This document shows, piece after piece, positions 1-64,000 of a stretch of DNA of 64,000 bases. Positions within the stretch are counted from its first letter, which is position 1, and each line of letters begins with the position of its first letter. Source of the DNA: an uncultured Verrucomicrobiae bacterium (lineage in GTDB: Bacteria; Verrucomicrobiota; Verrucomicrobiia; Limisphaerales; Palsa-1400); the NCBI GenBank assembly GCA_963764165.1, contig CAVXRD010000002.1, positions 2,048,001 through 2,112,000 of the forward strand, given 5' to 3'. A program made the position numbers and the translations under genes. The notes under the pieces are model-generated. The model saw only the letters and a list, made by a program, of their open reading frames with translations. It searched no databases and was not told where the DNA came from.

Positions 1-1
1 G

Positions 2-1900
2 ATTGAGGAATCCGAACACGCCAACATCGAGCTTCGCCGCGCCCACCAGGAGCGCGCGGAGTACGCGGCCATCGTCGAGAATTCAGACGATGCCATTATT
101 GGGAAGACATTGGACGGCATCGTCACAAGCTGGAACGGGGCGGCCGAGCGCATCTTCGGTTACACGGCAGGCGAGATGGTCGGCCAATCGATTCTGCGCA
201 TCATCCCGCCCGAGCGCCATGAGGAGGAGACCCGAATTTTGCAGAAGCTGCGCCGCGGCGAACGTGTGGCGCATTATGAGACACAACGGGTCGCCAAAAG
301 CGGCAGGCTCATTCAAGTTTCCTTGACCTCGTCACCCATTCGCGATCCCCAGGGCTTTGTCGTCGGGGCTTCCAAGGTGGCTAGAGACATCACCGATCAA
401 ACGGCTGCATCGCGGGCCAGCATGCTGCTGGCCGCCGTGGTCGATTCATCGGACGACGCCATTATCAGCAAGCGGCTCGACGGAATCATTACGAGCTGGA
501 ACGGCGCGGCTGAAAGATTGTTTGGATATTCGGCGCAGGAAATGATCGGGCAGCCGATAACCCGGCTGTTTCCAACAGACCGGCTTGAGGAGGAGACGAA
601 GATCATTTCGCAGATAGCCCGAGGGGAACGGGTAAATCACTTTGAAACCGTCCGCAAAACCAAGGACGGACGGCTCATCAATTTGTCTTTGACAATTTCT
701 CCGGTCAAAGATGGGGACGGCCGGATTGTGGGCGCATCCAAAATTGCGCGTGACATCACTGAACACAAGCGCATCGAAGAGCAATTGCAACGCAGCGAGG
801 AACAGCTTCGGCTGATGGCCGACTCCATTCCCCATCTCGCCTGGATGGCAGACCCGGATGGAAACATGTTTTGGTACAACCGCCGCTGGTACGAATACAC
901 CGGAACCTCGCCGGAAGCGATGATAGGGTGGGGATGGCAATCAGTCCATGACCCGCAAATGCTGCCCCTGGTCATTGAGCAATGGAAAGAATCCCTCAGA
1001 ACGGGCAAGCCTTTCGAGATGGAATATCCATTGCGCGGAGGCGACGGCAGATTCCAATGGTTCCTCACCCGAATCAACCCGCTGCTGGATGGGCAAGGTC
1101 GCGTGACGCGCTGGTTTGGAACCAACACCAATGTGGATGAAGTCCGGCGGATACGCGAGACCCTGGTCGAAGTCAACGCCGCCCTTGACCGCAGGATCCA
1201 TGAGCGGACCGCGTCGTTGGAATCCGCAGTGGAGCAGATGGAAGAATTCTCATACACCGTCTCGCATGACTTGCGGGCTCCTTTGAGAGCGATGCATGCC
1301 TACGCCAAGGCATTGCTCGAAGACTTTGGAACCAAGTTGGAACCTGCGGCGAAGATGTATGCCGAGCGCATCATGCGCAACAGCCATCGAATGGAGAAAC
1401 TCACGCATGAAGTTCTCACCTACAGCCGCATTGCGCGAGCGGACATGCCTCTGACCACGGTGGATTTGAGCAAGTTGCTGGCAGACCTCATTACGCATTA
1501 TCAGGAATTCCAGGCGCCCGCCGCGCAGGTGGAAATTCAAGAGCCCCTTCCGGCGGTTTTGGCTCACGAAACTTCGTTGGGCCAATGCATAACCAACCTC
1601 CTTCACAACGCGGTTAAATTTGTGCGCCCGGGAATAATTCCTGTCGTTCGCATCCACGCCGAACATGTTGGAGAGGATGTTCGAATTTGGATTGAGGATA
1701 ACGGCATCGGCATCAAACCCGAGCATCAGCAGAATATTTTCAAGCTCTTTGAGCGCGCGCACGGCGAGGGCCAATACTCGGGCACGGGCATTGGACTCGC
1801 CATTGTAAGGAAAGCCGTGGAAAGAATGAGGGGCAGCGCGGGGGTTTTCTCCGATGGCGTCAATGGCAGCCGTTTCTGGCTCCGGTTACCTAAAGCATGA
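2..1900 (+). CDS. Multi-PAS sensor histidine kinase (5'-partial)
   Basis: Frame is open from position 2. Repeated PAS motifs (SDDAII.K.LDGI.TSWN.AAER), H-box SHDLRAPL, and ATPase N/G boxes (NLLHNAVKF, DNGIGI, GTGIGLAI). Confidence 0.95.
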   Translation: MEESEHANIELRRAHQERAEYAAIVENSDDAIIGKTLDGIVTSWNGAAERIFGYTAGEMVGQSILRIIPPERHEEETRILQKLRRGERVAHYETQRVAKSGRLIQVSLTSSPIRDPQGFVVGASKVARDITDQTAASRASMLLAAVVDSSDDAIISKRLDGIITSWNGAAERLFGYSAQEMIGQPITRLFPTDRLEEETKIISQIARGERVNHFETVRKTKDGRLINLSLTISPVKDGDGRIVGASKIARDITEHKRIEEQLQRSEEQLRLMADSIPHLAWMADPDGNMFWYNRRWYEYTGTSPEAMIGWGWQSVHDPQMLPLVIEQWKESLRTGKPFEMEYPLRGGDGRFQWFLTRINPLLDGQGRVTRWFGTNTNVDEVRRIRETLVEVNAALDRRIHERTASLESAVEQMEEFSYTVSHDLRAPLRAMHAYAKALLEDFGTKLEPAAKMYAERIMRNSHRMEKLTHEVLTYSRIARADMPLTTVDLSKLLADLITHYQEFQAPAAQVEIQEPLPAVLAHETSLGQCITNLLHNAVKFVRPGIIPVVRIHAEHVGEDVRIWIEDNGIGIKPEHQQNIFKLFERAHGEGQYSGTGIGLAIVRKAVERMRGSAGVFSDGVNGSRFWLRLPKA

Positions 1901-2364
1901 AGACGGATTTCAATTCGCAAACGATACTTCTGGTTGAAGATAACGAAGACGACGTGTTTATCTTTAACCGGGCGATAAAACAGGCCTCTATTCCAAATCC
2001 CGTCCAGGCCGTCAACGACGGGGACAGCGCGATCGCCTATTTGAAAGGCGCGGAAAATTTTTCGGATCGGACCCTGTTCCCGCTTCCTTTTCTTATACTG
2101 TTGGATTTGAAAATGCCGGGGGTGGGTGGCATGGATGTCCTGAAATGGATTCGCGAGCAGCCACATCTGGAGATGGTATCTGTGATAGTGCTGACGTCTT
2201 CAGCGGAACACCGTGACATTGCGCGCGCATATCAGCTTGGAGCCCGGTCTTATCTGGTTAAGCCGCCCACAGCGGCACTTTTGACCGAAATAGTGAATGC
2301 GCTGCGCCTCTCCGAGACGTCCTCGAAAGAACGACTTAGGATTTCCGTCGAACAGTTCCCATGA
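1897..2364 (+). CDS. Single-domain response regulator (receiver)
   Basis: ILLVEDNEDD, LILLDLKMP and YLVKP motifs; overlaps the kinase stop codon (ATGA). Confidence 0.95.
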   Translation: MKTDFNSQTILLVEDNEDDVFIFNRAIKQASIPNPVQAVNDGDSAIAYLKGAENFSDRTLFPLPFLILLDLKMPGVGGMDVLKWIREQPHLEMVSVIVLTSSAEHRDIARAYQLGARSYLVKPPTAALLTEIVNALRLSETSSKERLRISVEQFP

Positions 2365-2539
2365 ATTCAAAAGGAGCGATTCATTGAAGAAATATTGCGA
2401 AAAATGAATCTGGAACTCACGAAATCAGAATGGGCCAGACGCAGAAGCCAAATCGCGCCAGATACAGGCGAGTAATGGCTGCGAGTCAAATGCCTATTCC
2501 ACTATTGCCATTCCGCCAACGGACTGGCATAAAGCTGCC

Positions 2540-2935
2540 ATGTCGCCCACGCGTCGCTGCGTTGCTATCGTCGTTTCCGCGCTCTGCGGAACTGTGACAG
2601 GGTGTGGCAGCCTTCCAAAATTTCAAATTGCCATTGACTCAGATCCGCAGGGTGCAAGGGTTGAGGTCAATAATGATTACGTGGGAAAAACACCCACAAC
2701 CTACACGATCGCTGGCAACTCGGATCGCTCGTTTAATGGAAACTGGGTCCAGGGCTCCATGATTGAATTCGTGGCCACGCCCCCTGCGGGAACCAATCTA
2801 TATGTGCAGCGAAAACTCTTCCGGCCCAGCGCCTTTATGCAACAAGGCGACCACATTCCCCAGAAGATGTTTTTCGATATGCACGTGAAAACTGAACATC
2901 TCAACATCGGCGAAAGCCTGCAAATCGAACGTTGA
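2540..2935 (+). CDS. PEGA-domain lipoprotein
   Basis: Signal peptide ending TGC; IDSDPQGARVEVNNDYVGKTP is a PEGA motif. Confidence 0.75.
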   Translation: MSPTRRCVAIVVSALCGTVTGCGSLPKFQIAIDSDPQGARVEVNNDYVGKTPTTYTIAGNSDRSFNGNWVQGSMIEFVATPPAGTNLYVQRKLFRPSAFMQQGDHIPQKMFFDMHVKTEHLNIGESLQIER

Positions 2936-2940
2936 TACAA

Positions 2941-3267
2941 ATGAAAAGATACCTGCTCCCCATTGCGTGTGCCATTATTTTGTGCGTTTTTTTAGCACCT
3001 GGAGGCAAGGCTGCGGATCCAATCAAACAGCAAACCGCCGAATATGCCACTATCAGATGGTCTGGCCGTGACAACACCCACGTTATCCGCCCAGGTGGAA
3101 AAGTTGAATTTGTCGGCCCCCAGCTTCTCCAGGTGAAAAGGCCCGAACGCGTGGATGATCGATCCTTCTATATGAATATCATCATGAACGCTATGGCGAA
3201 CGAGGGTTACGAGTTTGCTGGAATCTCTGGCGATGACGTCATTATGAGGAGATCAGTTCACCAGTAA
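2941..3267 (+). CDS. Secreted hypothetical protein
   Basis: Signal peptide; C-terminal MNAMANEGYEF motif resembles DUF4177-like proteins. Confidence 0.6.
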   Translation: MKRYLLPIACAIILCVFLAPGGKAADPIKQQTAEYATIRWSGRDNTHVIRPGGKVEFVGPQLLQVKRPERVDDRSFYMNIIMNAMANEGYEFAGISGDDVIMRRSVHQ

Positions 3268-3339
3268 CCGCTCGGATTGCCTCAACGACAATTTGGCCAT
3301 CGGTCGCGCATAAAGAAATGGTCACATGGTCAGACCCGC

Positions 3340-3480
3340 GGTCTAAACCCTTTAACGGCTGTCAGGGGGCTTCCTTGGGCTTTGCGGGCGGTTCCGATTT
3401 GCCACTTTTGTCAAGAATAATGACGGGCGCGATGGATTGCAGTTCGTTGTCCATCGTTAAGGCGTCGCCCGCCGCCGCGA
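3340..3480 (-). repeat. Degenerate duplicate of the 3' end of the M16 peptidase gene (match to 6494-6633)
   Basis: Direct alignment with a 45-bp exact core and one indel. Confidence 0.92.
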
Positions 3481-3621
3481 GCGAAAAATCTCAATCCTTA
3501 GTCCCTTCCTCTCAGTCCTAGCGCAACGTTAACTCTGGAGCGCCGTTAATATTTCTATTGTCACTTTGTCGCGATCACATATTAATCGCACTGTGAGATT
3601 CTGCGAGACTGGCATGAAGAA

Positions 3622-4332
3622 ATGAAGAACACACTGCGGTTCGCGTTTGGTGTTTGCATTGCTGCGAGTCTGATAGCGGTCGCCGCCGCACTGCATCTTT
3701 GGGGCGCGGCAGTAATAAGAGCCAACCCGGGCGAACTTTTCTTTCTTACCTTTGCGGCCGCAGTCTGGCTTTTGCTGGCGACCAAACTGTTTCCATGGCT
3801 CGGTTTGAGTTTTCATGACGACGTCATCGAGCGAAACAATGTTGCCGCCCTCATCGCCCTTTGTGGCGCTCTGGTCGCGTTGGCACTCATCTATGCCGGT
3901 GGCAGCATTGGCGAGGGGCCCTCGTATTTGAACAATGTGTTCTCCGCCGGACTTGGAACGGTGGGTTTGCTTGTGCTTTGGACTCTGCTTGAGCTCTGTG
4001 CGAAGGTTTCTGTGTCCATTACGGAGGAGCGTGACCTTGCTTCGGGTCTGAGGCTGGCAGGTTTGCTTTTTGCGACCGGGCTAATTCTTGGAAGAGCTGT
4101 GGCGGGAGATTGGCATTCCGAAGAGGCGACCATCCGGGATTTCGTGCATGATGGTTGGCCGGTGATTATTTTATGGGGAATGGCTTTATTAATCGAACGG
4201 TTCGCTCAGCCAAACCGCCGTTGTCCAATTCCGCCGTGGCCGAGTTTCGGTTTGATCCCGGCTTTATTATTTCTAACAGCGGCGGGTGCCTGGCTTCTTC
4301 ACCTTGGCGCCTGGGAAGGAATGCCTAAATGA
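3622..4332 (+). CDS. DUF350-like multi-pass membrane protein
   Basis: Multiple TM segments; IERNNVAAL and ITEERDLASGL repeats typical of DUF350. Confidence 0.65.
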   Translation: MKNTLRFAFGVCIAASLIAVAAALHLWGAAVIRANPGELFFLTFAAAVWLLLATKLFPWLGLSFHDDVIERNNVAALIALCGALVALALIYAGGSIGEGPSYLNNVFSAGLGTVGLLVLWTLLELCAKVSVSITEERDLASGLRLAGLLFATGLILGRAVAGDWHSEEATIRDFVHDGWPVIILWGMALLIERFAQPNRRCPIPPWPSFGLIPALLFLTAAGAWLLHLGAWEGMPK

Positions 4333-5603
4333 CAACTTTTTTCCCGACACGACCGACGGCATCGGAGATCCCACTCCGACCTGTTGAGCCCGCTCACGAC
4401 TTGAGAGCCGAAAAGGCGATTAGTGCGAACGAGTTTGCAATTCTCCGCCGACACGCTTTGCTCGATGGTTGCAAATGGGACCCACAGGTCGGCGATATCG
4501 ACACTTTGTCGCCATTTCCCCTGGTAATGAAATCAAGCGTCTGGAGAAAGTTAGCCTCTCAGGCCGAGCAGCTAACTGCAGAAGCGATCTCCGCGGAGGA
4601 AGAGGTTTCGCAACGGCCGGAATTGCTCGGATGTTTGGGCTTCCCGATTCCGTTGCGCAAAGTTTTGGCGGAAAGAACTCCTCTGACTCCCGCGGCAGGA
4701 CGAGTCATTCGATTTGACTTTCACTACACTGCGGATGGCTGGCGCATTTCAGAAGCAAATAGCGATGTGCCAGGCGGATTCAGCGAAGCTTCTTGCTTTA
4801 CTGAACTGATGGCGCAGCATTTTCCCAACCTCCGGCCCGCGGGGAATCCGGGCGAGATTTGGAGCGAGGCGCTTGTTGGTGCGGTCGGGTTTCCTGGTGC
4901 GGTAGCGCTCTTGTCTAGCCCCGGTTACATGGAGGACCATCAGGTCATTGCATTTCTCGCCGCGCAACTGCGTAAACGCGGATGCCTCACTTACCTGGCT
5001 AAACCCGAACAAATACGCTGGCGCGATGGCATGGCGTATCTCGATGCATGGCATCAAGGTCCGCTGGCCGTCATTTTGAAGTTCTATCAGGCAGAGTGGC
5101 TCTCTCGATTGCCGGAAGAAAGCGGTTGCCGGAACTTGTTTCGCGGGGGGAAGACACCGGTAGCAAATCCCGCCCTGGCGGTCATTTCGGAAAGCAAGCG
5201 CTTTCCGCTGATCTGGGACAAGCTCTCAACTCGATTGCCCCTGTGGCAATCGCTATTGCCAGAAACGCGTGACCCTCGGGAGGCGCCGTGGTCACGGGAT
5301 GACGGTTGGCTTGTAAAAACCGCAATGTGCAACACTGGTGATACAGTGAGCATTCGTGAATTGATGTCGCCAGCAGGATGGCTGCGGACTCGGCTAGCAG
5401 TGCTGCTCTCGCCAAGCCATTGGATGGCGCAACGGCGCTTCGAATCCGTCTCCATTGGCACTCCTGCCGGGCCTCGGCACGTGTGTGTGGGCATATACAC
5501 AGTCAATGGGCGCGCGGCGGGTGCTTATGCCCGGTTATCAAAGAAACCTGTGATTGATTTTTCAGCCGCTGATGCAGCGTTGCTCCTCGAAGGCGATGAC
5601 TAA
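4329..5603 (+). CDS. Glutathionylspermidine synthase-family ATP-grasp ligase
   Basis: RFDF...SEANSDVPGG, KFYQAEW and SESK motifs typical of the GSP synthase family. Confidence 0.8.
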   Translation: MTTFFPTRPTASEIPLRPVEPAHDLRAEKAISANEFAILRRHALLDGCKWDPQVGDIDTLSPFPLVMKSSVWRKLASQAEQLTAEAISAEEEVSQRPELLGCLGFPIPLRKVLAERTPLTPAAGRVIRFDFHYTADGWRISEANSDVPGGFSEASCFTELMAQHFPNLRPAGNPGEIWSEALVGAVGFPGAVALLSSPGYMEDHQVIAFLAAQLRKRGCLTYLAKPEQIRWRDGMAYLDAWHQGPLAVILKFYQAEWLSRLPEESGCRNLFRGGKTPVANPALAVISESKRFPLIWDKLSTRLPLWQSLLPETRDPREAPWSRDDGWLVKTAMCNTGDTVSIRELMSPAGWLRTRLAVLLSPSHWMAQRRFESVSIGTPAGPRHVCVGIYTVNGRAAGAYARLSKKPVIDFSAADAALLLEGDD

Positions 5604-6381
5604 AGAGGAAATATTCGCAATTTGGGCGCCGGAAGACTCGGCCTGGTCACGCTGGGCGAAGCCAGTTTTATTCGCGTACGTCGACTCGGCTTTGTCAAAT
5701 AATCCGATGACCGAAACCGCGGGAGATGTCACTTGGGCGCCGCCTGCCAGCGACAACGTAGCGTTAGTGCTCGACCTACCCTGCCAGCAAGGCGCCTTGA
5801 CCGGAGTTGCGCTCGCGGCCAGCGGTTACCGGCCGGTTCCGCTGTATAACGCATTGCCTTCCCCATATGGCAAGCCTCCGCTAAATCCACTGGCTGGATG
5901 CGATATGATCGCAGTAAACGTGCTCCCGATTCTCAGCGCTCTCAGATTTGGCGCGGAGGAACTCTCCAAATTGAAAATCCCGGCGGGCGCGCCCCCTGTT
6001 TTCCTGCTGGATTGTAATCGGGCCGGCACTGGTCGGCGCCTGCAACCGCATGAGTTTGATAATCGCTCTATCTCGTTTACCACGGATTTCCCTTCGGCAA
6101 ATTTCATGGCTTTTCACGGAATCCAGCGAGCGATTCTGGTTCAGGGTAACAGAGAAGTGCCGCATTCAGACGTGGCTCACACGCTGCGCCGCTGGCAGGA
6201 CGCCGGAATTGTCCTTGAACGCAAGAGACTAGATTTTCCCGGCCCGCCGGAAATTTTTGAGGTCGCCAAACCCTCGTGGTATGGGGCGATGTTTCAAAGG
6301 GCGCTTGCATCGGTAGGTCTTCGTCGGGCCTGGACCGGAGGGTTCGGAGCGTGGATGCCGGATTCGTCAGCCGGCGGTTAA
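5596..6381 (+). CDS. Hypothetical protein with C-terminal GGFG...SAGG tail
   Basis: Start overlaps the GSP synthase stop, suggesting an operon. Confidence 0.7.
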   Translation: MTKEEIFAIWAPEDSAWSRWAKPVLFAYVDSALSNNPMTETAGDVTWAPPASDNVALVLDLPCQQGALTGVALAASGYRPVPLYNALPSPYGKPPLNPLAGCDMIAVNVLPILSALRFGAEELSKLKIPAGAPPVFLLDCNRAGTGRRLQPHEFDNRSISFTTDFPSANFMAFHGIQRAILVQGNREVPHSDVAHTLRRWQDAGIVLERKRLDFPGPPEIFEVAKPSWYGAMFQRALASVGLRRAWTGGFGAWMPDSSAGG

Positions 6382-6505
6382 CACTTCTGTCAAATCTCCG
6401 GGCCTTGTCGGCCGGGCAGCCAAGACCGCCGTCCGCAAAACCGCATAGCCGGGTGCAGCTCCCGGACAGGATTTCAAAATACGCCATGATGCTGGTCTGA
6501 ACCCT

Positions 6506-9370
6506 TTAACGGCTGTCAGGCGCTTCCTTGGGCTTTGCGGGCGGTTTCGGTTTGCCACTTTTGTCAAGAATAATGACGGGCGCGATGGATTGCAGGTCGT
6601 TGGCGATCTTTGACGCGTCTCCCACCACCACGATCAGCAGCTGGTTTGCGTCAACATAACGGTGGATGAGCGCCTGGCACGCCGCGGCATCGGAGCCGGC
6701 GATGATTTTGAAAGTGCGCTGCATGTTGTCGAGCGGCAGGCCCGAAAGCACGTCCCTCTCAATTTCCCCGGCTTCCTGCTCCGAGGTTTCGAGGCGCGCC
6801 GCCGCGCTGCCGAGAAAGTAGCGCTGCGATTGCGCCAACTCCGCCTTGTCGGGCGGTCGGTTGGTCAATTCTTGAATCTGCGCCAGCACCATCCGCAGCG
6901 TGTCCGCGGTGGACGGCGTTTTGGTGAATGTGTGGACGACAAAGGAACCGGCGAGCCGGCCCGCGTTGAATCCGCCTTGCGCGCCGTAGGTGCCGCCGTT
7001 GGCCACGCGGATGGCTTTGTTGAGCCGCCCGCCAAACGAACCGCCGAAGTATTCGCCCACCAATTTCGCCACAGGCAAATTCGTGTCTGTCGCGGTCATG
7101 CCGGGGCAGCCGGCGCGGATTTCCGATTGTCCCGCGCCCGGCCAATCGACGAGCAGAATGCGCGTGCCTTCGGAATATTTCGGCGGCGGCGCAACGGTAA
7201 TTTCGCTTTCATCTTGACTCTTCCACGCGCTGAAAAACTTTTCGCTTAGGGCAATGGCTTTTTCTTCCGGCAAGTCGCCGGTGATGATGAGCGCGGCGCT
7301 TTCGGGTCGGGCGACGCGCTTCCAATGCGCTACCAAATCGTCGCGGCGCAGCGCAGCGACGTCCGCCGCATCGCCAGAAACCTCCCGCCCATACGCGTGG
7401 CCGGGATAGAGGTAATGGCGAAACTCGCGACCGACCACCGAAGCCGGTGTGCTGTCGGACACCGCAAGGCCGGTTGCGGTCTGAGTCACCGCAGTTTTAA
7501 AGGCATCTTCCGGGAAGGTTGGCGTCGTGGCGGCTTCGGCTAGCAGGGACATCGCGCGTTCGGCGTTTTCATTCAAGCAGCGCGCCGTCAAGCTGGAATC
7601 ATCCACATCGGCAGACCCGCTCATTTCAATCGCATAACGACCCAATTCCTCGGTCATCGATTTTTCGTCATGCTTCGCGGTGCCTTTGGTGAGCAGGGCC
7701 ATCGTCATTGAGGCCGCGCCGTTTTTCGTCTCGACGCAGGAGCCGAATGGCAGCGCGAGGATGATGTTGACCGCGGGCGTGTTCGTTCGCGGGGCAATCA
7801 ACACGCGCAACCCGTTGGCCAATCGATGTTCGCGCACATCGGGAGTGGGCATGGGAGAATTGCCTTCCGCAACGGGCGCATGCAACGGCAAATCCGCCGG
7901 ACGCACCACACCCGGGCGCCCACGCAAAACGATATTCGTGTCAAATGAAACGGGTGCGATATCGTCCGTTTTTTTCGGCGCGCCGAGAAGCATTTTTCCA
8001 AGCTGGTCGAGCAGCCCTGAGGACGGCACGTTGACGGTCAAGGCGCGCTGCGGATCGAGATACGTGTTGACAGCCTTTTGCAAATCCTCGCGCGTGAGAT
8101 GCCGCAGGCGATCGAGGCGCGCGTTCAATTCATCAAGCCCCGCGCCCTTGACCGCCGCCTGGCCGATGAGCGCGGCTTTGCCTTCGTCGGTTTCCGCGCC
8201 AATGACCAGTTCATTCACGGCCTGATTGCGCGCCTTTTCCAATTCCTCCGCCGTCACCCCGTCCTTGCGCAACCGTTCCAATTCGCCTTGAATGGCGGCC
8301 TTCGCTTTGGCCGCATCGCCGCCGAGCGGAGATTGCACGGCGGCGGCCGCAAAAATGCCGCCGCGCTCCAAACCGAAAGGAACCGCCATTGCTTCCACTG
8401 CCAGCTTGTCGTCGTTGACAAGTTTGCGATGGAGGCGCGAACTTTCGCCGCCGCCAAGAATGGTTCCCGCAAGCTCGAGCGGCAGTGAATCGGGGTTTCC
8501 TTCGGGAACGGTGCGCCACACGAACGCGCTGAGAGGAGCGGGCGCGTTTTGCGATTTGAGCGTGACGGATTTCGCGGCTTCATATGGCGCTGCATTCGTG
8601 ATGTGGCGTTCCGCTTGCGGCACCGGCGGAATCCAGCCGAAGTATTTTTCCGCGAGCGTTTGCACATTGGCCGCCTGCACGTCGCCGACGACCACCAGTG
8701 TGGCATTGTTCGGCACATACCAGCGCTTCCACCATTCGTGGACGTCCGCTGGCGTGGCGAGGCGCAGATCGTGAATGCTCCCCGCCGGAGAATGCGCGTA
8801 GACACCGTTTCCAAAAATCGCAGCCAGACCAGGCGCCTGGAGATCACCGTATGGATTGTTCAGATACATGCGCAATTCCTCCTCGACGACTTTGCGCTCG
8901 GTGTTGAAGCCGGTGGCATCCACGGTCAGAAAGCCCATGCGCTCCGATTCGAGCCAGAGGGCCAGCTCCAACTGCTGCGCTGGAAGCGAATTCTCATAAA
9001 CGGTGGTGTCAAATTCCGTGTGCGCGTTGCAATGGCCGCCGACACTTTGAATGAGATCGAAGTGATCCGTTGGCCCCAGCCGATCCGTGCCGCGGAACAT
9101 CAAGTGCTCGAAAAGGTGCGCGAAACCCTGCTTGAGTTCCGGTTCGTCCGCGCTGCCCACATGGTACCAGACCTGCACCGCGACAATCGGGCAATGATGA
9201 TCTTCCAGCGTCAGGATGCGCAGCCCGTTGGTCAGGCGTGTTTCCACGACCGGGAAAAGCTTTGCCTCGTCGGCGAGCGCCTCAATCGTTGTCAAACATA
9301 CCCAAAGAAAAAGAGAACGCAGGCAAAGACGGAGACCGACGGTGGGGATCAATTTGCAGATTATGTTCAT
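6506..9370 (-). CDS. Pitrilysin/M16-family zinc peptidase (fused alpha and beta halves), secreted
   Basis: GFAHLFEHLMFRGT (HXXEH); a second L.NGLRV domain lacks the motif; signal peptide. Confidence 0.95.
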   Translation of the reverse strand: MNIICKLIPTVGLRLCLRSLFLWVCLTTIEALADEAKLFPVVETRLTNGLRILTLEDHHCPIVAVQVWYHVGSADEPELKQGFAHLFEHLMFRGTDRLGPTDHFDLIQSVGGHCNAHTEFDTTVYENSLPAQQLELALWLESERMGFLTVDATGFNTERKVVEEELRMYLNNPYGDLQAPGLAAIFGNGVYAHSPAGSIHDLRLATPADVHEWWKRWYVPNNATLVVVGDVQAANVQTLAEKYFGWIPPVPQAERHITNAAPYEAAKSVTLKSQNAPAPLSAFVWRTVPEGNPDSLPLELAGTILGGGESSRLHRKLVNDDKLAVEAMAVPFGLERGGIFAAAAVQSPLGGDAAKAKAAIQGELERLRKDGVTAEELEKARNQAVNELVIGAETDEGKAALIGQAAVKGAGLDELNARLDRLRHLTREDLQKAVNTYLDPQRALTVNVPSSGLLDQLGKMLLGAPKKTDDIAPVSFDTNIVLRGRPGVVRPADLPLHAPVAEGNSPMPTPDVREHRLANGLRVLIAPRTNTPAVNIILALPFGSCVETKNGAASMTMALLTKGTAKHDEKSMTEELGRYAIEMSGSADVDDSSLTARCLNENAERAMSLLAEAATTPTFPEDAFKTAVTQTATGLAVSDSTPASVVGREFRHYLYPGHAYGREVSGDAADVAALRRDDLVAHWKRVARPESAALIITGDLPEEKAIALSEKFFSAWKSQDESEITVAPPPKYSEGTRILLVDWPGAGQSEIRAGCPGMTATDTNLPVAKLVGEYFGGSFGGRLNKAIRVANGGTYGAQGGFNAGRLAGSFVVHTFTKTPSTADTLRMVLAQIQELTNRPPDKAELAQSQRYFLGSAAARLETSEQEAGEIERDVLSGLPLDNMQRTFKIIAGSDAAACQALIHRYVDANQLLIVVVGDASKIANDLQSIAPVIILDKSGKPKPPAKPKEAPDSR

Positions 9371-9675
9371 GGAGCGTGGAAATTAGAATCAATAGCTACG
9401 TTTTATTCAGTGAACGCCTAAGCCTTCAGCAAAGAAGAATGTAGTGCCAAACAGGTTCGGACGCATCTCATTTCTGATTTGGGCTTAGTGGGCGGTGTTG
9501 GAGAAACTTCTTCATGTCCTTTGCGGCCTTGCTGCAAAACTCTCATGCATCCTCTCTTTTGCCTTGTCAAAGACAAGGCCAACCGGCATATAAATGCCCC
9601 GTTGAAGCGCATGGGCATGGCCGGACGGCATATGCGGTCATCGTGCATCGAATAACATTGTCTGTTAAGAATTCT

Positions 9676-10095
9676 ATGAAATTAAATTGTCTCGCTTGGC
9701 TTGCTGTTATGGTTCTGGCGGTCGGATGCGCCATACCCACCTTTGTCAAGACGACCGATCCCGCATGGGCCACGATTGATATCCGCGACGATCTTGAATA
9801 CAGCAGCGCTTGGAACGACGTCGTCGACACCCTCGTAAAAAAGTTTGACATGGAAATCCTGCAAAAGGACGACGGCTACGCGCGCACGGCATGGTACTAT
9901 TCCTGGACGGGCAAGGTGAGTGAGAACTACCGGGTGCGGGTGACTGTAAAGTTCGCGCCTGACCATAAAAAGGTCGAGATCAAGTCAGAGGCCGAATATG
10001 GCGGTGCAGGCAAATGGGTCGGCGGTTACGACACCCGGTTGCTCGAAACCATCAAAACGGACATCATGGGCAAAGTCGGACGCACCACCCGCTAA
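9676..10095 (+). CDS. Lipoprotein, paralog 1
   Basis: Lipobox LAVGC; similar along its length to the next gene. Confidence 0.8.
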   Translation: MKLNCLAWLAVMVLAVGCAIPTFVKTTDPAWATIDIRDDLEYSSAWNDVVDTLVKKFDMEILQKDDGYARTAWYYSWTGKVSENYRVRVTVKFAPDHKKVEIKSEAEYGGAGKWVGGYDTRLLETIKTDIMGKVGRTTR

Positions 10096-10106
10096 CCGGA
10101 GGACTT

Positions 10107-10541
10107 ATGAAACGATTTTTTTTGACCGCAATGGCGTTTATGCTCGTGCTAGCGCCCCTGGGCGGCTCGGCGGGGCAGCCGAAATCATTTGTCAAAGAAA
10201 TGGCATCTCCGTGGCAGGTGTTCGAGTTGCGGGCCGATATTGATTTTCCGCATGCCTGGGATGATGTCTTTGCGCTTCTGGTCAACGACTTCGATATCGC
10301 GGTGGCGCTCAAAGAGGATGGCTATGTCCGCACCGACTGGAACTATTACTACGGCGGCAACTACAATTTCCAATATCGCGTGCGCGTGACAGTGCTATTT
10401 ACGCCGGATAGGAAAACGATGAAAACCAGGGTGGACGCCCAGTTCAAGGATGGAGACAACTGGATTCTCGGGGTTGACTCCCGGCTGCTGGCAACGCTCA
10501 AGACCGACATCATGGGAACCATCGGCCGCACGACTCGTTAA
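10107..10541 (+). CDS. Secreted protein, paralog 2
   Basis: GGAGG ribosome-binding site; signal peptide; shares DGY.RT.W.Y, YRVRVTV.F.PD and KTDIMG..GRTTR with paralog 1. Confidence 0.8.
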   Translation: MKRFFLTAMAFMLVLAPLGGSAGQPKSFVKEMASPWQVFELRADIDFPHAWDDVFALLVNDFDIAVALKEDGYVRTDWNYYYGGNYNFQYRVRVTVLFTPDRKTMKTRVDAQFKDGDNWILGVDSRLLATLKTDIMGTIGRTTR

Positions 10542-10630
10542 GCGGACGGGTGATCAAACTCGCCAGGTTCGCCAGGTCGCCAGTTGCGGCGTGGGTTGCT
10601 TACGCGAGCCTTTTTAGTTATTTTGGTTCA

Positions 10631-10840
10631 ATGAGAGCGGCAGAAGTGATCGACGACATAAGGCAGTTGCCTCCTGCCGAGCAGGCTGAGGTAATTCGAT
10701 TTGCCATAGGTTTGGCTCGAGATCGCCAACTCAGCGGCGAAGAACTCGGACAGTTGGCCGACCAATTAGGCAAATCGGAAGACCCGGCGGAAATCGCGCG
10801 GCTGAGGTCCGCGCTGACGCAAGGTTTTTACGGCGCGTAA
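10631..10840 (+). CDS. Small hypothetical protein, putative antitoxin
   Basis: AAEVIDDIRQLPPAEQAEV N-terminus resembles addiction-module antitoxins; ends 3 bp before its partner. Confidence 0.55.
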   Translation: MRAAEVIDDIRQLPPAEQAEVIRFAIGLARDRQLSGEELGQLADQLGKSEDPAEIARLRSALTQGFYGA

Positions 10841-10843
10841 TTT

Positions 10844-11089
10844 ATGCCCAAGGTGCTGCGCCGAAATATTCCGCCGCAGTTATACGACCATCTGCTGGAC
10901 CGCATCCAACAGCGACAAATCACTGGAAAGGAGGTCGCTCTTCTGGTGAATTGGCTGGATGGTCGACCAGACGTGCCCGACGGTAAATGGTTTAAGAAAT
11001 TTTCCGGCGTGATTGTCTGCGGTGAGGGTGAGCTGATCAAAACATTTCTGGTCCCCGGGCAAGTTCCATTCGGCCAGGAGCTACCGTAG
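10844..11089 (+). CDS. Small hypothetical protein, putative RNase toxin
   Basis: 81 aa; HLLDRIQQRQI motif followed by beta-strands ending IKTF. Confidence 0.55.
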   Translation: MPKVLRRNIPPQLYDHLLDRIQQRQITGKEVALLVNWLDGRPDVPDGKWFKKFSGVIVCGEGELIKTFLVPGQVPFGQELP

Positions 11090-11242
11090 TCGCTCGTGCG
11101 TTGCGGTCAGCTCGCCAACCGCCGCCCCTTATCCGGGGAAAGCTTGCCGGAGCTCTTTCCTGAGTGATCGGCACTCGCACTCAATGGCGGTCCACATGGG
11201 GCCCGTCAAAGTTCATCAAAAGCTTGCGCAGGGATATGCTGT

Positions 11243-12619
11243 TCAATTCGGCGACCAATTCGCGGCCAGGGAGCGGGCGGCTTTTACGCGCTCTAACGCG
11301 GGCTCGTTTGAGTCGGGGCTTTTATCGGCCTGTTCCGCGAGTGCGGCAAGCGCGGCGATGTCCTTCCGGTATTGCTCGCACATGCGTTTATAACTGCGCC
11401 GGTCCTTGGTGCAAACAAGCGTTTGCGGCGAGCCTTTGCGCTCGGTGACATGTGTCATATCCAGTTTGTGGCGTTCGATTTGCTGGTGCAAATGCTGCCG
11501 GCGATCCTGCCGCACGCGAAAGCGATGCGTCTGCTCAGCCAAATCGAGAGTGAATGCCTGCAACTCACGGCAGTCGGCGCAGGAGCAGGAAAGTTTCACC
11601 TCCTGCCGCCAGTCCGTGGGCGCGACTGGCGGATGCCCGCTTCGTGCCAGCAAAAATTCCGTGCTGTGCTCCCAAAGGCGCTTCGTGGCGGCATCCTGTT
11701 TCCCTACCATCCCTAGCGCAGGCACAAGAATGGTCACCGGATCGAACACCTCGGGTCGCGAGGCGAGTTTTTTCGCCGCAGCGCTTCGCAACTCAGGTGC
11801 ATCTAAGTCGCCCAGAACATTTAAGACTTTTGCCACAATGGCTGCATCAACAACGAGAGCTTTCTGGTCCCTCTGCCAGTCCATCCATTCGTCGTCCACT
11901 TTCTTTTTCCCGATTTCATCCAGTTTGCTGACAGCGGTGTGAGCGATCTGGCGCAGAGCCTCCCGAAATGCCGGCTCCGCGGTGGTGCTGCCTTTCCGTG
12001 CAACTGCCTCAAGCAAATCAACGCAAGGCCCGTGCCATTGACCCATGTTCCGGTGAATCAGTTCAGAGAAAAGCTCACCGATTTCTTCGGCATCCAGCCA
12101 CTTGGCGCTGGCCACCAGCGCGGCATTCTCGCTGCCATCATAATTGGGCGTCACCACGTCGGATATAAACTTTTCCAGCAGAGATATTTCGCCGAGTCGA
12201 TTGAGCAGACGCAGCATGCCCTCACGATTCTCGGTTTTCCTATCTCGTCCGTAGCCAGAATAATCAGGCGTCGGCTTCCATGCATTCACGAGCAGCCGCG
12301 CCAATGCCACGGCGTTCGTTCGAGCGCCGGAAGGCGCGCCTTTGGCATCCGCCTTTTCAATGAGCTCCTTTAAGTGAGGAAGCACCGCCGCAACCCCTGC
12401 CTGCAACAGCACCTCGGCGTAACGTTCGCGCCGCCAGATCACCAGCGCCGCGCGATGATACGACCGCTCGAAACTCGCGCCTTCGTTGCCGCTGGCCTCG
12501 GTAAGCCGTTGCACATCGGGCTTTTCGTTGTCCAGAGCGTTGGTGGGAAGAAGCTCGCCTGGCTGCAGCGCGATGGCTCTGTTCGATTCGGCTGGCGCGA
12601 AATTGGCGGGTTTGGCCAT
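11243..12619 (-). pseudogene. C-terminal part of a large 2OG-Fe(II) oxygenase-family protein (N-terminally truncated)
   Basis: EASGNEGASFERSYHRAALVIW and CSCADC...R.HL motifs resemble the C-terminal region of this family; no oxygenase N-domain is present. Confidence 0.55.
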
Positions 12620-12631
12620 GCTGGCGAAAAC

Positions 12632-12972
12632 TCACCGCCAATTGCTTAGGAATTCCAGTCGATCCTTCATCTCCCGTGCGTTTCTTGCTTCAGTCAACTT
12701 GAGCAAGCGCCGCATTTCCTCGCCAATCGACAGCGTTTGCTGGTCGCCCACTATAATTCCTGCGCGATGGCGACCTTGATGTAGCCTAGTGCAGTCGGCA
12801 AAAATCGGAGGCGTTGTAACTCTAGATCGAGCGGCCTTGCAATGCGGCCCATTCCAATTGCTCCTCGTCTGTGCATTGCAACAGCCCTTCCTCTCCCGAT
12901 GACGTCACGTCCAATCCTCGATGACGAAGCGCCCCCTGCAAAGCATGGGAGATGAATCTTAGCGGCGCTCAA
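12632..12972 (-). pseudogene. DUF5615-family PIN-like toxin pseudogene
   Basis: Across frames reads ALRHRGLDVTSS...TDEEQLEWAALQGRSI*SYNASDFCRLH* then GRHRAGIIV...IGEEMRRLLKL...MKDRLEFL; internal stops and frameshifts. Confidence 0.8.
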
Positions 12973-13273
12973 GAGGGCGCAGAGGCCGTGCGTTCAAGAC
13001 TCCGACAGGCTTCCCGCTCTTCCTGAAGATACCCCTCGATCTCCTCTCGGTGGAGATGATAATAGGCGAGCGCGGCGTGGATTTCAGCGGGTGACAGAGT
13101 GGACAGCCGCTGCCCAATCTCCTCGACGGTCAACCCCGATTTCCACCAGCCTGCCACGCGGTGGACGCCAACGCGATGACCATTGATGCGCGGCTTGCCA
13201 TTAAGCGTATCGGGCGAGCGGACGATCATGGCTCCCACAACTCAGTGGCTGCAGCGTCCGTCGCAATACTCAT
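12969..13273 (-). pseudogene. DUF433-family antitoxin (apparent 2-bp frameshift near the 5' end; GTG at 13238 could rescue it)
   Basis: IVRSPDTLNGKPRINGHRV...AEIHAALAYY; the upstream ATG (MSIATDAAATEL) is out of frame. Confidence 0.75.
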
Positions 13274-13433
13274 GCTTTAATTTAGCCGGTGCGGCTGACC
13301 GGTGCAAGCACCGGTGCAGGCCGTTAGAATGAAAATCGATCATGAAAGAAACGACCCCGTTAAGCCACCGCGTAAGCCGGACGGGCCGAAAGCCATCGAC
13401 CCGTCCGGGGCTGTCAAAATAATCACTGCGGGA

Positions 13434-14204
13434 TCACCGATGGCCGCCGGAGACTAGCAGCGTTTCGCCGCTCACCCATGAAGAATCGTCTGAGGCTAGA
13501 TACGCTACGGCCTTGGCGATGTCTTGCGGCTGGCCGATGCGGCCGAGAGGCGCGTTCTTTACGTATTCGGCCGCGAAATCGCCCTCGACAAATCCGGCGG
13601 TGTGCGTGCCTTCGGTCTCAATAAGGCCGGGGCGGACGGCGTTGACGCGAATTTTCTTTGCGCCAAGCTCCTTCGCGAGGGAAATGGTGATCGTGTCCAC
13701 CGCGCCTTTTGTCGCGCTGTAAACCGATCCGTTTGGCGGGGCCAAGGTGCTTACGAGCGAGCTGATGTTCACGATGCTTCCACCTTCGGCGGGGAAGTGT
13801 TTCACCGCTTCCTGGGTCGCGAGCAGCAGGCCAAGCACATTCACATCGAATTGTTTCCGGAAATGTTCCTCGGTGATTTCGGCGAGCGGGGCGAATTCGT
13901 AAACGCCGGCGTTGTTGACAAGGATATCCACTTTGCCAAACGCTTTGACGGACTCGGCGAAGAGCGGCTGGATTTCGGCCTGCTTCGCCACATTGCCTTT
14001 TACCGCGACGGCTTTTCCGCCTTTGGATGCAATTTCGCTGACGACCTTGTCAGCGCCTTCCTTGCTGGTGGAATAATTGACAACCACCGATGCTCCGTCG
14101 GCGGCAAGCTGTTTGGCGATGGCTGCTCCGATGCCTTTCGAGGCACCCGTGACGACGGCGACTTTTCCCGCGAGTTTATTATTATTGTTGTTTTTAGCGC
14201 TCAT
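13434..14204 (-). CDS. SDR-family oxidoreductase (glucose 1-dehydrogenase/FabG-like)
   Basis: TGASKGIG, NNAG and YSATK motifs. Confidence 0.95.
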   Translation of the reverse strand: MSAKNNNNNKLAGKVAVVTGASKGIGAAIAKQLAADGASVVVNYSTSKEGADKVVSEIASKGGKAVAVKGNVAKQAEIQPLFAESVKAFGKVDILVNNAGVYEFAPLAEITEEHFRKQFDVNVLGLLLATQEAVKHFPAEGGSIVNISSLVSTLAPPNGSVYSATKGAVDTITISLAKELGAKKIRVNAVRPGLIETEGTHTAGFVEGDFAAEYVKNAPLGRIGQPQDIAKAVAYLASDDSSWVSGETLLVSGGHR

Positions 14205-14258
14205 AATTTTCTCTCTTTCGATTTCAAGGACGATTTATTGTTAACGTTTCAGGTTAAA

Positions 14259-14277
14259 TGTTACTGTTATAGTAACA
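14259..14277. promoter_or_regulatory. Putative Rrf2 operator TGTTACT-N5-AGTAACA upstream of the SDR gene
   Basis: Perfect inverted repeat; a second copy lies upstream of the Rrf2 gene. Confidence 0.75.
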
Positions 14278-14294
14278 GATAAATTCAAAAAATT

Positions 14295-14711
14295 TTACCG
14301 TTTCACGTCGGACACGATCTGGGCCAGGGTGATTTCAGCCAGGCTTTTTTCCATGGCTTTTTGCGTTGTGGCCAGGGCCTTCTCCAAGGCGGTTTTAATA
14401 TGGCAACTCACGGTGCATTCCTTCTGCTCGGCATAACTGTGAATGGCGAATGCTCTCGGCGCGTCGACGGCGCGGTATATATCCAGCAACGTGATTTTCC
14501 TGGCCTCTTTGCCGAGCCTGCATGTGCCGGATTTGCCGGTCGTGTTCTCCGCCAGCCCGGCTTTGGACAATTTGGCCAGCGTTCGGCGGACGAAACTTGG
14601 GCTTGTGTTCACGCTGGCGGCCAGGCGCGAGGAAGTCAGCCCATCCTCACACGCGCAGGCCAGCCCGGCCATGATGTGAACCGCAATCGAAAATTGAACA
14701 TTCACCGCCAT
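14295..14711 (-). CDS. Rrf2-family transcriptional regulator
   Basis: FSIAVHIM, LAASVNTSPSFVRR..AKL.KAGL and ITLLDIYRAVD motifs. Confidence 0.92.
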   Translation of the reverse strand: MAVNVQFSIAVHIMAGLACACEDGLTSSRLAASVNTSPSFVRRTLAKLSKAGLAENTTGKSGTCRLGKEARKITLLDIYRAVDAPRAFAIHSYAEQKECTVSCHIKTALEKALATTQKAMEKSLAEITLAQIVSDVKR

Positions 14712-14714
14712 AAC

Positions 14715-14733
14715 TGTTACTATAATAGTCACA
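14715..14733. promoter_or_regulatory. Putative Rrf2 autoregulatory operator TGTTACT-N5-AGTCACA
   Basis: Near-perfect inverted repeat immediately upstream of the start codon. Confidence 0.7.
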
Positions 14734-14815
14734 GAATAAATCTTTGCAAGGGCTTTTTTGACAATTTATTTTCATTATCGCTCGCTGCCTCGCGGCGGCG
14801 ACGCAGTTGAAATTG

Positions 14816-14962
14816 GGGAGCGCGACCGTCCCGACCGCCGTCTTCGGCGTCCCGCTGAAGACATCTTGCGCGGCTAATAAATCATCGACGATGAATCCAC
14901 ATTTTTCGCCAGAGCCAGTCGGCGGGACTCCGACTGGAGGCGACCGAGACGGTCGCGCTCCC
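14816..14962. repeat. REP-like palindromic element (GGGAGCGCGACCGTC...GACGGTCGCGCTCCC)
   Basis: 15-bp terminal inverted repeat with internal hairpins; intergenic. Confidence 0.8.
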
Positions 14963-14986
14963 TTTTTTTAACTGCGTCGTCCCCGC

Positions 14987-16291
14987 TTACCGGTGGCCGA
15001 AATGGCGGCGTTGTCCTTGCGACCGTGGATTCGGGCGGCGGAAGCTGCGCTGGCTGCCGTTCGAGGGCCTGCTGCCCTGCCGGGCAGGATTTTGCGGCGA
15101 GGCCTGGCTGCGGCCGCGCGGTTGCTGGCGGTTGCCTTCGGATTGCGCGGGCGCGGCGGCAGTGTAATCGAATCCCTCTGCGCGCTTGCGCACGATGCCG
15201 CGTCCGATGAAACGCTCCACCGTTCGCAATTCGCCCTGATCCTCCGGCGTTACGAAACTGATCGCATCCCCCACAGCCTGCGCGCGTCCCGTGCGTCCAA
15301 TGCGGTGGACGTAATCCTCGGCGTGCATCGGAAAATCGTAATTGACGACATGGGAAATTCCGTCCACGTCAATGCCTCGTGCCGCGATGTCCGTCGCAAT
15401 CAGCACCCGCACCTCGCCGGATTTGAAATCCTTCAACGCCCGCAGCCGCTGGCTTTGGGAGCGGTTGGAATGCAGCGCCGCCGTGCGAATGCCCTTTTGC
15501 TCGAGATGGCGGGCGATGCGATCCGCGCTGTGCTTCATCCGGGAAAAAACGAGCACCATGTCCATTTGCGGATCGCGCAGCAGATGCAGCAGCAATGCCG
15601 ACTTCAAATGCCGAGGCACTTCGTAAATGAGCTGGGTCACCGTCTCGGCCGGGTTTGACCGCCGGCCAATTTGCACAAGTTTGGGGGCCCGTTGGAACTC
15701 GTGAGTGAGTGATTCAATCTCCTTCGAAAGCGTGGCGGAGAAGAGCAGCGTCTGCCGCTTCTCCGGCAACTGGCGCACGATGCTGCGGATGGCCGGCAGG
15801 AAACCCATGTCAAGCATCCGGTCCGCTTCATCAAGCACGAGAAATTGCAGTCCGGAGAAGTCGCCATTGCGCCGGCCGGTCAAGTCCAGAAGCCGCCCCG
15901 GGCAGGCAATGATGACATTCGCGCCCGAGCGCAGGGCCTGGATTTGCGGATGCTCTCCGACGCCGCCGAAAACCGTGGCCACCGTGAGCGGCAAATGGCT
16001 CGCATAGGCGCGAATGTTTTCCGCAATCTGCAGGACAAGTTCCCGCGTCGGAGCGAGGATCAGGACGCGCGTCCCGCGCAGAGCCCCCGGAGGCAAAGCC
16101 GCCAGCTTGGTGAGCATGGGCAGCGTGAACGCCGCCGTTTTGCCCGTGCCCGTCTGGGCGATGCCAATCAGGTCATGGCCCGCGATTATTTGCGGAATGG
16201 CCGCGGCCTGAATGGGCGTGGGTTCGGTATAGCCGGCTTCCTGGACCGCTTTCAATATTCTTGCATCAAGCCCTAAGGCGCGAAATGGCAT
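14987..16291 (-). CDS. rhlE: DEAD-box RNA helicase (RhlE-like)
   Basis: Q motif, AQTGTGKT, DEAD, SAT and HRIGRTGR motifs; basic C-terminal tail. Confidence 0.93.
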   Translation of the reverse strand: MPFRALGLDARILKAVQEAGYTEPTPIQAAAIPQIIAGHDLIGIAQTGTGKTAAFTLPMLTKLAALPPGALRGTRVLILAPTRELVLQIAENIRAYASHLPLTVATVFGGVGEHPQIQALRSGANVIIACPGRLLDLTGRRNGDFSGLQFLVLDEADRMLDMGFLPAIRSIVRQLPEKRQTLLFSATLSKEIESLTHEFQRAPKLVQIGRRSNPAETVTQLIYEVPRHLKSALLLHLLRDPQMDMVLVFSRMKHSADRIARHLEQKGIRTAALHSNRSQSQRLRALKDFKSGEVRVLIATDIAARGIDVDGISHVVNYDFPMHAEDYVHRIGRTGRAQAVGDAISFVTPEDQGELRTVERFIGRGIVRKRAEGFDYTAAAPAQSEGNRQQPRGRSQASPQNPARQGSRPSNGSQRSFRRPNPRSQGQRRHFGHR

Positions 16292-16394
16292 GGCGCCACA
16301 GCATGGCATGGTTCCAGCAGATAGCACGCGCAAATCTAATCTTCCGAAACGACCGTTCCAAAATCTCTCATCTGGCAACGTTCGAGCCAACGTG

Positions 16395-17258
16395 TCATCG
16401 CTCCATTGTGTACATTTTTTTAACGGGTTGCTCCGCCAAGGGTGGATTTTGCCGTGTCAACACAATGCCAGAAAAGCGCCACTTTTTTAGAAAATCCTCA
16501 TGGGTCATGCGGTCGAGGCCGTTCAAGGGATCGCCCACGATGACTTCCTTGTCCGTGACTTCAAGGACCGTGACAAAGTGGTCCACCAAAAAGCCGAATT
16601 TGATGACTGCAAGCGTCAGCCCGGCCTGCCTTAATTCCGAAATGTCCTTGAAGACCCGATATTCGGCGCTCAAACCGTCTTTGTGATACTCCGTTTGCAA
16701 CGCGCCAGCCAAAATGTCTGGCTCCGTTCCAGTCTTGGAACTTGTGTAAGATAGAATGGATATTTTTGATTCCTCTGCCAGCAGGCCCAATTTACGCAGA
16801 CCCGTGACGGCCGAGGCCGGCCCGCACGTGTACCCAGTAGTTTGCAGGCAAACGCCGTCCTCGTCCATGCGCGTTTGAAGGTGCGCGAGTTGCTGGCGGT
16901 CTGCCAGCGGCGCGAAAAAGGGCCAAAGCGACTTCACAAAAACGAACACCACCATGAACAGGCCTACAAAGATTCGATCCCTTCTTCGTGGCATTCGTGA
17001 AAGTGGCGTCGTCAAAACCATGGTTGTCACGAAACCGAGCACCGCGTATTTTCGCAGCCCGATTAACATCCATGAGGCTGGCGGGTTGAATGCCAAAGCC
17101 GGATAAACCAGCGCAAAACGGTACATCAGAACGAGGGCAAGTGGAATGAAGTAGCCAAGCATCCAATACGGTTTCGGCCGGCGCGAAAACCAATGTCCTA
17201 GCAACGCTCCCGCGCCTGCGGCCAAAGTCGCCATGAGTGCTCCAAGCAACAAATTCAT
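16395..17258 (-). CDS. Membrane-anchored C39-family cysteine peptidase
   Basis: Four N-terminal TM segments; QTTGYTCGPAS, HFVTV and GDP motifs. Confidence 0.8.
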   Translation of the reverse strand: MNLLLGALMATLAAGAGALLGHWFSRRPKPYWMLGYFIPLALVLMYRFALVYPALAFNPPASWMLIGLRKYAVLGFVTTMVLTTPLSRMPRRRDRIFVGLFMVVFVFVKSLWPFFAPLADRQQLAHLQTRMDEDGVCLQTTGYTCGPASAVTGLRKLGLLAEESKISILSYTSSKTGTEPDILAGALQTEYHKDGLSAEYRVFKDISELRQAGLTLAVIKFGFLVDHFVTVLEVTDKEVIVGDPLNGLDRMTHEDFLKKWRFSGIVLTRQNPPLAEQPVKKMYTMER

Positions 17259-17604
17259 ATTGGCCTCTTTCTTTGAACAATTTCTATTTCTTCCCGCAGA
17301 AAAGTGGAACAAGATGTTCTCTGGCATTCTCTGCTTTCAATTTTCATAGTCTATCATATACTATCACTTCGTGTATAAAAGCAAGCACAATGTTGTAAAC
17401 TACAGTAAATGGATCATTATTGGAGCCGAGCCAACTGTTTTAGCCATGAAAGGCACGATTCACAGGAAGATTAAATGGCGTTCGCTCCGGGAGGCGGCCG
17501 GCGCAGGCAATTCGATGTTTTACTGCCGGATGCGCGATGGCAAAGTCGCGTTCCGTGAAGCCGGTGACAACTTTGACTCGCTCTCGCAATGCTGCAAAGC
17601 CAGC

Positions 17605-18392
17605 ATGAACTCAATAATTTATCGGCGGCGCGCGGCGTTTACGCGGATTGAGCTGGTCGTGGTAATTTTCATCCTCGCAATCTTATTTTGGGATATTGAA
17701 TCCATGACTGCAACAACCGGCGCAAAGCGTCGAGCACAGCGAATCTCTTGTATTAACAATCTCAAACAAATTGGAACTGCATATCGCCTTTGGGCAGACG
17801 ATCATGGCGGTCGTGCTCCGGCCTCGCAGTCCATGAGTAATGGCGGCTGGTCCGAGTTTCTCGCCAATCCCGGCCAAGGCGCGAACTGTTGGACGAATTA
17901 CGCCATTCTGGCCGACCATCTCGGTCTCAGCCCGAAATTGGTAATATGCCCCTCAGACGATCGTATTGCAGCGCGCGAGTTCGGTTGCTACGCCAAGGCA
18001 AATAATCTGCGAACCGATTGTTTCCAGAACAACAGCAACCTCTCCTATTTCGTGGGTGTGAGCGCAGATACGAAGTGGCCACGTTCATTGCTTTCAGGTG
18101 ACCGCAATTTGGGCGGTGGCCTGCAGCCAGATTCCGAATTCGGCTATTCCCCGACAAACGGAAGCGGAAACGACATTGCTCTCCCAATCACCGGTCCTGC
18201 TGCATGGTCGTTGAAGATGCACTCCTCCGACAAACCTGCGGGTGCCGGAAATATTTTGATGGGTGATGGCAGCGCGCAACAGGTTCCAGCGCCAGTTTCA
18301 ACAAGACTTGGTTGCGCGATGCAGCCCCCACAACAAATTGGCCCGCCGGTCGCGTTCCAGCAACCGAATCCATCCGCCTGGTTTTTCCATAA
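17605..18392 (+). pseudogene. Prepilin-type N-terminal cleavage/methylation protein with a frameshift near 18285
   Basis: AFTRIELVVV, CINNLKQIG and H...GNILMGDGS motifs; the family-like tail (...IRLVFP*) lies in another frame. Confidence 0.7.
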
Positions 18393-18480
18393 CTGCAAAT
18401 CGCTGATTGTGGGGCCGTTGGAAATTGACTCGAAAGGATTTGTGGATCGCGCATGATGGGCGGATGCAATCTCCTGGCAG

Positions 18481-18853
18481 GTGCGTTTCATGATATTGCC
18501 AATCGTCACCCGTGAATTGCGCGTGGCGGCGCGGCGGCGGAGAACGTATTGCGGGCGCATGGTGGTCGCGGCTGTCTGGGCGGCCTCTCGCGGTGCGGGG
18601 AGCTTTTGAAGCGCAGATTGGCAAAGCCTTCTTCGGCGTGCTCGCCATCGGGATGTCCATTTGGGCCATCGTGTCCGGCTGGGCTGGCTATGACACATTG
18701 AGCTCCGAAAAACGCGAGGGGACGCTCGGATTCCTCTTCTTGACTAATTTGACCGGAACCGATGTCGTGCTGGGAAAATTGGTCTCGATTGCGCTGCCTG
18801 CGTTTGGCAGGAGAGCTTCGCCTCCGCTTTCGGCGCTGGGTCGTTCCGAATAG
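18481..18853 (+). pseudogene. ABC-2-type permease fragment (frameshifted and truncated)
   Basis: LPIVTRELRVAARRRRTY, then after a frameshift LSSEKREGTLGFLFLTNL...VVLGKL. Confidence 0.75.
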
Positions 18854-19010
18854 CCTCCTGGCCCGTTAGCGATGGTGTCAACTAAAAGCCGCGGCCGGCG
18901 GCATTGTACCGTCTCACACGAACAGCAATTGGATTACGGATCAAAATCCACCGCTGGCGGGGCGCACACCCCATCGGATTCACTGCGGCGGCAGCTATAG
19001 TGGAGGGAGT

Positions 19011-21623
19011 ATGAAAAACTGCAGATCGCTGCGAATGTTTGGAAGGCTGGCGGCCCTCGCGCTCATGGCGGCCTGCTCCGCTTCCGCCGCGGACTACACG
19101 GCCATCGTCGCGTTTGGCGACAGCTATACAGATACAGGCAGGGGAGCCCCTTCGTCGCCTCCGGACTACTACGATGGCCGCTTTTCCAACGGTCGTCTTT
19201 GGATCGAATACTTGTCGACGACGCTTGGATTTAATTATAACGCGGCAAACAACTATGCCGTCAGCGGAACTGAATCGGACGAGCTGGGAGAGGCCATCGC
19301 AAAATATCCAGGAACAAAGGATTCCAACGGGGTCTTGTTTGCAATCTGGTCCGGCAACAATGATTTTCAGGGCCACTTGGACGAAGGAACGAACGATGAC
19401 TATTGGAGCGACAGCGTGGCCCATACCGTTTCAAGCCTTACCAATTCCTGCGGCCTGCTGTACCAGAAGGGCGCGCGCAATATTATTTTGTTTAATCAGA
19501 TCGACATTACGCAGCTTCCCATCTTCACCGAGAACTACTCGGCGGAATTCGGTGAATATATCTCGGGAGAAATCAATGATATGAATTCCCAGCTTGAAAG
19601 CGCGCTGGGGCCGCTTCTAGATGCCAGTCCCGGTCTGCAAATCTACATGGTTGACGCTTATGACGATTTTAACTCCTTGCTTGCCAATTACACATCCTAC
19701 GGGTTCGTTAACGATACTATAGGAGCCATCAATGACCCCAATCTTTCGAACATCAGCTTCACCGGTCCGGGTGCCGCGTATGTCTTCTGGGATGACCAGC
19801 ACCCCACTACCAAGGCTCACGATCTGATCTCTGGCTGGGTCGCCAACGAATTGGGTTTCAGCAGCACGCCCTCTGATTTGACGGTGCAGATCCAAGGAAA
19901 GGGGTCCGTCAGCCCCAACTACAATGGGAAACTATTGCAAATTGGGAAAAGCTACAGCATGACCGCCACCGCGGCGTCGGGTTTTGCCTTCACCGGCTGG
20001 ATCGACGCGTCCGGCACAGCTTTGACTGCCTCCCGAAAACTGGATTTTAACATGGGATACGATCTTACGTTTATCGCGACATTCGCGGATGTGAGCCCGC
20101 CGACGATGACTGTGACCGCGCCGCCCTCGGAAGTGACCCAGCCGGACCTGACAGTCAAGGGAACCGCGCACGATAATGTCGGAGTCGACGCGGTTTATTG
20201 CCAGGTCAATGCCGGAGGCTGGCAACTCGTTGCCACTGCCAACGGCTACACCAATTGGAACACGACTCTCGCACTCACCGGGGGCGCAAACACACTGCAA
20301 TTCTACAGCGTCGATCTTTCCGGCAACATCTCCAAAACCTACAGCGTGAGCGTCTTCTACGCCACTACCAACCCGTTGACTCTGGCCACCAACGGAATGG
20401 GCAAAATCACTCGAGGTTTTGGCAGCGATCTTCTGGTCGTGGGCAGGGACTACACTGTCACGGCTGTGCCAGCCGCCAACAATTTATTTTCCAACTGGAG
20501 CGCCGTGGGTCCGGACGGAGAAGTTACGTTGACCGGCAATCCGCTGAAATTTTTGATGCAGTCCAACATGATGTTGACGGCGAATTTCGTGACCAACAGC
20601 TTTCTGGAAGCGGCTGGCGAGTACAACGGCCTCTTTTCTGTCACAGCCACTGGCGTAACCGAAGAAACAGCGGGGCAGCTCCGCGATTTTAAGGTAAGTT
20701 CGCAGGGCGTTTACAGCGGCCAGCTACTGATCGGCGGAGCTACCTACTCTCTGAGCGGGCGCTTCAATGTGGCGGGTCTGGCCAGTGTGACGATCCCGCG
20801 GGCCCGCCCCGCCGGGCCACTGATTTTGCAGTTGGCGCTGAACTGGACCACTCAACCGCCCCAATTGACCGGCACAGTTTCCGGCACCAATGGCGGCGCC
20901 TGGTCAGCTGACTTGATAGCGGAGTTGGCGGGCAGCCAATTGCGCTCTGCCGCCTATACGATGCTCCTTCCGCCCCAGGCCGATGAATCGGCGGCGGCGC
21001 CGCCGGGCTACGGCTACGCCGCCATCACCAACCACAACGGCACGGTCACGTTGAGCGGAGCTTTGGCCGACGGGGCCAGCTTCAGCCAAACGGTGGCCGT
21101 CGCTACCACAGGCGACGTGCCCATCTACGCCAGCCTTTATAACCATGCAGGATTAGTGCTGGGATGGATTAATTTGGTCAATGGCTCGCCCGCGGGAGAG
21201 TTGGTCTGGATCAAAGAAGCGGCCAAGACCTCGAAAGCTTATCCGGACGGATTTACCAACAGCAGCATGCCGGCATTATGGTCCCCTTGGGCCAATCCGC
21301 CGCATGACCTGGCAGCCATTCCTATCACTGACGGAGAACTAACCGTTTCCGGCCCGGATGGGCTGGCGCCCCAGCTTTCCTTCAACATACAGGTCAACGC
21401 CGAAAACCAAGTGGTTAAATTAGCGGACGGCTCGCCAACCAACTCATTGACCGGCTCAATCAATCCCAAGACCGGAGTATGGACCGTCACATTTGGCAAC
21501 GGCAATGGGCGCGCGACCACCGAAGGCAAGGGTGCATTCTTGCAGAACACTTCCAATGCGGGAGGGTTTTTCGTGGGCGCCACCAATGCTGGATCGATCA
21601 CTCTGGCCCCCGCCTCGCAGTAG
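19011..21623 (+). CDS. Secreted SGNH/GDSL hydrolase with C-terminal repeat and Ig-like domains
   Basis: FGDSYTDTG, GRFSNG, GNND and FWDDQHP motifs; beta-rich C-terminus. Confidence 0.88.
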   Translation: MKNCRSLRMFGRLAALALMAACSASAADYTAIVAFGDSYTDTGRGAPSSPPDYYDGRFSNGRLWIEYLSTTLGFNYNAANNYAVSGTESDELGEAIAKYPGTKDSNGVLFAIWSGNNDFQGHLDEGTNDDYWSDSVAHTVSSLTNSCGLLYQKGARNIILFNQIDITQLPIFTENYSAEFGEYISGEINDMNSQLESALGPLLDASPGLQIYMVDAYDDFNSLLANYTSYGFVNDTIGAINDPNLSNISFTGPGAAYVFWDDQHPTTKAHDLISGWVANELGFSSTPSDLTVQIQGKGSVSPNYNGKLLQIGKSYSMTATAASGFAFTGWIDASGTALTASRKLDFNMGYDLTFIATFADVSPPTMTVTAPPSEVTQPDLTVKGTAHDNVGVDAVYCQVNAGGWQLVATANGYTNWNTTLALTGGANTLQFYSVDLSGNISKTYSVSVFYATTNPLTLATNGMGKITRGFGSDLLVVGRDYTVTAVPAANNLFSNWSAVGPDGEVTLTGNPLKFLMQSNMMLTANFVTNSFLEAAGEYNGLFSVTATGVTEETAGQLRDFKVSSQGVYSGQLLIGGATYSLSGRFNVAGLASVTIPRARPAGPLILQLALNWTTQPPQLTGTVSGTNGGAWSADLIAELAGSQLRSAAYTMLLPPQADESAAAPPGYGYAAITNHNGTVTLSGALADGASFSQTVAVATTGDVPIYASLYNHAGLVLGWINLVNGSPAGELVWIKEAAKTSKAYPDGFTNSSMPALWSPWANPPHDLAAIPITDGELTVSGPDGLAPQLSFNIQVNAENQVVKLADGSPTNSLTGSINPKTGVWTVTFGNGNGRATTEGKGAFLQNTSNAGGFFVGATNAGSITLAPASQ

Positions 21624-21703
21624 AAATAGTTTGCCTTGAACACAAACAGGCACGGCCCCTCATTTCAAGCAGAGGAAGCGCGCTGCTCCGGCCATCCCCG
21701 CAA

Positions 21704-21880
21704 GAGCATTTTTAAAAATTCTGTGGCCATTTGCGGCGAGGATTTTTGAGTTCTGGCGAGGCTTTTGGCGAGAGAGCATGTCCGCAGCGACCTGCGACGG
21801 AGCCGAAACGAAGCCAGCACTCAAGAAGACCGCTGTCGCTCGAATTTGGCAAATGGCCGAGAATTTTTTTAAAAATCCTC
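21704..21880. mobile_element. MITE-like element with imperfect ~30-bp terminal inverted repeats
   Basis: GAGCATTTTTAAAAATTCTGTGGCCATTTGC ... GCAAATGGCCGAGAATTTTTTTAAAAATCCTC. Confidence 0.7.
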
Positions 21881-21882
21881 GA

Positions 21883-22215
21883 AAGCTTTCATCTCGGGAC
21901 CGTTGGCCATGGTTCATTCCACCGAAATCGTCTAGAAAACCAAGGGTGCAATAGCGTGCAATAGCATGAAATGGCACGATCACGACTCATTGAGCCGCCC
22001 TGGCCTTAGCCGTAACAACGCAGTTGGATTTGGGAGCGCGACCGCCTCGCCTGGGCGGGTTGCCCGTCGCCCACCCCCGAGGGCGGGTGCGCCCCCCATG
22101 AATTGCGGGAATCCGCAAATTGTCAAAGAACACGCCTCGATGGCAACAAGAAGAAAAATAAGGCCGAAGGCCATTTTGTCAATTAACATTGCAATTACAT
22201 TGTTTGGTGGTATTA
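21883..22215 (-). repeat. Dispersed non-coding repeat, copy 1 (homologous to 52198-52457)
   Basis: Shared blocks GCTTTCATC, TGGTTCATTCC, CCAAGGGTGCAATA, GCGGGAATCCGCAAA, TCAAAGAACACGCC, GAAAAATAAGGCCGA and TTTGTCAATTAA. Confidence 0.85.
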
Positions 22216-22359
22216 TGAGGGAAGAATAGAGATGGTCAAAATTTGATTTGCGGCCGGCGGGCGCGCCCCAGAGCCGCTTGGATTTGAGTCAAAACCCTTT
22301 GTTTCGTTTTACTTGGTGTCAAATTTCCCCATGCTTGCCCGGGCCAGCCGAAGACGAAA

Positions 22360-22740
22360 AACAGCCTTGAACAGAAGGGCGCAAAGATCACGAAGAAAAC
22401 GAGCTTGTGAAAAATTGGCCACAGATTTGCACAGATCAGCACAGATTTTGGGAAAAGCCGCACTCGACAAGCTCCGGACGGCTATTTCATCCGCAACCGG
22501 CCCATGTTCCGCCATGTCGAGCGCATGAATTTCATCTGTGTTGATCTGTGTCCATCTATGGCTTCTTGGAGAAACTGGCGGTTCTGGCATTCATTTCGCC
22601 GAGGAAACTCTGCGTTCTCCGCGCGATTGCGTTTCCGGACTCGAATCAAGGACGGTATCACATGTATCGTCAACGGCTTGCCAGAGGGAGAAGAACTTTC
22701 GCGCAGAGAAGATGAGGGCGCAGAGGAACACAAACACAAA
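22360..22740. repeat. Patchwork of short degenerate PVC-type repeats (CACAGAT, CGCAGAG units)
   Basis: GCCACAGATTTGCACAGATCAGCACAGAT and its inverse ATCTGTGTTGATCTGTGTCCATCTATGGC. Confidence 0.6.
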
Positions 22741-22792
22741 TCCGCGCTCCACTGAAAACAGCGACGAACCGGGAAGAACGCGACAAGCGGTC

Positions 22793-22958
22793 AGAGCGTG
22801 TTTTGAAAATGGCTTGGGAAGGGATTGCGAGCGCGGCGGGGCGGATCGCGAGGCGCGACGAAGGAGAATATCCCTCGTGGACCTTCGACTGAGGAGCAAC
22901 GAAGCCAGCCGTCCCGCCCCGTCGCAAGACCAGCCAAGCCGTTTTCAAAACACGCTCT
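22793..22958. mobile_element. MITE with perfect 17-bp terminal inverted repeats
   Basis: AGAGCGTGTTTTGAAAA ... TTTTCAAAACACGCTCT; no ORF inside. Confidence 0.85.
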
Positions 22959-23316
22959 TAGTCATCAACGAAGCTCAACTGGTGGCATAAACTGCTGGGT
23001 GAACGGGCGGCGAGGGCGCCGGGCTTCAGCCCGGCCCCCGCCGCCCTTAACCTTGTTTAATACTCTAATAACTGTCCTGAAATCAAAGGTCGTTTTGATA
23101 CCAGTGAATTACAATCACTACGCGTATTTTATAATGGTGCCGAAATTGGAAATCGGCTAAACTTAACGGGAATGCACAGAAGAGCCATCCGACTTTGGGC
23201 ACTTCTGACGAAAGACCCAGGCGGTAGAAGCTTGACAAGCGAAAACTCGTAAAGCGAAGAAAGGATCATTATGAGTAATTCAGCAATTACAATGACCGGC
23301 AGCACCGAGCACAAGA

Positions 23317-24090
23317 ATGAAAACCTGCGAGCCTGTACTCCGTACTGTATTAAGTGCGGTGCTTGAGCATCCCATTATTGGTCTGAGCAGCATAATTTGT
23401 GCCGCAATTAGTGTTGGCTGGGCTGCAGCAATCTTCATCCAGACGTGGCCTCGCGATTACGCGGTGATCAAGGAGAATAACGTACAATATAGGCACCAAA
23501 TCGAATTTGATAATCAGCAAATAGCTAGCTTGAAGCTGCAGATTGACAATTTAAGGCAGAAGGTCGATTGGATTGGCCCGAATACTCTATCAATTCAGGA
23601 CTTACCGCCAGCACTTCAAGGCTCACCCGCTTACAGTGTTGCCAGAATTTGGGATTTTTGGTCGAATACCCTCTCACTGGATATTATCAAGCTCGACAGA
23701 ATTTTTGTAGATCTTAGTGCGTTCAAGCGAATCAATCGTGTTGTCAACTTAAACAAGATCCCCAATAGCTATCGAAGAACCAATTTCGACTCGCAATTGT
23801 CGGAATTTCTTTTGATGATTGCACCAATTTATTCGGATACGTCTCGAAGTCCAAGGCTGTCAGTAGTAGCAGAGCAAGTAAGAGAATTTCAGCGTTTCTG
23901 CAATGAATCAAGCGTAGATGGCATAGTGGGGCCAGCAACCTGGAATAACATTGAAAAAGTTCACGAAATTATCGACAGTGAATTTGAAAATCAGGGGATT
24001 GATCCACATGCCAAGTGGAAGTTTAAGGTTCGCGAACAATTCCAAAAGCGAGCGAACCCCGAACCTGCCCCCTCGCTTGCGTACGAATGA
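23317..24090 (+). CDS. Low-GC membrane protein with coiled coil and peptidoglycan-binding-like motif
   Basis: N-terminal TM segment; VREFQ...VDGIVGPATW resembles PG_binding_1. Confidence 0.6.
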   Translation: MKTCEPVLRTVLSAVLEHPIIGLSSIICAAISVGWAAAIFIQTWPRDYAVIKENNVQYRHQIEFDNQQIASLKLQIDNLRQKVDWIGPNTLSIQDLPPALQGSPAYSVARIWDFWSNTLSLDIIKLDRIFVDLSAFKRINRVVNLNKIPNSYRRTNFDSQLSEFLLMIAPIYSDTSRSPRLSVVAEQVREFQRFCNESSVDGIVGPATWNNIEKVHEIIDSEFENQGIDPHAKWKFKVREQFQKRANPEPAPSLAYE

Positions 24091-24173
24091 GTGAGTAAAT
24101 AAAGGAGGGCGTGCAACTTGCGTTTAGTTAGGATTATTCAAACACTATGTCCAGAAAATAATGAGTCACCAAT

Positions 24174-24935
24174 ATGAGTATCTGGAAGAAAATATTCCGC
24201 ACTAAGAAGTCACCAGAAGTTGAGGCTGCCGAAATCGATTCAATTCATAACGCTGCGCGATCTGGTGACTTCGAGAAGGTAAAGGCATTGCTCAAAGAGA
24301 GTCCTAACTTGGCTACCAAGACAGACCCACATAGTTTTGATGGGACGCATTTGCACTGCGCAGCGGCTAAAGGCCATAAAGACGTGGTGGAATTGCTGAT
24401 TGCCAGCGGAGCCGACGTCAATGCAACGGGATATTCCGGTGTCGGGACGCCTCTGCATGAGGCGGCGGCTAGGGGCCATAAAGACGTGGTGGAACTCTTG
24501 CTGGCCCGGGGAGCCGAGGTCAATTCCAAGGAAAATGACCAGAGAAGCGAAAGGAGTCCGTTGCACGAGGCGGCGGCTAGGGGCCACAAAGACATAGTTG
24601 AACTCCTGCTGGCCAAAGGGGCCTATCTCCATGCCACGAATCGACTGTCCGCGACGGCATTGCATTTTGCGACTCAAGGGAACCACACGAGCGTGGTCGA
24701 ACTGCTAGTGAGAAAAGGTGCCGATGTAAATGCCAAGGAGGATAATTGCAGTCAGACGCCTTTGCACTTTGCTGCCCGTAGTGGCAGTAAGAACCTGGCC
24801 GAACTACTGCTGGCGAACGGAGCTGATGTCAACGCCAAGGGACATTCTGTCGTGGGGACACCGTTGTTAGAGGCAGCTAAAGAAGGGAACAAAGAGATGG
24901 TTGAATTTCTGCGCCGACATGGCGGTCACGAATAG
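24174..24935 (+). CDS. Ankyrin-repeat protein
   Basis: Multiple TPLH.AA..GH.DVVELLL..GA.VN repeats. Confidence 0.95.
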   Translation: MSIWKKIFRTKKSPEVEAAEIDSIHNAARSGDFEKVKALLKESPNLATKTDPHSFDGTHLHCAAAKGHKDVVELLIASGADVNATGYSGVGTPLHEAAARGHKDVVELLLARGAEVNSKENDQRSERSPLHEAAARGHKDIVELLLAKGAYLHATNRLSATALHFATQGNHTSVVELLVRKGADVNAKEDNCSQTPLHFAARSGSKNLAELLLANGADVNAKGHSVVGTPLLEAAKEGNKEMVEFLRRHGGHE

Positions 24936-25133
24936 CGTCTGTGCGAATCGGGTTCTTTGACGGACCCCTCGAACGTTTTTCAATCTGTGCTAGACTTTGT
25001 GCTAGTTTCACGAAAGAACCTCGCCACTTCGGAAGAAATGGAGAATCTGCAAAAGTGACATAACATCAATAAGACCAATACCTTAAGCGGCGTGGCAAGT
25101 GATGAGGTGCGACGGCCTGAAATGGCCAAAAGT

Positions 25134-25175
25134 GGATTCTTAAGTCCTGTGCGTCTGCCATTTCGCCACTCCGGC
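25134..25175 (-). tRNA. tRNA-Leu(TAA), 5' half only (interrupted just after the anticodon)
   Basis: GCCGGAGTGGCGAAATGGCAGACGCACAGGACTTAAGAATCC is followed by non-tRNA sequence; no T-arm follows. Confidence 0.8.
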
Positions 25176-25285
25176 TCACCGAATCGCCAACTCCAGAAAA
25201 TCGCGGCCCTGTCCACACCGTAGCCCTTGGGCGAAAGTGGATGAAAATTTGGACAGGAGGAAGACGGAGGGAACGGAGTTGGAGA

Positions 25286-25981
25286 TCATTGTCCGTAGTA
25301 AGCGCTCCCCCCGTGCTTGCGTTTCCAATGTTTGTTTACAATGGCTTCAGGCAGGGGTTGAGCTTTGGGATTCAGTTGCAGCGTCTCGAACGCCATCTGC
25401 GCGCACGCTTCCAATGCAATGGCATTTTCCATCGCTTTTTCCGGCGTCGATCCCCATGTGAATGGTCCGTGGCCCTGCAATAGCACCGCCGGAATGTCGT
25501 CCGGATTTATTCCCTTTTGTTTGAAGCATTCCTCGATAGCCACACCTGTGTTCAGTTCATAGCCGCCGTCAATCTCAGATTGGGTCAGGAACCGCATGCA
25601 CGGAACGGCGCCGCCAAAATGATCCGCGTGTGTGGTGCCATAGCATGGCAGCTCGCGGCCCGCTTGCGCCCAAGCCGTCGCGTGCCGCGAATGCGTATGC
25701 ACAATGCCGCCAATGTTCGGAAACGCGCGGTAAAGATGCAAATGGGTCGCGGTGTCGGAGGAGGGACGATAGTTGCCTTCGACGACGGTTCCATCGGCAA
25801 TTTTCAAAAGAACGATGTCCTCCGGGGTCAGTTTGTCGTAAGGCACACCGCTCGGCTTGATGGCCATGATCCCCGCCCCGCGATCCACGCCGCTTGCGTT
25901 GCCCCAGGTCAGGATGACCAATCCCGAATCAACCAGAGCTTTATTGACCTGGCAGACTTTGCCTTTCAATTCATCGAGCAT
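25286..25981 (-). CDS. araD: L-ribulose-5-phosphate 4-epimerase
   Basis: TWGNAS, KPSGV, PSSDT.TH, HTHS and GTTHAD motifs; ends YYGQ. Confidence 0.95.
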   Translation of the reverse strand: MLDELKGKVCQVNKALVDSGLVILTWGNASGVDRGAGIMAIKPSGVPYDKLTPEDIVLLKIADGTVVEGNYRPSSDTATHLHLYRAFPNIGGIVHTHSRHATAWAQAGRELPCYGTTHADHFGGAVPCMRFLTQSEIDGGYELNTGVAIEECFKQKGINPDDIPAVLLQGHGPFTWGSTPEKAMENAIALEACAQMAFETLQLNPKAQPLPEAIVNKHWKRKHGGSAYYGQ

Positions 25982-25983
25982 AG

Positions 25984-28653
25984 TTATTCGTTCATCCAGA
26001 CGATTGATTGCGTCTTGCCGCGATTCTCGCGGGCGAAATTGGGAATGGCCAGCAGCGGAGAGCCGTCGCTCCATTTGCCTGTGATGACCACCACGCCGCC
26101 CAGCAAATCGGCGCGCCATTCGGTGTTGAGCGATTTCAAGTCGGGCGACAAATTCAGACTCGGCTGGTCTATGGATTCCACATTGTAAACCAGCGGGCCG
26201 CGGCGGAGCGCGATTTTATTGCGATCCGCTTTGATGCGTTCGTCTGCCTTCACGACCTGGATTTCCATCGGCAATTCCAGGTCAATTTCATCACCAGCCT
26301 TCCACTCGCGCGTGATGGCCGCGTAGCCTTTTTCAATATTTGGCGAAATCTTTTTGTGGTTCACCGCCATTGATTTCAAACCGCTGACCTCAGGAGTTGC
26401 GGTATACAAGGCACTGGTGGCGCGGTTCGGCACGCGAACGAAAATAGTGAACTTTTTAGATTCCTTCGGGTTGACTTTGATCGCGACTTTTCCGCTCCAT
26501 GGATAATCGGTTTCCTGAACCAACTGGACCTCCGTGCCGGCAACCCGCCCGGCGTTGATGCTGCTGCCGATGAAGAGGTTCACAAAAATGCCTTCATCGC
26601 CCGTCGCATAAGCCCAAGTGGGGATCGCCAGCAATGTTCGCGGAATATTGCCGATACAGCATGGGCACTCGTGCCACCCGTAGCGCAGCTTGTCCTCGGC
26701 GAGCGGATTGTCGTAGTAAAAATGAGTGCCGCTCAAATCTGTGGAGCCGAGCAGCGCGTTGTAAATGGATTCTTCGTAAAGATCGGCGAACTTCGCGTTG
26801 TGATAGGCGAGGTTCATCTTCCATTGGAAAAAGATTTCGCCGCAAGTTGAGCAGGCTTCGCAGTAGGCCTCGTTGCGCAGAGAATAATCCGGCCCGAAAC
26901 CTTCGGAGGTTTCGCCGCTGCCAATGCCGCCGGTAACATAATACTTCTTGTTTACCAAGTTGTCCCAGATCGACAGCACGGCGCTTTGGTAATCCGCATC
27001 ATGCGTTTCCGCCGCGACATCCGCCATGCCGGAGATCAGATACGACTCCCGCACCGCATGGCCGACGGCCTCGTATTCCTCCTGCACCGGGACGCGGGTC
27101 TGGTCGTAATCCCCGCCGCCGTGGCGCCCTCGGCAATCGAGCAGAAATTTTGCCAGCGCGATATAACTGTCGCCATGATGGCTGCCTTCGACATCGTTGA
27201 CGAAACGGCCAAAACGAACAAGAGACTGCTCGATCTCCTCGTGACCATCATACCATTCCTTTTTCCCCGGCCCGATGTTTGCAACCCAGCAGTCTGCTAA
27301 TTTTTTTGCGGCCTCATACATCCGTTTATCCGTGCCGCCGGTCAGTCGATAATCGGCGATGGCCGACTCGATGAAATAGCCGGAGACGTAGCCCTCGTGA
27401 TTGCCACGCTGGGCCGGATTCCAGCGTGAAGGCCACTTCCGGCGGTCTGCCAAAGTGTAAGCCGTTTGCAGATAACCGTCCGGTTCCTGCGCGCTGAGAA
27501 TTATCGGAATCCAGTCATCGAGCGTCGCGCGAATATTTTTTTGCGCGGCGATAATTCCCGGGTCGCCCTGCGGATCCACCATCAGCGCAAGGCACATCGA
27601 TTCGACTGTGTTGTGAACATACGCATTAGCCCAGGGGGCGCCGTTTTGCGGCGCGTGCGGTTCGCCACGCAACGCCTTCCCCGCCTCGACAAAATTATCA
27701 ATGCCGCCATTGCTGTGCTCTTTGTTGGTCTCGCTCAACTCATCAATGCAATGCGGAATCCAGTTCACGATGAGCGCCTTTGCCCGCGCGTTCCACAAAG
27801 GGCTGTTTATCCGGTAAGGCGCTGTGTAAACCACATCGAGCCGGTTGCTTGGCGGCGGCGGGGCAACATTTACGCGCAATGTCGAAGACGAAGCTAGTTT
27901 TCCAGTGCCAGCCGAAAAGTTTAGAACGTAATCACCGGCCTTGGAAAATGTCGCGGTGGTGATGTTAGTATCCGCGTTTTCAAAACTCACGTTTCCAGTT
28001 CCAGAAACCTTGCTCCAGGACATTTTTGCGGAGGCGTCTGGTTTTGGCAATTTTACCGAGGCGCTCAAGTAGGTTTTGCCGCCAATGACCACATCGCGAT
28101 CAGCGCCCGCGCGTACTATGGGTGGGAAGTTTGGCGAACGGCCGGAATCCAACACGCGCCACTCCAAAATTCCCGTCGAATAAGCATCAACGCCGTCCAT
28201 TTCCAGTCTCAGCTTCGCGGTCGCGACCTCCGGAAATGTCGTCACGTTGAATTTGTCGCCTTGCACGCCGAGGCCGCTGGCGTTGGTAATTTCAATGAAC
28301 TTGCTTCCGTCCCATGACTTCACCCGGCACGCTTTCGGCAAACGCACCCCTCGATGATCGTCCCACCAATACACTTCAATTTGCTTCGTGCTGATCGGCT
28401 GGCTCCAGTCATATTCCACCCACTGCGTTCCATGTGTCGGCCAGTTGCCGTAACTGCCGTTCCCATCATCTCGCGAACTGCGGGGTGCGTAGCCGTCATT
28501 GAGCGCGTCCAGTGACGTATCGCCGGAGACATATGACGCCGCAGCCTTTGCGACGACCGCCAGATTGACGGATGACGCCTCGTTCTGCGCGATGCAAACA
28601 TGCGGAGCCGAACCGAACAACAACACAGCGGCAATGCAAAAGAGAGGTCGCAT
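25984..28653 (-). CDS. GH127 beta-L-arabinofuranosidase with N-terminal discoidin/PKD-like modules
   Basis: HE.Y, GHEE, VGHAVR, YCEAC and CPCC motifs; signal peptide. Confidence 0.9.
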   Translation of the reverse strand: MRPLFCIAAVLLFGSAPHVCIAQNEASSVNLAVVAKAAASYVSGDTSLDALNDGYAPRSSRDDGNGSYGNWPTHGTQWVEYDWSQPISTKQIEVYWWDDHRGVRLPKACRVKSWDGSKFIEITNASGLGVQGDKFNVTTFPEVATAKLRLEMDGVDAYSTGILEWRVLDSGRSPNFPPIVRAGADRDVVIGGKTYLSASVKLPKPDASAKMSWSKVSGTGNVSFENADTNITTATFSKAGDYVLNFSAGTGKLASSSTLRVNVAPPPPSNRLDVVYTAPYRINSPLWNARAKALIVNWIPHCIDELSETNKEHSNGGIDNFVEAGKALRGEPHAPQNGAPWANAYVHNTVESMCLALMVDPQGDPGIIAAQKNIRATLDDWIPIILSAQEPDGYLQTAYTLADRRKWPSRWNPAQRGNHEGYVSGYFIESAIADYRLTGGTDKRMYEAAKKLADCWVANIGPGKKEWYDGHEEIEQSLVRFGRFVNDVEGSHHGDSYIALAKFLLDCRGRHGGGDYDQTRVPVQEEYEAVGHAVRESYLISGMADVAAETHDADYQSAVLSIWDNLVNKKYYVTGGIGSGETSEGFGPDYSLRNEAYCEACSTCGEIFFQWKMNLAYHNAKFADLYEESIYNALLGSTDLSGTHFYYDNPLAEDKLRYGWHECPCCIGNIPRTLLAIPTWAYATGDEGIFVNLFIGSSINAGRVAGTEVQLVQETDYPWSGKVAIKVNPKESKKFTIFVRVPNRATSALYTATPEVSGLKSMAVNHKKISPNIEKGYAAITREWKAGDEIDLELPMEIQVVKADERIKADRNKIALRRGPLVYNVESIDQPSLNLSPDLKSLNTEWRADLLGGVVVITGKWSDGSPLLAIPNFARENRGKTQSIVWMNE

Positions 28654-28665
28654 AATAATTCAGGG

Positions 28666-31065
28666 TTAATTTGCGCGCAGCCGCAGAACAGTGAAAGAAT
28701 TTCCCGGGAACGAGCGCAGCAGACTTTTGCCGGTGAAGTGGATCGCCTCCGTTTTGGGCGAGACTTTCAGGGGCTCATCAATCGAATTTTCATCCAGGCC
28801 ACTGCCAGAGGTCAGCACGGTGGCTTGACCAGCCCCGGACAGATTTTGCGCCCCTGTCAAGTCAAGCGCAGTCTCCAGCGCTTCGGCGCTGGTATTGACA
28901 ACCTTTACAATGACATCGCCAGATTTTTCGTCGCGCGCGGCGCAGGCGTGGATGGCTTTGATTCCCGCCGACGATTCGTAATCCACATCGTGGATCAATT
29001 GGCCGTCGAGGTAACACTTCACACGCGTGCGCGCTATCTCGATTTTGATATCATACCAGCGGTTGGATTCTATGTGGCTCGGCTTGGAGTCGATGGCTCC
29101 GCTTCCGGCTTCAATGGCATCTTTCGTATTCCCCCACCCGCCGATATTCCACCAGATTCGGTCCTCGTCCTCCTTGATGTGGAACAAAATCAGGAAGCCC
29201 TCGCGTCCGCCTATTTTCCGCGCCTTCAGCGTCAGGGTGCAATCAGTCCAGGCCTTGTCTCCGGCCAATGCCCGCACAAATTCCTTTTCCGTGTTTTCCC
29301 GCAAAGCGCCGTCCTTAACGGACCAGTCGCCGCCCCCCAGTTTATTCCAGCCATCGGCGCTGGTGGAAAAGTCCGAAGTGAATAATGCCGTTCCATCCGG
29401 CGCGGTGACTTTGATGTCTTTGAACTCGGCCCGCGTGTTCCAGGTTCCGACGCCAATCATGCCGCTGCCTGGCGCAAGATGCAGAATCGGCGTTTCCACC
29501 TGCGCCGGCAATTCCTCATCACCGCGATTTTCGCTGAACATCTGCTGGACATAATAACTGGGCAGGCCGTACCAGCGCGAACTGTCGAAATTGATCAGGT
29601 CGGGATTCCAGGCGCGATGATTCAAGTTCACCAGCAAGGGCGCGTATGCGGCCATCACCACCACGTCGGAATTGCGTTCCATGCCGGCCATGAAGGCCGC
29701 TTCCCCAATAGCCGCGCGCAGGTTGCCCAATCCGCATTTTTCAGTGACGGCATATTCGCCGACGAAAATTTTCGGACCGGTGCGGCTGTATCGGTCATAT
29801 TGGTCCGCCCGCCGCATGAAAGCCTCCGGTGATTCGTAATAATGTTCGTCAACGATATCTGGCGAAGGCCCCTTCGGCCCCAGGCGGCCGTGCAAATCCG
29901 AGTTGGCAATGCATTGGATGTAGGGATATTGGGCGCGAATCGCATTGACCAGCAACGGCCACCGTTCCAGGTAATCCGGCCCGCCGTTTTCATTGCCAAT
30001 TTCCATGTATTTCAGGTTGAACGGCGCGGGATGCCCCGCCGCCGCCCGCATCGCGCCCCAGGTGGAATTCGTGGGGCCGTTGGCATATTCCACCACGTCC
30101 AAGGCGTCCTGCACCCATTGCGACATGCGATCCAGCGGCACGGTTTCTTTATGCGACATGCCGACATTGATGCAGAATAACGGCTCGGCGCCGAGGTCCT
30201 CGGACAATTGCAAATATTCGTGAAGTCCCATTCCCTGGGTGGCGTTGTAACCCCAGATGTTCCAAAGCGGCGCTCGCACATCGATGTTCCCAACGGTATT
30301 CTTCCAGTGGTTCATATGCGCAAAATCATCTCCCTCCACCCAGCAGCCGCCGGGAAAACGCATGAATTTCGGATGCAGTCCGTCAAGCGACTTCGCCAAA
30401 TCCACCCGCAGGCCATGATCCTTCCACGTTTTCTCCGGCATCAACGACACCATGTCGAGAAACAGGGTGCCTTTGCCTTCACCGGAAACTTCCAATTTGC
30501 CGCGCGGGTCGCTGGCTTTCGGAGTCAAGCGCAGGGTGTGATAATTCCAGCGGTTGCCGATTCCCGAAATTTCGCCACTGGCCAGCGCTTCACCGGCACT
30601 GCTCAATAATTTCACCGTCAGCTTCCCCTCGAATCGGTCACCGCGCGCGGCCACTTTGAATGCATAGCCGTCACCTTCGACGAAATTCATTCCCCAGAAA
30701 CCTTCATTTTGGAGCGTGAAAGCCCCGTCCGTCTTCACACGAAGTGAGTTGCGGTTAAACGGATTCAACGGCGTCGGCTGTCCATGCACGTCGGCCGTGC
30801 TGATCGCGGCTTCGTTGGTGCCGCTGGCGCTGGCGAACTTCCAGTTTTCCGACGTGCTGCCATCCTCAAATGAGCGGTTGCGAACCATCTCGGGATAAAT
30901 GCCGCCGTCGGTGGACATATTGATGTCCTCGAAGAAAATGCCCCACAACGTCGGCGAAATTGGGTGGGAAGGCTGCGCCACGTCGACAGTGATTCTCGCT
31001 GGTTGGGCGTTGATTGAAATTGCCGATGCCAGAACCGCCGCCGCCAAATAGGTTCTCAGGTTCAT
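28666..31065 (-). CDS. GH51 alpha-L-arabinofuranosidase
   Basis: GIFFEDIN, RFPGGC, IGNEN, VGEYA and ERNSDVV motifs. Confidence 0.93.
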   Translation of the reverse strand: MNLRTYLAAAVLASAISINAQPARITVDVAQPSHPISPTLWGIFFEDINMSTDGGIYPEMVRNRSFEDGSTSENWKFASASGTNEAAISTADVHGQPTPLNPFNRNSLRVKTDGAFTLQNEGFWGMNFVEGDGYAFKVAARGDRFEGKLTVKLLSSAGEALASGEISGIGNRWNYHTLRLTPKASDPRGKLEVSGEGKGTLFLDMVSLMPEKTWKDHGLRVDLAKSLDGLHPKFMRFPGGCWVEGDDFAHMNHWKNTVGNIDVRAPLWNIWGYNATQGMGLHEYLQLSEDLGAEPLFCINVGMSHKETVPLDRMSQWVQDALDVVEYANGPTNSTWGAMRAAAGHPAPFNLKYMEIGNENGGPDYLERWPLLVNAIRAQYPYIQCIANSDLHGRLGPKGPSPDIVDEHYYESPEAFMRRADQYDRYSRTGPKIFVGEYAVTEKCGLGNLRAAIGEAAFMAGMERNSDVVVMAAYAPLLVNLNHRAWNPDLINFDSSRWYGLPSYYVQQMFSENRGDEELPAQVETPILHLAPGSGMIGVGTWNTRAEFKDIKVTAPDGTALFTSDFSTSADGWNKLGGGDWSVKDGALRENTEKEFVRALAGDKAWTDCTLTLKARKIGGREGFLILFHIKEDEDRIWWNIGGWGNTKDAIEAGSGAIDSKPSHIESNRWYDIKIEIARTRVKCYLDGQLIHDVDYESSAGIKAIHACAARDEKSGDVIVKVVNTSAEALETALDLTGAQNLSGAGQATVLTSGSGLDENSIDEPLKVSPKTEAIHFTGKSLLRSFPGNSFTVLRLRAN

Positions 31066-31110
31066 GGGGTATGATCTATTGAAAATCAACGAGCGCCAAG
31101 CTCGTTGATT

Positions 31111-31231
31111 GGTAGGGACGCCTCGCCGAGGCGTCCGGGGTGAGGCATTATTCACGCAAAACGCCAGAAGTATTTTCACGCGCAACCGGACGCCACGGGC
31201 CGAAGTTCGGCTTCCCAAAGGCGTCCCTACC
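31111..31231. repeat. GTAG-type REP doublet
   Basis: GGTAGGGACGCCTCGCCGAGGCGTCC ... GGCGTCCCTACC. Confidence 0.85.
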
Positions 31232-31286
31232 TCGGAATTAAGAGGCGTCTGCCCTGATAGGTTTCTTGGTGACAGTTCTTTTTGCA

Positions 31287-32801
31287 TTAGCCAACCCAGC
31301 CGCTTTTCAATCCGTAAGCGCATTCGTTCCAAGTCAATTCCTGTTTGAACTGGCGCAGCTTGGTGTCGGCATCAATCACCAGCACTTCGAGTCCGGCGAT
31401 GGCGCCGAAATCTTCAAGCATCTCGGTGGTCACAGTCTGGCTGAAACCTGTGTGATGCGCGCCCCCGGCATATATCCACGCGCCGCACGCGACCTCAAAA
31501 CTCGGACGGCATTGCCATACCGCCCGAGCCACGGGCAGCTTCGGCATCTCATGCTCCACCGCCACGCAATCCACCTCGCTGATGAGCAGGCGGAAGCGAT
31601 TGCCGAAATCCATGAGCGCCGCATTGACCGCCGCGCCTGCGGGCGTGTTGAATACGAGCCGGGCCGGATCGGCCTTGCCGCCAATGCCCAGTGGATGCAC
31701 CTGCAACGACGCTTTGCTGTCCGCAATGGTGGGGCAAATCTCCAGCATGTGCGCTCCGAGAACGAGCTTGTTGCCCGGCTGCAGATGGTAAGTGTAATCC
31801 TCCATGAACGAAGTGCCGCCTTTAAGGCCGCTAGCCATGACCTTCATCGCGCGAACCAGCGCGGCGGTCTTCCAATCGCCTTCGCCCGCAAAACCAAATC
31901 CAGCCGCCATCATGCGCTGCGCGCCGACACCCGGCAATTGGGCCAGGCCATGCAAATCTTCGAACGTGTCGGTGAAACCCTTGAAGCCGCCATCAATAAG
32001 GAATTTCTCGATGCCAAGTTCGATTCTCGCCGCTTCGCGCACCGATTTGCTCCGCTTGCCGCCTTTCTTCAGATCGTCGGCCATTTCGTAACTGGCTTCG
32101 TAAGTTTTGCAAAGAGCGTCCACTTCCTTTTCCGCAACCGCATTCACAACCTGGACAAGGTCACCCACACCGTAAGTGTTTACGCTGAAGCCGAATTTCA
32201 TCTGCGCGGCCACCTTGTCACCTTCGGTCACCGCTACTTCGCGCATGTTATCGCCGAATCGAACAAACTTCGCGCCCTGCCAATCGGCCCAGGCGGCCGC
32301 CGCGCGAGTCCACGCGCCAATTTTTTCCTGGGTGTCCGCTTCCTGCCAGAAACCGACCACCACCTTTCGGCTGCGGCGCATGCGGCTCATAATGAAGCCA
32401 TGCTCGCGATCACCATGCGCCGCCTGGTTCATGTTCATGAAATCCATGTCGATCTCCGTCCACGGCAAGTCGCGATTGTATTGAGTGTGCAAATGGCAAA
32501 TCGGCTTGCGCAGCAGCATGAGGCCGTTAATCCACATCTTGGACGGCGAGAAAGTGTGACACCACGTAATCAAACCAATGCATTTGGGGGCGTTATTGGC
32601 CGCCTGGCAGAGAGCCGTCACCGCCTCGGTCGATTCCATCACGGGCTTGAAGATGACCTTGACTGGGATGGCTCGCGCTGCATTCAGCGCCTTGGCGATT
32701 TCCTGAGAATGTGCGGCGACTTTCCTGAGAGTTTCCGGCCCGTAGAGATGCTGGCTGCCGGTGACAAACCAGACTTCGTGGAGCTTCAGGTTCATGCTCA
32801 T
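31287..32801 (-). CDS. araA: L-arabinose isomerase
   Basis: [27 protein letters not shown] and HMLE motifs. Confidence 0.97.
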
Positions 32802-33215
32802 AAATTAAACAGGAGAAAAACCGAGAGAACAGAGAAAAATGCCCCTTTTTGATCTCAAGCATGGCGCGAACGTGATCGGCCTTCCCAGCCGCACGCGTGT
32901 AAAACACCATGGCTGGTGAGTGCCGTTGGGCACGCCATTTTCATCTCGGGGGGAAATGAGTGGGCGGGGGCGCATGGCACCGCCCCACCTTAATTGGATC
33001 GTTTCCTGGGTCCGGCTGTTCCAAGGCCCCGAAATTGCAACAGGAAATCATGGAAGAGCCAGCAGAAAGACACAAAGCACACGACGGAGGGCGAACCGCC
33101 CGAAACCGATGATTTGCCCCCCTTCGCGGTCTCCATGTCCTTCTGTCAAGACTTTCCCGCAAATTGATTATCGCTGGCTTGTATATTTGACTCCAACGGC
33201 ACGGATGCAGCATTG

Positions 33216-34091
33216 TCACATGGCGGGCACGAACTCGGTCCAGATTTCTGTTCCGAACTTCGCTTTGAATTTTTCGAGAATCGATTGCGCTGAAGGCTGA
33301 TTGGCAACCAGGGCGAAGGTGGCCGAGCCGCTGCCGGACATCAGTGTGCCGAGGGCGCCTTGCTCGCGGAAAAATTCCTGGAATAATTCCAGCAGCGGAT
33401 ACTTCCACAAGGCAGGCGCTTCAAGGGAATTGTAGAGACCCTTGGCCGCCGAGGGGAGATCCTTCCGCAATAGATCAGCCAATTGCCGGGCCCGCCCCGG
33501 CTTGCCGTTCACCACTTCCGGGAATTTGGCGAGTTGCTGGTAAGCCCATGGCGTCGAAATGCCGAATCCAGGATGTACAAGGATAAACCAAGCGCCGCGC
33601 ATCGTCTCGAACGGATTTAACGGCTCTATGAACTCGCCCCTGCCTGTGGCGATCGCGGGGGCGTTCTGCAAAAAGAAAGGAACATCCGAGCCCAGCCCCC
33701 CCGCCAATTCCCAAACCTTCTGCGCCGGCAGCGGTTGGCCAAATAATTCGTTCATGGCCAGAAAAGTCGCCGCCGCGTTGCCGCTTCCGCCGCCAATGCC
33801 GGCCGCCACGGGCAGTTTCTTTTCCAGATGGATGCGCACGCCATCGCTGGCGCCGATTCCCGCCGCCTTGGCAAACAGGTCGGCGGCTCGCACGATCAAA
33901 TTCCTGCCGTCGGTTGGGAGGGTAGGGTCGCTGCAACTGAGTTGAATGCCAGTGCCCGCACGCTCGAATGAAAGCTGGTCGAACAAGGGAACCGGATGCA
34001 TGAGCGTTTCAAGTTCATGGAAGCCGTCGGCGCGTTTGCCGAGGATATTGAGCAAAAGGTTGACCTTGCAGCCTGAAGCTTTCGTCAACAT
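33216..34091 (-). CDS. ispE: 4-diphosphocytidyl-2-C-methyl-D-erythritol kinase
   Basis: KVNL.L...DGFHEL, P.AAGIGGGS, GSDVPFF and MSGSG motifs. Confidence 0.95.
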   Translation of the reverse strand: MLTKASGCKVNLLLNILGKRADGFHELETLMHPVPLFDQLSFERAGTGIQLSCSDPTLPTDGRNLIVRAADLFAKAAGIGASDGVRIHLEKKLPVAAGIGGGSGNAAATFLAMNELFGQPLPAQKVWELAGGLGSDVPFFLQNAPAIATGRGEFIEPLNPFETMRGAWFILVHPGFGISTPWAYQQLAKFPEVVNGKPGRARQLADLLRKDLPSAAKGLYNSLEAPALWKYPLLELFQEFFREQGALGTLMSGSGSATFALVANQPSAQSILEKFKAKFGTEIWTEFVPAM

Positions 34092-34133
34092 GGGAAATCT
34101 CCGCCCACTTGGCGGACACCGCCGAGCTTCGAC

Positions 34134-34580
34134 TTAGTTGTCGAAGATATGGAAACGGGAACCTGGGATGATCGGGGCGACATCGCCACCGGCAAATCCA
34201 AGGTTCGTATCCGGTGCCGTGATCGAATCAGCCAGCCAGTTCGGCTTGTAGCTTTCCGGATAAACGGGATCGGTCGGGCGCAGGATGGGGCCGTAATCGT
34301 TGCGGCCGTGATTGGGAATGGGGAAAGTGATGACTTCGTAAAGTCCTGCAAAGGTGCGTTCAAAACTCTTGTCGACGCCACGAGCCAAGCCGGTAGTGTA
34401 AGATTGGTCGGGCGAGCCAAAGATCGCGGTTTGCTCGAACGAGCGGCGGATTTCCCCGCCGCGCGCAAATTCAGTCATGTTGTTAATGCCGCGCCCCAGT
34501 TTTTGTTCAGGGCCAGCACAGCCAACGGCGATGCAGGAGACGGCAACGATAGGCAGCAAAACGCAAATCTTGTTTAGCAT
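34134..34580 (-). CDS. Exosortase system-associated lipoprotein (TIGR04073-like)
   Basis: KLGRGINN and RTFAGLYEVITFP motifs; lipobox AVGC. Confidence 0.75.
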   Translation of the reverse strand: MLNKICVLLPIVAVSCIAVGCAGPEQKLGRGINNMTEFARGGEIRRSFEQTAIFGSPDQSYTTGLARGVDKSFERTFAGLYEVITFPIPNHGRNDYGPILRPTDPVYPESYKPNWLADSITAPDTNLGFAGGDVAPIIPGSRFHIFDN

Positions 34581-34690
34581 ATTCACACTCTTTAATGGAC
34601 TTTACAGTGCCGCCGCGGGACCTGTCCAGTATTTTTTTGCGGGAAAAAACCTGCTTTTGACCTACTGTTGCGGCCGGTGGGAATGGATTC

Positions 34691-36901
34691 ATGAAGGAAC
34701 GACTTTGGAATCGAATTGGGAGAGCTAAACGCATGTCTGCGTCAATGAGCGTTCGCGTGGCTGCCATGGCAGTGGCCGCTATGTCCGCCATCCCTGCCGC
34801 ATCCCAGGAAACCAATTCGCCCGCTAGCACCAACGGCACTCCCGTCTTGCCCGCCATCGAGGTGCGAGGGAGCGATTACGGCGCGCTGACCGCGCCTTCC
34901 CGGTCGGAGGCCGAGCAACTCAAGACTCAGGTTCCCGGCGCCTTCACCATTCGCGGCTCGGCCAAAATGGATGAAGGGCGCGCCTCCAACTTTGAGGATT
35001 TTCTCGGCGGCATTCCAGGTGTCACGCTGCAATCGGAAAATGAAATGGAAGCCAGCAAAATATCCATTCGCGGCTCCGGCATTCTTTCGGAGGATGAGCC
35101 ACTGGGCGTCAATTTCCTGCTGGATGGGTTTACCTTCAACCAAGGGGACGGCGAAGTCATCCTCGAAGATTTCGACGTCAACAGCATTGATTACGCGGAA
35201 GTCTATCGCGGGGCCAGCGCGTTCAAATACGGCGCATTGACGCTCGGTGGGGCGGTAAACCTCGTTTCCAGGACAGGATACACGTCGGACCCGCTGAGCG
35301 TGCGCATCGAAGGCGGCAGTTACGGTTACGTCCACAGCGAGATGAGTTCCGGCGGCGTGTCCGGGCCGCTGGATTATTTCGTTTCCATTTCCGCCCGCAC
35401 CCGCGACGGCTACCGCGAACACAGCTACGAAGACACGGAAATCCTCACTGCCAACATTGGCTACCGTTTCGCCACCAATGTGGAAAACAGGTTCTTCTTG
35501 ACAGCGGATCAGACCGACCGCCTTCTGCCGGGCGGATTGACCAAGGATGAAATGTATTCCAATCCGCGCCAGACCGATCCAGACGCGCCAGCCCCGGGCG
35601 CGGCGCCGTACGCAATATCGCAGGATTACAACAAGCAATGGTATTATTTGCGCCTGGCCGACAAGGTCAGCGTCAAGACAGACACGCTGCAAGCCGACGC
35701 GGGCGGCTTTTGGTGGCATCGCAACATCCAGGAAAAAGGCCCTTACAACGACGAATCCGACGAGGGCATCCAAAATTTCTTCGCGGACAATGTCGGCATC
35801 ATTCTTAATGCGACGATCCATTTGGAAGTCTTCGGGCAGAAAAGCACCATCACGGCAGGCTTCGATCCCAACATCGAACGCGAGGTCGACGCGAATTACG
35901 TGAACGTCGGCGGCCAGCTCGGGCCAACGACCGCCCACGACCAGGAGTTTTCCGTCAACGGTCCGCTCTTCTTTGAAGACCAGCAATACCTGACCGAGCG
36001 GCTTTCGCTGGTGGCGGGATTGCAGGCGACCTACGCCCAGCGCCATTTCAGCGATTTTTATTTTCAGCCCGACGCCTCGATGAACGTCGTCTACCGCGGC
36101 CTGAACCCGAAATTCGGCGCCATTTATGAATTCAACAAGACAAACCAGATTTTCGCCAACATCAGCAAATCCTGGCAAGCGCCCTCTTTCGACAATATGA
36201 TTGACTTCGACAGCGCGCCGGAGGTGGACGCCACCATCCTGAGTCCGCAGAGCGCCCGGACCGCCGAAATCGGGACGCGCGGCGAATGGGGGCGCGCGCA
36301 ATGGGATCTGGCGCTTTATCATTCCTGGGTGCATAGCGAGCTTCTGGAAATCAACAACTCCGCCGGCGTTGATATCGGCGCCGTGAACATAAATCGCTCC
36401 ATGCATCAAGGCATCGAAGCAGGATTGGATCTGGATTTGCTCGATTCCATGATCACCAAACCCAAGGGAAGCCGCGGAGGCGACAAGCTGGCGCTGGATC
36501 AATCGTTCACACTGAATGATTTTCATTTCCAGGATGATCCCACCTACGGCAACAACCGCATCGGGGGCTTGCCCATTTACGTTTACCAAGCCGGTTTGAT
36601 GTACACATCGCCGTTCGGCTTTTACGCCGGGCCGACGGTCACGTGGAACATCACGAAATATCCGGCCGACCATGAAAATAGTCTTTACGCGGATTCGTAT
36701 GCCTTGCTCGGCTTCAAAATGGGATATCAAATGAAAAAGGGATTTTCCGTTTTCTTCGAGGCCAAAAATTTGACCGACGTCACTTACGCATCGTCCGTGG
36801 ATCCGATTCCGTCCGCCCGCAATCCAGCCAACGGGCCTTACAGCGTTTTCCATCCGGGCGACGGCATTTCGTTTTACGGCGGTGTGAGCTACGTGTGGTG
36901 A
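34691..36901 (+). CDS. TonB-dependent receptor
   Basis: Plug motifs (ISIRGSG, EVYRGAS...GGAVN); beta-barrel with terminal aromatic residue. Confidence 0.9.
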   Translation: MKERLWNRIGRAKRMSASMSVRVAAMAVAAMSAIPAASQETNSPASTNGTPVLPAIEVRGSDYGALTAPSRSEAEQLKTQVPGAFTIRGSAKMDEGRASNFEDFLGGIPGVTLQSENEMEASKISIRGSGILSEDEPLGVNFLLDGFTFNQGDGEVILEDFDVNSIDYAEVYRGASAFKYGALTLGGAVNLVSRTGYTSDPLSVRIEGGSYGYVHSEMSSGGVSGPLDYFVSISARTRDGYREHSYEDTEILTANIGYRFATNVENRFFLTADQTDRLLPGGLTKDEMYSNPRQTDPDAPAPGAAPYAISQDYNKQWYYLRLADKVSVKTDTLQADAGGFWWHRNIQEKGPYNDESDEGIQNFFADNVGIILNATIHLEVFGQKSTITAGFDPNIEREVDANYVNVGGQLGPTTAHDQEFSVNGPLFFEDQQYLTERLSLVAGLQATYAQRHFSDFYFQPDASMNVVYRGLNPKFGAIYEFNKTNQIFANISKSWQAPSFDNMIDFDSAPEVDATILSPQSARTAEIGTRGEWGRAQWDLALYHSWVHSELLEINNSAGVDIGAVNINRSMHQGIEAGLDLDLLDSMITKPKGSRGGDKLALDQSFTLNDFHFQDDPTYGNNRIGGLPIYVYQAGLMYTSPFGFYAGPTVTWNITKYPADHENSLYADSYALLGFKMGYQMKKGFSVFFEAKNLTDVTYASSVDPIPSARNPANGPYSVFHPGDGISFYGGVSYVW

Positions 36902-36926
36902 GTTTTTAAGGTAGGGACGCCTCGCC

Positions 36927-38609
36927 AAGATTGTCTCAAAACTTCTGTTTTTTGAGGAATGTATTTGACAATATGTGAGCCTTTAGTTGACAATGCCGTT
37001 CAACAAATATGGCTCAACCGATTGCCCCTGATTACGGACAGCAGTTCCTCCTCCCGCCCGCCCTGGAGGACTGGGTGTCCGCCGACCATCCCGCCCGCTT
37101 CCTGCGCGAATTTGTCGACCAGTTGGATCTGCCCCAGCTTGGGTTTGTCATTCCCGCCGCCGCCGAAGGCCGTCCGCCCTATGCCCCCAGCCTCCTGCTC
37201 AAGATTTGGCTTTACGGTTATTTCCACCGCATTCGCTCCACCCGCAAGCTGGAAACCGCCTGCACGGAGCATGTCTCGCTGCTGTGGCTGACGGGGCTCA
37301 ACGCCCCCGACCACAACAGCCTCTGGCGGTTCTGGGACGGAAACAAAAAGGCCCTGCGCCAGGTTTTCAAGCAAACCGTGCAGCTGGCCCTCCGCACCGG
37401 GGCGGTGGGATTTGCCTTGCAAGCGTTGGACGGCACCAAGATTCAAGCCGCCTGCAGCGGGCCGCAGGGCTGGAGCAAGGTTTACATGGAGAAGCTCCTG
37501 GCCCAGCTGGATGGCGCCTTGGAGGAAATCGAGCTCAAAGTCGTGGCGGAGAACCAGGATTCCAGCGCACCGGGCTGCCGGCTGCCCGCCGGGTTGGCCC
37601 AGCGCCAGGCCCTGCGCGAGGAAATCAAAAAAGGCCTGGCCCAGCTGCAGGCCGACGGGCGCCACCATTACCATCCAGCCGAACCGGAGGCGCGCCGGAT
37701 GAAAGTCGGCGACACCAACCGCTTTGCCTACAACGCCCAGGCGGTGGCCGACAGCCAGGAGGGCATCATGGTCGCCTGTCAAGCCACCCGCCAGGAAACC
37801 GACGCCGGCCAGCTGGTCCCCATGATTGAAGAAGCGAGGCAAAACCTCGGTCCGGCGGCCATTCCAACCCTCACCGCCGCCGACGCCGGCTATGGGGGCG
37901 GGGCCGACTTGAAAGCGGCCGTGGAACAGCAGATGAATGTGCTGGCCCCGCCGGCGGAGGGCAAGCCAGCCCACGACAACGCCTACGCGACGCAGCATTT
38001 TCATTATGACGAGGCGGCCCACACCGTCACCTGCCCGCAAGAGCGCCTTCTGGACCACGAAGGCCAGACCACCAAGAAAGGCCAGACCGTTGAGCGCTTC
38101 CGCTGCCATCACCGAGACTGTCCCGTGCGCGCCCTCTGCAGCCGCGATCCCAAAGGGCGGCAAGTCGAAGTGTGGCCGCACACCACGCTGGTGCAAGCCA
38201 TGCGGGCCCGGCTGCAAGAGCCAGGACCCGCCGCGCTTTATGGAAAGCGCAAAGAGATCATCGAACGCCGGTTTGGGCAGCTCAAGCAACACGACGGCTT
38301 TCGGCGTTGGACAGTTTGGGGTCTGGAAGCCGTGCAAGCCCAATGGGCCTTGTTATGCGCCACCTTGAACCTGCGAATCCTCTATAAAAAGTGGCAGGCC
38401 CGGGTCCAGACGCCGAAAATGGAAGTCAAAACCGCCGCGGTTGAAGGAAATTTGGCGATGGCGGCCTAAAAAAGGAGGGAAAGGGAAGCTTGGCGTCATC
38501 GCTGACGCCAGCCACGCTCTGACAACTAAAAGTTGACACCCGTTTCCACAGCCCCTATTGGTGCCCATATAACCAGATCGGCCAGACTAAAACGTTTTGA
38601 GACAGTCTC
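36927..38609 (+). mobile_element. IS1182-family insertion sequence, copy 1 (1,683 bp, target duplication CGCC)
   Basis: Terminal inverted repeats AAGATTGTCTCAAAAC / GTTTTGAGACAGTCTC; 4-bp duplication. Confidence 0.93.
37009..38469 (+). CDS. IS1182-family DDE transposase
   Basis: QFLLPP.LEDW...HP, GRPPY.P...LK..LYGY, DGTKI.A, AYNAQ, ADAGY and IERRFG.LK motifs. Confidence 0.95.
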   Translation: MAQPIAPDYGQQFLLPPALEDWVSADHPARFLREFVDQLDLPQLGFVIPAAAEGRPPYAPSLLLKIWLYGYFHRIRSTRKLETACTEHVSLLWLTGLNAPDHNSLWRFWDGNKKALRQVFKQTVQLALRTGAVGFALQALDGTKIQAACSGPQGWSKVYMEKLLAQLDGALEEIELKVVAENQDSSAPGCRLPAGLAQRQALREEIKKGLAQLQADGRHHYHPAEPEARRMKVGDTNRFAYNAQAVADSQEGIMVACQATRQETDAGQLVPMIEEARQNLGPAAIPTLTAADAGYGGGADLKAAVEQQMNVLAPPAEGKPAHDNAYATQHFHYDEAAHTVTCPQERLLDHEGQTTKKGQTVERFRCHHRDCPVRALCSRDPKGRQVEVWPHTTLVQAMRARLQEPGPAALYGKRKEIIERRFGQLKQHDGFRRWTVWGLEAVQAQWALLCATLNLRILYKKWQARVQTPKMEVKTAAVEGNLAMAA

Positions 38610-38694
38610 CGCCGAGGCGTCCGGTTGCGCGGGAATAAATGCCGCGGCCTGCGCGAAAATAACACCCCGCTCCGGACGCCTCGGCGACGCGTCC

Positions 38695-39441
38695 CTACCA
38701 TTGACCGCGCAATTTGCGGACGGCCTCCGCGTCGGTCACGGTAAAGTCTTCTTCGGATTGCTTGACAGTGCCGCCGAAGGAAACTTGAGGCCGCGCCGCA
38801 GCCGAGCGGTCCTTGCTGGTGGTGCTGAGCGACGCGTGAATTTGGTCGCAGCCGGTGCGGGCAATGACATCCGCCACGGTAAATCGATTGAGTCCGCCCG
38901 CCGGCAAAATTTCGATGCGTCCCGCCGCTTGTTTGATGTAAGCCGCAATCGCAGCCGCGCCGTTGTAAGCGCTCGCCTCCTGCCCGGAGGTCATGACGCG
39001 GGTGACACCCAGATCAATCAATTGCTCCAGGACTTCCGAGGGATTCCGCACCACGTCGAAGGCGCGATGAAACACCGCCTGTTTTCCGGCGGCCAATTTC
39101 ATCATCTGCCGGCAGCGGTCAACATCCAGCGCGCCGGCCTCGGTGAGAAAGCCGAACGCGATGCCATCTGCCCCTTCCGCGAGCGCCAATTCGGCGTCGC
39201 GCTGCATGACGGAAAATTCGGAACGGCTGTAGAAAAACCCAGCCGCGCGCGGCCGGACCATCGAAATGATCGGCAGCCGCACCGCGGCCCGGGCCTCGCG
39301 CAGTGTCCCAAGGGAAGGCGTCAGCCCTCCCAGCAACAGCGCGCAATTGAGTTCAACACGATCCGCGCCGCCGGCTTCGGCTTTGACGCAGTCGTCGACC
39401 GAGGCGGTGCAAATTTCAAGTTTGATCGCGCTCACGGCCAA
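38695..39441 (-). CDS. cutC: Copper homeostasis protein CutC
   Basis: LEIC, GADRVELN...GGLTPS, FHRAFD and TSG motifs. Confidence 0.93.
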   Translation of the reverse strand: MAVSAIKLEICTASVDDCVKAEAGGADRVELNCALLLGGLTPSLGTLREARAAVRLPIISMVRPRAAGFFYSRSEFSVMQRDAELALAEGADGIAFGFLTEAGALDVDRCRQMMKLAAGKQAVFHRAFDVVRNPSEVLEQLIDLGVTRVMTSGQEASAYNGAAAIAAYIKQAAGRIEILPAGGLNRFTVADVIARTGCDQIHASLSTTSKDRSAAARPQVSFGGTVKQSEEDFTVTDAEAVRKLRGQW

Positions 39442-39481
39442 TAAAAAGAGAGGCGGGGCCAGCCCGCCTCGTTGCCCGCCC

Positions 39482-39766
39482 TTACTTCTTCAAGTGACCG
39501 GAGACCAGCTTGGTCATCTCGAACATGCTGACTTGCTTCTTGCCGTTGAAAACGGCTTTGAGAGCGTCATCAGCATTGATGAGGGTCTTCTTTTTCGCGT
39601 CCTGCAGTCCGTTTTTGCGGATGTAGACCCAGAGCTTTTTGGTCAGCTCCGTGCGGGGAAGAGGTTTCTCGCCCACAACTTTGGCCAGCGCTTCATCCGG
39701 GGTCACCGGTTTCATGAACGCCGCGTTGGGTTTTCTTTTAGCAGCCTTAGGTGTTTTAGTAGCCAT
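39482..39766 (-). CDS. SWIB/MDM2-domain protein
   Basis: PRTELTKKLWVYIRKNGLQD and VSMFEMTKLVS motifs. Confidence 0.93.
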   Translation of the reverse strand: MATKTPKAAKRKPNAAFMKPVTPDEALAKVVGEKPLPRTELTKKLWVYIRKNGLQDAKKKTLINADDALKAVFNGKKQVSMFEMTKLVSGHLKK

Positions 39767-39919
39767 GCCTCTCCATTTGCCCGTAGACATCGGGGAACGC
39801 AACATCAAAATTTGACATGAATTTTGCGAACTTTCCCGCGGCTGCCCCGGGAAGGGGCGCTTTTGTCAATATAAATACAATTGACAAGTGTCGCCCTGGC
39901 GGCATCGTGAGCTGACATG

Positions 39920-39992
39920 CCCCATTATTCGCATAATTCCCATAACTTCCCTCTGTTGCGAATAATGGGAAGAATGGGAATTATGCGAATGG
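39920..39992. repeat. Inverted repeat built from CCCATAATT-like units
   Basis: ATTCGCATAATTCCCAT ... ATGGGAATTATGCGAAT. Confidence 0.6.
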
Positions 39993-40034
39993 CCAAATAT
40001 TGTCCCCCCGCGCCTTTCGTGCCATGCTCACCGC

Positions 40035-41666
40035 ATGGGTTCTCATTTGATCGGTGAGTATTTAATCGAACGGCTGCGCGGGCTTGGCGTGCGCCATGTC
40101 TTTGGCATCCCGGGCGACTACGTCCTGGGCTTCTACGACCTGCTGCAAAAGCGCGGGCTGCAGACTGTCAATACTTGCGATGAGCAGGGCGCCGGTTTCG
40201 CCGCCGATGCCTACGCCCGCGTGCGCGGCCTCGGCGTCGTGTGCGTGACATATTGCGTGGGCGGCTTGAAAATCGCCAACACCACCGCGCAGGCCTTCGC
40301 GGAGAAATCTCCCGTCGTCGTCATCAGCGGCGCGCCCGGCGCGCACGAGTGGGAAAAAAATCCGCTGCTTCACCACAAGGTGCGCGAGTTCGACACGCAG
40401 AAGCGCGTCTTCGAGCAACTGACCGTTGCCTCCACCGTGTTGAATGATCCGCAAACCGCGTTGCAGGAAATCGACCGGGTGCTGCACGCCGCGCTGCGCT
40501 ACAAAAAGCCCGTGTATATTGAATTGCCGCGCGACATGGTTTCTGTTCCCGGCCTCGCCAGCTATGTGCCTTCCGAGCTTCACGAAAAAAGCGATCCGAT
40601 TTCTCTCCGCCATTCCATCGATGAAGCCGTCGATATGATCAACAAGGCGAAGCGCCCCGCGATTTTGGCCGACGTCGAATTGCATCGCTTCGGCCTGCAA
40701 GCTGACCTTGTCAAGCTGATGCAGAAATCGAATATTCCCGCCGCGACAACCATCATGGGAAAATCCGTCATCGGCGAAAATGATCCGTTGTATTTGGGCG
40801 TTTACGGCGGCTTGATGGGCCGCGAGGAAGTGCGCCGCTACATCGAGCAAAGCGATTGCCTGCTCATGCTCGGCGTGTTTATGACGGACATCGACCAGGG
40901 CATTCGCACCGCGCGCCTCGACCCGGCGAATTGCATTTCCGCCACGAGCGAGAAATTGAGCATTCGCTACCATCACTTTGACAACGTTCGCTTCAAGGAT
41001 TTTCTGCGCGCGCTGGTCAAATCGCCGATTCGCCGCCGAGCGATTGCGAAGATTCCGCATCCGCCGGCCATGCCGCCTTACAAGGCGGCGGCCAAAAAGA
41101 AAATGACTGTCAAGCGTTTGTTCCAGCGGCTGAACTCGTTTCTGCGCGAGGACACGATTGTGATTTCTGATGTCGGCGACGCGCTGTTTGGCGCGGCGGA
41201 ATTGAACATCCACCAGCACACGGAATTTCTCGGAACGGCATATTACGCCTCGATGGGATTTGCGCTTCCCGCCGCCGTCGGCGCGCAGATCGCGCATCCA
41301 GAGCGCCGGCCGCTGGTGCTGGTGGGCGATGGCGCATTTTTGATGACAGGATTGGAATTGGCGACGATTGCGCGGAACAATTTGAATCCGATCATTATCG
41401 TTTTGAACAACAAGGGTTACGGCACCGAACGGCACATTCAGGACGGACCTTACAACGACGTGGCCCCGCTGAATTATCATTTGCTGCCCGGCATCGTCGG
41501 CAAGGGAATCGGCTTCTCCGTTGAAACGGAAGACCAGCTTGAGCAAGCGCTCGAAACCTCGGAAAAGAACAAGGAAAGTTTCAGCTTGATCGAAGTGCAT
41601 CTCGAACCGCTTGACCGTTCACCCGCCCTTCATCGCCTCGCCCGCAGCCTGGCAGAACGCCTTTAA
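40035..41666 (+). CDS. ThDP-dependent alpha-keto acid (indolepyruvate/phenylpyruvate) decarboxylase
   Basis: FGIPGDY, LLHH and GDGAF...NN motifs. Confidence 0.88.
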   Translation: MGSHLIGEYLIERLRGLGVRHVFGIPGDYVLGFYDLLQKRGLQTVNTCDEQGAGFAADAYARVRGLGVVCVTYCVGGLKIANTTAQAFAEKSPVVVISGAPGAHEWEKNPLLHHKVREFDTQKRVFEQLTVASTVLNDPQTALQEIDRVLHAALRYKKPVYIELPRDMVSVPGLASYVPSELHEKSDPISLRHSIDEAVDMINKAKRPAILADVELHRFGLQADLVKLMQKSNIPAATTIMGKSVIGENDPLYLGVYGGLMGREEVRRYIEQSDCLLMLGVFMTDIDQGIRTARLDPANCISATSEKLSIRYHHFDNVRFKDFLRALVKSPIRRRAIAKIPHPPAMPPYKAAAKKKMTVKRLFQRLNSFLREDTIVISDVGDALFGAAELNIHQHTEFLGTAYYASMGFALPAAVGAQIAHPERRPLVLVGDGAFLMTGLELATIARNNLNPIIIVLNNKGYGTERHIQDGPYNDVAPLNYHLLPGIVGKGIGFSVETEDQLEQALETSEKNKESFSLIEVHLEPLDRSPALHRLARSLAERL

Positions 41667-41669
41667 TTT

Positions 41670-42872
41670 ATGGAGTCATTGCCAAGTGTTTTGCTCAAGC
41701 CGGGGGCGGCGGACCGTATTGTCGCGGGGCATCCGTGGATTTACGGCGGGTCGATTGTGCGCCTGACCCAGCCCGCCGAAGATGGCGCCGTTGTTCAGAT
41801 CAAGGATCATCGCCAGCGTTTTTTGGGCGTGGGATTTTTTAACTCCAAGTCAAAAATCCAAGTGCGCGTGCTCGACCCCGAGCGCGTCGAAATTAATGCC
41901 GCTTTTTTCGAAGAGCGCATTCGCGCCGCGCTCGCCATTCGCAAAAGGCATTTGCCGGGCGCGGAATCATTTCGCGTCGTCAACGCGGAAAGTGATTTCC
42001 TCAGCGGATTGATCATTGACAAGTATGCGGGCGTGCTCGTCCTGCAAATTTCCTCACTCGGCATGGACCAGCGCAAGGCGATGATCGTTGAGGCGCTGCA
42101 AAAGATATTTTCGCCGCGTGCCGTCGTGGAGAAAAGCGACGCCGCCTTCCGAAAATTCGAGGGGCTTCCAGAAACCAACGGCATCATCAGCGGAACGCTG
42201 GACGGACCGGAGCGCATTGATCTCAATGGATTGAAATTCGATGTGGACATCGCGGGCGGCCACAAGACAGGAATGTATTTGGATCAGCAGCGCAATTATC
42301 AGGCCGTCGCGGCTCTGGCCAATCATGGGCAGGTGCTGGACTGCTTCACGTTTCTCGGTGGATTCGGGCTGCATTGCGCGCGCGCTGGCGCCGCCCATGT
42401 CCACGCGCTCGACCAAAGCGCCGACGCCTGCGCCGCCGCCACGCGCCACGCGGAGCTCAATGGCGTGGCCGATCGTTTCAGCGTCGAGAATATAAATGTG
42501 TTTGACTGGATGAAGGCGCGCACGGCGGTGAACCCGCACGAGCGGGTCGTTCCGATTTTCGACGGCATCATTCTCGACCCGCCGTCCTTCACGCGCACGC
42601 GCGCGGCCGTGCCGGACGCGATGCGCGGCTACAAGGAAATCCATTTGCGCGCGCTGAAACTGTTGAAGCCCGGCGGCACGCTCGCCACGTTTTGCTGCTC
42701 GCACCATGTCGATGCGCTGTTGTTTGAAAGCGTGATTCTCGAAGCCGCCTTCGACGCCCGCCGCGTTCTCCGACGCGTAGCCACCTACAGCCAGTCGCCC
42801 GACCACCCGATTCTGCCGTCCGTGCCAGAGACGGAATACTTGAAAGGGTTTGCGTTCGAGGCCGCTCGGTGA
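41670..42872 (+). CDS. RlmI/RlmK-like 23S rRNA methyltransferase
   Basis: PUA domain GHPWIY; GHKTG.YLDQ, LDPPSF and ETEYLK motifs. Confidence 0.9.
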   Translation: MESLPSVLLKPGAADRIVAGHPWIYGGSIVRLTQPAEDGAVVQIKDHRQRFLGVGFFNSKSKIQVRVLDPERVEINAAFFEERIRAALAIRKRHLPGAESFRVVNAESDFLSGLIIDKYAGVLVLQISSLGMDQRKAMIVEALQKIFSPRAVVEKSDAAFRKFEGLPETNGIISGTLDGPERIDLNGLKFDVDIAGGHKTGMYLDQQRNYQAVAALANHGQVLDCFTFLGGFGLHCARAGAAHVHALDQSADACAAATRHAELNGVADRFSVENINVFDWMKARTAVNPHERVVPIFDGIILDPPSFTRTRAAVPDAMRGYKEIHLRALKLLKPGGTLATFCCSHHVDALLFESVILEAAFDARRVLRRVATYSQSPDHPILPSVPETEYLKGFAFEAAR

Positions 42873-42966
42873 AGGCTGGGAAATTATTTAATCTGGAATA
42901 AGGATCGGAAGGCGCGGTTCAATTCAAAAATATGCAGGCGAAGGGCGAAAAGCCAAATGAGCCTGA

Positions 42967-43260
42967 TTAGAGCCGGGTGCGCCAATAGCCGGGCCATCGT
43001 TTGGCGTGCATCACCGCCACGATCCACACGCGGTCTGGTTCATCAAGATAGACCACCGAATAAGGGAACTTGCGCGCAAGCGCGCGCCGGACGCCTGGAC
43101 TGACGCGGAAGAAGGTGTCGGGACGCTGGCGCGCCTGGTCGATGAGCCGTTCGATTTCGTTGCAAAAACGCACACCCAATTCGGGCGACATGGCCGCGTA
43201 GTATTCAGCGGCCTGCGCATATTCCTCCCCGGCTTCGGGGTGAAAGGCGTAAGGCTTCAC
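42967..43260 (-). CDS. RelE/ParE-family toxin
   Basis: FHPEA, RKFPYSVVY and AVMHAKR.PGYW motifs. Confidence 0.9.
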   Translation of the reverse strand: MKPYAFHPEAGEEYAQAAEYYAAMSPELGVRFCNEIERLIDQARQRPDTFFRVSPGVRRALARKFPYSVVYLDEPDRVWIVAVMHAKRWPGYWRTRL

Positions 43261-43481
43261 CGTCCGACAATCTTGCGTATGCGAGCGGACACTTCCTCGC
43301 CGGGAATGCCTTGCACCTTGCCGGACTGGATTTTGTCGACACGGCGGGCGATCTCAGTCTGCCAAGCGGCTTCGATCTCCGGGTTGCCGCTGTGCAGGTC
43401 TTCACTCAACCGCGCCATCAATTCGCTGACCTTCTCACACGGCCAGTGGCGGGTTTCTTCAACGATTTGCTCCAATGTCAT
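43257..43481 (-). CDS. Addiction-module antitoxin (TIGR02574-like)
   Basis: IEAAWQTEIARR...SGKVQGIPGEEV; overlaps the toxin start. Confidence 0.88.
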   Translation of the reverse strand: MTLEQIVEETRHWPCEKVSELMARLSEDLHSGNPEIEAAWQTEIARRVDKIQSGKVQGIPGEEVSARIRKIVGR

Positions 43482-43665
43482 CGGCACACTGCGTACTCTA
43501 CGCGATTTCGGGATGGGGTTCAACGGGTAAAACGGCCGGAAGGGCTTTCTGAGTCGGCTTATGCAGCGCCAAGCGCCTCCATTCCTGCGTTTGGTCGTTC
43601 CTGATTAAAAAATTTCCCCTCCAAATCTTCTTGCCTCCACCCATCAATGGTGACTACCTATTTCA

Positions 43666-45207
43666 ATGACGGAGCAAATTCTTATTCTCGATTTCGGGGC
43701 GCAATACACGCAAGTCATCGCCCGGCGTGTTCGCGAGTGCAAAGTCTATTCCACCATCGTGCCGTTTGACATGCCGGCGGCCAAAATCGCGGAACTCAAA
43801 CCCAAGGGCCTGATTTTCTCCGGCGGCCCCTCCAGCGTTTATTCGCCAAAAGCGCCGAAGCCCGATCGCGCCATTTTTAAGCTCGGCATTCCCATTCTCG
43901 GCATTTGCTACGGCGTCCAATTGATGGCCCACATGCTCGGCGGAAAAGTCGCGCGCGGCATGAAGCGGGAATATGGCAAAGGCACCCTGCTTGTCGCTGA
44001 TCCGACCTCCGCGATTTTCGCCAACCTTCCGGATGCGCTTCAAGTGTGGAATTCGCACGGGGATAAATTGGTTGCGCCGCCTGCGGGCTTCAAATCCGTC
44101 GCCACCTCGGACAACACGGAGTTCGCCGCCATCGAAGATCGCGACCGGAAATTTTTCGGACTCCAATTTCATCCGGAAGTGGCGCACACGCCGCAGGGGC
44201 GCGAGATCATTTCCAATTTCGTCCACGGCGCTTGCGGTTGCGGCAAGGATTGGACGATGAGCCATTACATTGACCAAGCCGTGGAGCAAATCAAGGCCGA
44301 CGTCGGCAAGGAGCGCGTGATTCTCGGCTTGAGCGGCGGCGTCGATTCGAGCGTGGCGGCGGCGCTCTTGCACAAAGCCATCGGCAATCAATTGACCTGC
44401 ATTTTTGTCAACAATGGTTTGCTGCGCGGCGGCGAAGCGAAGGTCGTGCGCGAAGTCTTTGGCCGGCACTTCCACATCAAACTGCAATACGAAGACGCCT
44501 CAGCGCTTTTCCTTCGGAGACTCAAGGGAGTGACCGACCCGGAGCGCAAACGCAAAATCATCGGCAAGACGTTCATCGAAGTTTTTCAGTCCGCGACCAA
44601 GCGCGCCGGAGCGGCCAGGTTTCTTGGGCAAGGCACGTTGTATCCCGATGTGATCGAATCCGTGCCCATCGGCGGAAATCCAGCCGCGCTGATCAAGAGC
44701 CACCACAATGTTGGGGGACTTCCCAAGAACATGAAGTTCAAGCTGGTCGAGCCATTGCGCTGCCTGTTCAAGGACGAAGTGCGCCAGCTTGGTTTGGAAC
44801 TCGGTTTGCCGCACGAAATTGTCATGCGCCAGCCGTTCCCCGGTCCTGGCCTGGCCGTGCGCATCCTCGGCGAAGTCACGCCGAAACGCTGCGAGATCCT
44901 GCGCGAGGCCGACACCATCGTGGTTGAGGAAATGAAAGCGACCGGGTGGTATTACAAAATTTGGCAAAGCTTTGCCGTGCTGCTGCCGGTGCGCAGTGTT
45001 GGCGTGATGGGCGATGAGCGCACTTACGATTACACCGTGGCCATCCGCGCAGTCGAATCGCAAGACGGCATGACCGCCGATTGGGTCAAGCTGCCTTACG
45101 AGATTCTCGAGAACCTTTCGCGGCGCATCACAAACGAGGTGAAAGGCGTGAATCGCGTTTGCTTTGATATTTCGAGCAAACCACCGGCGACGATTGAATG
45201 GGAGTGA
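43666..45207 (+). CDS. guaA: GMP synthase (glutamine-hydrolysing)
   Basis: [24 protein letters not shown] and KPPATIEWE motifs. Confidence 0.98.
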
Positions 45208-45309
45208 GGTAGGGACGCCTCGCCGAGGCGTCCGGTTGCGCGGGATTAATTTCGCGGTCTGCGCGTGAGCCACGCCTCACCCCGGACGCCTCGGCGAGGC
45301 GTCCCTGCC
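45208..45309. repeat. GTAG-type REP doublet (unoccupied)
   Basis: GGTAGGGACGCCTCGCCGAGGCGTCC ... GGACGCCTCGGCGAGGCGTCCCTGCC. Confidence 0.9.
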
Positions 45310-45382
45310 TTGCTTCACGATAATCGCGCTTTTAACCGACGCGCGAAAGCGGTATGGTGGACGCATGGCAGTTGACCGATGC

Positions 45383-45844
45383 ATGGCCAAGAAGAAGTTC
45401 CTGGATTTCCTCCAGCACAAAAAATTGCGCATCACCGCGCAGCGCCGCGCCATTATCGAGAGCGCGTTTGAAACCGAGGAGCATTTCAGCGCGGAACAGC
45501 TTCTTGAATGGTCGCGCCGGCGGGACAAATCCGTTTCCCGCGCCACCGTTTATCGCACGCTGCCTCTGCTGACCGAGAGCGGGTTGGTGCGCGAAATGGA
45601 TTTCGGAAGCGACCACAAGTTTTACGATCCCAATTACGCCGACAATCCGAACCACAGCCACATCATCTGCCAGGAATGCAACACGATTGTGGAATTCGAC
45701 AACGACCAGATGAAACAAATTGAAGGCGAGATGTGCCGCAAGCTGGGTTTTTCCGTCAAGACGCACCGCCTGCAAATCACCGGCAGTTGCGACCAATTCA
45801 AACGCGTCGGCGTTTGTGCGCGGAAAAAGGATGGCGCGAGTTAG
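45383..45844 (+). CDS. fur: Fur-family transcriptional regulator
   Basis: RITAQR, HFSAE, SRATVYRTL, HSHIICQEC and C..C motifs. Confidence 0.9.
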   Translation: MAKKKFLDFLQHKKLRITAQRRAIIESAFETEEHFSAEQLLEWSRRRDKSVSRATVYRTLPLLTESGLVREMDFGSDHKFYDPNYADNPNHSHIICQECNTIVEFDNDQMKQIEGEMCRKLGFSVKTHRLQITGSCDQFKRVGVCARKKDGAS

Positions 45845-45979
45845 ACACGCTGCCGGAATCCTTCGCAAAGCACGATAGGGCGAGGCTCCTGCCGAGCCCT
45901 CCTATCGCCGGGAGAATAGGACTTGGAGGACAAATACGACTTATGGGCGGCTCCCTCGCCCACATTCTCGTGCTTTGAG

Positions 45980-47407
45980 TTACTTCGCGGCGATGGCGGG
46001 TTGCGGCGCTGACTTGAAGCCGAATAAATTCCGCTCGTGGACGATTCTGGCCACCGTTTCCGGCACCAACTGTTCCCAGGAACTGTCGCCAGCGCGAATC
46101 TTGTCCAGGACATCCCGCGAGAAAATCGGCAGCACCTTTTCGTCGTAATCACGCAAGCTTTCGATGTAGCGATTCTCGACCAGATACGCGTGCAAGTGCC
46201 GGAGGTTCGGCGCAACACGCAAATTCCCCGCTGTGATGAGGGCGCCGGTCTTCTTCTCCAGGAGCGGGTAAACATAAAGCTTGAGATCGTTTTTGAACAT
46301 GCGCCCGAACGATTCCAAAATGCCGCCGCTTAGGTCAGTATAATATTTCTCGTCGAACAACTCTTTCAATGTCGGCACGCCCATCGCGACGCCGATCATT
46401 TTTTTGGTGTATCGGAAAAAATACGCGGCCAGCCGGTGGTATTCGCCGAAGTTTGAAATCAGCACGGTCTTTCCAAGCGCGCCGAGAATATCCACTCGCG
46501 CCAAAAAATCCTGATGATCGATCTTGTCGTCTTCGGTGAGATTTTTTAGCGTCATTTCCATCAGTGTCAGGACATCTTCCCCTTGAACATTCGGCTCCTG
46601 GACGAACATCGCCTGCGCGCAGCGGAGCATGTCCAGCGTGACTTTCGTAACCGGCCGGAAACTGCCGCGCTCGACCAAAATGCACTTTTTGTAAAACGCG
46701 TCGGAGGGCTGCACGACTTGTCCGTCGGCAGTGAAAAGGGCGGCGTTGGTCAATCCGCCCTGGACGAGGCGCAACGCCATCACGCGATTATCGATGTGCG
46801 CGAACGCCGGCCCGCAAAATTGAATCATGTCCACTTCAACACGAACCGTGCCGATGTTGTCGGCCAGGGAATCAATGAGCGCCGCCGGATCGTGATGCAA
46901 ATACATGCAGCCGTGGACGAGGTTGACGCCAACGATGCCGAGCGCTTCCTGTTCGGCCAGGTTTTCCTTATCCCACAAGCGGACATGAACAATAATCTGC
47001 GACGGCTCCGCGCCGGGCTCCGGTTGGAAACGCAGGCCAAGCCAGCCATGCGCGTCGTCCTGGCGGGAATAACTTCGCGCCACCACCGTGTCCGCAAACA
47101 CGAAAAACCGGGTCGTCGCGCCGCGCTTGTGGTTCAAGCGATCCACCAAGCGGGCGTATTCGTGATCCAGCATCGTATCGAGGCGCTGGCGGCTGACGTA
47201 GCGATCCGCGTGGCCGTAGATCGCGTCGCTGATGGTCATGTCGTAGGCGGAGATCGTTTTGGCGATCGTGCCCGCGGCGCCGCCCACGCGGAAAAACCAG
47301 CGCGCCACTTCCTGCCCTGCGCCGATTTCCGCAAAAGTGCCGTATTTTGAAGGGTCCAGGTTGATCTGGAGCGCCTTTTGATGTGTGCTAAGGATTTCGC
47401 GTTCCAT
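45980..47407 (-). CDS. Conserved protein with nucleotidyltransferase-like domain
   Basis: YGTFAEIGAGQEV N-terminus; RGSFRPVT motif; ends with a W..LVP..V tail. Confidence 0.65.
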   Translation of the reverse strand: MEREILSTHQKALQINLDPSKYGTFAEIGAGQEVARWFFRVGGAAGTIAKTISAYDMTISDAIYGHADRYVSRQRLDTMLDHEYARLVDRLNHKRGATTRFFVFADTVVARSYSRQDDAHGWLGLRFQPEPGAEPSQIIVHVRLWDKENLAEQEALGIVGVNLVHGCMYLHHDPAALIDSLADNIGTVRVEVDMIQFCGPAFAHIDNRVMALRLVQGGLTNAALFTADGQVVQPSDAFYKKCILVERGSFRPVTKVTLDMLRCAQAMFVQEPNVQGEDVLTLMEMTLKNLTEDDKIDHQDFLARVDILGALGKTVLISNFGEYHRLAAYFFRYTKKMIGVAMGVPTLKELFDEKYYTDLSGGILESFGRMFKNDLKLYVYPLLEKKTGALITAGNLRVAPNLRHLHAYLVENRYIESLRDYDEKVLPIFSRDVLDKIRAGDSSWEQLVPETVARIVHERNLFGFKSAPQPAIAAK

Positions 47408-47495
47408 CTTGATAAGGTTCCGAAAAAACAGATGCCGAATTCATAGTGGCCCAAAACCGGGTTCTTGCAAGTCGATTTGCCCGGTTGCCGCGCCC

Positions 47496-47825
47496 TCACC
47501 CTTTCGGTTCGTAATGAACGGCGATCATCCGGCGATCCAATTCAATGACCGAATATCCCCACGGCAAATAACGGTCCGACCCTTTCGCGTTTGGATGCTC
47601 GACCCGCCACGCGACGACTTCCCAGCCGTCCTTTCCATTATCAATCACTTCCCACTCGGCGCGATCCGCCCAGCTTTCCTTTTGGGCCAACACCCGGCGG
47701 GCGGCCGCAATCTGCTCGTGGTAACGCCCTTGCGGATCCTCGGGATGGTCCATGCGCCCGCTGGCGCCCTTTCCGCACCCAGCGAAAAGGCAAAAGCATA
47801 GAGCCATGATCGGAAATCGGATCAT
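47496..47825 (-). CDS. Hypothetical lipoprotein
   Basis: Lipobox FAGC. Confidence 0.6.
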   Translation of the reverse strand: MIRFPIMALCFCLFAGCGKGASGRMDHPEDPQGRYHEQIAAARRVLAQKESWADRAEWEVIDNGKDGWEVVAWRVEHPNAKGSDRYLPWGYSVIELDRRMIAVHYEPKG

Positions 47826-48030
47826 TCCCCAGCCATATCGGCGCAGGAAGAGGCGCAGTTAAGCCGCAATGCAATCGCTCCCCTTTGCGGCCTGATTAAA
47901 ATGCAGGCTGTCCGTTAGGGATGCGCCCCATGGCAGCCGGCCCGCCCGCGGCATATTTTAGTGGAGCGGTTGTAAACTGAATAAGTGGCATGGCAATAAG
48001 TGGCATGGCAACACGATGGTGAGGGAAAAT

Positions 48031-49329
48031 ATGAAAACTGCAAGCAATCCAATTGAGGCGGCTTATCTGGCCCGGATCAGGAAGTTTGGGCTCATTCTCG
48101 CCTTGGCCTTTTTGCCGCTGCCGGGCTTTGCTTCTGGCGCGAAGGTCTCCGACACAAGCATCAGCTTTAATCCGCCTGCCATCGTTAACGGCTCGAACGG
48201 GCCGGAATTGTTATTGGTGCTCAATAACTGGAAAGGCGGCACGCTCGTCTACGCCACCAACTTGACCGGCCCGTGGTACGCCGCGGCGCCGACTGGAACT
48301 AATAACGAGTTCCTTGTGCCCATCTATCCGACGGGATCGCAGTATTATTACCGGGCGGAAGGATCAAATCTGGCTCCCGCCGCACCGTCTCCCAAGGCTG
48401 ACATTACCCCCCCTCTTGTGCCAAACACCAATTACATTCGCTTCTATGCAACGACTAGTTTTTGGAACACTCCGATTGCAACGAACCCTGTCATTGATCC
48501 CAATTCCGCCGCGATCGTGCAAGCTTCGCTGACGCCATACGCATCAAATGCCGTCTTTGGCAATAGCAAATACGGGGTTGCGATGGCGTATGGCACCTTG
48601 ACCAACCCTCTCTACCGGGTGACTGCTACGCTTTACTCCAGCCCTTCGACCGCTCCCGGAAAGCAGGGCGTTCTTTTCCCAATTCCCCTGGGGACGGCGG
48701 CTGCGCTCGGAACGGACGGACACCTCGCCGTGGCTTATCAGACTTTTGATGGAAGTCCTTATGCTGGGATGGAGTTGGATATGTGGCAGGCTCGTTTCAA
48801 CCCGACGAACAAGACTTGGTCCGCTTCCACTGTAGTGCTGTCACCCTTGTTTGGCTGGGGGGCGGTATGCCCACCTGGAAAGGGATTCTGCGGGGGCGCT
48901 GACGCCGCCGGATTCTGCCTGCTGGGTGGCGCGGTGAGGCCTGAGGACATATCGCGAGGACATATATATCACGCCCTGGCGATGGCCACCCCCCACAACC
49001 TTAGTAATTACGTCGCTTGTCCCGCGACCGCGACAGACGGCACGGCGTCCGCGCCCGCATTGCCCGAAGGCGCGCTCATCCAACTGGATCCCACCTACAA
49101 CGTAGACGCGCAGAATTGGCCTCAGTGGGTGAAGCTTATCGCCCACGCCTTGCAAGAATACGGAGCTTATAACCGTGACACTTGCTCAACTCTATCCATC
49201 TACGGCGTAACTGACCAAAACGCCGGCGTGCCAACATGGACTTCGGTGGGAGTGCCGGAATCAGGTGGCATGCTTAATATGCTGCCTTGGTCGAGCATGC
49301 GAGTGATTAAGATTGTCAAGTGCAACTGA
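48031..49329 (+). CDS. Secreted hypothetical protein
   Basis: Long ORF with signal-like segment; SFWNTPI, DGHL and GAVRPEDI..G.I.HAL motifs. Confidence 0.75.
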   Translation: MKTASNPIEAAYLARIRKFGLILALAFLPLPGFASGAKVSDTSISFNPPAIVNGSNGPELLLVLNNWKGGTLVYATNLTGPWYAAAPTGTNNEFLVPIYPTGSQYYYRAEGSNLAPAAPSPKADITPPLVPNTNYIRFYATTSFWNTPIATNPVIDPNSAAIVQASLTPYASNAVFGNSKYGVAMAYGTLTNPLYRVTATLYSSPSTAPGKQGVLFPIPLGTAAALGTDGHLAVAYQTFDGSPYAGMELDMWQARFNPTNKTWSASTVVLSPLFGWGAVCPPGKGFCGGADAAGFCLLGGAVRPEDISRGHIYHALAMATPHNLSNYVACPATATDGTASAPALPEGALIQLDPTYNVDAQNWPQWVKLIAHALQEYGAYNRDTCSTLSIYGVTDQNAGVPTWTSVGVPESGGMLNMLPWSSMRVIKIVKCN

Positions 49330-49389
49330 GTTCCGATCGCCCTGTTGCCTTGTGACGCCAGGGGGATCGTTTCAATCAGTGTTCCCGTT

Positions 49390-51207
49390 TCAATTTCTCG
49401 GATAATCTGGCAGCAACAATGCGCCTGGCAGGCAGAGCCGGCCGGCTGCTTCGGGATCGACTTTCCAGATGGCCAGGGCCGCTTCTGGCGTTGGCCGGCT
49501 GGGGCCGCCATATTGGTCGTGATAGCATCGGTATATCAACTCCGCAGACCACGCCCTCGCCAACGGCCCCAAATCTCCCAACAGTTCCAAGTCGCCGCCG
49601 CCGCGATAGTCGATTTGTGGAATCAGGGTTGAAGAAGGTGGATTTATGGCGGCTCCGATTCTATAAAGTGTTAGTTTCGCTCGGCACAAACTGCTGCTTG
49701 AAACTCGGGTGAGGTTGGTGATATCGGTTCGGGAGCAAAGCTCTTTGAGGAACGAAACAGCGTTAGCCGATTGCGGGTCAATCAAACAAAGAGCGCACGC
49801 AATTTCGATGCGTTGATCCAGTCTCTGGGCGGAGTAATAGCACCGCTCAATTCTTCCCTGGTCCTGCTGGTTGGTAGCCAGCAATTTGGTCAAAATCGGG
49901 ATTGCGCGCTTCGCAGCGGGGCCGATGGCGCCCAATGCCCTGCAATACTGGTGCGTCCGCAATTGGTCCTGCCGGAGGAAATCTGAAAGAAAATCGGTGG
50001 CGGGCTCGGACGCGGGGCCAATTTCCGCCAGCGCACTCACGGCTGCCAGCGCCACATTGTCATGGCTTGACTTGGTCAGGCTGCGGGTGCCCGTGATTTT
50101 CGTCACGGGGCACTGCCAATCTCCCAAGATTTCGACCAGCGCGGGGACCGCATCCTTCGCGAGCGGCCCGAGCAGGCAGAGCTTTTGCATGGCCAGGCGC
50201 CTCTCTGCGTCCGTGCCGCACAGGATCTTTTTGACAAGAGTTCGAACGACCGGCTGCGAATCCTCCCAGCTAAGGCGCGCAACGGTCTTCCAGTGAATCG
50301 GATCAATACGCATTAGCAGATCTTCTGCCTCCATCTGATAGTCGAGCCGTTGTGAATCCAACATGTGCTCAAGCGCCGGGACAACGAGTCTGGCGGCATC
50401 CGGTTCGTCCTTGAGCAGTTTGAGGGATTCCCACTGGTCCACCGAGCTTCCGTGGCGAAGATTGTATGAAAGGACGTCGGAAAGAGTATTGGTGCGGCCA
50501 TCAATCTTCCATAAGGCGACCGCCGCCGAACGCCCCACAGCGCCCGCATCCGCAGCCGCGTTCGTCAAGGCTGGAATCGCCGTTCTGGCTTTGGGCCCGA
50601 GCGAAGCCAGAACGGAAATGCAGTAAACGCGGTTGGCCCGGTTGGTGTCGCGAATGTCATCAGCCAACTGCGGAACCACGCGCTCCGTCTCAGCCGGAAG
50701 CGCCGTTAAAATCGCGGCCAGCCAGCGATTTGCCGAATCGTCCGCGCGGTCACTATGAAGGATGCTCCACACGGCCCCGAAAGCTGGCGCCGCATTGGAG
50801 CCAAGTTTAAGCAGAAGGTCACCGGCGCTCGAACGCCTTTGCCCGTTCAGATCATCGTAGGGCAGAGGATGGAGCGCCTGTGTCCATTCAGGCAGGGAGT
50901 GTTTTCGCCGGAAATCATACCAGCTTTTGGCCGCCGCGAAATCGGGATTCTCCAATTGCGAAGCCAGATAACGCGCGCCATCCGGCCCCATGGCTTGAAA
51001 CGCTTTGCAAACCTCCTTATCAGATGCCGATCCACCCTCGTAAGTACCCAACCATTCACTCGCTGATCGGTCTTCATAGCTCGGCCCGCCTTGATGCACG
51101 CAAAGAAACCACGCCATTCCCGTCCCGAACAAGACGGAAGTGCCGATCAGGAAATGTGATTTCCTCCAGGATCGAGCGGAAGTTTTCAGCGATTCATGGA
51201 ATTTCAC
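49390..51207 (-). CDS. HEAT-repeat protein with N-terminal membrane anchor
   Basis: Repeated LG..GP.A..A.P.L units. Confidence 0.85.
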   Translation of the reverse strand: MKFHESLKTSARSWRKSHFLIGTSVLFGTGMAWFLCVHQGGPSYEDRSASEWLGTYEGGSASDKEVCKAFQAMGPDGARYLASQLENPDFAAAKSWYDFRRKHSLPEWTQALHPLPYDDLNGQRRSSAGDLLLKLGSNAAPAFGAVWSILHSDRADDSANRWLAAILTALPAETERVVPQLADDIRDTNRANRVYCISVLASLGPKARTAIPALTNAAADAGAVGRSAAVALWKIDGRTNTLSDVLSYNLRHGSSVDQWESLKLLKDEPDAARLVVPALEHMLDSQRLDYQMEAEDLLMRIDPIHWKTVARLSWEDSQPVVRTLVKKILCGTDAERRLAMQKLCLLGPLAKDAVPALVEILGDWQCPVTKITGTRSLTKSSHDNVALAAVSALAEIGPASEPATDFLSDFLRQDQLRTHQYCRALGAIGPAAKRAIPILTKLLATNQQDQGRIERCYYSAQRLDQRIEIACALCLIDPQSANAVSFLKELCSRTDITNLTRVSSSSLCRAKLTLYRIGAAINPPSSTLIPQIDYRGGGDLELLGDLGPLARAWSAELIYRCYHDQYGGPSRPTPEAALAIWKVDPEAAGRLCLPGALLLPDYPRN

Positions 51208-51318
51208 TCATCTCTTCTGACAAACCAAAACGCTTTTCGTTATTCTTGCCCTGCATGTGTGATGATGTGGTTAGAACCCATCTCGTAAATAGGGGCGAGT
51301 TCTAACCCTTTTCTGCTT

Positions 51319-52005
51319 TTACCCGGCTTCCCCTATCTTCCCGGAAAGCATTTCCCGAATCCAACCGCTCTTGGCGCAATCCACTACCGATTTTCCTCGT
51401 CCGTCCTGCAGCGCCGGGCTTAGTCCAAGCGTCAGAAATCTTTGGATGATTTCGCGTTGCGCGGCTGCGGCTTGTTTAGAGCCGCTTCCGCCGCGTCCCG
51501 TATTTTGCACCGCCAAGTGAAAGGGAGTTGAGCCGGGTTTGTTGCGGAGCATCGGATTGCTGCCGCTGTCGAGAAGAGACTTCACAGCCGCGGCGCACCG
51601 CGTCCGGACGGCGCGGTGCAAGGGAGTGGCGCCGTTTTTGTCAGGAGCGTTAATCTCCGCCCCAGCGTCCAGCAAGCATTGGATCGTCTCCACCTGCCTC
51701 TGCGCATTCCAGTCCGGCCCGTTAATGGAGCCATCGGCCGCGTAGTGCAACGGGCCGCTTTGGCGATGGTTCTTGTTCGAGTTTGGGTCGGCACCTGCTG
51801 CCAGCAATAATCGAACAAGTTCGACGCGATGCCCGGCGGCAGCCAAATGCAGCGCGGTATCTCCACAGTAAATCCAATGCACAATTTTCGATTCGTAAAG
51901 CCGCGCCTCGCCGACAAGCTGCGTCGCGAGACCGGAATCCGCTTTCAGCAATTCAGCGGCTCTCTTCCGATCGTCATCAAGGATGGCTGTAAGAATTGCT
52001 TCCAT
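51319..52005 (-). CDS. Ankyrin-repeat protein
   Basis: GDTALHLAA, GATPLHRAV and GSTPFHLAV repeats. Confidence 0.9.
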   Translation of the reverse strand: MEAILTAILDDDRKRAAELLKADSGLATQLVGEARLYESKIVHWIYCGDTALHLAAAGHRVELVRLLLAAGADPNSNKNHRQSGPLHYAADGSINGPDWNAQRQVETIQCLLDAGAEINAPDKNGATPLHRAVRTRCAAAVKSLLDSGSNPMLRNKPGSTPFHLAVQNTGRGGSGSKQAAAAQREIIQRFLTLGLSPALQDGRGKSVVDCAKSGWIREMLSGKIGEAG

Positions 52006-52050
52006 AGGCACAGTTTCGTCGGCCCCATAATAACACAATATAATCTCCAA

Positions 52051-52146
52051 AAACCCGCTACACCCGCTACATCGTTGATTATCAACCAGATAACCCGCTA
52101 CAAACCCGCTACAAACCCGCTACAAACCCGCTACAAACCCGCTACA
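52051..52146. repeat. Iteron-like array: seven ACCCGCTAC units around the palindrome GTTGATTATCAAC
   Basis: Two units, then the palindrome at 52074-52086, then five units at exact 11-bp spacing. Confidence 0.9.
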
Positions 52147-52197
52147 TTTGTTCAGGCTGGAGCCAATTGAATGAAAGACGGTGCTTTCCATGGCATC

Positions 52198-52457
52198 AAG
52201 GCTTTCATCGCGGGAAGCGTTGGCAAATGGTTCATTCCAAAAAACCAAGGGTGCAATAAGGTGCAATAGCGTGCAACGCCCAGATCACGATTTATTCAGT
52301 TGCCCTTCCTGACAGCCCGTTAAAAAACAACTGCTCCCCTGGCGCGGGAATCCGCAAAAATATCAAAGAACACGCCCTGATGGCGACAGGGAGAAAAATA
52401 AGGCCGAGAATAATATTTGTCAATTAAGGATGTAATTGCACGCTTATGTGGTATTGC
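52198..52457 (-). repeat. Dispersed non-coding repeat, copy 2
   Basis: Colinear homology with 21883-22215. Confidence 0.85.
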
Positions 52458-52582
52458 GGGACATGACAAACGAAACATCGATTGTTCAGGCGGGATCGGA
52501 AGCAAAACATCGACGGGGATGCGGAGCCAGGAGCCTTGCGGGCGGATGGTTGAGGAACCAATAATATTGGGGCGGCGACGCA

Positions 52583-54265
52583 GAGACTGTCTCAAAACGT
52601 TTTAGTCTGGCCGATCTGGTTATATGGGCACCAATAGGGGCTGTGGAAACGGGTGTCAACTTTTAGTTGTCAGAGCGTGGCTGGCGTCAGCGATGACGCC
52701 AAGCTTCCCTTTCCCTCCTTTTTTAGGCCGCCATCGCCAAATTTCCTTCAACCGCGGCGGTTTTGACTTCCATTTTCGGCGTCTGGACCCGGGCCTGCCA
52801 CTTTTTATAGAGGATTCGCAGGTTCAAGGTGGCGCATAACAAGGCCCATTGGGCTTGCACGGCTTCCAGACCCCAAACTGTCCAACGCCGAAAGCCGTCG
52901 TGTTGCTTGAGCTGCCCAAACCGGCGTTCGATGATCTCTTTGCGCTTTCCATAAAGCGCGGCGGGTCCTGGCTCTTGCAGCCGGGCCCGCATGGCTTGCA
53001 CCAGCGTGGTGTGCGGCCACACTTCGACTTGCCGCCCTTTGGGATCGCGGCTGCAGAGGGCGCGCACGGGACAGTCTCGGTGATGGCAGCGGAAGCGCTC
53101 AACGGTCTGGCCTTTCTTGGTGGTCTGGCCTTCGTGGTCCAGAAGGCGCTCTTGCGGGCAGGTGACGGTGTGGGCCGCCTCGTCATAATGAAAATGCTGC
53201 GTCGCGTAGGCGTTGTCGTGGGCTGGCTTGCCCTCCGCCGGCGGGGCCAGCACATTCATCTGCTGTTCCACGGCCGCTTTCAAGTCGGCCCCGCCCCCAT
53301 AGCCGGCGTCGGCGGCGGTGAGGGTTGGAATGGCCGCCGGACCGAGGTTTTGCCTCGCTTCTTCAATCATGGGGACCAGCTGGCCGGCGTCGGTTTCCTG
53401 GCGGGTGGCTTGACAGGCGACCATGATGCCCTCCTGGCTGTCGGCCACCGCCTGGGCGTTGTAGGCAAAGCGGTTGGTGTCGCCGACTTTCATCCGGCGC
53501 GCCTCCGGTTCGGCTGGATGGTAATGGTGGCGCCCGTCGGCCTGCAGCTGGGCCAGGCCTTTTTTGATTTCCTCGCGCAGGGCCTGGCGCTGGGCCAACC
53601 CGGCGGGCAGCCGGCAGCCCGGTGCGCTGGAATCCTGGTTCTCCGCCACGACTTTGAGCTCGATTTCCTCCAAGGCGCCATCCAGCTGGGCCAGGAGCTT
53701 CTCCATGTAAACCTTGCTCCAGCCCTGCGGCCCGCTGCAGGCGGCTTGAATCTTGGTGCCGTCCAACGCTTGCAAGGCAAATCCCACCGCCCCGGTGCGG
53801 AGGGCCAGCTGCACGGTTTGCTTGAAAACCTGGCGCAGGGCCTTTTTGTTTCCGTCCCAGAACCGCCAGAGGCTGTTGTGGTCGGGGGCGTTGAGCCCCG
53901 TCAGCCACAGCAGCGAGACATGCTCCGTGCAGGCGGTTTCCAGCTTGCGGGTGGAGCGAATGCGGTGGAAATAACCGTAAAGCCAAATCTTGAGCAGGAG
54001 GCTGGGGGCATAGGGCGGACGGCCTTCGGCGGCGGCGGGAATGACAAACCCAAGCTGGGGCAGATCCAACTGGTCGACAAATTCGCGCAGGAAGCGGGCG
54101 GGATGGTCGGCGGACACCCAGTCCTCCAGGGCGGGCGGGAGGAGGAACTGCTGTCCGTAATCAGGGGCAATCGGTTGAGCCATATTTGTTGAACGGCATT
54201 GTCAACTAAAGGCTCACATATTGTCAAATACATTCCTCAAAAAACAGAAGTTTTGAGACAATCTC
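52583..54265 (-). mobile_element. IS1182-family insertion sequence, copy 2 (1,683 bp, target duplication CGCA)
   Basis: Terminal inverted repeats GAGACTGTCTCAAAAC / GTTTTGAGACAATCTC; inserted in GGGCGGCGA[CGCA]GCGCCGCCCTAC. Confidence 0.93.
52723..54183 (-). CDS. IS1182-family transposase (same protein as 37009-38469)
   Basis: Identical translation in the ORF track. Confidence 0.95.
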   Translation of the reverse strand: MAQPIAPDYGQQFLLPPALEDWVSADHPARFLREFVDQLDLPQLGFVIPAAAEGRPPYAPSLLLKIWLYGYFHRIRSTRKLETACTEHVSLLWLTGLNAPDHNSLWRFWDGNKKALRQVFKQTVQLALRTGAVGFALQALDGTKIQAACSGPQGWSKVYMEKLLAQLDGALEEIELKVVAENQDSSAPGCRLPAGLAQRQALREEIKKGLAQLQADGRHHYHPAEPEARRMKVGDTNRFAYNAQAVADSQEGIMVACQATRQETDAGQLVPMIEEARQNLGPAAIPTLTAADAGYGGGADLKAAVEQQMNVLAPPAEGKPAHDNAYATQHFHYDEAAHTVTCPQERLLDHEGQTTKKGQTVERFRCHHRDCPVRALCSRDPKGRQVEVWPHTTLVQAMRARLQEPGPAALYGKRKEIIERRFGQLKQHDGFRRWTVWGLEAVQAQWALLCATLNLRILYKKWQARVQTPKMEVKTAAVEGNLAMAA

Positions 54266-54405
54266 CGCAGCGCCGCCCTACTTCAATTTGGCAGGGCGGA
54301 CCTGCGTGTCCGCCCCAATATTCTCCCACTATCAATCTCGCGCCCCGCCGGTGGAAATGCGTTTTGGCGTTTGAGAAACGCCTCAATCAAGGCCAATGTG
54401 ATCGA

Positions 54406-54645
54406 GTGAAAATGATAAGCGGACATTATTGATGGCAAGGTTGTCGTCCTGGACGAACCAACGACTATGAAAGCCAACACGAAGGTCAAGATCGTCACCC
54501 CTACGGGGGACGATTCCTCCGCTTTAGCCGCTGATTGTGCCATTTTGTCGGAGCCCGTATTCGAAAAATATGGGACAACCCTCTCGATGCCGACTACGAC
54601 ACAATATAATTGCGGCGCCATTTGCGTCGTGCGGCCTGCATCCTT
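54406..54645 (+). pseudogene. Decayed toxin-antitoxin pair: frameshifted antitoxin plus truncated start of a PemK/MazF-like toxin
   Basis: Across frames reads VKMISGHY/DGKVVVLDEP...LSEPVFEK/IWDNPLDADYD; overlapping ATG at 54587 gives MPTTTQYNCGAICVV. Confidence 0.55.
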
Positions 54646-54647
54646 GC

Positions 54648-56355
54648 AGTGCTATTTCGGAAAACTCTTCATTTTTGGCAAAGTTTTAGGCGGCGAGTTT
54701 GGTCAATTTGTCCACGTCCGCTTTGCGGGCGGTCAAGAGCGCAGTAATGGTGGTGCGCCCTTTCTCGGTGACAACATAGCGGTGGGTGCCGCTGACTTTG
54801 GCGATCAAGCCATGCGCTCGCAGGAGCCGCAGTCGGCGTCCAATCCAGCCCATTCTGCGTTTGAGTTCGCGGTCATCGCACCGGCTGGGAAAATAGGCCT
54901 GCCGAATGTCTCGACTGCGAAAGCCGTTGAGGGCGTACTCTCCCTGGCTGACCATTTCCAAAAGGCGTCCGTCCTCCGGGGCCCAAGGATTGAGGGCGCG
55001 GTAGCGCCGCCCCGCCTGCCGCAGGGGCTTGCAGCATTTTTCAACCCATTGGAACAGCGGCACCGTTCCGCTGACGGATCCCAACGCCTGCAAATAACGT
55101 TCATTGGCCCGGTGAGAGATTTCTTTGCGCCGTTTCAGGTCGGCCAGCCCCCGGCGCAATGTCAGCCAGCGTTTGGCCTCCTTGGGCCGGCCTTCCGGTT
55201 TGCGATAAACTTTAAATTCCTCCGGGTGCGTCACCGTCGTTTCGATCCGCAAAACCGAGCCCTGCTTGTCGTAAAATTTGATCGAGTTGCCGTTAAGACT
55301 GTGCTTGACCCGCACGCCCTCCGGCCGCCGTTTGGTGTCGCTGGTGATTTCGCCCTCAAACTGGCCGTACACCCTGCCCGTGCTGATGGGAACGTATCGG
55401 CCCAAAAACCTCATCACGTCCGCGCTGGAAAAGGAACTGATGGCATGGTGAACCAGGCTGGGATAAAGCCGGGCCAGGCTCTCGGGCTCCTTGAAAATGA
55501 CATCGGTGGCATATTCGGTGTCCGAAGCGCTCCAATAGTATTTGAGGTTCAGCGGCTGGCAAATCGACCGGTGCAGGGGATGAACCTCATTGAGCAGCCG
55601 GCCCAGCTCCTTGGGCCAGTCAGTTTGCAGTTGCTGGTCCAGCAGGCCTTGAGCGCGCCCCATATCGGCCACCCGCAAAAAGGTGTTCTCCTTCTTTTGA
55701 TAGGCAATGCCTGCCTGATCCAACTGCTTTCCCAGCCAATGCCGGCCATTGAGGCAGATATTAATCTGGAAGGGAAACCAGGTTTGCAGGCGCAGGTGCA
55801 TGAAGCCAAACTTGGAATGCTCGAAATAGAAATAAAGATGGCTGCACTTGCGCTGCTGAACCTTCACCTCAATGTGTTTGGTTTGGGGGTTTCCGACGAC
55901 TTGAAAGGACATGCAGGGTTCCGTGCAATTGAGAATGGCGATCAGTCCCTCGGTGATTTTATCGCGGGCGGCAATCTTGCGCGCCACCTCCTCCTTGCTG
56001 GTTTGGCTGGAGGGGACGAAAAGAAAAGGCCGCCCGGCTGTTTGTGCCAGGGCCCTGGCTTTGTCTTTGACCGCTTTGGTGGTCCGTTCGACCAACTGGC
56101 TGAAATCCTTGATCAGAATGTGGCAGGCGTTCAAGTAGGCCTCCATCACCTGGGGGCCGTACAACTGGCGCAGCGTCCCGCGCAATCGCAGGCGATCAAA
56201 GCCCGAAAGAACTCCTAGAATTGAGGAAGCATGTTTGTGTACAAAAGAGTTGGAAGCGCCGTCATGGGTAAGCGGTTTGTTTTGCATACATCCAATCTTA
56301 CCCAGACCGGACGGCGCTTTCCTCTTATTTTTGGTTGCGGCTTTGCCGCGCTGTG
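54648..56355 (-). mobile_element. Candidate rolling-circle-type mobile element lacking inverted repeats (ends approximate)
   Basis: Single large ORF with short flanks; GGTTGCGGC-TTT-GCCGCGCTGTG hairpin at one end; lies beside a truncated gene. Confidence 0.5.
54686..56287 (-). CDS. Transposase-like protein with Rep_trans-like motifs and C-terminal winged helix
   Basis: TEYATDVIF and IKFYDK..SVLRIETT motifs; C-terminal LRLLRAHGLIAKV.GTHRY.VT.KG resembles a winged helix. Confidence 0.7.
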   Translation of the reverse strand: MQNKPLTHDGASNSFVHKHASSILGVLSGFDRLRLRGTLRQLYGPQVMEAYLNACHILIKDFSQLVERTTKAVKDKARALAQTAGRPFLFVPSSQTSKEEVARKIAARDKITEGLIAILNCTEPCMSFQVVGNPQTKHIEVKVQQRKCSHLYFYFEHSKFGFMHLRLQTWFPFQINICLNGRHWLGKQLDQAGIAYQKKENTFLRVADMGRAQGLLDQQLQTDWPKELGRLLNEVHPLHRSICQPLNLKYYWSASDTEYATDVIFKEPESLARLYPSLVHHAISSFSSADVMRFLGRYVPISTGRVYGQFEGEITSDTKRRPEGVRVKHSLNGNSIKFYDKQGSVLRIETTVTHPEEFKVYRKPEGRPKEAKRWLTLRRGLADLKRRKEISHRANERYLQALGSVSGTVPLFQWVEKCCKPLRQAGRRYRALNPWAPEDGRLLEMVSQGEYALNGFRSRDIRQAYFPSRCDDRELKRRMGWIGRRLRLLRAHGLIAKVSGTHRYVVTEKGRTTITALLTARKADVDKLTKLAA

Positions 56356-56669
56356 CCTCTGCGCCTCCGCGCCCTTGCGTTAAAATGCCCCTGCGGCGGT
56401 GACCGAAAACGAAAACAGAACGGGACATGAACGCCAAGACGCCGAGGCCCAAAGGCGTAAAGATTTTGCCGATTCGTTCACATTCCTCGTCTTGTCCATG
56501 GCGAACAATGTGTGATTACCTTGGTTTGACACTTTCTGTTCTCCGGTGCGCAGTTGTGTTTGCTTTCATTGTTGTTGGGGGACAATTGTTGATTTTGCGA
56601 CTTTATGTCGTCATCGGTAAATAGGATTAATGGTGTTGGTTGTAAATCTTTCGAAATGGGCAAAGCTTT

Positions 56670-58016
56670 CTACGCTCTCGAAAGCGCCGCATCCAAAACA
56701 TCCAATAGAAATTGCGCGTCGGCTTGATTGATAATCATTGGTGGGGCCATGCGGATGGTTTGGCCCCACAAACCGCCTTTGCCTAGCAGCAATCCAAGGT
56801 CGCGGCAGGTTTCGACGACTTGGGCGCATTCGGCTTTGGCGGGTTCCTTGGTCGCGCGGTCTTTGACCAATTCCATTCCCAGCAGCAGGCCTTTGCCGCG
56901 GACATCGCCGATGATGTTGTGCTTGGCTTTTAGCTTTTCCATACCCGCCAAGATGAAGCTGCCGATGTATTGCGAATTGGCCTGCAAGTTCTCGCGTTCG
57001 ATGACTTCCAGGACGGCTTTGCCCTGGGCGGAGACGACGGGGTTGCCGCCGAAGGTGTTAAAGTGGATGCGCTGCGTCAGGGTCGCGGCGATTTGCGGGG
57101 TGGTGACGACCGCCGCCAAGGGGCAGCCGTTGCCGATGCCTTTGGCCATCGTGACGATGTCGGGGATGACGCCCTGCGTCTCAAATCCCCAGAAATGCGA
57201 GCCGGTGCGGCCGAAACCGGCCTGCACTTCGTCCGCGATGCACACGCCGCCCGCGGCGCGGACGTGCTCGTAGGCGTGCTTCAAATAACCGTCGGGAAAC
57301 ACGATGCAGCCGCCGACGCCCTGGATCGATTCCGCGATGAATCCAGCCACGCGACCGGAAGTGGCGTAGTCAATAACACTTTTCACATCCGCCGCGTAAT
57401 TTTTCCCGGCCTCGGGATCGTTGCGGCCCCAATGGCCGCGAAACGGATCGGGCGCGATGGCGTGATGCACGCCGAAGCTGTGCGGCACGTTGAACTTCCA
57501 GGTGCTGTGGGCCGTCAGGCCCATCGCGGATTGATTGCCGCCGTGGTAACAATTGCGGAGCGCGACGAGATCGTAATTTCCTGTGTAAGCGCGCGCCATC
57601 AGGATGGCCAAATCGGTCGCTTCGGAACCGGAATTCACGAAGTAGCAAATCTTCAGATCGCCCGGCATTTTCGAGGCGAGCTTGGCGGCGTATTCGCCGA
57701 CGTTGGGATTGAGATAAATCGTGGTGGAATGCTGGAGAAGCTCGTTCTGTTTGCGCGCCGCTTCGACCACATGCGGGTGGCAATGGCCGACGCTCACCGT
57801 GACGATGCCGCCCAGCCCATCCAGATATCGCCGCCCTTTTTCATCGAAGAGATACTGCCCTTTGCCTTCGACGAGCATCATTGGCTTTTTGTAATAGAGG
57901 AAAAGGCCGGGATTGAGAAATTCGCGGCGCAGTTTCAAAACTTCATCCGCGGACGGGCCGGTGTAGGGCTTCGGCTGGTAGTCGAACTTGGGCAGAACTG
58001 GATTATTCATAGTCAC
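56670..58016 (-). CDS. Class III PLP aminotransferase (AGXT2/beta-alanine transaminase-like)
   Basis: NSGSEA, IADEVQAGFGRTG and MAKGIGNG motifs. Confidence 0.92.
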   Translation of the reverse strand: MTMNNPVLPKFDYQPKPYTGPSADEVLKLRREFLNPGLFLYYKKPMMLVEGKGQYLFDEKGRRYLDGLGGIVTVSVGHCHPHVVEAARKQNELLQHSTTIYLNPNVGEYAAKLASKMPGDLKICYFVNSGSEATDLAILMARAYTGNYDLVALRNCYHGGNQSAMGLTAHSTWKFNVPHSFGVHHAIAPDPFRGHWGRNDPEAGKNYAADVKSVIDYATSGRVAGFIAESIQGVGGCIVFPDGYLKHAYEHVRAAGGVCIADEVQAGFGRTGSHFWGFETQGVIPDIVTMAKGIGNGCPLAAVVTTPQIAATLTQRIHFNTFGGNPVVSAQGKAVLEVIERENLQANSQYIGSFILAGMEKLKAKHNIIGDVRGKGLLLGMELVKDRATKEPAKAECAQVVETCRDLGLLLGKGGLWGQTIRMAPPMIINQADAQFLLDVLDAALSRA

Positions 58017-59497
58017 TATTTAATTTTCAGCAGGCGCGCCAGGAGATACACCACGAATGCCACGGCAAAGCCCACAAACCAAGCGTAATTATAGATCGAC
58101 ATGAAGATTGGCGCGACTTTTTCCGGTGCGATCACGTGAATGGTCGCAAGGAAACCGGGAATGTTTGGCAGAACCGCCAGCGTCAGCGCCGCCAATCCCG
58201 CCAGGCTGAACCCGCCCGATTGATGATATTCGCCATCCGGTTGGTAAAGAGCCGCCACGTCCAGCGTCCGATGGCGATAAACGAAATAGTCCGCGATCAA
58301 AATTCCGCCAATCGGCCCCAGCAGCGCGCTGTAGCCAATCAGCCAGGTGAAAATGTAACCGGTCGGGTCCGCCACCAGCCGCCACGGCATCATCACAATG
58401 CCGATGATTCCCGTGATAAAGCCCGCCATGCGAAACGAAATTCTCTTTGGCGCGAGATGGGCAAAATCGTTGGCCGGGCTGACGACGTTTGCCGCAATGT
58501 TCGTTGCCAGGGTCGCGATGCATAGCGAGAGCATCGCCAGGACCAGCACGGCGGGATTTTTGAAGCGCGTCAAAACATCCGTCGGATCCCAAATGGCTTT
58601 GCCGTAAATAATTGTCGTCGCGGAGGTCACGGCCACGCCGATGAATGAATAAAGCGCCATCGTTGGCGGCAGCCCGACCGCCTGGCCGATGATTTGGTCC
58701 TTTTGCGATTTGGCGTAGCGCGAGAAATCTGGGATGTTCAGGGAAAGCGTCGCCCAAAATCCGATCATTCCGGTCAGTGCGGCTGGAAAATAACTCCAGA
58801 ATTTTCCGGCCTTGGGCTGGCCCGGCTCGAAGGCGGACGGCTGCGACAGGATTGGTCCCAGCCCGTGCGCTTCTTTGCACGCCCAAGCCAGCAGGGCGAG
58901 CCCAAGCGCAATGAGCAGCGGGGCCTTGATGTTCAGCAGCACGCGAATCGAATCGATGCCCTTGTAAATAACAAACATATTGACAGACCAGAACGCCATG
59001 AAGCAGAGAAATTGCGGCAGCGTGACTCCCAGCCACGCCGCGTGCGGCCCGCCCAGCGCTGGGAAAAAGACGGCGAGAATTTTGTGGATGGCCTCGCCGC
59101 CAATCCACGTTTGAATGCCGAACCACCCGCACGCCACCAGCGCGCGCAGCATCGCTGGGACATTGGCGCCGAGCGGCCCGAACGACGGGCGGCAATAAAC
59201 AGGGAACGGGATGCCGTATTTTGTCCCCGCGTGGGCGTTGAGTATCATCGGAATGAGCACGATGAGATTGGCGAGAAAGATCGTCAGCACCGCCTCCCAC
59301 CAATTCATCCCGCCGTCGATCAGCGATGATGCAATCATGTAAGTGGGAATGCATGCCGACATGGAAATCCATAGCGCGGCGAAGTTCCACCAGCGCCATT
59401 TGCGCTGTTCGGGCCGTGTGGGGGCGAGATCGTCGTTGAAAAGCGGGCTGCTGGCCAGCGATTCACGTTGTCCGTCAGTGAGCAAGGTGGCACTCAT
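58016..59497 (-). CDS. NCS1 nucleobase:cation symporter
   Basis: N.DLAP, G.KYGIPFPV, GWFGIQ, WATLSLNIPDF and NIAANVVSP motifs. Confidence 0.93.
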   Translation of the reverse strand: MSATLLTDGQRESLASSPLFNDDLAPTRPEQRKWRWWNFAALWISMSACIPTYMIASSLIDGGMNWWEAVLTIFLANLIVLIPMILNAHAGTKYGIPFPVYCRPSFGPLGANVPAMLRALVACGWFGIQTWIGGEAIHKILAVFFPALGGPHAAWLGVTLPQFLCFMAFWSVNMFVIYKGIDSIRVLLNIKAPLLIALGLALLAWACKEAHGLGPILSQPSAFEPGQPKAGKFWSYFPAALTGMIGFWATLSLNIPDFSRYAKSQKDQIIGQAVGLPPTMALYSFIGVAVTSATTIIYGKAIWDPTDVLTRFKNPAVLVLAMLSLCIATLATNIAANVVSPANDFAHLAPKRISFRMAGFITGIIGIVMMPWRLVADPTGYIFTWLIGYSALLGPIGGILIADYFVYRHRTLDVAALYQPDGEYHQSGGFSLAGLAALTLAVLPNIPGFLATIHVIAPEKVAPIFMSIYNYAWFVGFAVAFVVYLLARLLKIK

Positions 59498-59604
59498 CCG
59501 GCGCGAGAGCGTAACGGACACGGCCTGTGGTTTACAATAGGAAACGCAGGAAGAGACGCCTCGCGGGTGTGATTAGAAGTGGGTGATGCGCACACGCGTT
59601 TAAA

Positions 59605-59705
59605 GGAACGCGGCTGTGTCGAAGACCAGCCGCTGCAACGTGGAACTGACCGGCGCGCACGGCGCTGCGACGCGCTGCGGCTGGTCTTCGACACTGCCGC
59701 GCTCC
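59605..59705. repeat. Palindromic intergenic repeat
   Basis: GCGGCTGTGTCGAAGACCAGCCGC ... GCGGCTGGTCTTCGACACTGCCGC. Confidence 0.8.
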
Positions 59706-59717
59706 GCGTGCTCTCGA

Positions 59718-60848
59718 TCATCGACACCCGGCATCGCGCATCACGCGCAAAATATTTTCTCCCGCCACCTTCTTCAAATCGCCGTCGCTGTAACCGCGCG
59801 TTTGCAATTCTTCCAGCAGCGCGGGGAAACACGAAACGTCTTCAAGTCCCAATGGCGGCGGATTCTTGAATCCGTCGAAATCCGAGCCGATTCCAACGTG
59901 ATCCATTCCCATCACCTCGCGCATGTGGTCGATGTGATCCGCCACGTCTTTCAACGTGGGCCGCGGAAATTCCGGCTGCGCCCGCTGCCATTCGGCCAGC
60001 GCGGCGGATTGGCGCGCAGTGTCGCCAGGATAAAGTTTCGCCAAGCGTGATTCCTCCGCGCCTGTCGCTTCGCCCGCGAGGCGCGCTGATTCGGTTACAT
60101 ACTCCGGCAGAAAAACCGCCATCACGATGCCGCCGCTTTTGGCGATGCCTTTGAGCAACTCATCCGGCACGTTGCGCGGATGGTTGCAAATCGCGCGAGC
60201 GCCGGAGTGCGAACAAATCACCGGCGACGCGCTCACGCGCAGCGCGGCCGCGACGGTTTCGTCGGACGTGTGCGAGAGATCGACCATCATGCCGAGGCGG
60301 TTCATCTCCTTCACCACTTGCTCGCCGAATGCGGTCAGGCCGTGATGCGCTGGCTTGTCGGTGCTGGCGTCCGCCCACTCGTTATTCTTGACGTGCGTCA
60401 GCGTCATATAGCGCGCTCCCAGCGCGTGGCAAATCCGCAGCACTCCCAGCGATGCGCCAATTCCATGCCCGCCTTCCATTCCGATGAGCGAGGCCAGTTT
60501 CCCTTTCGCGTGAATTCGCAGGACGTCGTCCGCACTCAGCGCGAGTTCCGTTTCATTGGAATGGCGCGCAACGAATTGACGAATGCAATCCATCTGCTCC
60601 ATCAACACTGCCACCGCTGGCGGGCCTGAAAGAGTGAACGGAACATAGGCGGCCCAAAATTGCGCGCCGACGCCTCCGATTTTCAGCCGCTTCAAATCCG
60701 TGGCCAGCGGCGGTGAAAATCGCGTGGTGTCCGCCGCCCAATCCATCGCGTCAAATCCCTCTTTTGACAGCTTGCGAAATTGGTAGGGCAGATCGTTGTG
60801 GCCGTCGACCAGCGGCACGGATTTGAGAATGGCGCCGATGGCGCTCAT
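59718..60848 (-). CDS. Membrane dipeptidase (M19)
   Basis: DGHNDL, MEGGH, DLSH, SHS and GSDFDG motifs. Confidence 0.93.
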
Positions 60849-62857
60849 TCTTCGGCGGAGCCAATTTTGGCCAGCACGCTCAAATCTTCCAGAGTCGTGA
60901 CGTCGCCTTTGATTTCGCCACCGGCAGCCACTTGCTTGAGCAAGCGCCGCATGATTTTTCCAGAGCGCGTTTTTGGCAGGGCGTCGGCGAAACGAATGTC
61001 ATCCGGCTTGGCCACGGGCCCAATTTCCTTGGCAACGTGCTGGCGCAATTCGTCGCGAATTCCGGAGGCCGCGATGATGCCCGTCTTGAGCGTGATGAAC
61101 GCCACGAGGGCCTGGCCTTTCAGATCGTCATGGCGTCCCACCACGGCGGCTTCGGCGACGGACGGATGGCTGACCAGCGCGCTTTCCACTTCCGCCGTGC
61201 CGATGCGGTGGCCCGCGACGTTCAGCACGTCGTCGATGCGGCCCACGATCCAAAAATATCCGTCCTCATCCTGGCGGCAGCCGTCGCCGGTGAAATAGCA
61301 GCCTTTGACCTCGCTCCAATAGGTTTCAATAAAGCGTTGGGGATCGCCCCAAATGCCGCGCAGCATTCCCGGCCACGGTTTGCGGATGACAAGTTTGCCG
61401 CCAGAATTTTTCGGAACGGCTTTGCCTTCGTTATCCACGACTTCCGGCAGGATGCCGAAGAACGGAAGAGTGGCGGTGCCCGGCTTCACCGGCGTCGCGC
61501 CCGGGAGCGGCGTAATCATGATCCCGCCGGTTTCCGTCTGCCACCACGTGTCAACAATGGGGCAGCGCTTGCCGCCGATGACTTCGTAAAACCACATCCA
61601 CGCTTCCGGATTGATCGGCTCACCGACGGTTCCCAGCAGGCGCAGTGAGGAAAGATCGTGTTTGTCCGGCCATTGGCGTCCCCATTTCATGAAGGCGCGG
61701 ATCGCCGTCGGCGCGGTGTACATGATGGTCACGCCGTATTTGGCGACGATGCGCCAGAAGCGGTCCGGCTCGGGATGATTCGGCGCGCCTTCGTACATGA
61801 CGGTCGTCGCGCCATTGGCCAGCGGGCCGTAAACCACATAGCTGTGGCCCGTCACCCAGCCGATGTCCGCTGTGCACCAGTAAACATCCTCGGGATGCAG
61901 GTCGAAGATGTATTTGCTCGTCATCTTGGCGTGCAAAAGATATCCGGCGGTGGTGTGCAGAATTCCCTTGGGCTTGCCGGTAGAGCCGCTGGTGTAAAGA
62001 ATAAAGAGCGGCGCTTCGCTGTCCATTTTTTCGGCGGGGAAATGGGCGTCAACGTATTGCAATTCGCGGTGCCACCAGACATCGCGCCCTTCCTCGATGT
62101 AAATTTCCTGGTTCGTCCGGCGCAGCACGATGACTTTTTCGATTGTCTTCGCGAGAAGATGCCCGGCAGCGTCCCGCAAGGTGAGCGCTTCATCCACGCT
62201 CTTTTTCAACGGCACGATGCTGCCGCGCCGAAAACCGCCGTCCGCCGTGATGACCATCTTGGCCTGCGAATCAGAAATGCGGTCCGCCACCGATTGAGCG
62301 CTGAAGCCGCCGAACACCACCGAATGCACCGCCCCGATGCGCGTGCAAGCCAGCATGGCAATGGCGGCTTCGGGCGTCATCGGCAAATAAATCAGGACGC
62401 GGTCGCCTTTTTTAATGCCGTTTCGTTTCAGGACGTTGGCGAAAAGGCAGACTTCGCGGTGAAGCTGCTTGAAGGTGTAAGTGCGCTCCTCTCCCGGTGT
62501 CCCGGGGCCGGCAGGCTCGCCTTCCCAAATGATGGCGGCCTTGTTCGCCATCGGCGTATTGAGATGCCGGTCAAGGCAGTTGGAACTGACGTTTAACTTG
62601 CCGCCGACGAACCATTTCGCGCTGGGCAATTTCCATTGCAGCACTTTTTTCCACGGCTTGAACCAGACCAATTCCTCCTTGGCCAGCCGCGCCCAAAACG
62701 TCTCCGGCTTGTCGATGGATTCGCGGTAAAGTTTTTTGTATTGGGCCATTGATTTGATCCACGCGTTCTTGGAGAACTCCGCCTTGGGCGGAAACACGCG
62801 TTTCTCGTGCATCATGGACGTAATATTAGCGGACGGCGCCGGCGTGGTGATGGCCAT
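60845..62857 (-). CDS. acs: Acetyl-CoA synthetase
   Basis: [20 protein letters not shown] and [11 protein letters not shown] motifs. Confidence 0.97.
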
Positions 62858-62943
62858 AGTGTTTCTTGTATTTCTGCCGAGATACTAATGATTGCGCGAA
62901 GGCCGTCAATGCCGCACCAAAATGAACCCAATGTTGGATTCGA

Positions 62944-63204
62944 TTACGGAATCACTTTCTTTACGTCCACCACGCGCAGTTCGAGGACCGGGTCGTCCGG
63001 CCAAAACGTGACAAGCCACCGGCCACATCGCTTCACTTGGTATTCGCGCCCGGAACGCCCCTTCTGAATCCAGTCGCCCGGTTGATGAGGTGAGTCGGCC
63101 AAAGACCGGAAAATGTGGAGAAGATCTTCTCGCTCGCGATGGCTGCATCGGGAGAAGAATTCGACAACGGAGTCGTCTGCCGCGAACAGATAACGCGAAA
63201 TCAT
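62944..63204 (-). CDS. Putative RelE/ParE-like toxin
   Basis: 86 aa with a RelE-like layout; overlaps the upstream small gene (ATGA). Confidence 0.55.
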   Translation of the reverse strand: MISRYLFAADDSVVEFFSRCSHREREDLLHIFRSLADSPHQPGDWIQKGRSGREYQVKRCGRWLVTFWPDDPVLELRVVDVKKVIP

Positions 63205-63413
63205 TCGCCGCGATTGCTCAGAGTGCGATGTTGCCGCTCCAGTTCGTCCAGAGTTGTTTTCTTGCCGGCATCCATCTCGGCCGCGCGATGATCCAGGACG
63301 GATTGGTATTCCGCGTCATCAGCCCGATTGAGGTGGGCAATCAAGGCGGCCAAGTCAAGGCGCTCCTCAACCGTCAACCCTGCAATTTGCTCCCTGATTT
63401 CAGCCATGCTCAT
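63201..63413 (-). CDS. Putative antitoxin
   Basis: MSMAEIREQIAGLTVEERLDLA; acidic, 70 aa. Confidence 0.6.
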   Translation of the reverse strand: MSMAEIREQIAGLTVEERLDLAALIAHLNRADDAEYQSVLDHRAAEMDAGKKTTLDELERQHRTLSNRGE

Positions 63414-63490
63414 AGCGCAAATTAAACAGAATCGCCATCGTTTGCAAGGTTCCCCATCTCAGCCGCCCTAACTGGTTCTGTCTTCCAATT

Positions 63491-63607
63491 TCCGCCTTGG
63501 GCGGAAACACGCGTTTCTCGTGCGGCATGGATGTGATATTGGCGGACGGCGCGGGAGGTAGTGGTGGCCACAATGATTGGAAGAATGCCGCCAATGCCGC
63601 ACAAAAT
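63491..63607 (-). repeat. Degenerate duplicate of the acs 5' end and upstream region (match to 62778-62923)
   Basis: 33-bp exact block; colinear similarity with one internal deletion. Confidence 0.9.
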
Positions 63608-63652
63608 CAGGAATCTTCAACATGCGCCGACGAGCATGCGCCACCAACCTGC

Positions 63653-64000
63653 CTATTTTGCCTTTGGCTTTTGAAGCGAGGCGAGCGGATACACCCGAAT
63701 ATTCTTACGGCTAATGATTCCCTTATCAAACGAGGCGAGTTCATCCTGTGTTTTGCCGGCGGTTGCCATCAGGTAGGCATCTCCAAAGGAATCCTTGTTT
63801 GCCGTGATTTGTTTCAGTGCGTCCAAGACGACCTCAAGATCGATGCAGGCGAGAAGATCGGAAGACAGCAGCGCATGAAGAATGCTCGCGGTCTCTGGCC
63901 GCGGCAGATTGTAGACGGAAGCGAGCACATAAAAAACCTCGGCCACGGTCACGGCTGAAACCAGCAGTTTTAGATGGCCGCTTTGAGCACGATCAAAGAG
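63653..64000 (-). CDS. PIN-domain (VapC-like) toxin, 5'-partial
   Basis: Frame open to the window edge; VAEVFYVL, SFGDAYL and LASFD motifs. Confidence 0.85.
   Translation of the reverse strand, partial: LFDRAQSGHLKLLVSAVTVAEVFYVLASVYNLPRPETASILHALLSSDLLACIDLEVVLDALKQITANKDSFGDAYLMATAGKTQDELASFDKGIISRKNIRVYPLASLQKPKAK

Follow-up and report, generated by a model that had tools for sequence, protein, structure and literature searches.

The rolling-circle and single-strand transposons in the literature that we compared (IS91/ISCR, IS200/IS605, Helitrons, and Replitrons) are all described there as employing HUH enzymes, and Rep_trans proteins appear in the same accounts only as plasmid or phage initiators or as relaxases of ICEs. 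Helitrons are eukaryotic and possess an HUH-helicase fusion, IS200/IS605 elements and TnpA-REP rely on small HUH enzymes and have two hairpin ends, and the mechanism of IS608 is one of DNA-guided targeting. The available account of IS91 places the target tetranucleotide next to oriIS, at the right end, and terIS with a palindrome on the upstream side of the gene, and it names the bottom strand as substrate (PMC13181058); in Helitrons, a 3' hairpin is described as the terminator (PMC4778049). For Rep_trans proteins, the corresponding residues are placed on β-strands in the same account that defines their motifs (PMC5714925), and D46 of the Rep_trans initiator RepDE is given as a metal ligand (PMC13107129).

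The window analyzed here, i.e., the whole stretch of 64,000 nucleotides from an uncultured Verrucomicrobiae bacterium, contains an element of 1707 bp (54648..56354) of which the source genome (G000) harbors eight near-identical full copies in unrelated flanks, and the element is therefore mobile. An earlier note on this DNA had let the element extend from 54648 to 56355; the former position is indeed its end, whereas the latter is the first base of the target. Five of the eight copies are identical over their full length, and three carry an additional base at nucleotides 918-922 of the ORF, which leads to a stop at residue 310. Beyond 12 nt the flanks of the eight copies are unrelated, distal identity amounting to 24 of 48 nt at most, and neither a one-ended copy nor a shared flank was found among these copies. 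The search for copies that the earlier note had recommended thus did not yield the single-copy syntenic occurrence which it had named as speaking against its proposal. Terminal inverted repeats are absent as stated in that note (4 of 20 terminal positions match), and so are target duplications, four of the eight copies showing none at all and the other four having no repetition but the GC/GC that belongs to the host repeat; since the former four lack it, we rejected the idea of a 2-bp duplication of GC at the target. The proposal that the element is mobile and falls outside the standard IS families is supported. No circle or tandem junction of the element was found in the source genome. Four sequencing runs contained small shares of matching sequence, no RNA run being among those listed, and the contigs compared belonged to other organisms and offered no usable junction. 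Among sampled relatives the family is patchy, occurring in 9 of 61 genomes including the source genome, and in none of four genomes of the same genus (85-95% complete, mostly fragmented), which are too distant for a base-exact comparison at an orthologous empty site, the neighboring aminotransferase gene being 78-81% identical there. The ORF fills 94% of the element; an Rfam scan of the element gave one match at chance level, and a scan for promoters and terminators was at chance level, too. We conclude that the element is a real, recently expanded, and unclassified insertion sequence, probably from a transposon class that has not been named.

In its eight source-genome copies, the element is inserted at GNC^RCRRRG within short host repeats, the left flanks on the coding strand ending with G-N-C and the right flanks starting with RCRRRG in 8/8 cases. 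In the window, the left half of the target (56355..56385, reverse strand) is made up of 8-nt units from a REP-like repeat of the host, arranged in tandem and ending with G-N-C, and the right half (54638..54647, reverse strand) is the RCRRRG unit of the host repeat. The CTCTGCG-type repeat that had been noticed beside the upstream end is real and constitutes this insertion target. When the flanks are joined without the element, 8-nt host repeat units are restored exactly, and the search for empty sites, also recommended earlier, led to a paralogous empty repeat on C3 of the source genome near 217870 that reads straight through the insertion point, which fixes the cut at C^RC. In other genomes, the targets are genome-specific REP-like units, each of them restored once the element is removed. 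Repeats of the target type that are led by AAC occur 20 times in the source genome compared with 3 times in a shuffle, whereas bare 14-nt target motifs are barely enriched (127 vs 105 shuffled), so that enrichment is confined to AAC-led and tandem forms.

The hairpin GCGGC-TTT-GCCGC at 56337..56349 (forward strand) is present as described in the earlier note, and its folding energy alone is not above chance (z -1.45 and -0.76). Its conservation, proposed as a further check, is considerable: in the best 80 loci, i.e., relatives at 40-73% protein identity, the 3' arm GCCGCRAC lies at most 400 nt upstream in 67 cases, and when the search was relaxed, 135 of 143 loci gave a hairpin-like match, with some poor ones among them. 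The loop is free to differ between relatives, and longer stems are extended in both arms. Variation is also seen in the two bases with which the upstream end begins (AC, CC, CT, AT, or GC); the idea that this end mimics the target (ACAG) was dropped since relatives begin with CC, CT, AT, or GC. The downstream end (54648..54685, forward strand) reads YWG-Y-NNN in relatives and is followed by a target starting with RC. The same type of junction is found in copy pairs of five of the six multicopy genomes compared, L107 and L109 being the pair that differs. The distance from stop codon to element end is 36-54 nt, a range partly set by the filter, as compared to 120-602 nt from hairpin to D31 (n = 52). 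Across the 13 named phyla represented in the best 80 loci, both element ends stay linked to the gene.

On the non-coding strand, the locus reads target-GY^NNN-RC ... hairpin-5 nt^G-target. By analogy with terIS of IS91 and with Helitrons, the downstream end would be the origin, i.e., the 5' end of the transferred non-coding strand, and the hairpin, situated 5 nt before the 3' end of this strand, would be the terminator. This assignment seems probable to us since the downstream end is the one that is bordered by the target motif and fixed in its spacing. The earlier note had taken the hairpin for the origin; target specificity and fixed spacing, however, reside at the opposite end, and the polarity is probably to be reversed. 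End spacing, the covariation between element base -4 and target base +1, and wobbles in the hairpin stem point in the same direction. Non-Watson-Crick positions in the stems of 51 left ends comprise seven G.T pairs on the non-coding strand, none on the coding strand, and five others; only four of the seven are clean matches, and two of these four share a clade.

The covariation was studied in 56 distinct elements, in which element base -4 and target base +1 are combined as T/A (38), C/G (13), C/A (5), and T/G (0); before collapsing, 80 right-end contexts gave 55, 18, 7, and 0, respectively. These 80 were kept out of 99 distinct right-end contexts, and two frameshifted rows were skipped when collapsing to 56. 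The 19 dropped contexts (L038, L057, L065, L067, L073, L080, L082, L084, L085, L092, L094, L095, L096, L107, L109, L110, L149, L166, and L174) are incomplete, differently spaced, or off-pattern, and L092 contradicts the covariation. Whereas T/A and C/G are Watson-Crick combinations, C/A corresponds to a G.T wobble on the non-coding strand only, and the absent T/G would be A.C there. In the source genome, an element base C is combined with a target G in six of eight copies and with A in two, and pairing is possible between element bases 54651-54652 and target bases 54646-54647, with 3 nt left as a loop. On the tree, the two covarying traits show 10 and 9 changes, and the covariation does not reach significance when kinship is taken into account (3.8 independent pairs the same way, 0 opposite; median sign-test p 0.125). 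It is therefore only suggestive of DNA-guided target choice and could instead reflect symmetric protein recognition of GY-NNN-RC.

The ORF (54686..56287, reverse strand) codes for a putative transposase of 533 amino acids, which is basic as noted before (89 K+R vs 51 D+E, pI 10.0) and is predicted to consist of a TBP-like catalytic domain (residues ~12-406) and a MarR-like winged helix (~409-533). Within 104 family sequences, P172, E258, Y339, R347, and E349 are invariant, and D31, D262, and K341 (97/104) nearly so. TEYATD (257-262), IKFYDK (336-341), and LRIE (346-349), which the earlier note had equated with Rep_trans motifs, are all present; the equation holds for their order and for motif IV but not for motif I, which lacks its Arg, nor for the xxE part of motif III. 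D31 (56195..56197, reverse strand), a candidate metal ligand corresponding to motif N', is D in 103/104 sequences and lies on strand E23-38 with the F-D-x-h-x-h-x-G spacing of RepC. The candidate second acidic ligand is found in E258-Y-A-T-D262 (55502..55516, reverse strand; E258 in 104/104, D262 in 103/104; strand E251-265), where RepC has D-L-A-F-D; in place of the RxD of motif I, this position reads Q/E/D-x-E258-x-A-x-D262. Y339 (55271..55273, reverse strand), the candidate catalytic tyrosine of the YDK motif on strand E334-341, is invariant (104/104) and may correspond with K341 to motif III (YxKxxE). R347-x-E349 (55241..55249, reverse strand; both residues 104/104) together with L346 matches motif IV (W/LxRxE), and motif II (T/SxY/ExG) has no clear equivalent in columns 320-335. 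The RepC motifs F-D-x-h-x-h-x-G, D-L-A-F-D, I-R-I-Y-N-K, and R-V-E follow one another in this order as well; F-D-x-h-x-h-x-G, which contains D31 in our protein, is a fourth shared motif beyond the three of the earlier note. A four-motif pattern, composed after viewing both RepC and the element family, is matched by 66/104 family members, 115/116 RepC-like proteins, 0/120 DUF7845 proteins, and 0/4180 background ORFs, and of three independent PF02486 proteins one matches the three-motif core and two the Tyr plus RxE part, none matching all four. There is no H-hydrophobic-H as expected for an HUH motif in the 533-residue protein, and its only conserved histidines are H329 and H492.

Structure prediction for the full-length protein (pLDDT 92.5, pTM 0.83) places all candidate residues on β-strands, and the catalytic domain modeled alone reaches a pLDDT of 93.4. 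Against 48,161 chains, whole-domain matches (at least 170 aligned residues) among the best 50 entries were TBPs and the two solved Rep_trans initiators only. Z scores for TBPs are 6.3-7.9 (best Z 7.9, rmsd 4.1, 178 aligned), for RepDE (4cwc) 6.9 (rmsd 4.9, 177 aligned), and for RepSTK1 (4cij) 6.7 (rmsd 4.9, 187 aligned). These scores are middling and derive from a predicted model, no Z of the catalytic domain alone reaching 8; phosphoglucomutase and START-like domains gave Z 6-7.6 over about half of the domain, and in another comparison BamC gave Z 9.1 over 106 residues. With Foldseek, 4cij had the highest probability in the lists (0.90-0.93, E 0.006-0.025), although the best E-value belonged to an unrelated cyclase (4xrw), and A0A345MNV4 was matched with a probability of 0.99 (E 1.5e-3). 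The latter is described as a Rep_trans protein of an inovirus (PMC13107129). The VIA alignment to 4cwc starts at residue 24 of our protein and residue 39 of RepDE, so that D31 would be in register with D46, the metal ligand, provided that there is no gap in the strand. In line with the earlier note, which had seen no such signature, no DDE, HUH, or recombinase core appears among the top 50 structural matches of the catalytic domain, and the match to a DDE transposase that it had named as counterevidence was not found there; the HUH relaxase TraI is a weak Foldseek match (rank 23, probability 0.30). The proposal of a fused winged helix in the earlier note agrees with the model as well, since residues 409-533 (54689..55063, reverse strand) match MarR, ArsR, and TubR chains with Z 7-8 (VIA), likely forming a DNA-binding domain, and weak winged-helix HMM matches are the only ones found by sequence searches.

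The structural comparison with RepC/RepD that had been suggested is thus positive in part: the fold resembles 4cwc and 4cij at Z ~7, but membership in PF02486 is not seen by HMM or profile. The PF02486 HMM had no match at E ≤ 1 for 38 members or in the source genome, PF25227 none for the family proteins searched, and hhalign gave a probability of 0.1 with RepC, 0.2 with a 33-sequence DUF7845 alignment, and a negative result with HRPV-3 ORF9, these references being single or shallow. The N-terminal 400 residues match no family in Pfam and NCBIfam (5 proteins), Pfam (38 members), PHROGs (9 members), or PDB sequences, and neither the whole protein nor residues 20-405 had a usable match among named clusters of the ESM Atlas. 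In its model the protein has a TBP-like fold with an invariant tyrosine and acidic residues on β-strands; Rep_trans-like tyrosine chemistry is in our view likely, and the evidence that the protein works like a Rep_trans enzyme while not being a PF02486 member is good but not decisive.

With Rep_trans/MOBT proteins (PF02486; RepC of pT181, RepDE 4CWC, RepSTK1 4CIJ), the transposase shares the TBP-like fold with a candidate tyrosine in a β-strand and the order D ... D/E ... YxK ... RxE. It differs in lacking any HMM or profile match, in its catalytic part of ~395 residues versus ~270, in QxE/ExE replacing RxD, in the missing helix between YxK and RxE, in the fused winged helix, and in being the sole gene of a multicopy insertion element and not part of a plasmid, phage, or ICE. 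The Rep-Arvir proteins (DUF7845/PF25227; RepSNJ2, HRPV-3 ORF9), as far as they are described, also combine a Rep_trans-like domain with a subsequent MarR-like winged helix (PMC13107129). They have a similar length (545 residues vs 533) and a hairpin as cis element, but they serve archaeal virus and plasmid replication, carry a KHYY motif, and show no sequence similarity, none of the 120 matching our motif pattern. In its layout the element resembles the IS91 family (IS91, IS801, IS1294) and ISCR, i.e., no inverted repeats or duplications, a target motif at the gene-downstream end, and a subterminal palindrome upstream; in contrast, IS91 has an HUH enzyme with two tyrosines where we find a TBP-like model and no HUH motif, and targets CTTG or GTTC in place of C^RC in REP-like repeats. 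Helitrons as described (PMC4778049) have their terminator where the hairpin of this element lies with respect to the non-coding strand, near the 3' end, but there is no helicase in this element. With IS200/IS605 and TnpA-REP (Y1 HUH), it shares a hairpin-marked end, the lack of target duplication, the association with REP-like sequences, and possibly DNA-guided target choice, and it differs by its protein of 533 residues without a PF01797 match. From DDE insertion sequences it is set apart by the absence of inverted repeats and target duplications. The element combines an IS91-like layout with a build like that of Rep_trans and Rep-Arvir proteins, and by sequence it does not qualify as a member of any of these families.

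The reading that we prefer, at odds of roughly two in three, is that of an autonomous insertion sequence transposing by IS91-like single-strand copy-in (rolling circle), with a TBP-fold tyrosine nickase that would be related to Rep_trans and Rep-Arvir initiators and not to HUH enzymes; nicking and rolling-circle transposition are inferred. In this model, Y339 would act together with a metal bound by D31, by E258 or D262, and by E349; it would cleave the downstream end (GY^R) on the non-coding strand and remain attached to the 5' end of the element. The target would be cut at GY^G and its 3'-OH joined to the element 5' end, and this joint may be positioned by 2-bp pairing of the target GY with element bases +4/+5, although we rate target pairing at a little below even odds. 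Host replication would then displace the transferred strand, the hairpin located 5 nt before the other end would guide both the last cleavage (N^G) and the formation of the second joint, and the winged helix would bind the element ends.

A same Rep_trans-like enzyme might instead act by peel-and-paste as in IS200/IS605, cutting both ends on pre-existing single-stranded DNA, excising a circle, resealing the donor, and finding its target by base pairing. The lack of duplications and inverted repeats, the end hairpin, the REP-like targets, a base covariation resembling DNA-guided targeting, and locus L065, where the downstream end directly abuts an upstream-end-like sequence, would fit; but there is only one conserved hairpin, the variable first two bases upstream would prevent a circle junction from recreating the GY context in many elements, and Rep_trans enzymes are known as replication initiators (PMC5714925), so that we regard this mechanism as unlikely. 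Less likely still is the upstream hairpin as nicked origin, with the downstream end terminating. It is true that the hairpin is the most conserved DNA feature of the element and that origins of Rep_trans and Rep-Arvir proteins, including those of the pT181 and SNJ2 initiators, are described as hairpins (PMC13107129, PMC5714925). However, the boundary lies 5 nt outside the stem and not in the loop, whose sequence is free to vary, the target motif and the fixed spacing belong to the downstream end while upstream spacing is variable, and wobble pairs favor the non-coding strand, which carries the hairpin toward its 3' end.

Doubts about the enzyme itself concern the middling Z scores (<8 throughout for the domain alone), the negative profile comparisons, and the lack of a usable Atlas match among named clusters, from which one might argue that the TBP-like resemblance reflects a common α/β arrangement only and that another chemistry without phosphotyrosine is employed. 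An invariant tyrosine in a β-strand, D, E/D, and RxE in the order and with the local context of RepC, whole-domain matches confined to TBPs and Rep_trans, and exact joints with no loss or gain, as fits transesterification, make this improbable, slightly more so than the hairpin origin. The least credible view is that the ORF is mere cargo and that the element is mobilized by a Y1 HUH transposase of the host, either REP-associated or of the IS200 type: the source genome does contain 10 PF01797 matches, all away from the element, and the targets are REP-like, but the gene makes up nearly the whole element, the linkage of both ends to it extends over all 13 phyla, and its invariant residues are of a catalytic type.

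Non-autonomous derivatives with both ends exist. In the source genome, one of 415 bp without an ORF is located at C3:324405-324819, and outside of this derivative and the full copies there are five clear upstream-end-like and two downstream-end-like sites. Genome G067, with 46 family matches, contains a derivative of ~240 nt with both ends, arranged head to tail with one copy per 8-nt repeat unit, which independently confirms both element boundaries. Its elements also show a passenger region and variable upstream spacing, extra DNA being carried on the upstream side; 5'-truncated copies in this genome were set aside as evidence for polarity since by eye they resemble interruptions by other elements.

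The family is large, 7801 of 8000 scored candidates matching it. At E ≤ 0.001 it includes 6879 cluster representatives, at 1e-30 still 875, and in species genomes at least 558 of 597 pattern matches were confirmed. The best 80 loci come from 13 named phyla (Verrucomicrobiota 23, Acidobacteriota 13, Planctomycetota 10, Pseudomonadota 9, unassigned 10), a spread in which short MAG contigs may be misbinned. Phages gave no family match and plasmid records 17 weak ones. Named family records are annotated as hypothetical proteins or ArsR regulators, and the family has therefore probably been missed in IS counts. In a literature search at abstract level, with subscription papers mostly and ISfinder entirely outside its range, neither a Rep_trans-type transposase nor a description of this family was found. 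We tentatively propose, as somewhat doubtful in its entirety, a widespread unnamed transposase superfamily on a TBP-like Rep_trans fold that would move the non-coding strand by rolling circle and choose its target partly by base pairing at the origin end, and whose non-autonomous derivatives would make up some of the hairpin repeats of the form GCGCGGC-loop-GCCGCAACC that these genomes contain; if so, changing element bases would retarget the transposon. A Rep_trans-fold transposase, if real, would represent an independent origin of rolling-circle transposition, out of the other initiator superfamily. Given exact ends, a target rule, and candidate catalytic residues, these ideas can be tested directly on a mini-element, and an element that enters intergenic repeats without a scar could be useful as a tool.

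Next to the downstream end, the truncated toxin gene reported by the earlier note is real: the neighbor is a frameshifted antitoxin gene followed by the first codons of a toxin gene, presumably PemK/MazF-like, with 79% DNA identity to an antitoxin-toxin junction that is intact in genome G004. This similarity does not reach the element but breaks off at 54619, leaving 28 nt in between.

The terminal part of the element's downstream end, i.e., the side following the stop codon of its ORF and inferred to be the ori, is tandemly duplicated over about 50 bp in three of the four copies in G063, another genome harboring relatives (L088:4060-4180, and likewise at loci L122 and L127). A short relic in the source genome (contig C1:76717-76775) carries a tandem duplication of about 15 bp in the same terminal part. 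At locus L065 (3870-3900), a downstream end is followed without gap by a degenerate upstream end, the arrangement expected of a head-to-tail (ori-ter) junction, and L092 may be a second case of a downstream end joined directly to an upstream one.

In the genome G067, which also harbors relatives, many copies share an extra region of about 560 nt that separates the hairpin from the transposase gene (L190:1760-2320), and within it is a divergent ORF that, judged by eye, may be a four-helix-bundle (Avd-like) gene. The same genome contains a non-autonomous element of about 240 nt arranged in tandem arrays, and doubled hairpin ends that form REPIN-like palindromes (L190:3935-4240 and L198:4640-5360). 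In the source genome, two full copies lie less than 2 kb apart on contig C2 (837993-843370). The stretch separating them contains a degenerate non-autonomous copy and another fragment of an end, an arrangement suggestive of either local hopping or densely clustered targets.

Three of the eight copies in the source genome (C2:841663-843370, C2:2224337-2226044, and C3:154721-156428) possess one additional base, an A twice and a G once, at positions no more than 4 nt apart and all at the same GTAC site; of four such sites in the element, it alone is affected. The genome shows strong avoidance of GTAC (observed/expected 0.39). For comparison, internal indels are absent from all 27 near-identical copies of an IS1182-family element in the same genome. 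The additional bases may be long-read errors arising where the motif is methylated, or they may mark a genuine hotspot.

One of these IS1182-family copies (NF033551 match) occupies positions 52579-54268 of the window, and another abundant repeat, starting near 54265, often adjoins such copies in this genome. Between this IS1182-family copy and the rolling-circle candidate lies a decaying toxin-antitoxin pair (54410-54619); relative to the intact pair in genome G004, the antitoxin is frameshifted and only about 10 codons of the toxin remain before the cut.
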